DNA of 63,960 nt, the filler included, from Octopus bimaculoides (Eukaryota), in NCBI RefSeq assembly GCF_001194135.2. It is 5 parts of 5 records of this genome, joined end to end, with 100 filler letters (N's around TTAATTAATTAA, not from the genome) between each part and the next. Parts side by side here need not be neighbours in the genome. Positions count along the whole stretch, not along the records: positions 47,610 to 55,473 come from NC_068989.1; 4 more parts are not named here. One strand, written 5' to 3'. Below, piece after piece: positions 1-63,960 of this stretch; position 1 is the stretch's first letter; each line of letters starts with the position of its first letter. A program made the translations under genes and the position numbers. The notes below the pieces were generated by a model. It was not told the DNA's origin. It did not search any database and worked only from the letters and a program-made list of their open reading frames with translations.

Positions 1-256
1 TCGTTATCCCCATTTTTTCTCGTCCCCTCGAAAAGTAAAACTCTACATTGTATTTGTCCCATCTATGTTGAGCCCTGTGTGGCTAATAAAGAAATCTATC
101 TATCGATCTATCTATCTGTCTGTCTGTCTGTCTGTGTATATGCATGTCTATTTACCATTATATTTAATCACACACACACACACACATACATATGGACGCT
201 CTCATGCAGAGTGAGTGACATTTGCTTGCTCAGCAACAGTCACTTGAGTGCAAAGG

Positions 257-317
257 TCATGCTAGCAGAAGTCTCCAGTAGTATCCTTTGTCTGTTGTGC
301 TTTTCTTGATTTTGTTA
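257..317 (-). CDS. Putative last coding exon of unidentified - strand gene: (R)NKIKKSTTDKGYYWRLLLA*
   Basis: Strong polypyrimidine acceptor (tttttcgcttttctgtacaactttctgtag). Phase 2 matches the 545-597 exon, the frame is open to TGA at 259-257, and an ATTAAA lies downstream on the - strand. Protein not recognised. Confidence 0.5.
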
Positions 318-544
318 CTACAGAAAGTTGTACAGAAAAGCGAAAAAGTCTAAACATTGGCACCGTACAAATTGCAAAAGGAATTTATTACAATGCAGTA
401 TGTTTGTGAAGTGCGCATACTGTATATTCATCCTGATTGTGTAACGTGAACTGCTACACAGTACGTTTGTTATCAGATACAGCCGGGTATTTGATGAAAT
501 GTCGAGACGCAAAAACCATACTATTTGACGCTATTCTCCCTTAC

Positions 545-597
545 CGTTTGTAGTCTACATGGTATGTGATGTTCCCCTTTGTGATGTATGCCTCATA
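545..597 (-). CDS. Putative internal exon: YEAYITKGNITYHVDYK(R)
   Basis: Acceptor tttagctttatatttgtcag, donor CG|gtaagg, 53 nt. Only one frame is open (phase 0 to 2), compatible with both neighbouring exons. Confidence 0.5.
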
Positions 598-856
598 CTG
601 ACAAATATAAAGCTAAACGTATCACAGACACAATTCGTAATACACTGAGTTTTATCTCATTCAGCAATGTAATGCATCAACCTATCCGCTGACATCTCTG
701 ACATCGTTAACACGTGAAAATAGGCTGGAAGGCTTACAGTGCACAGTGTTTGATGCATCTAATCACACGAGTGACTTGTAATTGACAATTAATTTCTTAA
801 ATGTGTTTGATTGCCTCATGAATTTTGCAGTTGAAAATACCGCGAATAAACATTAC

Positions 857-914
857 CGTACTAACCCATTGTGAAGTGGTGTGGTAGAACAAGTCCCTAT
901 ATACAGCTTCTAAG
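857..914 (-). CDS. Putative internal exon: LEAVYRDLFYHTTSQW(VST)
   Basis: Acceptor ttataaccag (weak). Two in-frame donors: TGG|gttagt (exon end 866) and ACG|gtaatg (exon end 857). Both end in phase 0, matching the next exon. Confidence 0.4.
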
Positions 915-1149
915 CTGGTTATAAATTTGTGTTTGCAATCGAATACAATTCATTCTCAGAAGCTTTAGAATGTTGGATGTAATGGTAAAACACGTTGCTT
1001 TATTCTATTCGTTTTCGATTCTGCTACTTGAGTTCCAAATTCCGCCTAGTTCAAATTTACTTCCATATTTTAGAGATAATAAAGAAAGTGCCAGTCGAGT
1101 ACTGGTGTGAATTCTACTGTTTAAAAATTTTTTTTCTTTATCACTCGCT

Positions 1150-1750
1150 CTTTCTAGACTGTACATACAACTCAAATATTCAGACCTGCCCCATAGTGTC
1201 CTACTGATTTGATCTGATAATTTCATTAATGAAACATGTGTTCGTGAAATATTTATCGTAGAATCTAATAGACGATACCACATAACACACAGATTTAAAT
1301 TTCCACATGAAAGTGTCTCCTGACGAATCACAGAAAGATGCACTGTAGGATTTATACATGACTTATGGTTACAAATCTTATAGACTTATCCATCGAGACT
1401 TTTCCATCACCATACATATTTTCTGTTTCCAACCACCACCTGTTGCACATATAAAATGTACTTTCTTCATATGTTTAAAAATATCTATACCAGTTGTTCT
1501 TTCATGCATGTTATTCACTGCTGCTATTTTTTTCAATTACTTTAAGATTTAAGATTTAGAACATCACCAACGTGTTAGACATAGCTGTTGATTGATCAAC
1601 TGTTCATTCATCAGCTATCAGAGAAAACCACACTGGAAATCTTTCGCTTTGTTTCACTGGATCAAGATATTGTCTACTATGATTTCGAATTTTACTTTAG
1701 ACTATCATTAATTCCTCTAGTGAACAATAGAAACACCAAATTGTCAGCCT
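1150..1750 (-). mobile_element. Decayed hAT transposase fragment (GTF2IRD2/SPIN/Buster-like)
   Basis: Minus-strand motifs in the expected order: WFSLIADE*T (cf. FSLALDEST), HERTTGIDIF (cf. TTGEDIF), IRQETLSCGNLNLCVM (cf. HCIIHQETLC). Stops and frameshifts present. Confidence 0.55.
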
Positions 1751-2569
1751 CATATGTCGACTCATCAAGTACTAGAGGGTCAAGGGGTCGATGTAATCGA
1801 TTTCGCTGTCCCTCAGAGTTGCTGGCCTTGTACCAAAATAAGAAAAGAATATTTAAAGGATTTATCACTGTAATATACTAACTACACATTATTCAATACG
1901 TTGTTATTTCCCATTCATAAAATATTTCATCTCCAGTTTTCTTTAAATGAGCAATCTTCAGAATTATATTTTACAAGTTTAGTGAAATACAAGCTATTAA
2001 ATGAATTATGATTCTGAAAAGGAAATAGAACAGATTACAAATCACAAAATTAAGTAACAAGATACTTCAATAAAAACGTATTTAGAAAAATGCATTAAAC
2101 ATATTTTCATATTTACTAAAATCAAATTTTACGATAATTTTCTGCTTTTCTGCAAAAATAGCATTAATTGCTTGTCTCTTTTCGAGAAGTGGTTCAGCAA
2201 TTTTATTATTCATCANNNNNNNNNNNNNNNNNNNNNNNNNNNNNNNNNNNNNNNNNNNNNNNNNNNNNNNNNNNNNNNNNNNNNNNNNNNNNNNNNNNNN
2301 NNNNNNNNNNNNNNNNNNNNNNNNNNNNNNNNNNNNNNNNNNNNNNNNNNNNNNNNNNNNNNNNNNNNNNNNNNNNNNNNNNNNNNNNNNNNNNNNNNNN
2401 NNNNNNNNNNNNNNNNNNNNNNNNNNNNNNNNNNNNNNNNNNNNNNNNNNNNNNNNNNNNNNNNNNNNNNNNNNNNNNNNNNNNNNNNNNNNNNNNNNNN
2501 NNNNNNNNNNNNNNNNNNNNNNNNNNNNNNNNNNNNNNNNNNNNNNNNNATTCTGTGTGCCTTAATATA

Positions 2570-3070
2570 TCAGGCTGAATAAAAAGTAAGCAACGTGTCG
2601 AAACATGAAATTCATCACAATATATTTCAACAATGTCGTAATTTTTATTAATCAAAGTAAGTACCATTACGATCAACATATTTTGCCAACGAATTACAAG
2701 TTTGTTTATTTCGGTAACATAAAAGTCTGGAGTTCTGGAACTGACGAACTCTTTGAACGCACTTTCAGCCTCGGTTTGACTTTTGAACTCCTTCTCTGGC
2801 AGGAAACCATCAAGGTGCTTGAAAAAGTGGTAGTCGGTAGGAGAAAGGTCTGGGGAATAAGCTGACTGTGGAAGAACTTCGTAGCCAAATGCCCTCAACT
2901 TCTGGAGCGTTATTCATGAAACTGTGTAGTTGAGCATTGTCATGAAGAATAATTGGCCCTCGTCTGTTGATCAGACTGGGATGGAGGAGTAGCAGCTTTT
3001 TTGTTCATTTTGGCAATATAGCAGATCCTCCAAGAGATTTTTTCACTGGAATGACAATGTGGTTTAGTGA
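2570..3070 (-). mobile_element. Mariner transposase 3' fragment with one terminal inverted repeat
   Basis: IILHDNA and YSPDLSPTDYHFFKHLD motifs. TA-tcaggctgaataaaaagtaa TIR-like end at ~2568-2590. Confidence 0.9.
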
Positions 3071-4490
3071 TTGTTCTTGCAGTATATGTGTAAGTTTTGT
3101 GATGAGTTTTCCTTACATGTGTGTGTATCTTAGTGTCTGTATGGAGTATGGAGTAAAAATTGAAATTTGGTTTTCTTTTTCATGTTTTGCGCTTATCTTG
3201 ACTTACTGATTGAGCAGACCTATGACCAGTGGGATAACAATTATTGGTGGACCATTTCGTCTACAGATTTTGCCTTCTCCCTCTGTTATCTTAACACTAT
3301 TTCTTCCGTAAACTTTATGGCTCTGAGCAAAATTGAATTTTAAAATATTTTTGTTGTTTATTAGACGTCAATGTGTAACAGAAGGGAGCTGACATTTGAT
3401 TCGAGCAAGGAGAGAAAGAACGCGTACGCTCTTGTTATTGCTTTTTGTTGTCGATGATCCTGATTGTAACAAAAATTGTGTGGTTATTATCGTTCTGTTT
3501 GTTCATGGTAATCGCAGATATAATATTAGAAAGGATATCAAAGTCACTGTCTATAACTATAATTGTCAACTTTGTTGTTCTTTGGTTAAGCGCTACAATA
3601 AATCACATTCAGTTAGCTTAGGATTTTAAAAGATATTCAAGTCGTGAACATTTCTTCCTTGTAGGAGGTGTATACAACTACATGATTTAATCTGTTCTTT
3701 ATTTAAGATCGTGGGAATTTAGTGAAGCGAAATTTGGTTGCTATTTTTGAGAAAGGAAGTCGAAGACATTGAAGAATCTGCGTTGGCTCTCGCTTTTGTT
3801 GCTGCTACTGTTGTCTAGACCTGAGTTCTTATTGTGATCTTACGTTCTCAGTTGGAGGAGATCTGGTTTTCGTGTTGTTACTGTTTCTTAACTCCAGGTC
3901 AAACGTGATTACGCGAATCACAATGATAATTCTTCTTCAACCTACTCTCTCAGATTGAAAATGCTGGCAGTGAAGAGCAAAATAAAAACACCACGACCAA
4001 GATTCTAAATAGTGTCTAGGTGTGATCTTAGTCGGAGCTCATAACCTCGTCCTTTCTATGGAAGATTCACACTTTTTGAGATAACACTGAATTAAATCAA
4101 AAGTTTTACTATGTTTGAGTGAACATATTTCGTAACTACACAACACTCAACTCGTTACCAAATTTAATTCACGGTATCTAGCACCGACTAATGTTGTTTG
4201 GGATGGAATATAGTCGATGTATTAATCACAATATTGACTTGCTCCAGTTGCCCGAATTTGCTGGAGTACTAGAAGTGGTAAGAGGTTAAATTTTGTAATA
4301 TTTTAAGGCTGACTGTCTGACGATCCAGCAACACCCAGAATTTTCCCATGTATGAAGTATTCCTACTTTAGAACTTATGCAGCTTACAAAAAATGATGGA
4401 CACATTAAACAGGGTTTGAAATATAGTTACGTCTTTCACTAATCATTGCCTTGTCTACTCTCCAGCATATATTAAAAATTATTATTGTTG

Positions 4491-4545
<55 letters not shown>

Positions 4546-4547
<2 letters not shown>

Positions 4548-5106
4548 GCTCGACTTTTGCTTTGTATTTGTACAAGTTGACTCGACTCCAAGTCTCATCT
4601 AGAGACCTCAATAAACAACAAGTTAGAAGTTCATGTTGGTGTTATGCCTAGGGTGTCATATATTTGGTTTTGCACATAGTATTGTTCTAGAGAATGTTCA
4701 AGAACGCTTAAGAAAATTATGAGTTTGTTTTAAAATTTGAGATTACATAGGCAGTATCTTATGTAAGATATGGTCAGTTCCCATGAGCACAATCTTTTTG
4801 AATTTCTGCCATTTTGAGGTATCCTCGTACCTGACCTAGATGGGAATCAGCCCGTTTTGCTATCATTCTTAGGGAACCTATGGCAACAGGTATTGTTTTA
4901 TTCTTCAGGTTCCACATTTTGCCAATTTCTGTTTCAAGATCTTTATACTTGCTCAGTTATTGGTAAGCCTTGGCAGATACATTTATGACGATTGGGACAG
5001 TCATATCAATAAGGAGGCATGATTTTTGTTTGAAGTATTTCAATGTAATGTCTGACCTATTTATATCTATCTTTCTGTCAGTTTGAATAGTGAAGTTCCA
5101 GAGGAG
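4546..5106 (-). mobile_element. R4/Dong-like (restriction-like endonuclease) non-LTR retrotransposon 3' end
   Basis: LLWNFTIQTDRKIDINRSDI...LLIDMTVP...KYKDLETEI RLE motif. The 3' UTR ends in an (AAT)n tail at ~4480-4545. Same family as 24487-25491. Confidence 0.85.
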
Positions 5107-5693
5107 NNNNNNNNNNNNNNNNNNNNNNNNNNNNNNNNNNNNNNNNNNNNNNNNNNNNNNNNNNNNNNNNNNNNNNNNNNNNNNNNNNNNNNNNNNNNNN
5201 NNNNNNNNNNNNNNNNNNNNNNNNNNNNNNNNNNNNNNNNNNNNNNNNNNNNNNNNNNNNNNNNNNNNNNNNNNNNNNNNNNNNNNNNNNNNNNNNNNNN
5301 TTCTTCTTCTTCTTCTTCTTCTTCTTACTGTTATGTTTTTTTTCTTCTTCAAATTTTCTTCCATTCCTCGTCCAGTGTTTTCCGTACATCTAGGGCAGAG
5401 AAGGAATTGGAGAAGGTGCTTGCTTCTAGGGTTTTAGGGAAATCTCGGACAGTAGGGTTCCTCGATCATCCCTAGAGGCATTCCTGTATCAGGAGGGCCG
5501 CATCTATGTCATTCTCCCCGCTTTATTTCTTTACATTTTTATGCTATGCATATGTCCCTTCTTTTTCTGTGTATACCGTGTATACTTACCATTTTTTTAA
5601 TCATTTCATTATCATATGTAAACCCCCACACGTTATGTCTGTCTCTGTATTGTCTCCTTCATCCTTCGCCCTTGCGGCAAATAAAAGAATCGT

Positions 5694-5750
<57 letters not shown>

Positions 5751-5789
5751 GATGTATTATGCTTTGTATGTAATGATGTGAAAACAGTA

Positions 5790-6480
5790 TTGTATTTACG
5801 GCTTTGCTTTTAGCTTTTTATTCTCATACACAGTGAACCATTTATCATTTATACTATTTTTGCTCTCATACACCACACAGTTCCTATTTCTAATTTACGT
5901 TCTCTTTGCTTTAATAATCTTGGAAGCTACTGTATGACAATATTAGGAACGGAAACGTTTCCATTTGGTTTTCATCAAGATACTTGGGCAGCACACTTTT
6001 CAAATTTGTGTAGACATATTACAGAATATTCATTTACTGATTTTGTGATATAGTGAATTTGATGATTGCTTGTAGCATTTACTTATTGTTATTTTGAAAT
6101 GTCTGGGTATTGGCCTTTAGATAATTACTAACACACTCGCGTGTATAAGTATATCCCGTCTTTGTGAGTTCTTTAAAAGCGGAATGAGGTAGCCAATATT
6201 CTCTTATTTTATCAGCTTGGTCTGCTGTTGAAGTAAACTTATTAATTCTTTCTGATAGATTTTTTTTCATTGTGTGGCTCAGCATTGATTTGAAGTACCT
6301 AGAATTATGCTTACCATTAGTACCTTTATTCTAGATGCATTTAAAATATAGTTCACTGTCATATTTGTTGACTTGCACTTTGTCCGGGCATAATTTCGCT
6401 TCGGTCATATCTTATTGTATAGAAATCAAATTTATTTTCTGTTTTTTTTTTGTCTATTCGCTTTAGCTATCGTTATTTGT
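5790..6480 (-). mobile_element. Heavily decayed R4/Dong-like RT N-terminal fragment
   Basis: ADQADKIREYWL resembles PGPDxIxNxWL; VNEYSVICL resembles KNYRPITCL. Many stops. Confidence 0.4.
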
Positions 6481-7485
6481 ATGTTTCGCCATCCACTGAG
6501 CTTGTAGTTTTTACATACCTCCTATGTTAGAAATAGAAAATAGTGCTTGGTTTTTTTCATATTTCAGTATTTCTCAGATAAGTCTTCCTGTACTATTTTC
6601 TAAGTAATTTTTAAAATTGTACTTATTTTTAAATAGTTCACTCTTTGCATCAGGTATTTTCTTCTTCGTGCGCATTGTATATATTTCAGTTTAATTGCCT
6701 CGGTGGTATTGGCATGCATTGCAATGGACAGTTTTCTGTTTTCCTTTCAACAAATGTGCAATGTGTTGGTACACAAGCTGTAATTTACTAAGTGGAGAGA
6801 TACTCTGATTACATTCTTAATTCAGGTGATGAGTTCAACTTTAAGCCATTCAGCGATGGAGTAGTCACTCTTCACGAGTCTGCAATTTTACAGACGAAGC
6901 TAGTCTAGTCCAGTAATGGAGTTTCGCTCATGGGGTGGTTATCTCCCCTGTGAGTATATCAAAATGCGCCACATTACAGTTCTTAGGGCTTTAACTTTTA
7001 TTTATAGCAATATAGGCGCTACTCAGTAGCGAAATTAATGACGACTGAATTTTTCTTTTTTGGCTTTATATTGTGTATACCTGCTTACGTTACTTTANNN
7101 NNNNNNNNNNNNNNNNNNNNNNNNNNNNNNNNNNNNNNNNNNNNNNNNNNNNNNNNNNNNNNNNNNNNNNNNNNNNNNNNNNNNNNNNNNNNNNNNNNNN
7201 NNNNNNNNNNNNNNNNNNNNNNNNNNNNNNNNNNNNNNNNNNNNNNNNNNNNNNNNNNNNNNNNNNNNNNNNNNNNNNNNNNNNNNNNNNNNNNNNNNNN
7301 NNNNNNNNNNNNNNNNNNNNNNNNNNNNNNNNNNNNNNNNNNNNNNNNNNNNNNNNNNNNNNNNNNNNNNNNNNNNNNNNNNNNNNNNNNNNNNNNNNNN
7401 NNNNNNNNNNNNNNNNNNNNNNNNNNNNNNNNNNNNNNNNNNNNNNNNNNNNNNNNNNNNNNNNNNNNNNNNNNNNNNNNNNNNN

Positions 7486-7541
<56 letters not shown>

Positions 7542-7699
7542 TCTTCCAAGTACTCGTTACTGATTTTCTCCTTAATTATTTCTTTATTGTACATTGTATC
7601 AGGTCTATTTGATCGTAAGTTCATATATGAGAGGGAACTATGTTTTGAGAGTCTAATTCTAACAGTATTTTGAGTTGGATGTCGTAATTCACCTCTTCT

Positions 7700-8290
7700 T
7701 TAATTACTAGGCTTAGTTCGTTTAATATTATATGAATTTGATTTTACTCTGCAATAGAGATTAAATGTTGAGTTGATTGTCGCCATTGAGGTGATTGCTT
7801 TCCAGTTTAGTGTTAACGGATGTATATTGAGATACTTATAGTTTATGAATATCATTTGTAAGCATTAATAGTCTTATTTCATACGTCCATCAGTGGAGCC
7901 AGAGATAGACGGAAATATTAGCAATAAGAAGTCTCAATGAAAAATTCGTTTTTTCTTTTGGAAGAGAAAGTACTGATTAAAGTCGTACTGCAGAGTTAAA
8001 TGACATTCTTCATTTTGACAGACTAAGGCTGCTATAGTGTCACACAATTGTGCGTATGTGGGTGTGCTTTGTTTACGCAGTATTTGTCCTGTATTCAATA
8101 TCCAAGAAAGCTATAGAAAGCTTTTCGGCAATCGATTCATGCCATGTTGAGAGTTTTGTTTTCTTCCTTGATATCTCTTACAACTATTCGTTTATCAAAC
8201 GCTATCAGAATGATAATCCTTTCATACATCTTCCTTGGTTCTGTAGTAAGGTATTATTATCTTTCAGATGAGTAGCCAGCCTACTGGAAG
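7700..8290 (-). mobile_element. Decayed non-LTR RT fragment
   Basis: LNMA*IDCRKAF resembles the AWIDYxKAF RT motif. Multiple lesions. Confidence 0.4.
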
Positions 8291-8442
8291 GTGTATATGT
8301 CAGAGATGATTATGGAGTGCCGTATTTATTCTGTGGTAAGCCATATTCCCATGCATAAATACATCACTATATATATATATATATATGATTGTATGTGTGT
8401 GTAATGTGTACAATGTATATATATGTGTATGCTTGTGCGCGC

Positions 8443-8483
<41 letters not shown>

Positions 8484-10014
8484 TGTGAGTGTGTAGATTT
8501 CTGCACTATTCGTCTTGTTTTTTTAAAGTTCTCCAGTAGGTATGTTATCAGATTTTTGTGTTTTAATCCAACCTTCTTGTTATTCCTTTTGGAAATCTAT
8601 TTAGTTATATAGTTCAGATACGTAGTTTCTATTAATGTGTTCCAATATCTTTTGCTTGTTGTCTTATTTCTCGTTATATTTGTTCTAATATCTAATTGAC
8701 CAAACTCCATACCTTTGAGAGTAGCACACACAATTTTCAAATTCTTGTTCAGCAAGATTTGTCATGAGCAGATGTTTTACATTTGTTTTCACTTTCAGGA
8801 TTTTCGGTTTTATTGCAATTTCTATATTTCTGATAACTTTTTCCCGTTATACTTTACAGCTTCTACTTCTGTTTCACTTACAGAATATATGACTCTTCTA
8901 TTTTCTTGATGTATTATTTTTCCCTTCTCTTTGTGGAGGGTTTGGGGAAGTAATAATATAAGCTATGAGGATAGAACTTGGTTTCCTTCAATGCAACCAT
9001 GACTACTCGCTAAATTACATTATTCAGAATATCGACATTGAAATTGGTTTCCGTGGAAGGCATTCTTTGAAAACCTGCTCACATTTTGCTATCAAGTTCA
9101 TTGCATTATTTGTTGTTTGTCTTCTTGCACGTTGTAGTTCTTTCTCTTTGGTGATTTTGATAGGATCAATTTTATTCTATTACGTGTTTTATTTCCTTTC
9201 GCGTAATATGCAGGTCCTGGGGTATTTTTTGTTGTCATTGGTTAACTGAATTATTATTTCTATTCGACTTGTTTTTAATCCCCTTTCCCAAATTTGTGAT
9301 ATTGTATTTATGTGAATGTCAGCTATCTTCTCTTTATTTGTTTTGTTTGTCGTGTTGACTATAATTTACATTTTCTTCATTCTGTTAAAGTATTCCCATT
9401 GATTTTAAATGGCTCACCGACTTTGGGAAAGTTGTCAGCTTTCGTTGGAGGTGAAATCTTATGATTTTAGTGGGTTTGATACTTATTGTTAGTTGATACT
9501 TATTGTTAGACTAATGTGTATTTCATTGTCATATGTTGTCTGTTTTCGGTTTTTGACATATTATATCATATTGTATTTTTCCGAGTGTTAGTCAGTCACA
9601 TGTTAATCGGAAAACCGATTCATGGAAAGAGCAAACCAGTTTTGGCTTTCTTTATAAAATGACGACCATAATGGTGAATAGTGATGAACAGGACACTGGA
9701 AGTCTAACAGAGTGTGACGCGTCAATTACTGTGCCTGTTGCAGTCATATAATAAACAAATCAAAAGAAAACATAAAGAACGTTCGGATATTTCCGTGAAT
9801 TCAGTTGGCTAAATTTTATTTCTTCCTCTGTATCGTACTATTCTTTTATTGAGTGTTAGGTAGAGTATGGCTTTCCAGCAAGCGTACAACACTTCCAAGT
9901 CGTGTTCGTTGGTCCATCGTTATAGGATGTTATAAGTGTACTCCGATAGATGATATTTTATCAGTAGAAATATATTTATTCGTTTGTAAAGACCTGAAGA
10001 GAAGACGCCAAATC

Positions 10015-10150
10015 TTACTTCTTTATTGCCCACAATGGGTTAAACATAGAGGGATCAAACAAGGACAGACAAAGGGATTAAGTCGATTACATCGAGACCA
10101 GTGCGTAACTGGTACTTAATTTATCGACCCAGAAAGGATGAAAGGCATTC
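10015..10150 (-). mobile_element. SINE family A fragment (core ctttcatcctt..gggtcgataaattaagtaccag)
   Basis: Reverse complement matches copies at 15425, 21535, 35654, 58600 and 61770-62300. Confidence 0.7.
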
Positions 10151-11880
10151 TGTCACTGATTGTAGTGTGGTCACATTTACATCCCATCATAATCATTAAC
10201 CATTATTTAGAACTTAAGATATTTGGAATTCTCTCACTTGTTGATTATCGCTAGGTAGGTACTGATGAAGCAGGTCTGTGATCAAAAGCATTCACAATAT
10301 ACCTAGTCCGCATTTTTTTACGCACAATGCGCAATAAACTACGCTATTTTTATTTAAATTTCGTTAAATTTTGTTTAGGGGCGCAGTGTATTGCATGGGA
10401 CATATTTATTTGATATATCTTACATGACGAGTGACTACGTAAATGAGCCCCTGCCTGCTCTTGTAACTCAGATATGTGCATTTTCGGTTGTGCTTAGCAC
10501 ATTGTATAACGTTAGTTCTTAATGCTGTGTAACTCTAAATCAGTTCTCATTGATCTGAGTCTCTGATAAAATGCATTCAAACTTTGGACATTTCATTCTT
10601 TCGTTTATATTACTACGTTGTTCACTATGTACCGCCAGTTTTAAGAAGATAGTGTTCCATTTGAGAGACACTGGTTGCTGTTCCTAGCAGGGTGAGTGGC
10701 CGTGTAAACAATTCTCACTGATTCCTTTCGATTTATATATGTTTTATATTGCTTTGCTTTTTGGCGTCTCTGTCCTGGTACTAATGATGAATTGGTTGCA
10801 CTTAAAATAATTATTTGTCATTGTAAACAAATTTTCATCCTGAATAAAGACAAATAAAACATATAAGCATTGCGTGTAGTTTATGAGGACGGGTAACATC
10901 ACTGTTTGTATGACTTAGTAATTTTACTTGCACTTTCTCTGATATGAAACATTTGCAACTTTTCAAATGGAATGTCAAGTTTCAGAATATGTATTATAGT
11001 TCTTTATTCGAAGAACTATTCCTGATCAAGCAGGCTCACGATCAAGTGCGTTTCAGTTGTGATTATCTATTATTCTGTGTAACACAATTTATGTCCATGG
11101 GTTACCTCTAGACAATGTGAAAAATGATTAATATTTCCTTTAAACTTTGCTTTTCTTATACTTATTCAAACCGCAAAGAATTCCTATCAACACATTATTG
11201 TGACTCTCCCCAACTACTCCTACTCATGATCAAAGATGCACATATTTTAAGGCACTAAGGGACATGCTCCAGAGTTTATGGTTAAGCAACTGACAAACAA
11301 CTCTCTGATATTCAGCACAATATTTGCTCTAACGATATTTCTGCATCATCAACTCAGCGCAAAAACTGTGAAATGTAATGGAAAAATATCAGTTTCAAAA
11401 CATTGATGTCCGGGTCACAAAAGCACAGTTTGAAGGGAATAGTGGTCATACTCTTTCATTTATAGATAGGAAATAATAATTACGGTCCAGAGGCAAAATG
11501 AGACAGTTTTCACAGTGTTATCTGGTTTTGACTGAGATCTGCATTATCGAATGTGTCTTTCTTTTTTCAAAACATTAGGGTGTAAATTGTAGGGGCTCTA
11601 CCACTTGATTAAATCAGCGTCGTTTTAAACCACTGGTCAGTAGATGGCAACATCCCTAAAGCGTAAGGCTACATGTAGTTTCATGCTATATTTAGTCTGA
11701 CGCTTGTCTTGCTTTCGAATTCTAAATCACACAATGTTCGATTATATGTTTCATTATTTTGACTCGATTATTATTATTATTATTATTTTTATTTTCATAT
11801 GCACTCAACAGATTGGAAAGGAAAAAATCCTAACATCGGGCTGAAAGTAACCTTAGATGCCAAAAACCCTCCTATCGGGC

Positions 11881-11947
<67 letters not shown>

Positions 11948-11950
<3 letters not shown>

Positions 11951-12582
11951 TAGTTTTATTTTTATAACGTGCTTTCACTTCACTACCGAGCGCAGCTCTG
12001 TGTTCTTTGTGTATGTGCTGTGGTTTGCTGTGATGCTCTTATGGTTACTGTATTGAAAGTGTTTTGCGTAGGATGTGTGCAGTGCCCAGTAGGTGCAATT
12101 TTCTGTATGTTATATATATTTGTAAGTCCTGTTGTTTTTGTTATGTATTTGTCTGAATATTATTTTATTATACCTAAGGCGCCTTCTATGATAGGAATTG
12201 TTTCTGTCTTTAGATTCAACATTCGAGTTGCATCTATTTCCAGGTCTTTGTATTTTGAAAGTTTCTCCATTTCTTTTAGAGAAACGTTGTCATCTACTGG
12301 TGTTAATACATCAATTAGAAAGCATATTTTCCTTCATGATCTTTGACAACTATATCTGGTCTATTGGCCTTAATTTCTCTATCTGTGTGTATTGGCATAT
12401 ACCAGAGTATGGTTGCTTTCTCGTTTCCTGTGACCTTTTCTGGCGTGTGTTTATACCATGTTTTTTCTGTTGTTATTCCATAGTGTTGGTATAGCTTCCA
12501 GTGTATATAGGTTCCGTCTCTGTCGTGTCTGTGAATATATTCCTTCTCAGCCAGGACTGGGCAGCCAGAGATAATATGATTT
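11948..12582 (-). mobile_element. 5'-truncated R4/Dong-like LINE inserted in a (TAA)n microsatellite
   Basis: HIISGCPVLAEKEYIHRHD (CCHC region), ANRPDIVVKD and KYKDLEI motifs. (ATT)n on both flanks (~11880-11947 and ~12583-12680). Same 3' end recurs at 62324. Confidence 0.9.
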
Positions 12583-12583
12583 A

Positions 12584-12657
<74 letters not shown>

Positions 12658-12789
12658 GTTATTATTATCATTATTACTATTTTCCCTCTACCACAGGTTC
12701 TGTTGGAGCTCCTGGAGTCTTACACACGTAGTAGGCTTACTACTTGCATCCTACGGTACCTACGGTACCTACGGTAACATGCTATTCGT

Positions 12790-13150
12790 TCATGTTTACA
12801 GTATTGAAAATGTTTTACATAGGATGTGTGCGGTGCATAGTAGTGCTATTTTCTATTATTTCTTTTTTGTATTTGTCAACATCCTTACAGACTGAAAACA
12901 GTTTTTTGATTTGTTCGTGTTGTGTGGCTATTTGTAATAGTTATCCTTGCTTCCGAAGAAGGTGTTTCTGTAGTCCTATGGTGGTTATTTTGTAATAGTT
13001 TTCTATTACAAAATATGCTACATTGTATAAATAGTCTTTCTATGTCAGATTTTGGGTAGTGCATCCTAAATCCTGTCATTATTTTTCTTGCTTTCCTGTC
13101 TATTTTGATTAATTCATTTGGAGTCCAGTAAAGAATATTGTAACTGTAAC
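12790..13150 (-). mobile_element. Internally deleted R4/Dong-like fragment
   Basis: 3' end similar to the 11948 copy, joined to the RT-region motif MHYPKSDIERLF. Followed by (ATT)n. Confidence 0.6.
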
Positions 13151-13189
<39 letters not shown>

Positions 13190-13191
<2 letters not shown>

Positions 13192-13450
13192 GAGTGAGAG
13201 AGAAGTGCATGTTATCTAAGTGACGTTGGGGTACAAATATACAAAAATCAATATACCCATCATAACTGTCCGTCTGATAAAAGAACACCAGGAACATATG
13301 TCACAACCTTATGCGCGTGACATGGAGATCTCATATCAAGATATACTGCTCATGACTTTGCAGGTGGGGCCCAGTTAGAATTGTCTTCAATTTGAGTAGC
13401 TCATCCCGCTCAAAAGGTCGCTGAATAAGGGTTGTTTAAGGATGACGAAC
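13190..13450 (-). mobile_element. 3' UTR-like repeat ending in (AAT)n (family also at 25550-25760 and 27170-27410)
   Basis: Three similar copies in the window, each abutting a TAA-type microsatellite at the same end. Confidence 0.6.
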
Positions 13451-15424
13451 GAAACAGCTATGTTTCCAGTGGTCAATTATTTAAACTGCAAGCAACACTT
13501 TGCGGCATTTTCTAGCTCTTTATGTTCTGATTTCGAATTTTCACCGTAGCTAATTTTGCATTTCATCATTTCGGAGCCGATGAAATATGTACCAGTCAAC
13601 TACTGGGGACAATGCTATAGAATTACTCCACTAAAGTTGCTGATCCTGTGCCAAGATTATTTACTTAGTTATTTTGAAAATCATTAGGTTTTGGGAATCT
13701 TGTCTTGCTCTATTTGTTCTGGTTTATAAAACCCAGTGTTCAAATCACTTAACATGCATTTTATCTTTCAAATATCCAAGTAGATAAAATAGAGTACCAC
13801 TCAGGTTTTGATTTTTGTCCAAAAATATTTTGCCTTGTATTTGTTTTGTTAATGTCAAATCACTTCATTGCTGTATTGCTGTTAATAACCATATTCCTAA
13901 ATCTTGTATAAAACATCTCATGTGTATGGATTTGATTAACGTGGAATTCTCTACTTTTATGTAGTGACTAGTAATGGACTTATAAAAAGTTGTTGAGAGT
14001 ATATCAATATCTTATGTAATTGTTCAGCTCTCAAATGCAATAGTTACTTCCCATACTAACAATCATCATATTCATTTTTATCATCTATTGACAGTATTTC
14101 AACTTCAGAATCTTTACGTATTTTTATAAATATGTTCCTGTCTTATACTATTGAAGTTTCAAATAGGTGCCATAAGGATATCTTGTAAGGTGGGTTGAGA
14201 TTTCGATTTTTCTCTGTATATTGACAACTGTTTGTAAAAGATGCTATATTTTTCACCTAAATCTTGTTGAAATTTTACAGAATTCTAACTTCTACTTTGC
14301 AAATTTGTCATGCTCTTGCTGCACTTTAATTTATGCTGTATGGGACATCTTAATGCATTGTGCTCTCTTGTTTTCTTATATTATTCAAAAAGCCTGTGTA
14401 GCAACGATAAAAATATATCGACTGTTAACTACCAGTGTAATTACTTATTTTCTGGTTGTGCTGTTTAGTAAATGCTCATCAGCTATGATCTTGTAGAACT
14501 ATCTTCATAAAAATTCCAGCCGTGACCATTCCGAACCTTTTTAGTAGAGTGTGTACATAGAGCTACATGATCTAATAAATTCTATGATTAGTCTGTAAAA
14601 TAAGGGAAATCTAGCAGTATTTCCAGCAGATAGAATGACGCCGATTATGTTCATTCATTGGTATCTTTTTGCAGTTATCTTCAGTACTGCACTTCTAGGT
14701 ATTGTGTTTAGTATATTTTAATATTTTTATTTTTCACATATTTTCTATGCTGTACGTATAAATAAGGTTTCTATGCTGTACGTATAAATAAGGTTTCTTA
14801 AATTTGTTCTTAAATTTGTCTGCTACCATGTGGACTGCATCAATATTTACAAATGTATACACAGATTGGCATATAATTCCCTTTCCATTCAAAAACTAAA
14901 CTTTTTAAATGCAATGGTAAAGTAATTTTCCCTTTAGAGTTATTAATAGATACTGGAAATTACTTTGAACTAAATGTCACGAATTATAATTCACCAATTA
15001 CATTCCATTTACAGTTTCGAATGGCGATTATTTATAAGCTGAGTCCCAGCAAAACATAATGTATTTGGCCCCAGGTAAACAACTTACGTCATCCCAAAAA
15101 TCAAAAAAAATTTAAAAAATAGGTTGATGAAATTTAAAGTGAAAAGTGACTTTTATTTATTACTCCCTATAACATCCTTGAAATAACCACTCTATGTAGA
15201 AAATTGTTTATCATTTGTTTGAGACGAATCGTCATGTATTATTCAAAAGAACGTTCCGTTCTTTCCTTTCAATAACTCAATTTGGGTTCTTTCCGTCATT
15301 GATTTTATTTTTATCTATGTTTCTTTATTTGCTTCAAGTAAACCATGTTATTATTATTTTACTGCTTTCAGCCACTCAGCTCTGTCCATAGTAAGCATCA
15401 GTTCAGGTAATATATTTACTGAAT

Positions 15425-15640
15425 AAAGGCGCCAAGCTGACGGAACCGTTAGCTTGCCGGGCAAAATGCTTAGTGGCATTTAATTCGTCTTTACGTTCTA
15501 AGTTTAAATTCCGACAATGTTGACTTTGCCTTTAGGTCGACGACATAAGTACCAGTTGAATACTGGGAAAGATGTAATCCACTTACTGCACCTTCTAAAA
15601 TCAATAGCCTTCTGCCAAAATTTGAAACCAATATATTTAC
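15425..15640 (+). mobile_element. SINE family A
   Basis: aaggcgccaagctgacggaaccgttagc head plus the shared core. Multi-copy in the window. Confidence 0.75.
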
Positions 15641-16935
15641 TGAATTATTCGACTTCTTTCAATTGTCTAAAATGTGTTTCATTTACGACATACATTTGGA
15701 AATTGCATCTTTAAACCACAGACGCATCATTATATTTGTTTAATAAAACAAAACAACAAAACAATATTTATGATATTAAAGGACTGGATTAAGAATGTCA
15801 AATTAAGTAAAATGTTTGAGTCTGACTATGGTCATTCTACAGCTACCCCATAATATTGCATTTCATAGCCATGATATACTATATTCTGGCCGTCTGTTTG
15901 TCTGTCTGTTTCTCTGCCTTCCTGTCTCCCTGCTTGTCTGTCAAGATATATACACACCGACCTCTCCATCATATTATAATATTTTCTGTTAGCCGAGTGT
16001 GCTAGAGGAGCTGTCTGCCACATAAGTTTCTGAATCCATATCTAATACTACTGTTATGGGGATAATACTAATACTGTCCCTTGTGACATGTGGTATATCA
16101 GATCGCCCGTAATGAGGCACGCACAATCCTGCCCTTTCCTGCCCTTTCAATCCATGCCCTTTCCTGGTGGTGCAGACCCTGCTTAGAGGAAACACTGTGC
16201 ATTTTGTTGACAAAGGGACTGATCATTAATAAATTCACAGAAAGAATATTAAGATCCTTACATGCTAGGAAATGCAAATATGCCCATTATAATAAGCGCA
16301 ATTCACTATCATCACTGACTTAATTTACAGATTACTTAGATTGTCAGATAATGAACCTAAACAACTCCTTGGGACACACGTTGCGATATAACATCACAGA
16401 GATACACCACTGGTCTATTATATTTTATGGTATCTATTTATTCACAGAATACCCTTGCGTCTGTCCTTGCATATTGCCTACATTAAACATCACAGGATAT
16501 CATTAACTTAACCACAAGACCTTCGATAAATTGCTTTTTCAACTAACACCTACAGACAACTATAGATTCGCAATACTGTTAATACAATTAAAGACGGACT
16601 ACATGCTTTTTGAATTAATATGCATGAAAAGATCAGTTGATTAGCGCTTACGCTACGTGCATGAAATTATTACTATATTAATATTATTTTATTGCTTGTT
16701 TCATTGTTTCATTCTTTTATTGAAATGCCTAGTTTGACTAGAACCTTCCGGTGGAGTACACCATCGGAACGTACTGTGCGTTCAGCTAAACACGGTTATA
16801 TATATNNNNNNNNNNNNNNNNNNNNNNNNNNNNNNNNNNNNNNNNNNNNNNNNNNNNNNNNNNNNNNNNNNNNNNNNNNNNNNNNNNNNNNNNNNNNNNN
16901 NNNNNNNNNNNNNNNNNNNNNNNNNNNNNNNNNNN

Positions 16936-16988
<53 letters not shown>

Positions 16989-17169
16989 GAAGCAGGTGAG
17001 TATGTCCATATATATGTATATATATATATGTATATATAAGCGTATGTTGTGATATATGTACGTATGTACCGTAGCCACTAAAAGATTTACTACCAACAAA
17101 ACGCCAGAACTAGTCACCCGGAACCTCTGGTAACTTGGGACGCAGTGTGATACAAAATGGCAGGGCAAC

Positions 17170-17350
17170 TACCAAAGAGCTGTAGAAATTACTTGCGGCG
17201 TCACTAGTGCTAAGCTGTATCGGTCTTTGCCTTTCCCTTGGATAACATCAGTGGCGTGTAGAGAGAAGGTTGGTATGCATGGACAACTGCTGGTCTATAG
17301 ACTACTTTGCCCGTGCTTGTGACTCGGAGGGTAATTTTCTACGTGCAGTC
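17170..17350 (+). mobile_element. SINE family C body fragment
   Basis: Matches the reverse complement of 44170-44380. Confidence 0.65.
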
Positions 17351-17894
17351 ACACATACATATATATACATATATATATATATACATATATATATACATAT
17401 ATATATATATACATATATATATCCGTATGTATGGATGTTTGTGTGCGTGTATGCGTCTGTGTAAGCAATTTCAACTAATTGGTTAATGTAATTTTTTTTC
17501 GTCAGATGCACAAAAGCAAACGGAAAAGATGAAATAACTTGTGTTTCTTGTGTGGTATTGCTTGGTGAATTATAGCTTGTTTTCATATCTTTATAATTCC
17601 AAACTATTTCAGATTGTAATGGTTATTTAATGTTTCTAGTGTAAAGCAATATGCTGGCTTCTTTACTGTACACAAACAAACACCGACACATACACACACA
17701 CACGCGCGCCCGCACCCCCACCCTATTTTAGATGATAATGGTTATTTAATGTTTCACGTGTAAAGCAATATGCTAGCTTCTTTACAGTGGTTTTGGAATA
17801 CTTTTAGTATATATTTTTGCTATTGCAACTGTTTAGTGATTCTTATTCACTTGAAGAAGATTAATTATAGAGAAGTATTATTTTAAGGAGTTTT

Positions 17895-18012
17895 GACACA
17901 AGGTTTTGTCGGCTTGAAGCTATAGAGATTTGGTCAAGATGCCACGCAGTGAGACTGAACCCGGAAGCATGTGATCGGGAAGCGAGCATCTTACCACACA
18001 GCCACGCCTGGG
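17895..18012 (-). mobile_element. SINE family B tRNA-like head
   Basis: Reverse complement matches the head of the 35988 copy (ggctgtgtggtaag...ccgggttcagtc). Confidence 0.7.
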
Positions 18013-20944
18013 CCTATTTATAGATTAAATTAAAATAGACATTTATGTATCAAACTATATGTATAAACACTGTTAGAATGTATGGTTTTGTATAATTCTA
18101 GGATATAAAATCTGTTCATAGTTTTGCTATGCAAAACACCACAATATGTTTCGGAATCAAACAAATCTCATCGCTGCAGTGATGCAAGATTACACAGTCG
18201 CGTTTCGCTTTTCGTCAGGATTGTCAATGTCTTGCACTCGATTGTCACCTGCTTAGATGACGTTCGTGTCTGAATATACATGAAACATATATATGAAATA
18301 GAGAATAAGTGAATAAAACGTTTAGTAGTATTTTTGGATCTTGACGCGCATTATCATTCTTATGTTGTGCCTTCATTTAGTGTGATACACAGCGATTTCA
18401 ATCTAATGCTGCTTCAATTGCCTGCATCGAGTTTTTATACGACCCTGCTATCCCCAACAATACCAGTGGATGTTTTATTCACTTTTTCTAATATACCGAA
18501 GCTAGAAATTTGTTTCAGTATTTGACAATCGACAGCGCAGTATTGACAAACCTAAGAGAAAGATGAAACCCGTCTGGCGTTATTCTGAGTAACTGCAGCA
18601 AAGATGTTTGTTTGCTTCCAATGTATATTGTAACGTAACAAATCTATGTAAAGATTTTAGTCTCAGATAATTTAACAGCAGTTGCCTTGCCTTAGAACGA
18701 TGTGTATAATTTTAGTATGACACACAGAAGAAGATTTTCTATATTATTAAGCACGTTAGACTTACACAGCTCTTGTAACAAAAACATGTTCATAAATTTC
18801 TGAAGAAAAGCTCTTTTATTATTACTAGACTTTTTAGGGAGAAATAAATGGCAATAAGCTTGCAAAATGAAAATTATTTAAGATTAAAATCTTTCTGGCC
18901 AGAGAGAATATTATTTAACACAAACATACCACTGTATGTTATCTTTTGTATATGATTTTCGCGACTCAAATGTAATTTTTAGAGCAACTGTTTCATAGAA
19001 TTAGACACGGTAAGTGGATGGAGATATTACATTGGATTAGGCTAATTTCAGTTTTAGTTTCAAATTCCCTATTGCTACATCCTTTGCATTTAGGATGTGG
19101 AGTGCTGAATGCATATCTTTTGCATATAGCACTTAATCAGAAGACGTCTAAACAGTGTTATTTTGAAATGGTTTATAACGTTTGATATTTTTTGTGGTAC
19201 CACTCTCGCATGCTATTTTCATATTTTAAACATCTGTTGAGGCTGTGTTTTGTCAAACAATCTTTTGGTAGTCTTAGTTGGTAGGACGTTTTAATCTCAC
19301 AATATCATATATACGAATATGTGTTTATTTAAAGTTGCATGCGGAACACCATTACAAGGGGGTATGTCACATGGTTGATGTATCCATATAAATTGCTTAC
19401 CTGCAACAGCCATTTGATCACTATAAAATTGTCAGCAATATATGTTCTATATTGTAGAATGATTTTTGTGAAACGTTTGGTTATTATAAATAATAAATAA
19501 AGAAATCATTATATTACAGGAGATAGCTTTCCTTGAAAGTGAAGATAACTTTCTATTAGGGCGATCATCTTCGGGTTCCTTAACTCGGTTTCCAGCTTTA
19601 GGCGTGAAATTTTTGTACGGGTTTGATCGCACCGCAATGTACTCTGTACTTCTATTATGACTATACTATAACCATATCACGCTTGCCGAAATATATACAT
19701 ATGAGCGAGAAAACTGATAAACTGTTGTTTTTGAGCAAATGCCCAGTACTTGAGCCCGAGTAGTTGTGCACAGAAATACCCTTGTCATTAACAAAATCGC
19801 AATATTAGCGAACCATTACTCCGAGAGAAAGATTGAAACAATTGGGCAATTCTACACAAAATACATGATATAGAAAAAAAAGTAGCAAGAAGAAAGTTAC
19901 AAATGTTTTTGGTTCCATTTTTTCAACTTATTAATGACACTTTTAATGTCCAGATATCTCAGATTTCCAATCATTTGATTTAATACTTTTGCTGCTACAA
20001 GATGGAATTGATGTTAAGTGTCACGACAAGAAATATTGTATTTTCCTGGATCGAATATCTTCTCTACATTAATCTTATTTCCTGATGGACGCCATCAATT
20101 AAAATGTCTTGATACTCTTGTGAGTTTCAGGTTTTTGTTTCGATAACTCCTACGTAGCAAGTCTTATTTTTCATGTCATTTGAAAGATTCATAACCATTT
20201 CTTATTTTTTTAAATTCTTTGATCTGTGAAGTGCTCGTGGTTATTGTAAGGTCCATGTTTTCTCATTGAATTTCGTAGATTGTCTTCATGCATCTAAAAT
20301 AAACGCGCTTTTGATTTGATATATCCTCCATTTTGTCTTGTGCAATCACTTTCGAATTGCGAAATTGATTCATTTTTCACTGCTGTATTCTTATACACAT
20401 TCAACATATTTTACTTTAGGAAACAGTTTTTCTCGTTTTAGATTTCTGTTTAATAGTATATTATCTTCGGCATTCAATAACCTCCACTGTGCTACAGGTT
20501 TACCTGCCCAACCTCTATTTCTTTGGTCTGCTTTCCTATAATTTCTCTCTGTGTCTATTCATTCATCACTACTGGAATTAATTTGATTGTAGCAGGCAGG
20601 AAATGATTTTAATCCGTAGCATTTATTTGCCCCTTTTAGATTATTGCTTGTAAAGTTTCATTCATTGTGTTATTACCATTTTTTGAAATGTTTGTAACAA
20701 TTCGGTAAAAGTATCTTCAATATTAAGACGATTGAATGGCAGTATGTGCAGAACACCGAAGAAAATTATTTTCGTTGTTTTGCTGCATCCATTTATGTTA
20801 TAAATCTAAATTCTGATGGGAATGATTGCAGTCGGATCCTTTCGGCATCGATAAATTTATTAACAGGCAGAAACTGCAGAAAATGTAATGAATTACAGAT
20901 CTCACCAGAAACATGTTCACTCGTGCCATTGTTAAATATCGCTA

Positions 20945-21006
<62 letters not shown>

Positions 21007-21211
21007 GTTGTTGTTGTTGTTGTTCTTCTTGTTGTTGTTGTTGTTGTTGTTCTTCTTCTTCTTCTGGTTACTGCCTGGAATCGAACTCGGAATCTTGGGG
21101 TTAGTAACCCGCGCTCTTAAGCACTACGCCATATGCCCGTGGGCATATGCCGTAGTAGTTAAGAGGGCGGGCTACTAACCTCAAGATTCCGAGTTCGATT
21201 CCAGGCAGTGA

Positions 21212-21283
<72 letters not shown>

Positions 21284-21469
21284 CAACATCAAAAATACCT
21301 TAGGAATGAGAACCTAGTTTCCAAAATTCCCCAAGACACCTGATGAAGCCTGGAGGGTATATCAGCCGAAACGTTGTGTTAACAACAAACAAGATGAGAA
21401 CAAATATCAGTCAATTGTAATTAATGTAAATAATGTACATAATTCCTCATCTCTTAAATATAGAACTGA

Positions 21470-21470
<1 letters not shown>
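20945..21470 (+). mobile_element. tRNA-headed, hammerhead-bearing short element with fold-back (inverted) 5' duplication
   Basis: Palindrome centred on catatgccc-gt-gggcatatg (~21139). Right arm has A/B-box tRNA head, (AAT)n and an HHR module, and matches 48861-49127. Left arm is an inverted head plus microsatellite. Confidence 0.85.
21335..21380 (+). ncRNA. Minimal type I hammerhead ribozyme motif (copy 1)
   Basis: GACAC-CTGATGA-a-gcctg[gagggtatat]cagcc-GAAAC-GTT-GTGTT: stem I GACAC/GTGTT, conserved core, one stem II mismatch. Confidence 0.55.
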
Positions 21471-21532
<62 letters not shown>

Positions 21533-21534
21533 CA

Positions 21535-21715
21535 GGCAGCGAGCTGGTAGAATCGTTAGCCTGCTGGACGAGATGTTTAGCGGTATTTCACACTTCGTTA
21601 CGTTCCGTTGTGGTCGACATGTTTTTCCTATTCATTCTTTCGCGGTCGATGAAATAAGTACAAATTACACACTGGGTTCGATATAATCGACTAGGTCCAT
21701 TCCCCCCAAATTTTC
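21535..21715 (+). mobile_element. SINE family A
   Basis: aggcagcgagctggtagaatcgttagc head plus core. Confidence 0.7.
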
Positions 21716-21904
21716 AAGATCCTATTATTGTTTCCCCTGATTTCTTTAGTCAAATAATGGCAGATTTACGGCTGGTGATTTAGCTACTGTTGAAGCTGCA
21801 GCGTTAAATAGAGAAGCGCGTTTGTTGTATCTACTAATACAGGGTGTTTGATCGGACTACTACTTGATATGACTGACGGTGGTTTGGGGCGAGTGGGACG
21901 GGAT

Positions 21905-22560
21905 TTTTGAGCTTAGCGTCGACAAGCTGGAACTAGCACAGCTAAGGTACAGAGATTTATAAACAACATCTCTAAAAAAAAATCTATGTTATAAAACACC
22001 ACATCGTATTTACGATAAAGGAATCCATCTATGGAAAATCACATTGTAGTAGTTAAGATATAAAAACAAATATCTATAAACATCTCAAAGTTTCGGCAAA
22101 CATAGCAAGTAATGAGAAAGGCTAACGCATTTTATGGGCGAGCTGTTAAATGGCCATCCTATCGTGTGAATGCCTACAGCAGCACTTAAAATCAATTGGA
22201 AGGGGAGGGCTAGAAAGGGAGAGAGAAAGAGAGAGAGAGAGAGAGGTGGGGGAACGAAGAGGAAGCAGGTAAGTAAGCTCGTCAAAATTCCAGCGTGGGG
22301 ACAAATTTATGTATAGAAAACTAGATTTGGGGGTAGGACATAGCATATATAAAATATAGAAATTTATGAAATGTTTTGAGAGTAGCGTCGACAAGTTGGA
22401 ACTAGCATAGATAAGATATAAAAATTTATAAACATCTCAAAGTTTTTTTTAAAAAATCTATAGTATAAAACACCATATCGTATTTAGGATAAAGGAATCT
22501 ATGGAAAATCACATCGTAGTTAAAATATTAAAAAATCTATAAATATCTCAAATTTTCACT
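21905..22560. repeat. Imperfect ~190-bp direct repeat pair (~21905-22090 and ~22372-22560)
   Basis: Both units begin ...tagcgtcgacaag(c/t)tggaactagca and end ...ctataaa(c/t)atctcaaa; roughly 80% identical by eye. Confidence 0.7.
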
Positions 22561-23285
22561 TTATTACAAACCCCGGAGTCTTGGATGCGTAGCAGTCTTG
22601 TTGACTGCGGCTTACGGTACCATGCTGTCTGTTCTTTACAACTATCTAATACTTTCCTGATTATTCTTTCTGATACCGTTCTAGGGATCACAAAATAGCT
22701 GGCACTATCTTCACCTTTATTTTCCATCAGCATTTGTTAGTTTCAGGCAAATTTCTACTGCTACACCTTTTTGTTGCTGGGCTGTGTTCAGCACTGTGTG
22801 TTCTCTTTTGTTGTTGGGAGATTACAAACTCTTCCCGGTAGTATATTGCATTAGTTTGTTTCCTTATGGCGTCTGGCGGAGTCTTTTGTTTTATTAGTGT
22901 TCGTATTGTGTCGTGTGTGTAATGCGTTGGGCAAATTGACTGCCGGTGGTTGTTTATGGCTGTGGGTTGTTGTGTTTGGGTTGTATTATTGGATTGATAG
23001 TGGTTGCATAGCATAGTGACTGTTCTTAGCAGTGCTATTTTTGTATAGCGTATAGTGTGGTGTATCCAGGTATAGTTCTAAGTTTTTGTTCATATGATTT
23101 TTCTTTATTATGCCCAATGATCCAATTTTTACTGGTATTGTTTTCCCCCTCATTCCCTACATCTTGAATACTTCTATTTTGAGGTCTCTGTAATTTGACA
23201 ATTTCACCACTGCTTTTGGTGAAATATTTTGGTTAAAAGGGACTGCAATGTCTCTTAGTAAACAATCGTTTTATTATTATTATTA

Positions 23286-23323
<38 letters not shown>

Positions 23324-24470
23324 GTTGTTGTTGTTGTTATTGTTGTTTTTTCTTCTTCTTCTTCTTCTTCTTCTTCTTCTTCTTCTTCTTCTTCTTCTTC
23401 TTCTTCTTCTTCTTCTTCTCATTGCCTTGGCACAGCTTCTAACGCTGGACATGTACTGCGGTATCAGCTGTTCACTACCAGTGAACTAAGGTAACTAAGG
23501 TAACCTGTCATATCTCTCGACTTTTCTTTCTTCCTTATCCCATATCTTGTTGTCAGCTGGGCATGCTATATCTATGATCCAGCATAGTTTGTTTTCTTTC
23601 TCAATTAAGACTATGTCTGGCTTCCTATTCTCTATCTCATGGTCCCACTGAATCATAAAAGCCCATAGAATCTTTGCATTTCTATTTTCGACAATGCCAT
23701 CAGGTTTGTGGTCGTACCAATTTTTTATCAATTTGTTTCTAATTTTCTATTATTATTTCTTTTTATCACGGGTACTTTTGGACCTCTTGGAGTCTTACAT
23801 GAAGAGCAGAATTGCTATCTGCAGCCTACGGTAGCATGCTATCCATTCATTTCAATTATCTAATACTTTCCTTATTATTCTGGCCAGGCAAATCGTTCGT
23901 AACAGTTCTACTGGGGACTCTATTCAAATTTCCTTTATATTCATCTTGATGCTTTCTGATACTGTCCCCACGGTCTAAACAATAATTGGCACTATCTTCG
24001 CCTCCTTCATTTTCCATAGGCGGGCTATTTCGTATTTAAAGGAGTGGTATCTATCTATATTGTTGCCTTCATTCTTGACTATTCCTAGGTCAAACGGGCA
24101 GGAAACATCTACTATATATCACATGCGGTACATCTTGTCGACCGCCACTAGGTCCGGTCTGTTATGTTATTGCACCTGATCTGTTTGGATTGGCAAATGC
24201 CAGACGATTTTTTGCTAGTGTCTGATTCCGCTACTCACTGTAGTTTGTGTTCATACCATGTCTTGCCTCTCTCTAGTCCCAACTTTTCGCACAGTTTCCA
24301 GTGTAGCACTTTCGCTACCTGATCATGTCGCCACAACATGTAGTGGTGTGGTGCAAGTGTAGGGCATTTGTTTGTGATATGGGCAATGATATTATTTACT
24401 GTATTACAAATACGGCAGAGCGGAGACACATGCTCATTCAAAAGTTTGAACCTCGAGCTCCTACCATATT
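22540..24470 (-). mobile_element. Cluster of R4/Dong-like LINE fragments separated by microsatellites
   Basis: WYDHKPDGIVENRNAKILW...RKPDIVLIEK...IIDIACP (23495-23731); PLCRIC...HITNKCPTLA...WRHDQVAKVLHWKLC (24235-24441); additional 3'-end pieces. Confidence 0.8.
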
Positions 24471-24486
24471 ATTTTATTATTATTTT

Positions 24487-25491
24487 ATGTTTGACTTTTG
24501 TTTTGCATTTGTACAAGTTGGATCCAAGTCTCACCCAGAGACCTCAAGAGACAAGTTAGAAGTTCATGTAGGTGTTATGCCTAGGGTACCATATATTTCG
24601 ATTTGTACATAGTGTTGTTCTAGAGAATGTTTAAGGAACCATAAGAAAATTGTGCTTGTTTTAAATTTGACATCACATAGCCAATATTTTACGTAGGATA
24701 TGGGCAGTTCCCATGAGCACTATCATTTGAACTTCAGCCATTTTGGGGTTTAATGGTATCTGAGCTAGGTAGTAATCAAACCGTTTCGCTATCATTCCCA
24801 GGGCACCTATGACAATAGGTATTGTNNNNNNNNNNNNNNNNNNNNNNNNNNNNNNNNNNNNNNNNNNNNNNNNNNNNNNNNNNNNNNNNNNNNNNNNNNN
24901 NNNNNNNNNNNNNNNNNNNNNNNNNNNNNNNNNNNNNNNNNNNNNNNNNNNNNNNNNNNNNNNNNNNNNNNNNNNNNNNNNNNNNNNNNNNNNNNNNNNN
25001 NNNNNNNNNNNNNNNNNNNNNNNNNNNNNNNNNNNNNNNNNNNNNNNNNNNNNNNNNNNNNNNNNNNNNNNNNNNNNNNNNNNNNNNNNNNNNNNNNNNN
25101 NNNNNNNNNNNNNNNNNNNNNNNNNNNNNNNNNNNNNNNNNNNNNNNNNNNNNNNNNNNNNNNNNNNNNNNNNNNNNNNNNNNNNNNNNNNNNNNNNNNN
25201 NNNNNNNNNNNNNNNNNNNNNNNNNNNNNNNNNNNNNNNNNNNNNNNNNNNNNNNNNNNNNNNNNNNNNNNNNNNNNNNNNNNNNNNNNNNNNNNNNNNN
25301 NNNNNNNNNNNNNNNNNNNNNNNNNNNNNNNNNNNNNNNNNNNNNNNNNNNNNNNNNNNNNNNNNNNNNNNNNNNNNNNNNNNNNNNNNNNNNNNNNNNC
25401 TATGATAAACCCCTCTGTTTCTGATTTCAAGCCAGAGGCCATTAACCATTGGTGGGTAAGGGCTTTGTCAATATCTGCATTATTCGCTCTC
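24487..25491 (-). mobile_element. 5'-truncated R4/Dong-like LINE spanning a gap
   Basis: HQWLMASGLKSETEGFII before the gap and TIPIVIGALGMIAK...GTAHILRKILAM* after it. (ATT)n at both ends. Confidence 0.85.
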
Positions 25492-25553
<62 letters not shown>

Positions 25554-25899
25554 GAGTTAGTGCGAGCATCACACACCATCAAAATACTGCTGCGGTACAA
25601 ACATACGAAGCCTAGTTTAGCCATCATGACAATCCGTCTGATAAGGTTACTCTTGGCATTCGCATCACAATCATATGTTTACGCTATCAAGAGACTGCAT
25701 ATGACCTTGCAGGAGGGGCCCAGGTAGAATGTTCTTCATGTTGAGTAACCCATCACAATCAAATGGTGCTTATATACACCCAAAAACCTTATAAGAAGCT
25801 CTGCCCTGGTCATCTACTCGTATATTTACTTTTTCTCTAATTAAAATACATAAATGTTTTCTCATTTCTTGGCGTCTGTTGCATTGAACAATCTCCACC

Positions 25900-26640
25900 G
25901 TGGTGGGCCCCACTGCTGCCTAATCGCCTCCAGTCTCCAGATTACTGTCAGTTCTTTTGATGTTAGTGCTGGGTTGATTTCTCTATTTTATTTTTACCAG
26001 TATTCGATAAAATCCATTTCAGTCCGAGTCTAGTTGTTTGCTTTGTTTAGGGAACCATTGTAGAATTGTACGGCGAATTGATTTGCGATTTAGCGAGGAT
26101 ATATTTTTTCAGGCTATCTGTGACTGCAGGTATTTTGGTTTCGCTATATATTTGCGTAGGTTTTAGCTTTCCATTTTTCTTTAGTTGTGTATATTGGTTA
26201 TTGATTTTCTTAAGGAATGAAAAATATTTTCTTTTATTTTTCTTCTGTTTCTTACGTCCAGATTTGCGTTATTTTTTGTTACATTGTTTAGATTTATCTT
26301 AGGGAAATGTCTTCGCAGGTGCACAGGAATATCTGTTATCGATTTTACTTCTTCAGGTATTTCCTCCTTTAGCTTATTGTCGTAGTCATAATTACGATGT
26401 TCAGATGTTTCTATTTAAAAATATTTCTCATATTCTCTATTATTCATATCTTTTGGTGGAGTTGTGTTTAGTAACTTTTGGTCAGTATTCAGTAAGTATT
26501 TCTGGGCTCGTTGATTTCTTGTTATTTATGTATTTCCATTGCTTGGCATGTATTAGGTCCATCTGTATGGTATTCGTTGTCAATATTTATATTTATCTTA
26601 TTATGTGTTCTTTCTTTTATATTGTGGTTTGATGAGTGAT
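25900..26640 (-). mobile_element. Decayed R4/Dong-like ORF N-terminal/pre-RT fragment
   Basis: Lys/Asn-rich degenerate ORF with ...NGFYR... and W(R/E)xIW-like context. Many stops. Confidence 0.45.
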
Positions 26641-27421
26641 ATATACTTCTGCATTTAGGTCTTAATCAGATAGTTTATTTGAAGTCAAATTAGTTGGTCT
26701 AGTAGGATTCAAATTTAGTTTAATTTCAAATCCATTCGTTTTTCCTATTAAAAAAAAGATGCAATTTCGTTGTTCGGGTAGAATGTTGCTATAAAATATG
26801 TATGAAGCATAAAAAACTCATCCGTCTCTCATTAATTTATAAAGTGTTTCATATGTGATATTTTTTTCCTGGCATCCTTTCCATTGGGCACTCAGAGATC
26901 TGTTTCTGGTCATGCAGATTTTGCCACGCCCCACCTTCGTGCATATTTATGCATCACCTACAAAGTATACATTCATTTTTCTCTCGAGATGGAACGATGC
27001 AGTTTCCATTCGTATTGTCCTTCTTTGTATAAGCAGGATGACTGAAACGTTCTAGTGCTAATATGAACTACTGGATGCTAGTCTTTTTAAAAAGCAGTGG
27101 CCGGTCACCAATAAGCATTAATATAAAAGCAAAAATGAAAATATATGGCTACAATATCCTTAAACAAACCTTATTCAGGAACCTTTTGAGAGGGATGGGC
27201 TACTCGACCTGAAGAAAATTCTAACTGGGCCCCACCTGCGAGGTGATGCGCTATTTATCTTGAAATGAGATCACCATGTCACGTACATATGGTTGTGATG
27301 CATGTGCCTGGTGTAACCCTATCAGACGGGTAGTCATGATGGGTATAATGCGCTTCGTATATTTTACCCCAGTGTCACTTTGATGGCATGCACTGCTCCC
27401 GCACTCGATAATAATATTAAT

Positions 27422-27500
<79 letters not shown>

Positions 27501-27502
<2 letters not shown>

Positions 27503-27860
27503 CGACATAGCATGGCCCGGTGTCAACGAGATCAATGCGAAAGAAGAAGAAATAAACAACTATGAAGATTTAAAGTGGGAAATACGAAGATTGTGGTCAA
27601 TGACGAGAGAAGGCGTGATACCAACAGTAATTTGTGCAATTGGAAGTATCTGCACTCAACTACCGACATGGCTGAAAATGATTCGTACAAGTGAAAAGAT
27701 AGAACACCTACAAAAATCATCATTGCTTGGAACTACAAGAATTTTTCGCAGGGTTCTTGAAGCATGACCAGTAAAATAAGTATCACCTTAGTCTGCTGGC
27801 TGTGGACAGCTGACACATTCCATCATACCCAGCAATATAAACTGTGAGTTTTGATACAAC
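27501..27860 (+). mobile_element. R4/Dong-like LINE 3' end
   Basis: IDIAWPG...YEDLKWEIRRLWSM...LQKSSLLGTTRIFRRVLEA*. Begins directly after (AAT)n and ends in an (ACA)n(CTA)n(AAT)n tail to ~27965. Confidence 0.85.
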
Positions 27861-27868
27861 AACAACAA

Positions 27869-27958
<90 letters not shown>

Positions 27959-28297
27959 TAATAATAGAACACTGCAATATTCTCTGTGCGGACATACTTA
28001 ATAAGTCTTAAAATTTATCTACAACTTTCTGTGAAAATGTTACCCTACTTTTCTTTTCTTCTCACTTCCCCTGAGTATTGGAAAACATAAACATCCTTTT
28101 CATTGCAAAAACATTACTGTATTCTCCAACTGGACAGACAAACGAACATGTCAAGAAAACTTAACTGTCATATATTAAATTTTTTCTGAAACATTTATCT
28201 ATCTATCCTCCCTGACTACTCAATTATGTAAACATACCTTTTATTGCAACAACACAACTGAATTCATAAATTCAAAAGTTCAATGACGTTAATATCA

Positions 28298-28350
<53 letters not shown>

Positions 28351-28394
28351 AGCAATGTTAATTCTCTAAATGAAGTATTAACAGTAACTGCACG

Positions 28395-28494
28395 NNNNNN
28401 NNNNNNNNNNNNNNNNNNNNNNNNNNNNNNNNNNNNNNTTAATTAATTAANNNNNNNNNNNNNNNNNNNNNNNNNNNNNNNNNNNNNNNNNNNN
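28395..28494. other. Artificial 100-bp scaffold spacer N44-TTAATTAATTAA-N44 (also ~47510, ~55474, ~62593)
   Basis: Identical 12-mer (stops in all six frames) centred in N runs four times. Confidence 0.95.
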
Positions 28495-28524
28495 TATATA
28501 TATACATACATATATATATACATA

Positions 28525-28586
<62 letters not shown>

Positions 28587-29016
28587 CATACATACATGTG
28601 TGTATGCATGCACGTATGTGTTTCTATGCATACATACATACATACAAACATACATATATACATACATACATTTACAAACATTTATTACCCATGCGTTAAC
28701 CTCTGCCTGCTAGAAATAGCAGCCAAATCTCACTGAAATCACAACACCACTGACTTTAGAAAGGAAGGTCACTTTAGATATTGTAGTCTTAGATACACAA
28801 TGTCGGAATAAGATATAGAATGGGCACGTCGGAACATCTTTGATTATAGGTCTGTTTCATTTGTTGTCTTGGACGTAGTGCTACTGAACGAAAAACACCA
28901 CCAAAGAACCCCTTCAAAATACCATCATTACCACTAGCATCATCACAAACAATCTTTTCTATCATCGCTCCCTATAAGTTTGACCAGAAGAAACAAATTA
29001 TATATGAACCACTAAC

Positions 29017-29063
29017 CACTGTTTGTAAATATCAACTTTCTGAGAGCTGGGAGACCTCGCCAT
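29017..29063 (-). CDS. Candidate first coding exon of a divergently transcribed gene: MARSPSSQKVDIYKQ(W/C)
   Basis: gtcaATGGCG start context and G|gttagt donor. Next exon not identified. Confidence 0.25.
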
Positions 29064-29184
29064 TGACGTTGCCAAGAATAACTAGTACGTTGCTAAGGAA
29101 GTTGTGGATGCACATGCGTATGTGTGTTATTTATGCTAATGATTCATAACATGTTTGTGATGTACTTTTAATTCGTTCCCAGCC
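29064..29184. promoter_or_regulatory. Possible (bidirectional) promoter / 5' UTR region of AP5Z1
   Basis: Repeat-free interval between two outward-facing ATGs, containing a TGACGT CRE-like hexamer. An AG just before ccATG also allows an upstream UTR exon. Confidence 0.3.
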
Positions 29185-29225
29185 ATGGCACTGGCTATGG
29201 TTGATGCTGTTTTAGCTCAAGTCAG
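29185..29225 (+). CDS. AP5Z1: AP-5 complex subunit zeta-1, coding exon 1: MALAMVDAVLAQV(R)
   Basis: gccATGG Kozak context, 41 nt, AG|gtaata donor, phase 2 joins the 43396 exon. Length and pattern match human MFSAGAESLLHQAR (recalled from memory). Confidence 0.72.
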
Positions 29226-29979
29226 GTAATATGTCCGTTTTATTCTTTTTGTTTTCATAAATTCAACTTATATTTTACTTTCCTATTTTGCTGTTTTATT
29301 TGTCTCTAAATTTTTCTTTACCTATAAGATGAAATGTTACATCAATTATTTTATTCGTTCATTCGCGTATATGTACATCCAACGGAATCATTGCGTTTTA
29401 CATATTACATTTTATTTTTGCATATGCTTCTCACATACTCTTTCTATTCATCTAAAATACCCTTTTTAAATAGCTTTCGCTGTCATTTTATCATTCTACT
29501 TTCTATATCATCGCCTCTGTTTCTCTCCGACCACTGTCTCTCTCTCTCTCTCTCTCTCTCCATATATACCAAAGGTTTAGCTTTATGGCGTATCGTCAGA
29601 CTCCTAAAACCTGTTGGTCCATGAGATCTTTAAAATATGGAGGGGGGGCAAGGGAAATCTAAAGGTAATCCCATAAACCGGCTTTCTCTATTTTTAATAC
29701 TTCCTGCCTTTAGAGGGTGTTTCCTCTTTTCTTATTTATGTTTTCTACAAACGATACATATATTAGCATCGCATAGCCGGCCGTACCGCACGGATGCGAT
29801 GTGATTCATTATTATTATTATTATTTAAAATACTTTGATTTAGCCCAATACATGTAANNNNNNNNNNNNNNNNNNNNNNNNNNNNNNNNNNNNNNNNNNN
29901 NNNNNNNNNNNNNNNNNNNNNNNNNNNNNNNNNNNNCTGAGTTCAAATTCCACTGTCACTGCATCGGCTAAGGTGTATG

Positions 29980-30030
<51 letters not shown>

Positions 30031-30717
30031 ACACTGCACCATCTAAAGTGTTGAACGCATTACTATATTTACATTCTCTAAATATCATCTGTTGGGATAT
30101 ATATATACGTAAACATTCAATCTCTAAACATACTGTATACAAAACCTAAATACGACACTCACTTTTCACACATTTTGAACAGTTTTCTGTCTCATATGCA
30201 TGCTAAGCATGCTTTTCATCCCCCAACTCCTCTGTCTTCTCTGTAACTAATGCGATGTATAAATGAAATAATCTCTTTTGTCTGGATCCAAATTTTGTGT
30301 CGCAGTCTTAGTTTGAAGGATTGATACCACACGCAATCTTAGTTTGAAGGGATTGGCACCAGATCATGTGATAATGTTACTTCAGATAGATCCTGGCGCT
30401 TGTATTCTTGGTGTGTGTGAGAATTATCTCTCATTTACATAATGCAATGAATCTGGGACTATGCCGTGGTCTTTTAGCCTTTTAATATCTCAGTGGTGTT
30501 TTTCGGACCTTAGAAGCTTCTTCTATGTTATCGTTCGACTTGCTAGAAATGGCAGCCAAATTACAAAATTTTGCCCTACCGTATTGCAAAAAAAAAAAGA
30601 AAAGAAAAGAGAAGAATGCATTAGGTAATGTAATCCTAGGTACCCTGAACCTGGAAAAAAATAATAATAAAGGCAAGATATTCACTATTGAAATGCCGTC
30701 CATCGTAAGAATACCCT

Positions 30718-31290
30718 GCGGACGTCAGCGATAATAAATGGTCCACATAAGTTGGAATTTTTCCTTTTTGACTGGGATTTTTCACATTTTTTTTCTCATA
30801 GTACTCTTGGGAATGATCTGGAACACCTTTTTAACAAAAAAAAATTTCGGAATTTTTTTTTTTTTTAACAACCGTCTGCCGTTTTTCGATTAATACCATA
30901 AACTCATTTATACTACTAGCAAATATTTTTTTGAAAATTGATGATTTTTCTCAACCCTGAACCTTACCTGTCATTGGATATGCTAGAAACAACAGCCAAA
31001 TCTCCCTTTAATCACAAACCTTTTCGGCTGAAAATATAATCCCCGCCCCCACCCCGAAAAGGCTTCTCCTATAGTTTTAAGTGCGTAGTGCCACCAAAAT
31101 AAGTCGTGAGAGAGGACGATGAGAAGGAAGGGTAAAAAAAGACATTTTCCGTTTCGAAAAATGTTTTTCTCTTTGTTAAAAAGATGCTCCAGATCATTTC
31201 CAAGAGCACCATGAAGAAATGATATCTGAAAACCCCCCGTCAAAACGTAAAAATTCCAACTTATGTGGGCCGCCTACTGCTGACGTCCGC
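30718..31290. mobile_element. MITE/foldback-like element with ~135-bp imperfect TIRs
   Basis: 30718-30852 is the reverse complement of ~31150-31290 (gcggacgtcagc...gctgacgtccgc). About 300 bp non-coding interior. Confidence 0.75.
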
Positions 31291-31559
31291 CGAATTTCCA
31301 TTCAGGGCTACTCTGAAGCTAAACAACATGAAGTTATATAACACGGCCTCTGCTCAGCTGGACCACAGTCCGAGAATATGATGGAGTTTCACATGTGTAA
31401 TAATAGTGAGTTAAAACATTTCGTTTAACTGAGAGATTAGCCATAGATTTTGTAGATAAGACCCTCCACCAAAAGCGTTTATATTCTAAAAAGAAAAAAA
31501 GCAAGGGAGGTAAATCTAATGAGATCTGATGGAAAATACAGAAAATCTTCCAATATCTA

Positions 31560-32000
31560 CGTGTGAGTGTCATTGTATCTGTGTTTGTCCCCCGCCATCG
31601 TTTGGCGGTATTGGTTTGTTTACGTCCTTGTAACAGTTTGGCAAAAAAGCCCAATAGAATAATATGTACCAGGCTTAAAAAAAAAATTACCGAAGTCGAT
31701 TCATTTGGCTTAAAATTCTTCAAGGCAGTGCCCCAGCATGGCCACAATCAACTGACTGAAGCAAGTACAAATAAAAGATATATATGTAAATATATAAATA
31801 TATTTATTAGTTTATATACATACATGTGTGGTTGTGTGGTTAGAAGTTCGTTTCCCAACCACATGGTTTCGGGTTCAGTCCCCTTGTGGGGCACGTTGGG
31901 CAAGTGTCTTCCACCCCATGCCAAGCAAAGCCTTGTGAGTGGATTTGGTTGACAGAAACTTAAAGAAGCCTGTTGTATGTGCGTGTGTGTGTGTGTGTGT
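31560..32000 (+). mobile_element. Two SINE family B fragments (3' half followed by 5' half)
   Basis: Segments match 36220-36410 and 35995-36150 respectively. Confidence 0.75.
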
Positions 32001-33055
32001 GCTTGCATATACAAAGTGAGGGAATATAACAATACCAGTTATTGATGCAACAGGATGGGTAAGGGAAAAATAACTGTAGGTATTTCTTCTGCTTACTAAT
32101 ACAAATATATTGAGCACTCATAGTTTTACCAGTTGAATATGCTTTGCTGAAGATGTGCAATTAGACTAATTCCACTATTATGGTACATTTGGTGTATCTT
32201 CTAAATCTTTTAGCTAATTGATCTTATTAAAATAATCTCCCTTGCTTTTTCCCTTTTTTTTTCATTCAGATTTTAAGCACTTTTAGAGTGATTTATAGCC
32301 TACTAATATCATAATGCTACCCATATATAAAATATTGTGACATGAAACTATCAAATTGTTACCAATATCAAATGACAGAATATGATAGTGAAGATTATGT
32401 TGTTTTTAGATTTTAAACTTCTTTAGAGGGAGGTTTTATCCATTAATTACATGGATCATCTTAGCTAATCAATTTTTTTTCAATTCATTCACTACATTAT
32501 ATTTGTGAGACCTTACTGTATTTTATTTATCCTATGTATGAGTGTTTGTGTGTGTGTNNNNNNNNNNNNNNNNNNNNNNNNNNNNNNNNNNNNNNNNNNN
32601 NNNNNNNNNNNNNNNNNNNNNNNNNNNNNNNNNNNNNNNNNNNNNNNNNNNNNNNNNNNNNNNNNNNNNNNNNNNNNNNNNNNNNNNNNNNNNNNNNNNN
32701 NNNNNNNNNNNNNNNNNNNNNNNNNNNNNNNNNNNNNNNNNNNNNNNNNNNNNNNNNNNNNNNNNNNNNNNNNNNNNNNNNNNNNNNNNNNNNNNNNNNN
32801 NNNNNNNNNNNNNNNNNNNNNNNNNNNNNNNNNNNNNNNNNNNNNNNNNNNNNNNNNNNNNNNNNNNNNNNNNNNNNNNNNNNNNNNNNNNNNNNNNNNN
32901 NNNNNNNNNNNNNNNNNNNNNNNNNNNNNNNNNNNNNNNNNNNNNNNNNNNNNNNNNNNNNNNNNNNNNNNNNNNNNNNNNNNNNNNNNNNNNNNNNNNN
33001 NNNNNNNNNATATGTTAGCAAACTGTGTAAGCATGGACTAGTAATATTCCACACC

Positions 33056-33106
<51 letters not shown>

Positions 33107-33942
33107 ATATGTATACAACTGTTAGTGTTATATGTCATTGCCCTGCCTTGCCCCACCCCCCAGGAAATTGATATCATCTGACAACTAATCTCACTCACAT
33201 GTCACTGACTAGCAGCAGCTAATCAAATATGGTTGCTGTTACTACTACTACCACTATTACAACCATCAACACCACCAACCCCATGGCCTGTATCCACAGA
33301 GAGAACCTCAGTAAAAGCTATCTCTGTAGAACTCTTACATTGTGGAAAGACAGAAATAACTTGTGCCTTACTGTGTTTAGCTTCTGTCTTTATGTGCTGA
33401 GTTCAAATTTTGATGCAGTCAGCTCTTTCTTTAGCTTTGACTCCACTCTGTGATGATTGACTGCAGCAGCTCTCACATAAACTTCTTCATGCAGTCATAC
33501 ATTGAAGTTGATTCCTAATCACACATTGGGATTCATTCATTTAAATGTACCCTCATCATCCCCATCGTCATCATGACCATCATCATTATTAATATTCGTT
33601 TCTCATGCTTGTATGGGTTGGAAAGTTTTCCAGAATCTATCGAGTCACAGGGCTGCATCACACACCAATGTCAGCTTTGGCATGGTTTCGATGGCTGGAC
33701 GTCCTTCTTAACACCAACTACTTCACACAGGGTACTGGATGCTCTTATTGTGCCACTGGAACTGGTAAGGTCACCCAAGTAACTTCAAGATAGAAAAAGA
33801 ACAGGAAAAAAAAAGACCCCCCCCCCCCATCTTGAAACTATAAATGTGGGGAGTGTTTGGGAGGGGCAGGTGGCTTTATGCCAGGTGTTGAAAGGCTAAA
33901 GTATGATAGAGGGACAAAGCACAGGTGTCTTATTATAGAGGA

Positions 33943-34004
<62 letters not shown>

Positions 34005-35359
34005 CACACACGATGAGCTTCTCTCAGTTTCTGTCTACCAAATCCACTCACAAGGCTCTGATCAGCCCGAGGCTATAGAAGAAGACACTTGCCCAAGGTG
34101 CCATGCAGTGGAACTGAACCCAGAACCATATGGTTGGTAAGCAAGCTACTTACTGTACAGCTGATCCTATGCCTTTAATCTTTAATCTTTTCTTTTACTT
34201 GTTTCAATCATTAGACTGTGACCATACTGGGGCACTGCCTTGAAGATTTTTAGTCAAATGAATCAACTCCAGTATAGTTTTTTGAAGCCTGGTACTTATT
34301 CTATTGATCTCTCTAGCTGAACTGCTAAGTTACAGGGACGTAAATACACCAACTCCAGTTGTCAAGCAGTGATTTGGGGACAAACACACATCCATACACA
34401 CACACATATATAGTTCAAATTTACAGAAAACAAGAGATGAAGACGTGTGTAGGAACAACAAGCAGGTGTATTAGTTTAATGGTGACTACAAAGGTACGGC
34501 AGCTTGGAAAACTAACTCTGACCATTTTGATAAGAAGAGAACTCCTGAATTTGTTGGTGAGATCCATGTAGCAGCAGTGGTGGTGGTAGCAGCGGCGGTG
34601 GTGGTAGTGGCGGCGGCGGTTGCGGTGGTGTGGTATACTAAGCAATGGATTAAGAGTAAGCGCTCTCTCCACACACTGAAAATAAGACCATCCACTTGGA
34701 GCCATGTTCACCATTTTCACCCACCTTGCAAGAAGACTGCACTATAAGATTTTTGTATTTGCCCAAGGACAACAGATAAGGAAGGGGGCTGCCACTATGT
34801 GCATTTCTTACACTATAATGATATTTATTATGGGTGAGGGCCTACTTCAATATGCACAGACCTGTGAGATCTGTGTGTATTGAGGGAGGGACAAATAAAT
34901 TGTCATATTTTATATTTGTTTCTACTATAAGCACAAGGCCAGAATTTTTGTGGGGATGGGCCATTTGATTAATGGCTTGGTGGTTAGAGTGTTGAACGCA
35001 TGATAAGATTGTAGATTCAATTCCTGGACCTGGTGACTTGTGTTTTGAGCAAAGCACTTCATTTCATGTTGCTCCAGTCCACTCAGCTGGCAAAAATGAG
35101 TAATCCTGCAACAGACCAGTGTTCCATTCAGGTGAGGAATTTATATGCCTTTAAACCAGGAAACTGGTCCTTATGAGTTGGCATGATTGGAGAAGGTAAC
35201 TTTACTTACTATACTTAAGTGTTCAACTGGTGATTCATTTACCAACACTGAAAGGATGAAAAGCAAAGTCAACCTTGATGGAACTGGAAGTCAGAATGTA
35301 AAGCTAGGGAAAAATGCAACAATGCATTTTGTCTAACATGCTAACAATTGTACCTGCTC

Positions 35360-35570
35360 ATGATGAGGGTCGGCTGACTAAGATTCTGTCATGGGATGTG
35401 ATCAAATGAGGTTTATTTTTCAACATAATCTCATATTGCAGTTCACACACTTCTTCTATCAATGTTACAGTGCTTGGATCCCACTGATGAAGATGCTTTC
35501 ATCTTGTTGATCAAAAAAGTCATCAACAGCAGATATGATGTCATCATTACTGCAATACTGAAGAGTTGAA
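35360..35570 (-). mobile_element. Mariner transposase 3'-end remnant
   Basis: Reverse complement reads GIQAL...KKCV..., the mariner C-terminus pattern, degenerate. Confidence 0.45.
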
Positions 35571-35653
35571 ATTAATGGTAGCATCACTTCTACATACTCA
35601 TTCTATGAACTTTTCTGCCCACACTCGTATATTTAGTATTAAGATGGCCTATA

Positions 35654-35868
35654 AAGGCAGCGAGCTGGCAGAACCGTTAGCATGCAGAACAAAATGTTTA
35701 GCAGCATTTCTTCTGTCTTTGTGTTCTGAGCTCAAATTCCGCCGAGGTCAACTTTACCTTACATCCGTTCAGGGTCAGTAGAGTAAGTACCAGTTGAATA
35801 CTGGAGTTGATGTAATCAACTTATCCGCTTCCCTGAAATTTTTGGCCTTGTGCCAAAATTTGAAATCA
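35654..35868 (+). mobile_element. SINE family A
   Basis: Head, ttctgagctcaaattccgccgaggtc and core, ending ggccttgtgccaaaatttgaaa. Confidence 0.8.
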
Positions 35869-35987
35869 ACATTAAGATAGCTTTCAACTTGTCCAACACT
35901 GTGACAAAGAAAGAAAAATTATATGATCAGAAACTTATTTTGTCTGCTTTTTAATAAAGAGTAGGGACGGGTTAAAAAAATTCACTA

Positions 35988-36153
35988 AGGCGCAGGAGTG
36001 GCTGTGTGGTAAGTAGCTTGCTTATCAACCACATGGTTCCGGGTTCAGTCCCACTGCGTGGCACTTTGGGCAAGTGTCTTCTACTATAGCATTGGGCCGA
36101 CTAAAGCCTTGTGAGTGGATTTGGTAGACGGAAACTGAAAGAAGCCCGTCGTA

Positions 36154-36210
<57 letters not shown>

Positions 36211-36420
36211 ATGTGTCTGTGTTTGTCCCCCCAAATATCGCTTGACAACCGATGGTGATGTGTTTACGTCCCCATAACTTAGCGGTTTGGTAAAAGAAAC
36301 CGATAGAATAAGTACTAGGCTTCCAAAGAATAAGTCCTGGGGTCGATTTGCTCGACTAAAGGTGGTGCTCCAGCATGGCTGCACTCAAATGACTGAAACA
36401 AGTAAAAGACTAAAAGAGTA
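35988..36420 (+). mobile_element. Full-length SINE family B (tRNA head, internal TA/GT microsatellite, taaaagag tail)
   Basis: A-box/B-box-like head. Near-identical pieces at 34000-34410, 38990-39280, 40190-40400, 42380-42640, 57580-57990 and 60911-61240. Confidence 0.9.
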
Positions 36421-36770
36421 ATATCGGTGTGAAATGGTGGACTGATAATTTATGAGTTTTAGTATCACTGTTGTAATGTTATAATAATATTTAATTGACA
36501 CTTGAAAGTTTCCTAAACCTGCCTGTGTTGCTTCTCACTGCTCCAATAATTACTATCACTAGAAAGTAATTATAGGGTTTAGATACTACTTCTACTACTA
36601 CTGGCCACCACCACTACTACTATCGCTAATCCCTAATCACCTCTGCTTTTGTATGTTGTGACAAAGGTTAAATACTTTAATTGTCTGCTTTGCTGAGGGG
36701 AATAATGGAAGTCAAGTGCCAGTGTGGATATATGTGTATGACTATATAATTATATATGTGTAGCTATGCA

Positions 36771-36883
36771 ATTATGTGTATGTATGTGTGTGACTAATAA
36801 ATTATGTGTATGTATGTGTGTGACTAATAGATTATGTGTATGTATGCGTGTGACTAATAAATTATGTGTATGTATGTGTGTGA
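36771..36883. repeat. 30-bp minisatellite, ~3.7 copies (attatgtgtatgtatgtgtgtgactaataa)
   Basis: Direct tandem units with no spacers. Confidence 0.9.
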
Positions 36884-38679
36884 TTATTTCTTTATGTGTA
36901 TTTGTATCGGTGGTGTAGAGTTAGTATGTTGTGTGTGTGTAAATAGACAAGCCTTTATACATGTCTTAAAACTCCTTGTATAACACACTTTTTTTTTTCC
37001 ACTGAAATCTAGTTTAAAAATAGGAATATCTCAGATTTTGACTGCTAAGTTTGCCTCCCACCTATTTTTATTGATAAGAAGTATTAAAGTGATACAGCTT
37101 CATTTTAAGATAATTTTTATTGCATATTGGTATAGTTTATATAAAATGAACAATTAGGAGCTTAATATATTGGGTTATGAAATATGTTTGTCTGTGCGGG
37201 TGTGGAGAGAGAGAGAGAGGAAGGGGCAAGTAAGTGATTCTGTAAAAAAATGTGTGTGTGTATTTACACATACAATCATATGACAATGATGTTTCCATTG
37301 CTTGTCTTTGCATAAATAAACTTCAACATACACATACTGTTGCACGCATGCACATGCACTCACATACACATACACGTGTACACTCACTTTTATATGCTGT
37401 CTACACACATATTCATATTCTTCCCTTTTTACATACACCCAAGCACTCGCTCACTCTCTCTCCTTTACTTCCCCCTTCTCTCTGTCTGTCTGTCTGCAGC
37501 AAGATCAAAGATCAGAGCAGCTGAAGTGATTTTGAAATCTGAAAACTTCACACTGAAACTTAATCATAAACAATTGTTAAACAGTTAGGGTTTGATCTGG
37601 ATGATGAGAGAAGGTCGGGTATTATTCATGTATCACTGGCCAGCCTATATCAATACAGTTTGACATTCAAGCAACATGTACTTGTGAAAAGTTTCTGATC
37701 CCCAAGCACAAACAACAATAACATCACTACCATCAGCATCACCGTCATTATCATCATCATCACTATCATCACCATCATTATCATCATCACCATCGTTGCC
37801 ATCATCATCACCATCACCATTATTATTATTATTATTTAATGTCCACTTTTTGTAAGCTTGCATGGGTCAGACAGAATTTTTTAAGGCAGATTTTCTACAG
37901 CTGGATGCTCTTCCTGTTGCCAGCCCTCCCCTGTTTTCGAAGCAAGGAAATATTTCCCCCATAACCTGACCTGTTTTCATTGAAGATTTTAAATGAAGGA
38001 CACAGCTTGCATGACAGTGATGCCTGTTTACAACTATCACATGAAGTCAGGGCAAGGAGAGAATAGCACATACACACATGTACATATATATATATATANN
38101 NNNNNNNNNNNNNNNNNNNNNNNNNNNNNNNNNNNNNNNNNNNNNNNNNNNNNNNNNNNNNNNNNNNNNNNNNNNNNNNNNNNNNNNNNNNNNNNNNNNN
38201 NNNNNNNNNNNNNNNNNNNNNNNNNNNNNNNNNNNNNNNNNNNNNNNNNNNNNNNNNNNNNNNNNNNNNNNNNNNNNNNNNNNNNNNNNNNNNNNNNNNN
38301 NNNNNNNNNNNNNNNNNNNNNNNNNNNNNNNNNNNNNNNNNNNNNNNNNNNNNNNNNNNNNNNNNNNNNNNNNNNNNNNNNNNNNNNNNNNNNNNNNNNN
38401 NNNNNNNNNNNNNNNNNNNNNNNNNNNNNNNNNNNNNNNNNNNNNNNNNNNNNNNNNNNNNNNNNNNNNNNNNNNNNNNNNNNNNNNNNNNNNNNNNNNN
38501 NNNNNNNNNNNNNNNNNNNNNNNNNNNNNNNNNNNNNNNNNNNNNNNNNNNNNNNNNNNNNNNNNNNNNNNNNNNNNNNNNNNNNNNNNNNNNNNNNNNN
38601 NNNNNNNNNNNNNNNNNNNNNNNNNNNNNNNNNNNNNNNNNNNNNNNNNNNNNNNNNNNNNNNNNNNNNNNNNNNNNNN

Positions 38680-38763
38680 GTCCGCACACCCCGCACCTCC
38701 TCCATCTACTTCCTTCCCAAGATCCACAAACCTAACAACCCTGGCCGCCCCATTGTCTCTTAA
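38680..38763 (+). mobile_element. Penelope-like element RT fragment
   Basis: PRTSSIYFLPKIHKPNNPGRPIVS is the hallmark PLE RT N-terminal motif. Truncated by a gap. Confidence 0.85.
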
Positions 38764-38989
38764 CCATGAAACGATCGTATCCGATTAACTAAAGACTTGT
38801 TTTGTTTATGCTTTCCCCTCCGGTTTTTTGTTCTATGTGTGCCATAAATATCGCCATCCATTTAGAGAAAAATTTGTAGTTTAGAATTCAGTAGTTCTTT
38901 GACTGCTATTTCTAAATTTTCAGTATGTTGGAGAAGCAACTCAATGCTAATCCCTGTATATTTATGATTATATATGTGTATATATATAT

Positions 38990-39280
38990 ACTCTTTACTC
39001 TTTTACTTGTTTCAGCCATTTGACTGCAGCCATGCAGGAACACCGCCTTTAGTCGAGAAAATTGACCCTAGGACTTATTCTTTGTAAGCCTAGTACTTAT
39101 TCTATCGGTCTTTTTGTCGAACCGCTAAGTTACGGGAACAAACACAGACACACAAACACACATACATGCATATATACGACGGGCTTCTTTCAGTTTCCGT
39201 CTACCAAATCCACTCACAAGGCTTTGTTTGACCCGAGGCTATAGTAGAAGACACTTGCCCAAGGTGCCACGCAGTATATG
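38990..39280 (-). mobile_element. SINE family B (internally shortened)
   Basis: Reverse complement matches 36050-36420. Confidence 0.85.
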
Positions 39281-39376
39281 TATATATATGTGTATATATA
39301 TGTATATATATATGTGTATATACATGTATATATTGAAAAAAAAGTCGTCAGAATTTTGGAATAACTTCTTTCATTT

Positions 39377-39458
39377 ATTTTATACATATATTAGCGCTTT
39401 CGTTCGTCTTTTTGACAAGTTCGAAAGACGAACGAAAGCGCTAATATATGTATAAAAT
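39377..39458. repeat. Perfect 35-bp inverted repeat with 12-nt loop, abutting a gap
   Basis: attttatacatatattagcgctttcgttcgtcttt / aaagacgaacgaaagcgctaatatatgtataaaat. Confidence 0.85.
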
Positions 39459-40091
39459 NNNNNNNNNNNNNNNNNNNNNNNNNNNNNNNNNNNNNNNNNN
39501 NNNNNNNNNNNNNNNNNNNNNNNNNNNNNNNNNNNNNNNNNNNNNNNNNNNNNNNNNNNNNNNNNNNNNNNNNNNNNNNNNNNNNNNNNNNNNNNNNNNN
39601 NNNNNNNNNNNNNNNNNNNNNNNNNNNNNNNNNNNNNNNNNNNNNNNNNNNNNNNNNNNNNNNNNNNNNNNNNNNNNNNNNNNNNNNNNNNNNNNNNNNN
39701 NNNNNNNNNNNNNNNNNNNNNNNNNNNNNNNNNNNNNNNNNNNNNNNNNNNNNNNNNNNNNNNNNNNNNNNNNNNNNNNNNNNNNNNNNNNNNNNNNNNN
39801 NNNNNNNNNNNNNNNNNNNNNNNNNNNNNNNNNNNNNNNNNNNNNNNNNNNNNNNNNNNNNNNNNNNNNNNNNNNNNTACTCTTCCACCACAACTTTCTC
39901 TCACTCTTACTTCCTGTTTCTGTTGTGCCTGTAATTCAAAGGGTCAGCCTTGTCACACTGTGTCACGCTGAACATCCCTGAGAACTACGTTAATGGTACA
40001 CGTGTCTGTGGAGTGCTCAGCCACTTGCACGTTAATTTCATGAGCAGGCTGTTTCGTTGTATGTATATATGTATATGTATATATATATATG

Positions 40092-40126
<35 letters not shown>

Positions 40127-40431
40127 GTATATATATGTATATATATGTATGTATATATATATGTATGTATATATATATATGTGTGTGTGTGTGTCGTTGT
40201 GAATGTGTTTGTCCTGCCATCTCTGCTTGACAACCAGTGATGGTGTGTTTACATCCCAATAAGCTAGCAGTTCAGCAAAAGAGACTGATAGAATAAGTAC
40301 TAGACTTAAAAAAAAAAGTCCTGGGTTCAATTTGTTCAACTAAAACATTTCAAGGTGGTCTCCAGCATGACTGCAATCAGTCAGACTGAAACAAGCAATG
40401 GAATGAAAGAATATATACACACTTACACATA

Positions 40432-40652
40432 TTCAAGTGGGTGCTGAAAAGATTCTGGCTTTGGGTAAAAGAAAATGCAGAAGTTATCAGTTAATTATGA
40501 TTTTATTTAACATATTCCCCTCTCAGATTCACACACATGTTGCAGCAGTCCTTCAGTTTTCCAATGCCCTGTAAAAGAACTCAGAAGGTTGGGCCTCCAA
40601 CAGGCCTTTTGCAATATCCTTAAAACCAGGAACTTCTCAGCACCCACTTCTA
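40432..40652. mobile_element. Mariner-derived MITE (~220 bp)
   Basis: ~28-bp TIRs aagtgggtgctgaaaagattctggcttt / aaaaccaggaacttctcagcacccactt. Interior - strand reads LQGIGKLKDCCNMCVNLRGEYVK*, a mariner C-terminus. Confidence 0.85.
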
Positions 40653-43395
40653 TAATGAATATATGTCTTCCAGTGAGGAAAGTTCAGATGATATAATTTT
40701 ATGCATGTCTAAATCACATATAAAATCAGTTAGTATTATCTACCCTCCAATATTTTTCCATAACTTCCTAGTCATTATGAGAATGCAAAAATTCACTACA
40801 TTTCAGAGTTTCCTAATTTCAAAGTATGATTGTCTTTTCGGTTTTTTTTTTCTAGTAAAAAAAAAACTAAGCAGTCCATATTATATAATATGGAATATCT
40901 ACAAAAGTAAATTAAAAAATCCTATTTTTTTATACATACCTGCAAAAAAATAAGTGAAAGAGAAAAGGGTTATCAAAAAGCAAACCAGGAGTAAATGTGA
41001 ACTGAAGAAAAAAGAAATAATTATTTTGCTAAGTATGGGAGACAACTACAGACTTGTTTCAACCTTATTCTTATCTCTTCACTGAAGCATAGGCCTGGAC
41101 AGAACTTGCTGAAGTAGTAATGAAAAAAGACAGTAAATAAATGTATAAGATTATACATATAAGATCAGAATAAAGCTGGAACATATCCAGAATTATCTGC
41201 TATACTTTACAGAATACTGAAAATAAAGTTAGCCATTGGTTAATATGGTCTTTTGTTGGCAAATTGATAGAGTTGTTAGAGTGTTGGTGAGAATGGTATG
41301 TATTTGTTCTGGCTTTCTGTGCTACGAGTTCAAATCCTGCCAAGGTCAACTTTGCTATTCATTCTTTTGGCTGTTGATAAATAAAGCAGCAGCTTTGTAC
41401 TGGAGCCAATTCTTCTTTTTATTCTCTCTTTCTCTCTTTCTATCGGTTTGTTTGTTTCTTTCCAGAAGAAACCAGCTGTGATAAAATCTGGAGAAGGGTG
41501 TGATCTGTTAAGCTTTAAAATATCCGAAACCCTCTGCATGCCATGATCTTATGACCTCACAACAGTAACAGTGTTTTGTTTTGCTTTTCACTTTGCACCA
41601 CTTATTGCTAGTTATTTATTTTAATGCACCATTTATTACACTAACTAAACAATTATTTCTTGTTGATGGCATCCCTGAATAATTCAATTTGTGAACATAC
41701 AAAGTTTATTCATGTTCTACCCTGCCACTTCTGATATTAAGCACATAGTTATCAGTATAATTGATAGAAACAAAGTAAAAACAAAAAAAATGTTTGTGTG
41801 TATATGTGGGACATTACATTGTTAGTAATTAATGTATCAGAGATTGTGGTGTTGGTAGTAGTGGGGCTCATAGATAATTAGTTTAGTTTTTTTTCTTTTT
41901 TTCATTAATAGTCATATGTTGACTAAACTATTACTTTGACAATAACCTAGATTAGAAAAAGGCACAAATAAAATAAACAGGTTTTCACATATAAATCATG
42001 CCAGATTGAAACCCACACTAACAAAAACTAAAGTAAAGAAAACAAAGATAAGGATAATTAAACACTCAAACACACCTGCATGCACACACATAAGGGATTT
42101 TTATTCAGCTAGGTGGTTAATTGCAATACCAGTGATCTTTCAATCACTGTCTTCCTCTGCTGTAGTCATGGATTGTTGTCTTGGCTTCAGGTGGACAGTG
42201 TGCACATGCTACTGACGAAGCCCAAAAGGGTTGAAATGCACATCTAACATTTCCACCACCACCATTGGATGATAAGTTTTGTCTGCTGCTGATATACTTG
42301 TGTTTTTAAACACAGTATGTTCCTAAGGGCTATGGTCTCTGCATAAATACCACAATAAATTCACTTTTTCTTGATGTATTTGTATTATGACACAAAGTCT
42401 TGTGAAAGGATTTGAAAGATGGAAACTGAAAGAAGCCCATCATATATGTATTCAAATATATGTATATAAGGGGGTGTTGAAAAGTATATGCAACAGTCTT
42501 CTTTCAGTTTACATCTAACAAATTCACTCACAAAACTATAGTAGAAGACATTTGCCCAAGGTGTCATGCAGTGCGGCTGAACCCAGAATCATGTGATTGG
42601 AAAGCAAACTTCTTACCATACAGCTAAGTCTGCACCTAAATTAGCATTTTCATGCCAGGAATTGAAACCAGGTCACCTGGATGAAAGCCAGGACTCCTAA
42701 CCACTATATTTATGATTGTCAAAAAAGCACTTAGTCATTTGTCTTGAGTATACGAAAAAGAGTGAAGGCATGTGTTAGTCTGTATGTTTCGTTCTTGGAC
42801 TGGGCAATGTGTTGTATCCTTGAGCATGACATTTCATTTCATATTCTTCCTGTCCATTCAACTGAAAGTGAGTACCAATGAGGGTTGGAAGAGAGGCTAC
42901 TAACACTGTGATGGACTGGTATTCTGTCCAGAGAGATAAGTTTGGCTTCATGAGCATGTAGGCTTGTAGCAATCTTTCATTTATATTCAGGAGAGTAATG
43001 TAAAAAGGGAACACACTAACTTACCTACCCACTCACTTGTTTTGTCTTACCACATTCTAATGCTCTATACATTATATATGTTAACATTACGTAGCATATT
43101 GCACATTTAGTGAAGTTGATGATGGCATGTCTAACACAAGCAAAATTAAAAAGCTAATTAGAAATAGTTGTGCAGTGATGATGATGGTGGTGGTAGTGGT
43201 GTTGGCTTATGGCAGCAGTGAAAAGGGTATGCAAAGGTCAACTTCAGTTGGGTTTGAACTTTGAGCACAGGAGCCAATACTGTTAGGGCTTCTACTTAAC
43301 ACTCTAATACTTTGTGAATTCACTATCTTACTACTACTACTACTAATTGTTCAGTATTAATTATACCTACACTATTTGTCTATCTATTTCTGTAG

Positions 43396-43533
43396 AAACA
43401 CCACAGCTGAAGATGTTCAGAATATCTGTTCCTCTGCTCTCATCAGCTTTAGTATTCCTGAAAGACATGGACAGTGTATGAAACTGCTTCGCCAGCTTTT
43501 TCTGGTTCTGCAAAACTACAATGGCAAACTATG
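43396..43533 (+). CDS. AP5Z1: AP-5 complex subunit zeta-1, coding exon 2: (R)NTTAEDVQNICSSALISFSIPERHGQCMKLLRQLFLVLQNYNGKL(W/C)
   Basis: Acceptor tatctatttctgtag, donor TG|gtaagt, 138 nt, open frame, phase 2-2. Gap-free register with recalled human EIQDEELKKFCS...LQRLFLII (CS and L-x-x-LFL aligned). Confidence 0.78.
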
Positions 43534-44169
43534 GTAAGTTGTGTTTTTTCATTCATTCAATCTACTGTAGCCTTTTGATGTTATTGTTGTTTAGTCCCAT
43601 GGATAATTCCAATTGAGCAGACCTAGACAACATTGCCAGGCACCAATGAGTTAGGCTTTAAGTGGTATTACTTGCCCTGCTAAATATAGCAATACAAAAT
43701 ATACCTCAAATTACACATTACTGCTTTTGCAATGAGAACAGATAATATTCCTAGATACACTATGACTGAAAACTGAAATTGAGAGGGCTAATATGTCAGA
43801 ACATTCTCTGAAGCTAAATGCCAACTACTACATATACTCTATATTTTATAGTTGATTTTATGCATACATATGTGTGTGTGTGTATATATATATAGATATA
43901 TATGCAGCTGAGGAGTACATTTTCATTGCACATCTTATGTGGTGTTCTCACTACATAAATAAATGAAGTTTGTACGAAACGTACATACTACTATAACCTA
44001 TTGAATTTTTGTTGCTTTTCTTCAAATTTATTTCACCAAATCTCTTGATTTTGTTTTTGGTTTTTACCCTACCAAATTCTGGTGCCTCAAACATTTTAAG
44101 TAACACATTCAATCTTTTTATTAAATCTATATTATTATTAGATATATATATAAACTCGACTCTGTTGGT

Positions 44170-44488
44170 CACAAATGACCATAGGTGCACCTAAGTGGTT
44201 CCCCTTCGGGGTACAAGTCTAGGCGAACGCACAAACTAGGATTGTTTTTATGTAAGACCAGCAGTCACCCATGCATACCAGCCTCCCCTCTCCACACCAC
44301 CAATGTTATCCAAGAGAAAGGCAAAGGCTGATACAGCTTGGCACCAGCAACGTTGCAACTCATTTCTACAGCTGAGCAACGTGAAATAAAGTGTCTTCCT
44401 CAAGCACAGCTCAGTCCAGGAATCAAGCACACTACCTCACTAGCATAAGCTCAACACTCTAACCACTGAACCATGTGCCTTCACTATA

Positions 44489-44490
<2 letters not shown>
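44170..44490 (-). mobile_element. SINE family C (tRNA head gtgaaggcacatggttcagtggttagag)
   Basis: Related copies at 17170, 34965-35140 and 47240-47500. Confidence 0.85.
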
Positions 44491-44532
<42 letters not shown>

Positions 44533-46079
44533 AGTCAGTAAATAGTGGGGTTGTGTTAACCACACGTGGAGAAATAATAGGAAAATGAAAAATAATAATA
44601 AGGCAGAATGCTAAACTGGAAGCATATTTTAATAAAGATTTCTCTAACCGGCTTTCATTGCGAAGCAAATTTTCAAGAAGAGGGAGAATGAAAGTGTTTT
44701 TTNNNNNNNNNNNNNNNNNNNNNNNNNNNNNNNNNNNNNNNNNNNNNNNNNNNNNNNNNNNNNNNNNNNNNNNNNNNNNNNNNNNNNNNNNNNNNNNNNN
44801 NNNNNNNNNNNNNNNNNNNNNNNNNNNNNNNNNNNNNNNNNNNNNNNNNNNNNNNNNNNNNNNNNNNNNNNNNNNNNNNNNNNNNNNNNNNNNNNNNNNN
44901 NNNNNNNNNNNNNNNNNNNNNNNNNNNNNNNNNNNNNNNNNNNNNNNNNNNNNNNNNNNNNNNNNNNNNNNNNNNNNNNNNNNNNNNNNNNNNNNNNNNN
45001 NNNNNNNNNNNNNNNNNNNNNNNNNNNNNNNNNNNNNNNNNNNNNNNNNNNNNNNNNNNNNNNNNNNNNNNNNNNNNNNNNNNNNNNNNNNNNNNNNNNN
45101 NNNNNNNNNNNNNNNNNNNNNNNNNNNNNNNNNNNNNNNNNNNNNNNNNNNNNNNNNNNNNNNNNNNNNNNNNNNNNNNNNNNNNNNNNNNNNNNNNNNN
45201 NNNNNNNNNNNNNNNNNNNNNNNNNNNNNNNNNNNNNNNNNNNNNNNNNNNNNNNNNNNNNNNNNNNNNNNNNNNNNNNNNNNNNNNNNNNNNNNNNNNN
45301 NNNNNNNNNNNNNNNNNNNNNNNNNNNNNNNNNNNNNNNNNNNNNNNNNNNNNNNNNNNNNNNNNNNNNNNNNNNNNNNNNNNNNNNNNNNNNNNNNNNN
45401 NNNNNNNNNNNNNNNNNNNNNNNNNNNNNNNNNNNNNNNNNNNNNNNNNNNNNNNNNNACAGCTGAGCAACGTGAAATAAAGTGTCTTCCTCAAGCACAG
45501 CTCAGTCCAGGAATCAAGCACACTACCTCACTAGCATAAGCTCAACACTCTAACCACTGAACCATGTGCCTTCACTATATATATATATATATATATACAT
45601 ATAGTATCTTTTGATGTAGTCAACCTCATTTGACTGTGGCCATACTGGAACACCACTGTGATATATATCACGTGACTGACCAGGCTATCAGATGTTGTTA
45701 CACATCGCTGGTCACAAAGCACTTTTACATTGTTTTAGCCTTCAAATGACATCACCCTGCTAAGTCGGTGAGCAGGCCAACAATCCCCACTGGTAGAAGG
45801 GGGACTGAAGCAATGTGAAATGTGAGAGAGGGTGCAATGGGTAAATTGTCGCCATTGTATATTTTTAATGTTGTACATACACATTGTTTGTTTTTGAGTT
45901 TGCTGACTACACAGTATAGTAGGGTCAGTTGGGCACCGTTTGTGAAAAAAACAGCACCATGACACAATTCACTCTGCTAGAAATTTGGAAATAACATGCT
46001 GTACTACTTGGCATTTGCGCCAGAAGCTCCAATACAAACATTTCAGAGTGTTTGGGTGTCAGTCTGAGGATAGTGCATG

Positions 46080-46600
46080 TACCAAGAGTAATAAACATCA
46101 AACATCAAGTTAACATCATGGTGTTTTGAGTGATCACTAGGCCTCAGACTCAACACGGAGGCCTACATCAAGTGCTTGGAGGAGGTAGTGCTGCCCTGGG
46201 TCAAGAGGATGGCTGCTGAAAGACCCTATGTTTTGGCAACAGGACTCTGCACCATGCCACACAAGCAGAAGAACCCAGTCATGGCTGTCAGACAATTTCT
46301 GCAACCACATCACCCTTAACATCTGGCCACCTAACTCTCCAGATTGCAATCCCCTTGATTATTATATGTGGGGCACAGTTGAGTGAGAGACCAACAAAAC
46401 TCCTTGTAACACCAAAGATGAACTGAAGGCAAGAATTATGGCTGCATTCACCAACTTAAACAAGGAAACCATCCAGAAGAGTTGCAGGAGATTCTGAAGT
46501 CATGTGGAGGCCGTGGTTGAAGCCAATGGCGATCTGATTGAATAAATTTACTCTTTTGTGTTTCAAGATATTTTTATGTAATTTTGGTAAATATATATTA
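46080..46600 (+). mobile_element. maT/DD37D (IS630-Tc1-mariner) transposase remnant
   Basis: QQDSAPCHTS...WPPNSPDCNPLDYY with 37 residues between the two Asp. Stops and a frameshift present. Confidence 0.9.
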
Positions 46601-46632
46601 AAATGAGATCATCATCATCATCATCATCATCG

Positions 46633-46790
46633 TTTAACGTCCGCTTTCCATGCTAGCATGGGTTGGACGATTTAACTGAGGACTGGTGAAACCGGATGGC
46701 AACACCAGGCTCCAATCTGATTTGGCAGAGTTTCTACATCTGGATGCCCTTCCTAACGCCAACCGCTCAGAGAGTGTAGTGGGTGCTTTT
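46633..46790 (+). repeat. Interspersed repeat family D (gtttaacgtccgctttccatgctagcatggg...), related copies ~33590, ~37845, ~55900
   Basis: Multi-copy similarity within the window; class not determined. Confidence 0.65.
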
Positions 46791-47609
46791 ATATATATAT
46801 ATATTATATATTCATATATATGTATATATATATATACACACACATGAATAGATCATTATGTGTGTGTGTGTGTGTGTGTGTATACTATAATTAGATCTTA
46901 TGATATAATTTTAATATACATATTGTAATATATATTATAGAATATACTTTTTTCTTTTTCGTTTTTTTTTTTCTGGTTTTTTTTTTTGGTTTTTTTATCG
47001 TTCTTTTCCTACCATATTTCTTCGATTATATCTTAACCATTCTCTTACACTTTCCAATGAAAGACTAGCCCCTGAAATGTAAAGATACTTCTTCTTTCTT
47101 TTAAACATTAAACTCGTACAACATTTGTTAAAATTATTCTCTCTCATGTTGTCTTCTCTTTTTGCTCATTGCTTTGAATATATATATATATATATCATTG
47201 ACTCTCCCATTATTAGACTATGTATGATCGTTTGGCAATTTCTTGTCGAACCACCACACGGATGATTTGTTTATAGTGATCAAATGTTTGTGTTCACAGA
47301 AGCTCACTCCCTCCATCAAATTAACATTACTTGTACAGGTGCACTGTATGCCACATGTCAGATGACAAAATGATCGCAAAGCAACATAAAATGAAGTACT
47401 TTGCTCAAGAACACAATGCAATGCCTGGTCTGGGAATTGAACCCACGATCTTGCAATTCTGAGTGCAACATCCTAACCACTAAGCCATGTGCCTTATATA
47501 TATATATATNNNNNNNNNNNNNNNNNNNNNNNNNNNNNNNNNNNNNNNNNNNNTTAATTAATTAANNNNNNNNNNNNNNNNNNNNNNNNNNNNNNNNNNN
47601 NNNNNNNNN

Positions 47610-47649
<40 letters not shown>

Positions 47650-48860
47650 TCAGTGTGCGTGTGAGTGAAGCTCTGTATCACTGGAGACCAATATTATAAT
47701 AGTAATACCTGTTAAAACTGTTTCTCTTCAAATAGCTCTGGGTCGGCTAAAGACAAAGCTTCGCGAGTGCTTTGGCAAATGGATATCGTGTGTATGCATG
47801 TATGTATGTGCGAATGTGTGTTCATATGGATATAGTATTATTGTCTCCATGTTTTGATATTCTTTGATAGATCTAAGTGTTTTTTGTACCTCCTATAAGA
47901 ACGTGCTTGTCCACATTCAAATGTTTCTATACTTGGAAACAGATGACGTTTGGTGATATGCCGGGTATATGTTTGTAAAACAAATAATAACCGCCTTATC
48001 GTATCTCGTACAGCCCATACTAACATGGAACTGTGGAGGATTAAACGATGACGGTGATGACATTGATGATGATAGTGATGACAATTATGACGTACACCTA
48101 TGTATCATGTTTGTATATAGGTATAACACATTTAGAGAAACAATGAATACCTTAATAACATACGAGGGTTGCACCGCAAGTAATTTAGACACGATGAAAC
48201 ATTATCTATATATATACATACATAATTTATTATGTCGTTACTTCCCTCATTACAGATGTACTAACACACATACAAGGAAACATCCTATGAAGCCGGTCAA
48301 TAAACCACAATTTACTTAATGGTTCTAAGTCTAGGTTATAGAAAAAAATTACAATGAATCTAATATCATAAAGCAGGCGATGGCATTATTGTTTTGTTTG
48401 TTATGAAAGCAGTACTTTCAGTTTTAAGGCATATAATATTATTGAATCTATGGTTCCAGGAAGCATTCACTATATTTCAATAAATAGTTAATCAACAGCA
48501 TTAAATGGAGTGTTTCCCATAAGAATTATATATTGAACATTTATGCAGAGTCGTGCTCTAAATTCGAAATAAAAATAAGTACGAATTAGCTGGAAATGAC
48601 AGAAATATTTTCTTTGTTTTCGATAATTCATTTTCTTTATTATCAGACATGACAGTTTTTAGCTGCTCCAAGTAGAAGCAAGCAGCCAGATGCGCATCTA
48701 TTTCATTGGCTTATTAAACAATGCTTGGAGAACTTGTCCGTTGTCAAAATCTGCTTCGCATTGTTCTTTGTAATAGTACGCCAACGAAATCTCTAACAAC
48801 CTATACAAGAACTTCTATGTTCAGAAGATGAAACTAATATTTTAGATAAAAGTTAAATAT

Positions 48861-49127
48861 GCCCACGGGCATATGGCGTAGTGGTTAAGAGCGCGGGCTA
48901 CTAACCCCAAGGTTCCGAGTTCGATTCACGGCAGCGACCTGATTAATAATAATAATAATAATAATAATATAATAATAATATAATAATAATAGTAACATCG
49001 ATAGGAATGAGAACCCAGGTTCGAAATTTCCCCAAGACACCTGACGAAGGCTGGAGGGTATATCAGCCGAAACGTTGTGTTAACAACAAACAAGATGAGG
49101 ACGAATATCCGTCAAATGTAGATAATG
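48861..49127 (+). mobile_element. tRNA-headed, hammerhead-bearing short retroelement with 14-bp TSD
   Basis: TAAAAGTTAAATAT at 48847-48860 and 49128-49141. 5' gccc-ac-gggc hairpin, A box TGGCGTAGTGG, B box GAGTTCGATTC, (AAT)n, HHR module. Confidence 0.9.
49036..49081 (+). ncRNA. Minimal type I hammerhead ribozyme motif (copy 2)
   Basis: GACAC-CTGACGA-a-GGCTG[gagggtatat]CAGCC-GAAAC-GTT-GTGTT: intact stems I and II, palindromic ACGT stem III, predicted cleavage after GUU at 49076. Confidence 0.65.
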
Positions 49128-49629
49128 TAAAAGTTAAATATTTAAGAGCTTATAAAATTAAAGATTCACCTTTATCTCCAGCGCTGATGCTTGTGCAACC
49201 AAGGGTTATACTATTCTTACAATTCTAACCGGGAGTAAAAGCAGGACAAGAAATAGGATTTTGATATAGTTCCCGAGAATTGGAGCGGCGTATGCAAAGA
49301 GAATTACTTGTAAATTAAATCGGAGATTTTGCTAAAAGCAAAGATTTGAAAATGAGGAAAGAGAATTCAAATATACTTGACTTGAAACGTGATAAGGAAA
49401 AAGTATACGATACATTTGTTTGCTAGCAAGACTCTCAAACTTTAAGCTTTTAGACTTATAGAAAAAAAGGTTAAATACGAAGATTACAATTGAAGGCTCA
49501 TGCCTAAACACGTAATAGGCGTTTGATAATGTACAAATAAACTATAACATATTTCTGATTCACCTTTAAAATAGCCACGTGCACAAAACTGTACACAAAA
49601 AGAAATGTTGGAATCTTATTCATGAATTA

Positions 49630-50320
49630 ATGGTGATTCCTTGCTACTGTTTCATGTTTTGGAGTAAGAATTTCCCTTTCACACAACAATTCATGTGAAT
49701 TATAGTTATTACTTAAGTCTTGAAATACCCTGTTCTTCAATTCAGCTGGGGAATTCATCTGAGTCAAACTGGCATTACCATTCTCATCAAATAGTACTTT
49801 CCCTTTTCCTAACTGGAGGAGCCAGGTTGAAAACTGTTTTTGCACATTGGTCTCCATGTAATGAAGCTAGCATGTTAGTATTGAAGTAGAATTTCAGTAC
49901 TTTATTCCATAGGTGTGAAGACTTAATGCATGCTTTTATTTCATTAGATCTTGCTCGTCTCAGAATGACTGGTAATATCTGTCTGAAGTCTCCTGATAAA
50001 ACTAATGTAACTCCAGCTATAGATTTATTGTTGCCTCTGATGTCCTGTAAGATCTTACCAAGAGCTTCCATTACACCTCTATGTGACATGGTGCATTCAT
50101 CCCCAAATATAAAGTGACATTGGCACAACCCTTCTGCTGAACCTCAATCTTTGCTTATGTCACAAATTGGACTGTCACTTGTGACCACGTTTAGTGGTAC
50201 TTTTAAATCAGAATGATTTGTTCGCCCTCCTGGGAGATTTGTAGCAGAAAAGCCAGACAATGGTACGTCAACTTCAATTCTTTTTTGTTGCCTTACTTTG
50301 GAGAGAAGCAATGTTACTCA
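49630..50320 (-). mobile_element. Helitron PIF1-helicase pseudogene fragment
   Basis: LPGGRTNHS, IFGDECTMSH, LVLSGDFRQILPVI, IKACIKSSHLW and LLQLGKG motifs, with stops and frameshifts. Confidence 0.9.
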
Positions 50321-50488
50321 CGTTTTACCGTGCCACCAGGAGCATGAAGAAAGAAAGTTCCTCTGCATTTCTCTGACGATTGTGGAACGCAGCACCCCCC
50401 ACCCACGCGTACATATACATACAGTATAAAAATCAGATGAAATGGATGTGTGTATGTATGTGAGTGTGTGTGTGTGTGTGTGTGAGAA

Positions 50489-50567
<79 letters not shown>

Positions 50568-50647
50568 CGATTGAAGGGTTGTGTTGTCATGTACATACGT
50601 ACATACATAAACAAATAGGCATGCATCTTTCTTGTATTTATGAGTGC

Positions 50648-50689
<42 letters not shown>

Positions 50690-51219
50690 CACTTAGACGT
50701 CACTCTCTCTCTCTCTCTCACACACACACATACATGCAAAAAAGATGTATGCATATGTATTTATGTATGTACGTATACATGAAAACACATCCTTTCACTC
50801 ACACCCACAGACACGCGCACATACATAGATGTATACATTTCAGAGGTGTCTCAGCTAATGGTGTTGAGTGCGTTTCTTCTTACTCCTTTTTTCTTTTGTA
50901 CCTCGTTACTTTCGATGCAGCGTCAACGAATGCCTGCGGGTGACTGACCATCCTGCTAAAACTCCCTTTAAATACTCGCCGGTAGGCTCCAGCAGTCAGC
51001 ACCGGCTAACTGTCACGTGACACTGTCTAAGATTGAACTGACTACTGGAGGGGAAGGGCGCGTAGTTTTAGACCGCTGCCTCTCTAAACCTGCCTTCCAA
51101 CAGTGTCGTGTTAGTTTCAGTTCCAGCAGCCAGAACCGATCAGTTGTTTGGTGGTACAAGCTTCGAACCAAGAGTAGGGCGCGCTATGAATGAGATCGCT
51201 ACCTTGGCCTACCTGTCAA

Positions 51220-52310
51220 TCAGCGATGCTGCTTAAGTGTCAGCCAGCCTCGCTTCAGCCATGTATAAAATCTGGCTTTTTCGATTGCCTCATGTATCCT
51301 CCTTATTACTTTTCTCAGCCCTGAGCTTGAAAATGCAAAGCTTCTGTTAAATAACGTCTTCATTTTCCTTTCAATGAAGCCTCTAGCCCACACTGCCAGT
51401 CCATCCATGCTCTCCGCACTTTTCGATTAATCACTCATACCTTTTCCCCTTTCGTTGCTCTGCATTAACGATATACTATTCTCATGACATGTCAGCTCTA
51501 GCAAAATTCCATTTTTTCGGTCTGTATTCCATAAGATTAAGTCCGGTCTTTTTGTTGTTTTTATGAGTGGAAATATTAACAGTCTTTCCAAATCTGCGGC
51601 CAGCTCCCAGTATCCTTTCCATCTTTTGTCTGTCTCGTATATCTTATTTGAATGTCTGGCCTTATGACCTTTTCCCTCCTTCTGGAAGTATATTTTTTCG
51701 TGCTTTTCCACTTTTGGGTATTCTCCCCTATTATATCTCGCTCTTCTCCTTTAGTACCGCGCTTATGACAACGAGGACTTGATTGTGACGCCATGTATAT
51801 TTCTCTAGTGCTAGCCTGCAGTTTCACAGAACATGTCTCACCGTCGCTTCCTCTCCACATCTACATTCATCAGTTGTTTGTATATTCGACCGGACTAAGT
51901 GATCAGGAAGGATGTTTTTGCATGTTCCCAACTCAAAGTTCCTTCCAGGAGATTCTGCGACTGACTACATTGCACCAAATGTACATTTCGCTTTTCTTCT
52001 TCCTCCTTTCTCACTTCGTGTACCACAGCCTCTTTCATCAATTTTACGCTGCTCATGAAAAATGGCTTAAAATTGTGCAACCCTAGACCGACTCTTGCTT
52101 CTTGTGTTGCTCCGACTATATCGGTATGCCTTAGCTTTCCAATCGCCCCGTTTACTGTCTCTTCCGTTTACCGTTTCCTCTCTGTTCGTACCTTTGGCAG
52201 GTTTTCTCGGATGTTCTGATCTTTCGACTAACTTAGCATCATTGCAGTCCTTGCCTTTCCTGCCTTATATTCTTCGGCGATTGATGTTATCGGTTGTTGC
52301 AGCACGGGTA
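51220..52310 (-). mobile_element. Hero-like (RLE) non-LTR retrotransposon 3' fragment
   Basis: SIAEEYKAGKARTAMML, KVRTERK, LRHTDIVG, YTWRHNQVL, TTKRPDLILW...LLELT, ARGF and AIEKARFYTWLKRG motifs in order. Stops and frameshifts present. Confidence 0.85.
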
Positions 52311-52424
52311 TATAAATTATTGCATTTATGAAATGATATGAAAATGTAAATGTAGTTTATAACAATTTTGGGTTTTCAAGCCATTATATGACTTGTAATT
52401 ATTTGTAAATGGAGGAATTGTCTA

Positions 52425-53146
52425 TGGTTTAAAATCATTCTGTGGAATATGGAATCTATTAGGAAGATTATAACCATTCTTTAAGTGGTAACCATTTTTT
52501 AAAGGTGAATTATTATGGTTCGTTCCATTTGCTAGCACTGGATTTTGGTATTTTTCAGTTGCTGCCTTATTCTTCAGCATGACGTGAACTCGATTCAGCT
52601 GCTTATTTAGCCTTAGATTATGGTCGTCCATATCTTCCTTTTTAGCTTCAACCAATTCTTTCTCCATTTCAATGTCTTCACCATATGATAAGCTACTACA
52701 GCATTCTGTTCCATTTTCTCGAATTTCGGGCGATATAGATTTCAGCTTTCAGACTACAAATCTCGAATAATCTTCTGGAGATCTTGTGCTTATTGCAAAG
52801 CTACCTTTTCTATTGGAGATGGTGTACGGTTTTCTTTATTATGAACACTGACTGCTACCATCAAATTATCAGTTTGTAAAGATTTTGAACACATTTGTGT
52901 TCAAGATTTTGAACACATTTGGTTGGATGTTTCATTTCACAAAGCCTGACTGGAGCACTGGAAGCACTCTGATGCATGACTTGTGGTAAGCCGAGAAAGC
53001 TGTTCTTTGTACATTGTTCATCTCCGAGTTGGTGCAATGGACATTGTGTCACTGCTACCTGCAATACTGCTGTTGCAATTATCTACAGGTAGCTACTTTA
53101 CTCGATGTTTGTACCTGTGTTGTTTAATCAAGTTGTTTCTCACAGT
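52425..53146 (-). pseudogene. Inverted partial copy of the dystrophin-family pseudogene 3' region (post-ZZ, coiled coils, stop)
   Basis: Reverse complement aligns with 54274-54924 (~88-97% by eye, with indels) and encodes DDHNLRLNKQLNRVHVML. Contains internal stops. Confidence 0.93.
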
Positions 53147-53228
53147 GTTATTAATTTAACACGACTGTAGTGTGACTTTGGGCGATTTAAAAAGATAAGA
53201 AAAGCTGGACACTCTTTAACTTATTACC

Positions 53229-54924
53229 ATGTCGCCCGACAACAGCATACAAGCTTCCAAACCTGTGGTAAAAGAGACAAAAACTATGATGATACATACA
53301 GTAGCTTTACAAGGAAAAATTGCAGACTATATTTCACAAGAAAGAATTACAAATGGCTGGGAAAAGATAGAAACTTCCAATCGTATCCCCTACTAGCTCA
53401 GTTGTATGACAGAGCGTACATTTTGGAACCATCCACTTTATTCTAAAATCATGGAAGAATTAAGTGAGAATAATATTCGATCTGCTGCCTACCGAACTGC
53501 AATGAAGTTACGAAATCTGCAGCAAAATCTGAATTTGGACTTGGTGCCTATCGACAAAGTTCGCAATGTCTTCAAGCAGCATGGCTGTCCACAAAATGAA
53601 GACCCTTGGCATGACCTCAATGAAATCTACGAGACCTTTTTGCCGACTGTCAACATCCAAGATTAGACAAGACCACAAATATACGGTCATCCAATCTCGT
53701 TCAGAATTTTATATTAAATTTATACGACAAAGAAGAGGTGTAGTCCATGCTCTGTCTGTGAAAACTGCTCTTGAAGCTATATGTGGTGGACAGCTTGGCG
53801 ATAAATACAAATATTTTTATGAAGAAATCAGTGATCCCAGCACCTTTATTGACTGCACTGTGCTGTCCAGTTTTCTTGTGGCTCTCATGCCGAGTCCTGA
53901 TTTAATTCATGAAGGAATTGCATATGGCGGTTTAAACTCAATTCCTACTTTAGAAAGTTGTCTTCAAATGAGTGATTGTAAATATGGTATTTCTGAAGAC
54001 ATGTTGTGTGCCTCGCTTAACAAATAACCCTACACATTGGTCTGGTTACCAACCGTTCACAGAATTGTCACTACAGAATCTGGTAAGCATGAAGCCAAAT
54101 GTAGCATCTGCAAAGATTTTCCAATTATTGGATTCCGCAATCGGTGCCTTAAGTGTTTCAAAATTGATATGTGTCAACAATGTATCTTCAACGGTAAAAC
54201 TAAAAGCAAACACAAACTGATGGAATTTTGTGCTGTTGTCAGCACCAAACAAGATATGAAAGCATTCCTAATTACTGTGAGAAACAACTTGAGTAAAAAA
54301 CACAGGTACAGACGTCGAGTAAAGTACCTACCTGTAGATAATTGCAACAGCAGTATTGGAGGTGACAGTGACACAATGTCCACTGCACCAACTCGGAGAT
54401 CTACAATGTACGAAGAACATTGTGAAATGGAACATCCAACCAGAGTAAAGCAAATGTGCTCAAAATCTTTACAAACTGTTAATTTGATGGTAACAGTTAG
54501 TGTCCATAATAAGAAAAACCGTGCACCATATCCAACAGAAATGGTAGCTTTGCAACAGGTACAGGATCTCTAGAAATTATTCGAGATTTGTAGTCTGAAA
54601 GCTGAAATCTAAATCGGCAGTTGGCCGAAATTCGAGAAAACAGAATGCTGTAGTAGCTTATCATATGGTGAAGACATTTGAATGGAGAAAGAATTGGTTG
54701 AAGTTAAAAAGGAAGATGTGGACGACCATAATCTAAGGCTGAATAAGCAGCTGAATCGAGTTCACGTCATGCTGAAGAATAAGGCAGCAAGTAAAATATA
54801 CCAAATCCAGTGCTAGCAAATGGAACGAACCATAACAATTCACCTTTAAAAAAATGATTACCACTTAAAGAATGGTTATAATCTTCCTAATGGATTCGAT
54901 ATTCCACAGAATGATTTTAAACCA
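53229..54924 (+). pseudogene. Intronless dystrophin-family (WW-EF hand-ZZ-coiled coil) processed pseudogene
   Basis: ATG 53229; WW NGWEKIETSNRIPY*...FWNHP; AYRTAMKLRNLQ; NFILNLYD; VWLPTVHR; HEAKCSICKDFPIIGFRNRCLKCFKIDMCQQC. Nonsense codons at 53394 and 54025, and at least 2 frameshifts around 53620-53730. Confidence 0.93.
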
Positions 54925-56740
54925 CAATGTAAATGTATGTACACATTCTCAAAAGACAGCCAAACCTATATATGTATTTGATGTTATCATCACTTAACTC
55001 TCCTTTGTATATGTATATATATTTTTACTTTTGTATAACGGCCGTATAACGGTATTAGCACAAATGAAATTATACAAAAGTTTTCAACATTCTGTCACGC
55101 CGGACAAAATGCTTAAGGGCATTTTAGTATTCAAATTCTGCCAAGATTTATCATACTATGCGGGGACAATAACATGAATACCAACTCAGCACTGAGGTTG
55201 ATATGAACATCTAGACGGTTTCACTGAATTTCCAGCCTTGTGTCAATATTAGAAAGGAATATATTCATTCCTTTCCGTAACCTCATGTGATATTACAAAA
55301 TATCATATCAAATAATATAAAATGTCATGTACTTAGCATATGTACTTTTATACACAATTATACACGCACGAACAAAAGCAAACGAATATATATATTTGTA
55401 TATATGTATATCATAGCATTCCTAACAAAAATAGCTACTTGATTTGTATATATATATATATATATATATATATNNNNNNNNNNNNNNNNNNNNNNNNNNN
55501 NNNNNNNNNNNNNNNNNTTAATTAATTAANNNNNNNNNNNNNNNNNNNNNNNNNNNNNNNNNNNNNNNNNNNNGCAAAACTAAAGCGCAGGGTATTGAGA
55601 TGTTTGAGGCCGTAAATAAATAATATAGATGAAAATATACAAAATAGTTTAGCATCTATATTGGTTTCAAATTTTGGCACAAGGACAGCAGATCTGAGGG
55701 AGAGGCTAAGTTGATTACATTGACCACAGTGCTTGACTGGTACTTATTTTATCAACCCTCAAAGGATGAAAGGCAAAGCTGACTTTGGTGGAATTTGAAC
55801 TCAGAAATGTAAAGATGAACAAAATGCTGCTAATGATTGCAACAGCTCACTGCCTTTTTTAGTATATATATATTACAATCTCAATCTCATCATCCTCAAT
55901 TTAGCATTTACTTTTCCATGTTTGAAGAATCAAACAAGAATATGTCTGGTTAGTTTCCTACAGCCAGATGTCCTTCCTATTTCCAATCCCCACTTGCTTC
56001 CAAGCAAGATAATAATCCCCCAATTTATCAAACAACAGCTAGGGCATATTCATGGAGAGAATGTGGAGCAAACCAGCAACACTATATGAATGTGCTTTTT
56101 GCTTACAAATATCATGCACCATGTCAGGGAAGGCAGGTCAAAAGGCCTTTGATGTGCTTTGCAGTGGACTGTAAACAAATAACACTATGAGTGAAGCTGT
56201 GGTTTATAATAAGCAAGCAAACACACATAAAATGAAGGAGTTATGAACTCTCTCACACAAAACACATAGACACACATGCATATCTTTTATCTTTTACTTG
56301 TTTCAGCCATGCTGGAGCACGACCTTAAAGGGTTTTTGTCAAACAAAAACAAAGAAACACACACATAGATATATACATATGTATACATGCATACACACAC
56401 ACACACACGTGTGTATGCATGTATATATATATATATATTTCAACACCNNNNNNNNNNNNNNNNNNNNNNNNNNNNNNNNNNNNNNNNNNNNNNNNNNNNN
56501 NNNNNNNNNNNNNNNNNNNNNNNNNNNNNNNNNNNNNNNNNNNNNNNNNNNNNNNNNNNNNNNNNNNNNNNNNNNNNNNNNNNNNNNNNNNNNNNNNNNN
56601 NNNNNNNNNNNNNNNNNNNNNNNNNNNNNNNNNNNNNNNNNNNNNNNNNNNNNNNNNNNNNNNNNNNNNNNNNNNNNNNNNNNNNNNNNNNNNNNNNNNN
56701 NNNNNNNNNNNNNNNNNNNNNNNNNNNNNNTAACTTGTTT

Positions 56741-56812
<72 letters not shown>

Positions 56813-57579
56813 AAACAAGTTAAAAATAATGGTCATTACATATTTTTATATATATATATGTATATATACATGATGTACTTCTTTCAGTTTCCATGTAGCA
56901 AATCCACTCACAATGCTTTGGTTGGCTTGGGGCAACAATAGAAAATGCCTGCCCAAAGAGTCACGAGGTTTACTGAACTTGAAACCATATATTTGGGAAG
57001 TGAACTTCTTAACTACTCAACTTGTGCCAAATAATAATTTAGTACTGTAGATGCACAATTTAGAGTTTAAATCAAATAATCATTATTAAAGTTCAGAATA
57101 TCAAAATTATTTTCTCCACAACAGACAGAAGTAGGGAGTAATTTTAAGGCTGTATTTAAAGTATATTTCAATATAAACTAATTAAACAATAACATCTATA
57201 ACAAAAACCATAAATATAAATGAACAATTTGAAGCTTTAAATAAGAAATAAATTTGGATGTCTTACATTCAAATGTCTCATTACAGAAAACGGAAATGAG
57301 ACTTGCATCTTTGAGCTAAGAAAAGACTAATTTGACCTTTCAATGAGGTTATAACTCACGACATAACTTTTATCTTTTCAAAATATCAGAAAATAAATCA
57401 CAATTAGTATAATGATTTCTTACAGCTATGAAGCTTGCAGAATACAATAAATTGAAGCAGACATACTTATCCAGGAACTTACAATACTATGAGACGTTCC
57501 ACAACAGAAATATCATAACCATTTTGGGGTTTTGGTTTCCAGGGAATATTTTTAAAGAATAGATATGTTAATTATATGG

Positions 57580-57990
57580 GAACAGGCACTTTGCAACCAC
57601 GTGATTTCAGGTTCAGTCCAGCACCTCAGATGAGTGTCTTCTATCATAGTCAGGAGCCAACCAATGCCTTGTTAATGAATTTGGTAAACAGAAACTGTGT
57701 GAAAGCCAGTCATATATGTATATGACCTTGAATGTATGTATGCATGTACGTGTGTGTGTGTATGTGTGTATATATGTTTGTGTGTGTCTTTGTGTTTGTC
57801 CCACCATGACTTGACAGCTGGTGTTGGTCTGTTTATGTCCCCGCAACTTAGCAGTTTGACAAAAGAGATCAGTATTCTAAGTACCAGACCAGACTTATAA
57901 AATATGCACTGAGATCAATTTGTTTGATTAAAACCTTTCAAAGAGGTACTCCAGCATGACCCCAGTTCAAAGATTGGAATAAGTAAAAGA
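57580..57990 (+). mobile_element. SINE family B (diverged)
   Basis: Colinear with 35988-36420. Confidence 0.8.
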
Positions 57991-59813
57991 AAAAAAGAAT
58001 TGAATTGAATGAGATATTATTAATGCAGCTGAATTTCACTTCATTACTGGGATGGTGGGCTAACAGAATTGTTATAGCATCAGTAAAAATGCTTTGCAGT
58101 ATTTGTTCTGAGTTCAAATTCCGGTGATGTCAACTTTGCCTTACATTTTTTTCTTTTGNNNNNNNNNNNNNNNNNNNNNNNNNNNNNNNNNNNNNNGGGG
58201 GGGAAATAAAATAAAGTACCACTCATGTAATTGACCAACCCTTTTCTTCTATAAACCACTGGCCTTGTGCCTCAGTTATAAAACATTAATGAGGTAATTT
58301 TAACTGATTAAAAGCTGGGATCAGACGGGGTTCATTACATTACTCATGTTGCCTTCTTTCCCTAAACAATATACATTTCATGCAGAAAGCATACATAGTA
58401 AATTTTTCCATATCATGATTATGAAATACCTAATAAGCCAATTGTTTTAAACTCACACACTCTAAGACATGGTAAGTTCTGGTAAGATTATGATAATAAT
58501 TAATTAGGAGGTCTAAGAGTGAAGTATGTCCAAATTTATCACTATACAAAGATCAGATGCACACAACACTATATACCACCATATTTTTTAATCGTTTTAT
58601 AAGGTGGCAAGCTGGCTGAAATGTTAGCACGTCAAACAAAATGCTTTGTGGCATTTTGTCTGGCTTTACACTCTGAGTTCAAATTCTGCTGAGATCAACT
58701 TTGCCTTTCAGCATCGAATAAATAAGTACCAGTTGAACATTGGGATCAATGTAATTGACTTATCCCCTGCTCCAAAATTTGAAATCAATTTTTAATTAAT
58801 TTGGATTTCTGAGTTGTCTCTCTCGCCTTTCTTATAAAAAAATTATCATTAATGGATTTTTTTTTTTTTTTGTAAATCTTTTCATTACAGATATAATTTT
58901 AATTGGTCAAACAATATTTTAAGCTCAGTACATTAAGAATGTTAACACCTACTTAAGTCATTAACACAGAGATTGTTTAAAATGTTATCCCTTAGAACAC
59001 TGAAATTTACATTAGTGAGTGAATGAATATAAATAAAAAAAAAACATTTAAATAATAGCCTTTCTTTAAAATTAAAGTTCTCTAACAATTCCAACTTAAA
59101 GTAATAATGATGGGGAAAATTAGGAGGATTAACAATTTTCAGTTTATAATTAATTATTGATAAAACTTATTAAACTAACTATGCACCACTCCCAAAATGC
59201 ATGGCTTTGTACCTATATGAAAAATCATTATTAATTATTGATTTAATTAATTTAATTTAATTAGCTTCTAATTAATTTGCTACATAGTTCATTAAATACG
59301 ATCACATTTATTATAAATTATACTTGAATATTAAATTTTACGTGCGTTTTATGTGTGTTTTTAATGAAAAGTTTATGTGACTAATATTTCCTGTCCTGAA
59401 ACTAACATTACTTGTAATCTTATATTCTGCTGACAATATTCCTCCAGAATATTATTTCAAACAAACTAGTTCATTATAAATATTAAACACCAACCTTTTA
59501 ATCAGATTTCCAACTCCATCAATCTGCCTTGTAGGCATAACTCTTGTGATTTAAGAAAGTAGAAATCCCAAAGATAAATTCATTCTCTCTCATATGCATG
59601 CATGTATGAATGTATGTATGTACATATGTATGTATATATAAACATTATCAATCTGAAGTAAATTGTCTCACCTGGTCTATGATTTCCAGGTGTTTTAACA
59701 ACTAGCATTAATAAGGAGTGCTGTCCCACTGCAAATATGGTGAATAAACAAAACACATACATTATGTATGCATGGTCGGCATTTACCTTATTATTGCTGC
59801 TTTAAATTCATAA

Positions 59814-59851
<38 letters not shown>

Positions 59852-60197
59852 GTGTGTTGTATTTCAGGACTGAGGTTTTTTTTTTTGCCAAATAAACACA
59901 TGCACTAGATATTTGTTCTTCACTCATTTATTACTGTTCTTATTTTAACTCACAAGGACAGAAAGTGTCACTGAAGAGGACACAGATGTGTGATGTAAGA
60001 TTTCCAGACAATGCGCATGAGGTAAGATAAGAAGAGTAATAAACAAGTGAAGAACAAATATACAGTGTGAGTCTATTCAGCAAAAATGAAAAAAAATGAC
60101 CATCCCAAAATAAAACAAAATCTGTTTCAACACATAGTTTCACAACAGGAATCTTGCAACACAAATTCATAAACGTATATATATATATTAAATTATG

Positions 60198-60234
<37 letters not shown>

Positions 60235-60910
60235 TTACAAGATTTTTGATGTGAAATCGTGTGTTGAAACAGATGTTGTTGTACTTGGGGTTGGTCATAT
60301 TGCCAGTTTAGCCAATAAAAACACACGCACTGTATATTTGGTGTTAATTTGCTTCAGCTTTATATTACATTAATCTTAATCTTATTTCGGCCAGAGTTCT
60401 TTCGTCACACTTCTATGACCTCATCAGTGGTCCTTTGTTTCCTTCTTTCTTNNNNNNNNNNNNNNNNNNNNNNNNNNNNNNNNNNNNNNNNNNNNNNNNN
60501 NNNNNNNNNNNNNNNNNNNNNNNNNNNNNNNNNNNNNNNNNNNNNNNNNNNNNNNNNNNNNNNNNNNNNNNNNNNNNNNNNNNNNNNNNNNNNNNNNNNN
60601 NNNNNNNNNNNNNNNNNNNNNNNNNNNNNNNNNNNNNNNNNNNNNNNNNNNNNNNNNNNNNNNNNNNNNNNNNNNNNNNNNNNNNNNNNNNNNNNNNNNN
60701 NNNNNNNNNNNNNNNNNNNNNNNNNNNNNNNNNNNNNNNNNNNNNNNNNNNNNNNNNNNNNNNNNNNNNNNNNNNNNNNNNNNNNNNNNNNNNNNNNNNN
60801 NNNNNNNNNNNNNNNNNNNNNNNNNNNNNNNNNNNNNNNNNNNNNNNNNNNNNNNNNNNNNNNNNNNNNNNNNNNNNNNNNNNNNNNNNNNNNNNNNNNN
60901 NNNNNNNNNN

Positions 60911-61240
60911 GGACAAGTGTCTTCTACTATAGCCTCGGGCCGACCAAAGCCTTGTGAGTGGATTTGGTAGACGGAAACTGAAAGAAGCCTGTCGTATATA
61001 TGTATATATATATGTATGTGTGTATGTGTTTGTATGTCTGTGTTTGTCCCCCCAACGTCGCTTGACAACCGATGCTGGTGTGTTTATGTCCCCGTAACTT
61101 AGCGGTTCGGCAAAAGAGACAGATAGAATAAGTACTAGGCTTCCAAAGAATAAGTCCTGGGGTCGATATGCTCGACTAAAGGCGGTGCTCCAGCATGGCC
61201 ACAGTCAAAAGACTGAAACAAGTAAAAGAGTAAAAGAGAT
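60911..61240 (+). mobile_element. SINE family B (5' end in gap)
   Basis: High similarity to 36070-36420. Confidence 0.9.
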
Positions 61241-61769
61241 ACATATATTAAATATATATATCAAATTATGTATATATATATATATTAAATTATGAATACA
61301 TATATATATATACATATATTAAATATATATATCAAATTATGTATATATATCTATATATATATATATGAGACCTATATGTCTGGTCATGGGGAAATATTAC
61401 TTTGCTTACAAATAGGTGAGAGTTAGCAACAGGAAGGGTATCAGGTCATAGAAAATCTGCCTCAGTATATTCCATCTGACAATGAATATAGAAAAATGGG
61501 TGCTAAAACAATGGTGATTATATATATAAATATATATATCATTGTTAATATACTATATATATATATATAGTCACTAGAATTCTTTCATATATATTCAAAT
61601 TACAGTATCTCTAAATATATACAAAAGAGAAAACAAAATGAGTCGTTAAGTTAGAATATGGAAAACAAATTCGAAATTTTTCCTAGCTTATTTAAAAGTT
61701 TATTATTTATCTGTGCCCAAGTATATTCATCCACACAAACACACATTATTATTACTGCCAAGGATGACT

Positions 61770-62087
61770 TTGATTTTCATCCTTTTGGAGTCAATAAAAT
61801 AAGTACCAGTTACACACTGGGGTTAATGTAATCGACTTAATCCCCTCCCTCAAGCTGCCCTTGTGGCAAAAATTTGAAATCATTATCATTATTATTATTA
61901 TTATATTTTACTTCTCATTCATCTTTATATTTTGAGTTCAAATTCTGCCACAGTTGACTTTGCCTTTCATCCTTTCGGGGGGTCAATAAAATAAGTTCCA
62001 GTTGAGCACTGGGGTTGATATAATCGACTTACCCACTTGCCCCAAAATTGCTGGCCTTTGTGCCAAAAGTTGAAACGATTATTATTA

Positions 62088-62131
<44 letters not shown>

Positions 62132-62300
62132 TAGGCCAGCAAGCTGGTAGAATTGTTAGCACACCAGACAAAATGCTTAACGGTATTTCACCCTTCTTTA
62201 TGTTCTGAGTCAATTAAATAAGTACCACTTACACATTGGGGTCAATGTGATCAACTGTCCTCCTCCTCACAAAATCCAGGCCTTGTGCCTATAGTAGAAA
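61770..62300 (+). mobile_element. Three tandem SINE family A fragments with (ATT)n spacers
   Basis: Repeated core ctttcatccttt..gtcaataaaataagtaccag...ggccttgtg. Confidence 0.8.
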
Positions 62301-62323
62301 GGATTATTATTATTATTATTGTT

Positions 62324-62592
62324 CAGTAGTTTTATTTTTATAACGTGCTTTCACTTCACTACCGAGCGCAGCTCTGTGTACCTTGGGTATGTGCTGTGGT
62401 TTGCTGTGATGCTCTTATGGTTACTGTATTGAAATTGTTTTGCATAGGATGTGTGCAGTGCATAGTAGTGCAATTTTCTGTATGTTATATATATTTCTAA
62501 GTCCTGGTATCTTTGTTATGTATTTGTCTGAATATTTTTTTATTATACCTAAGGCACCTACTATGATAGGAATTGTTTCTGTTTTTAGATTC
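62324..62592 (-). mobile_element. R4/Dong-like LINE 3' end (same family as 11948)
   Basis: cagtagttttatttttataacgtgctttcacttcactaccgagcgcagc shared with the 11948 copy; abuts (ATT)n. Confidence 0.9.
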
Positions 62593-62692
62593 NNNNNNNN
62601 NNNNNNNNNNNNNNNNNNNNNNNNNNNNNNNNNNNNTTAATTAATTAANNNNNNNNNNNNNNNNNNNNNNNNNNNNNNNNNNNNNNNNNNNN

Positions 62693-63960
62693 GTGCGCAA
62701 TTTAAGAGTGTTTTCACTTCTCCTCAGAGTCACATGCAGATAAAGAACCCAGCTAATTTCTTTGACAATATCACTCAGCAGAAAAAGACTGCATCCATTA
62801 CCTACATTGACATTGAAGAGGAAGATGTAATAGCTGTCATAAACGAAATGAGCTCAAATTCGACAACTGGCCCCGATGGTTTCCCAGCTGTCCTCCTAAA
62901 GTCGTGTAAACAAGAATTAGCAGGACCACTCTGGATACTCTTCCAGAGTTTCCTTGCAAGTAGTAAACTTCCCAAAAAGCTGACGGAAGGCATCATATGT
63001 CCTATTCATAAAAGTGGAAGCAGAGCAGAGGCTGGGAACTACAGGCCCATCTTTCTAACTTCACATATTAGCAAAGTCATGGAACGAACTGTCACAAGGA
63101 GGCTGATTGCATTTTCTAGAAGAAAATGACTTGCTGAATGAGACCCAGCATGGTTTCTGTCCAGGTAGAAGCTGCCTCACACATCTCTTGCAGCATTATG
63201 ACTGGGTCCTGAAGCAGCTACTTGACCATTCAAATGTTGATGTGATATATTTTAACTTTGCAAAAGCCTTTGACAAAGTTGATCATGGCATGCTATGTCG
63301 CAAGCTGCAAAACCTTGGCATAGCTGGTAAATTAGGAGAATGGCTGCATGACTTCATGAATGGTAGAAGTCAAACAGTTGCAGCCAATGGAGAATTATCT
63401 AGGGAAACGCAAATATTGAGTGGTGTCCTGGGGCCACTACTGTTCATAGTACCCCTTCTGGACATGCCCACAGTCACTCAGGCAGCCATTGTCGCTAGCT
63501 ACGCTGATGACACAAAACTATCTCAGGCAATAAAGAATCCTGATGATATCATAAGCCTGCAGAATGACCTAAATGCAATATATAAGTGGGCAGAGCAAAA
63601 TAATATGCAGTTCAATGCAAAAAAATTTCAAGTACTGCACTACAAAGCCACAAGTGCCTCCCAACTGGCATACACAGAACCTGGAGGTACTGCAATTCCA
63701 GAACCACAAACAGTAAGAGACCTGGGCATCAACATGTGTAGTGATGCATCATTTCACATGCACATTGTCAAATTGACAGCAAAGTGCAGACAACTGGCAG
63801 AGTGGATACTGAGGACATTCAGAACAAGGGATCAAAAAGTCATGTTGACTCTATGGAAGACATTTGTTCTGAGCCACCTAGACTATTGCTCTCAGTTGTG
63901 GTCACCACACAGTGTTAAGCGGACAGCAGAACTCGAGCCAATTCAGCGTCACTATACAAA
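62693..63960 (+). mobile_element. CR1/Jockey-group LINE reverse transcriptase (frameshifted, runs off window)
   Basis: GPDGFP, NYRPIFLTSHISKVME, QHGF..GRSC, FAKAFDKVDH, LGPLLF, YADDTK, DLGI and HLDYCSQLWSP motifs. Frameshift near 63115. Confidence 0.92.

Follow-up and report, generated by a model that had tools for sequence, protein, structure and literature searches.

A processed pseudogene of a short dystrophin-like gene in Octopus bimaculoides, arranged as two opposed copies and probably formed by a single dual-primed retro-insertion

The window, by which we mean the whole stretch of DNA that was analysed, comprises 63,960 nucleotides of the Octopus bimaculoides genome (GCF_001194135.2; five parts joined with filler), and all positions given here count along it. 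The piece that holds the locus (47,610 to 55,473; NC_068989.1) matches chromosome CM046609.1 of assembly GCA_001194135.2 at 100% identity. Two opposed copies of dystrophin-like sequence lie in this piece between 12-bp direct repeats, with the following parts:

52343..52354, no strand: left target-site duplication, 12 bp, AATGTAAATGTA, an exact direct repeat of 54926-54937
52355..52422, minus strand: 3' extra of the antisense copy, without counterpart in the sense copy; parent coding sequence of the Asn-Gly-rich repeat region
52423..53146, minus strand: left arm, antisense copy, from just past the ZZ domain through the coiled coil and into the Asn-Gly repeat
53147..53157, no strand: inversion junction, the putative meeting point of two cDNA 3' ends (position uncertain by about 10 nt)
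53147..53228, plus strand: 5' UTR of the sense copy, about 82 nt, immediately upstream of the ATG at 53229
53229..54271, plus strand: spacer coding part of the sense copy (Pfam, frame translations and Argonauta exon blocks 1-12)
about 53352-53435, plus strand: WW motif (alignment to PF00397-carrying homologues)
about 53445-53790, plus strand: EF-hand_2 (Pfam, E 1e-21)
about 53794-54066, plus strand: EF-hand_3 (Pfam, E 1e-13)
about 54085-54216, plus strand: ZZ (Pfam, E 4e-10)
54272..54924, plus strand: right arm, sense copy of the left-arm mRNA segment (repeat search, gapped alignment and Argonauta blocks 12-16)
54926..54937, no strand: right target-site duplication, 12 bp, AATGTAAATGTA, direct repeat

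The order WW, EF-hand_2, EF-hand_3, ZZ, coiled coil is that of the dystrophin-family C-terminal module (dystrophin, utrophin or DRP2 type). EF-hand_2, EF-hand_3 and ZZ exceed the curated Pfam cut-offs, and the coiled-coil region of the pseudogene aligns with orthologues. Pfam did not call WW in the octopus copy, where a stop codon (53394-53396) interrupts the motif; only alignment reveals it (W44...W66..P69 in the conceptual protein), Pfam calling the domain in three homologues. The ATG at 53229 opens the reading frame with MSPDN, matching the start region of a cephalopod mRNA (ATGTCGCCGGATAAT) whose leader is at least 89 nt long. The original observation that the spacer holds a 5' UTR and WW, EF-hand and ZZ regions stands, the EF-hands and ZZ through Pfam and WW through alignment.

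The closest intact protein found by exhaustive HMMER searching was Argonauta hians 'dystrophin-like isoform X2' (79% identity, E 2.6e-119), and this match, the Pfam domains and the presence of stops and frameshifts bear out the earlier assignment of the locus as a dystrophin-family pseudogene. Word-indexed protein searches with the N-terminal 399 aa, the C-terminal 234 aa and one homologue did not find the O. bimaculoides parent, which is uninformative because the same searches missed the 79%-identical Argonauta protein. In RefSeq, a gene model drawn over the pseudogene yields XP_014776018.1 ('dystrophin', 305 aa), which is unsuitable as the octopus dystrophin-like protein; the NCBI and MetaClust protein models here are predictions that skip stops. 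The pseudogene model is the sole entry of the GenBank gene table within 10 kb on either side. Six-frame Pfam scans of the 4.7-kb left flank found only a PIF1/Helitron-like remnant, and an Rfam scan of the piece gave no match. A location within an AP5Z1 intron, as first suggested, stems from other, unrelated pieces and has no supporting domain in the left flank.

In Argonauta the gene is split over 79 kb into at least 16 exon blocks, bordered by GT/AG. All 16 align collinearly with the sense copy and five of them (12-16) with the antisense copy, four exon junctions being fused in the reverse complement of the left arm (blastn), and neither copy contains intron sequence. A single blastn HSP joins 53338-54419 to positions 181-1285 of a spliced 2675-nt cephalopod mRNA, and in a second cephalopod contig an intron acceptor falls precisely at a point where the pseudogene is continuous. 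Disabling changes comprise in-frame stops at 53394-53396 and 54025-54027 and at least two frameshifts at about 53640-53735 in the spacer coding part, with further stops and indels in both arms. As judged from its sequence, the locus is a processed pseudogene, that is, a retro-copy of a short dystrophin-like gene.

In a gapped alignment, 52423-53146 is the reverse complement of 54272-54924: of 647 ungapped columns, 596 match and 51 do not (92.1% identity). Exact matching extends to 49 nt at most, and there are seven internal indels, by which the right arm is short by 58, 14, 5, 1 and 1 nt and the left arm by 7 and 1 nt. The repeat search returned six collinear pairs of inverted blocks of 87-98% complementarity:

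52425-52503 with 54846-54924
52495-52545 with 54803-54853
52544-52710 with 54639-54805
52731-52771 with 54576-54616
52773-52897 with 54451-54575
53001-53146 with 54274-54419

This similarity is far beyond chance. Both methods recover the predicted long inverted repeat with its spacer of about 1.1 kb (53147-54271); the original arm coordinates are off by no more than 2-3 nt on the outside and some 10 nt on the inside, at the junction, where arm identity begins at 53146/54272-54274 and the blastn homology of the left copy to Argonauta reaches 53150. Each arm has lesions of its own, in-frame stops among them. The left has also lost 7 nt and gained a 24-nt tandem duplication (52880-52927); the right has lost 58 nt after 54419 and, elsewhere, 5 nt and 1 nt. 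These lesions bear on whether the assembly put two separate pseudogene copies into one contig, or made a collapsed or chimeric join, the piece being a 7.9-kb contig between N gaps of 2.8 and 3.7 kb and inverted repeats being troublesome for short-read assemblers. Artefact palindromes carry identical arms, whereas the octopus arms are 8% apart with private indels and share no exact run beyond the 49 nt given above, and matching 12-bp duplications at the outer ends would be unexpected of a chimeric join. An assembly artefact is unlikely given the arm difference, the private lesions and the bracketing 12-bp direct repeat, and we give such a merger almost no weight.

The two outer ends of the insertion are unequal. 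Positions 52352-52422 align without gaps over 71 nt with Argonauta exon positions 74854-74924 at 73% identity (24% for the right flank as a control), and the in-frame translation of the 3' extra, TIPPFTNNYKSYNGLKTQNCYKL, aligns to Argonauta TVFPIINGYKPYSGLQTQNSLKL. The right arm terminates at Argonauta position 74853 (blastn), and the sequence right of 54937 has no homology to the parent. With 71 nt of mRNA 3' of the point where the sense copy stops, the antisense copy cannot have been derived from it. The left target-site duplication adjoins the left limit of mRNA homology and the right one adjoins the end of the right arm, a 12-bp duplication having a chance probability of about 5e-4 by Markov shuffles and about 7e-4 by random windows of the same piece. 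At each outer end the copy breaks off within the coding sequence for the Asn-Gly repeat, and neither end has poly(A) or a run of A or T; intact orthologues run about 180-200 residues beyond these ends before the 3' UTR. No T-rich endonuclease-type cleavage site is present at the putative nicks, which flank AATGTAAATGTA. A poly(A) tail and a T-rich site are the hallmarks of L1-type target-primed retro-insertion, and their lack counts against the retro-insertion favored below.

We favor, with a probability of about 0.7, a non-functional processed pseudogene that was created whole by one retro-insertion spanning 52355-54925. The empty site would have read ...GAAAATGTAAATGTATGTACAC... before insertion, and a staggered break at AATGTAAATGTA would have left two 3' overhangs. 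The plus-strand overhang (ending at 52354) may have annealed through about 3 nt of microhomology within the Asn-Gly-repeat coding region of the spliced mRNA, priming an antisense cDNA of about 790 nt (52355-53150), and the minus-strand overhang would have annealed 71 nt further upstream on the mRNA and primed a second cDNA, which would have extended from 54925 leftward to about 53150, as far as the mRNA 5' end, and placed the sense sequence on the plus strand. The two cDNA 3' ends would have been joined at about 53147-53157. The order of priming and the responsible enzyme are what we infer in this scheme; the data themselves show the structure, the lack of introns, the target-site duplication, the unequal ends, the symmetric decay and the capacity to fold. 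About 655 nt of the mRNA (Argonauta 64479-74853 by exon) are represented in both cDNAs. This overlap is the probable source of the hairpin arms, and its length would require strand displacement or two RNA molecules. On this account the hairpin potential is a by-product of the copying mechanism.

The same minus-strand order, B'-A'-B, with its junction at the mRNA 5' end, would be given by a first-strand cDNA that reached the mRNA 5' end, self-primed 1.1 kb upstream, copied its own 5' part and was inserted at a break; this snap-back would also account for the missing poly(A)-dependent hallmarks. A copy cannot exceed its template, yet the left copy holds 71 nt of parent sequence missing from the right, and end-trimming of the right copy alone would have to be added, together with an extra step for a double-stranded linear hairpin. 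Snap-back alone, moreover, gives no reason to expect 12 bp of target-site duplication and microhomology at each end, and we consider this mechanism unlikely.

Polarized with Argonauta over 519 sites, the derived changes number 17 in the left arm and 15 in the right, and each arm has private indels. Both copies appear to have decayed neutrally since insertion, with about 3% substitutions each as well as indels, stops, and frameshifts. The equal counts fit a simultaneous origin and speak against an ordinary processed pseudogene whose 3' part was later duplicated in inverted orientation to its 5' side, by fold-back repair or a replication template switch. Fold-back repair commonly yields inverted duplications with a spacer, and an arm difference of 8% implies an age sufficient for a complex history. 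The left copy's 71 nt, missing from the right copy, were nevertheless not copied from it, and the target-site duplication encloses the composite and not the sense copy alone. Under random DNA rearrangement it would be coincidence that the inner junction falls where the mRNA leader begins and that the outer ends fall at the limits of the insertion. We regard such a later duplication as very improbable; the 71-nt extension is the reason for down-weighting both it and snap-back relative to dual-primed insertion.

The raw spectrum between the arms, with 15 G/A against 5 A/G differences, was considered as an editing footprint. Once polarized it showed no surplus of A>G, only G>A and C>T substitutions of the ordinary kind in either copy, and the footprint was rejected.

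The 2571-nt insert has a predicted minimum free energy of -1271 kcal/mol on the plus strand and -1275 kcal/mol on the minus strand, with 613 and 602 predicted inter-arm pairs, respectively. The model agrees with the original prediction that a read-through transcript can fold into a long duplex, here an imperfect one of about 650 bp from either strand (about -1270 kcal/mol, with some 610 inter-arm pairs). Should a transcript read through, this duplex would make a good ADAR substrate, and hyper-editing could reasonably be expected.

It had further been proposed that this may be an hpRNA/siRNA locus aimed at a dystrophin-family gene. As a functional hairpin-RNA locus, on the model of Drosophila hpRNAs such as Nmy and of inverted-repeat pseudogenes in mouse oocytes, it would give dsRNA that is diced into siRNAs or enters the piRNA pathway and silences the parent dystrophin-like gene. 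The predicted pairing includes perfect helices of up to 49-111 bp when G-U pairs are counted, an intact cephalopod gene family has coding sequence homologous to the arms, and a direct precedent is on record. Against this, the arms are only 92% complementary, differ by seven indels and have drifted symmetrically, with no sign of constraint or of maintained pairing. A small-RNA survey of 32 molluscs, including O. bimaculoides libraries mapped to the same assembly, reported no evidence of endo-siRNAs, of a dedicated siRNA pathway or of an siRNA Dicer/Ago (PMC12479628). Exact look-ups of four pseudogene ORFs in public assemblies, covering transcripts and copies in other species, gave no match. On these grounds we consider the proposal very unlikely; no result points to any use of the hairpin or to a regulatory role. 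We infer lack of function from the neutral-looking decay together with the literature.

It would likewise be surprising if a ready-made hairpin pseudogene were transcribed in octopus and acted on its parent via small RNAs or as a hyper-edited ADAR sponge. The small RNAs could in that case be of piRNA type, or Dicer products loaded in the miRNA Argonaute. If it did so, it would be the first regulator of hpRNA type to be described from a mollusc, and the locus would have regulatory importance only if small RNAs or editing were demonstrated.

Short dystrophin-like proteins of molluscs (Argonauta hians GAB1606543.1; bivalves, 580-660 aa) have the same order as the octopus copy from leader through coiled coil, at 79% identity for Argonauta and 44-46% for bivalves. 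The octopus copy differs from them in having no introns, in its stops and frameshifts, and in missing the last 180-200 or so residues and the 3' UTR.

In its overall layout, two opposed cDNA segments of one RNA within one target-site duplication, the insertion resembles twin priming, which was reportedly modeled by Ostertag and Kazazian in 2001 for 5'-inverted L1-mediated insertions. Read on the minus strand, an inverted segment (5' UTR to coding sequence) is followed by a direct one (the 3' part of the coding sequence plus the 71 nt). As in twin priming, the opposed cDNAs derive from one mRNA species, the 3'-most segment lying one way and the 5' segment, which reaches the mRNA 5' end, the other, a single target-site duplication surrounds the composite, microhomology is found at the junctions, and the cDNAs overlap. 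Twin priming is known for human processed pseudogenes (3 of 23), overlapping cDNAs are also documented, and in human L1 insertions with 5' inversions the overlap has a median of 12 bp with quartiles of 4-17 (PMC12016303). In contrast, the octopus overlap is about 655 nt, well beyond those values, the target is not of TTTT/A type, the host is a cephalopod, and poly(A) tail and 3' UTR are lacking because both primings were internal to the coding sequence. With poly(A) missing and so long an overlap, classical twin priming was rejected as an exact fit. On the dual-primed reading, the locus would exemplify, for a cephalopod, the retro-copying of a cellular mRNA primed through microhomology and independently of poly(A), and its value as an anatomical specimen is modest.

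Inverted-repeat pseudogenes in mouse oocytes can form intramolecular dsRNA directed against the parent gene; these siRNA sources require a Dicer isoform specific to oocytes and have been demonstrated by sequencing of small RNAs. No equivalent is known from octopus. Nmy of Drosophila simulans is a retroposed inverted-repeat copy of Dox and, like it, the octopus locus is a retro-copy of a protein-coding gene in the form of a long inverted repeat, whose potential hairpin arms match parent coding sequence. The arms of Nmy and Tmy are nearly perfect, whereas those of the octopus are 92% complementary with indels; Nmy also has proven siRNA output and a genetic phenotype. Unlike Nmy's host, the octopus belongs to a phylum reported to have no endo-siRNA pathway (PMC12479628). 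The comparison is instructive for origins, as the octopus locus, on the dual-primed reading, would show that raw material for hpRNAs of the kind represented by Nmy can arise by a single retro-insertion, with no later DNA duplication.

On sequence comparison, the insert at 52355-54925 is identified as a processed copy of a dystrophin-like mRNA, its parent being represented here by the Argonauta hians orthologue, whose gene spans 79 kb (L003 2001-80806). By blastn, the sense copy (53252-54926) aligns with this gene in 16 collinear exon blocks and the antisense copy (52352-53150) in five, as reverse complement; AG/GT borders the Argonauta blocks, and the octopus copy has no intron sequence. A single blastn HSP joins 53338-54419 to positions 181-1285 of a spliced cephalopod transcript contig of 2675 nt (L004), which encodes a full-length protein of 793 aa (P0159). 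A second cephalopod contig (L002) starts at an intron acceptor (…TTTTTGCAG|GAG), and both octopus copies are uninterrupted at the same point. Homology between Argonauta and the retro-copy stops at a CAAG|gt donor (L003 2088). The roughly ten residues GDIDTSHPTH of the Argonauta protein model (L003 2088-2123) are missing in the octopus retro-copy, and the squid-type mRNA has different residues there, which points to an alternative or mis-called donor in that model.

Word-indexed protein searches returned bivalve, brachiopod and gastropod "dystrophin-like" proteins with 38-46% identity, mostly 360-660 aa long, and one Logan-derived cephalopod C-terminal fragment (P0010). They missed the Argonauta orthologue, so negatives in these searches do not equal absence. 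An exhaustive HMMER search recovered it (P0011, GAB1606543.1, "dystrophin-like isoform X2, partial"; 775 aa, 79% identity to the query, E 2.6e-119); true long dystrophins (3000-3900 aa) scored lower than this protein, at 36-42% identity.

A conceptual translation, in which reading frames were stitched and stop codons given as X, contains Pfam domains EF-hand_2 (E 1e-21), EF-hand_3 (E 1e-13) and ZZ (E 4e-10), preceded by a WW motif (GWEKIETSNRIPY*LSCMTERTFWNHP) broken by a stop at 53394-53396. The arms encode the post-ZZ region, followed by a coiled coil (…DDHNLRLNKQLNRVH…) and an Asn-Gly-rich repeat. Further features of the two copies are as follows.

Directly before 53229, sense copy: leader of 82 nt
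53229, sense copy: start codon ATG, opening MSPDN and resembling a cephalopod mRNA in its start region
Between ~53640 and 53735, sense copy: at least two frameshifts
54025-54027, sense copy: second in-frame stop
52880-52927, left arm only: 24-nt tandem duplication (AGATTTTGAACACATTTGTGTTCA x2), which postdates the insertion

The original prediction of a dystrophin-family pseudogene is thus borne out and sharpened to a processed, 3'-truncated copy, with exon blocks fused without introns and with stops and frameshifts, which was dead when inserted or soon became so. The RefSeq "dystrophin" XP_014776018.1 (P0001, 305 aa) is a gene model on this pseudogene (window 53566-54573; L001 10001-11008), as is an older model of 307 aa (P0160, a MetaClust entry). 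Each bypasses the stop at 54025-54027 by invoking an intron, and both are very likely mis-annotations.

The inverted repeat proposed for 52425-53146 and 54274-54924 is real: a repeat search linked the two intervals, which lie either side of a ~1.1-kb spacer, by six collinear inverted blocks of 87-98% complementarity. When the right arm is aligned, with gaps allowed, to the reverse-complemented left arm, 596 of 647 ungapped columns match (51 mismatches; 92.1%), the longest uninterrupted identical run is 49 nt, and the seven internal indels comprise deletions of 58, 14, 5, 1 and 1 nt in the right arm and of 7 and 1 nt in the left. The interval 47610-55473 is 100% identical to 4045-11908 of the O. 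bimaculoides GenBank locus L001 (GCA_001194135.2, CM046609.1, ~61.32 Mb), where it forms a 7.86-kb contig between N runs of 2.8 and 3.7 kb. Both contig ends, at 47610-47642 and 55442-55473, are (TA)n adjoining these gaps, which probably reflect unassembled AT microsatellite. An assembly artefact producing the inverted repeat is unlikely, as it fits neither arms that have diverged by 8% and carry lesions private to each nor the direct duplication that brackets the structure.

Three features pin the origin: a target-site duplication, unequal outer ends and symmetric decay. The duplication is the 12-nt direct repeat AATGTAAATGTA, its left copy at 52343-52354 and its right copy at 54926-54937, beginning one base past the arm end; Markov shuffles gave a match of such length in that position in 0.05% of cases, and window pairs drawn at random from this piece did so in 0.07%. 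The left copy reaches beyond the inverted repeat, the parent reading frame carrying on through 52352-52422 (71 nt that align without gaps, at 73% identity, to Argonauta exon positions 74854-74924), whereas the control sequence right of the right arm shows background identity (24%). Since the left copy carries parent sequence missing from the right, it was not copied from it. Snap-back, in which one cDNA self-primes on itself, would give the correct segment order but cannot make a copy longer than its template, and DNA-level fold-back duplication after insertion fails in the same way while also needing several boundary coincidences. At 519 three-way sites polarised with Argonauta, derived changes number 17 in the left copy and 15 in the right, with 4 unresolved; this symmetry, together with private indels in each copy, indicates that the two are equally old and that their decay is neutral-looking.

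Together, the duplication, unequal ends and symmetric decay fit one dual-primed retro-insertion at 52355-54925, with reverse transcription of the mRNA proposed to have started from each of the 3' overhangs left by a staggered break. The plus-strand end (…AATGTAAATGTA-3') would have primed a ~790-nt antisense cDNA from within the Asn-Gly-repeat coding region, at a site with ~3 nt in common with the orthologous Argonauta exon. The minus-strand end would have primed 71 nt further upstream, the second cDNA extending to the mRNA 5' end, and the 3' ends of both cDNAs would have been joined at ~53147-53157.

The same piece carries other features outside the insert.

~49870-50329, minus strand: PIF1-like helicase remnant (Pfam PF05970, E 4.6e-33, six-frame translation with stops), likely left by a Helitron-type element that has decayed
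50440-50780: compound microsatellites, (TG)n(AG)n then (CT)n(CA)n, forming a short low-complexity inverted repeat (e.g. 50595-50671 / 50700-50776, 86%)
51427-51860, minus strand: stretch of strong C/T skew with a pair of 94-aa ORFs that overlap

The 94-aa ORFs have no Pfam match at E<=0.01; one contains KRPDLILWN...LLELTC, which may resemble the PD-(D/E)xK nuclease motifs that certain non-LTR elements carry. The suggestion of an AP5Z1 host intron drew on pieces outside this locus and finds no support in this piece, the 4.7-kb left flank containing no host-gene domain and only the PIF1/Helitron-like remnant.

Folding into a long hairpin, as originally predicted, is sound if a transcript exists: the predicted folds of the two strands of the 2571-nt insert each contain ~610 inter-arm pairs, with MFE of -1271 and -1275 kcal/mol. 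An Rfam scan of the piece gave no match, and exact-match queries of public assemblies with four ORFs retrieved no contigs. The nearest functional analogue is Nmy of D. simulans. Its kind of function is not readily transferable, because small RNAs surveyed in 32 molluscs, among them O. bimaculoides with libraries mapped to the same assembly, gave no evidence for endo-siRNAs or for a pathway dedicated to siRNAs (PMC12479628), and the arms show no sign that complementarity is maintained. A putative regulatory role as a hairpin RNA or siRNA source is disfavoured. Should a transcript read through the locus, its hyper-editing by ADAR could reasonably be expected, but this would be a consequence rather than an established role. 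The locus is of modest interest unless small-RNA or editing data indicate otherwise.

The geometry of the proposed insertion is that of twin priming, which is reported in human for ~20% of L1 insertions and 3/23 processed pseudogenes, with cDNAs that sometimes overlap (human median 12 bp; PMC12016303). Departures from that model are substantial: the octopus locus has no poly(A), 3' UTR or T-rich nick site, and its cDNA overlap is ~655 nt, from which we infer strand displacement or two RNA templates. The locus belongs to known kinds, being both a 5'-inverted retro-copy and an inverted-repeat pseudogene; what sets it apart is how far the two cDNAs overlap, giving a hairpin in one step.
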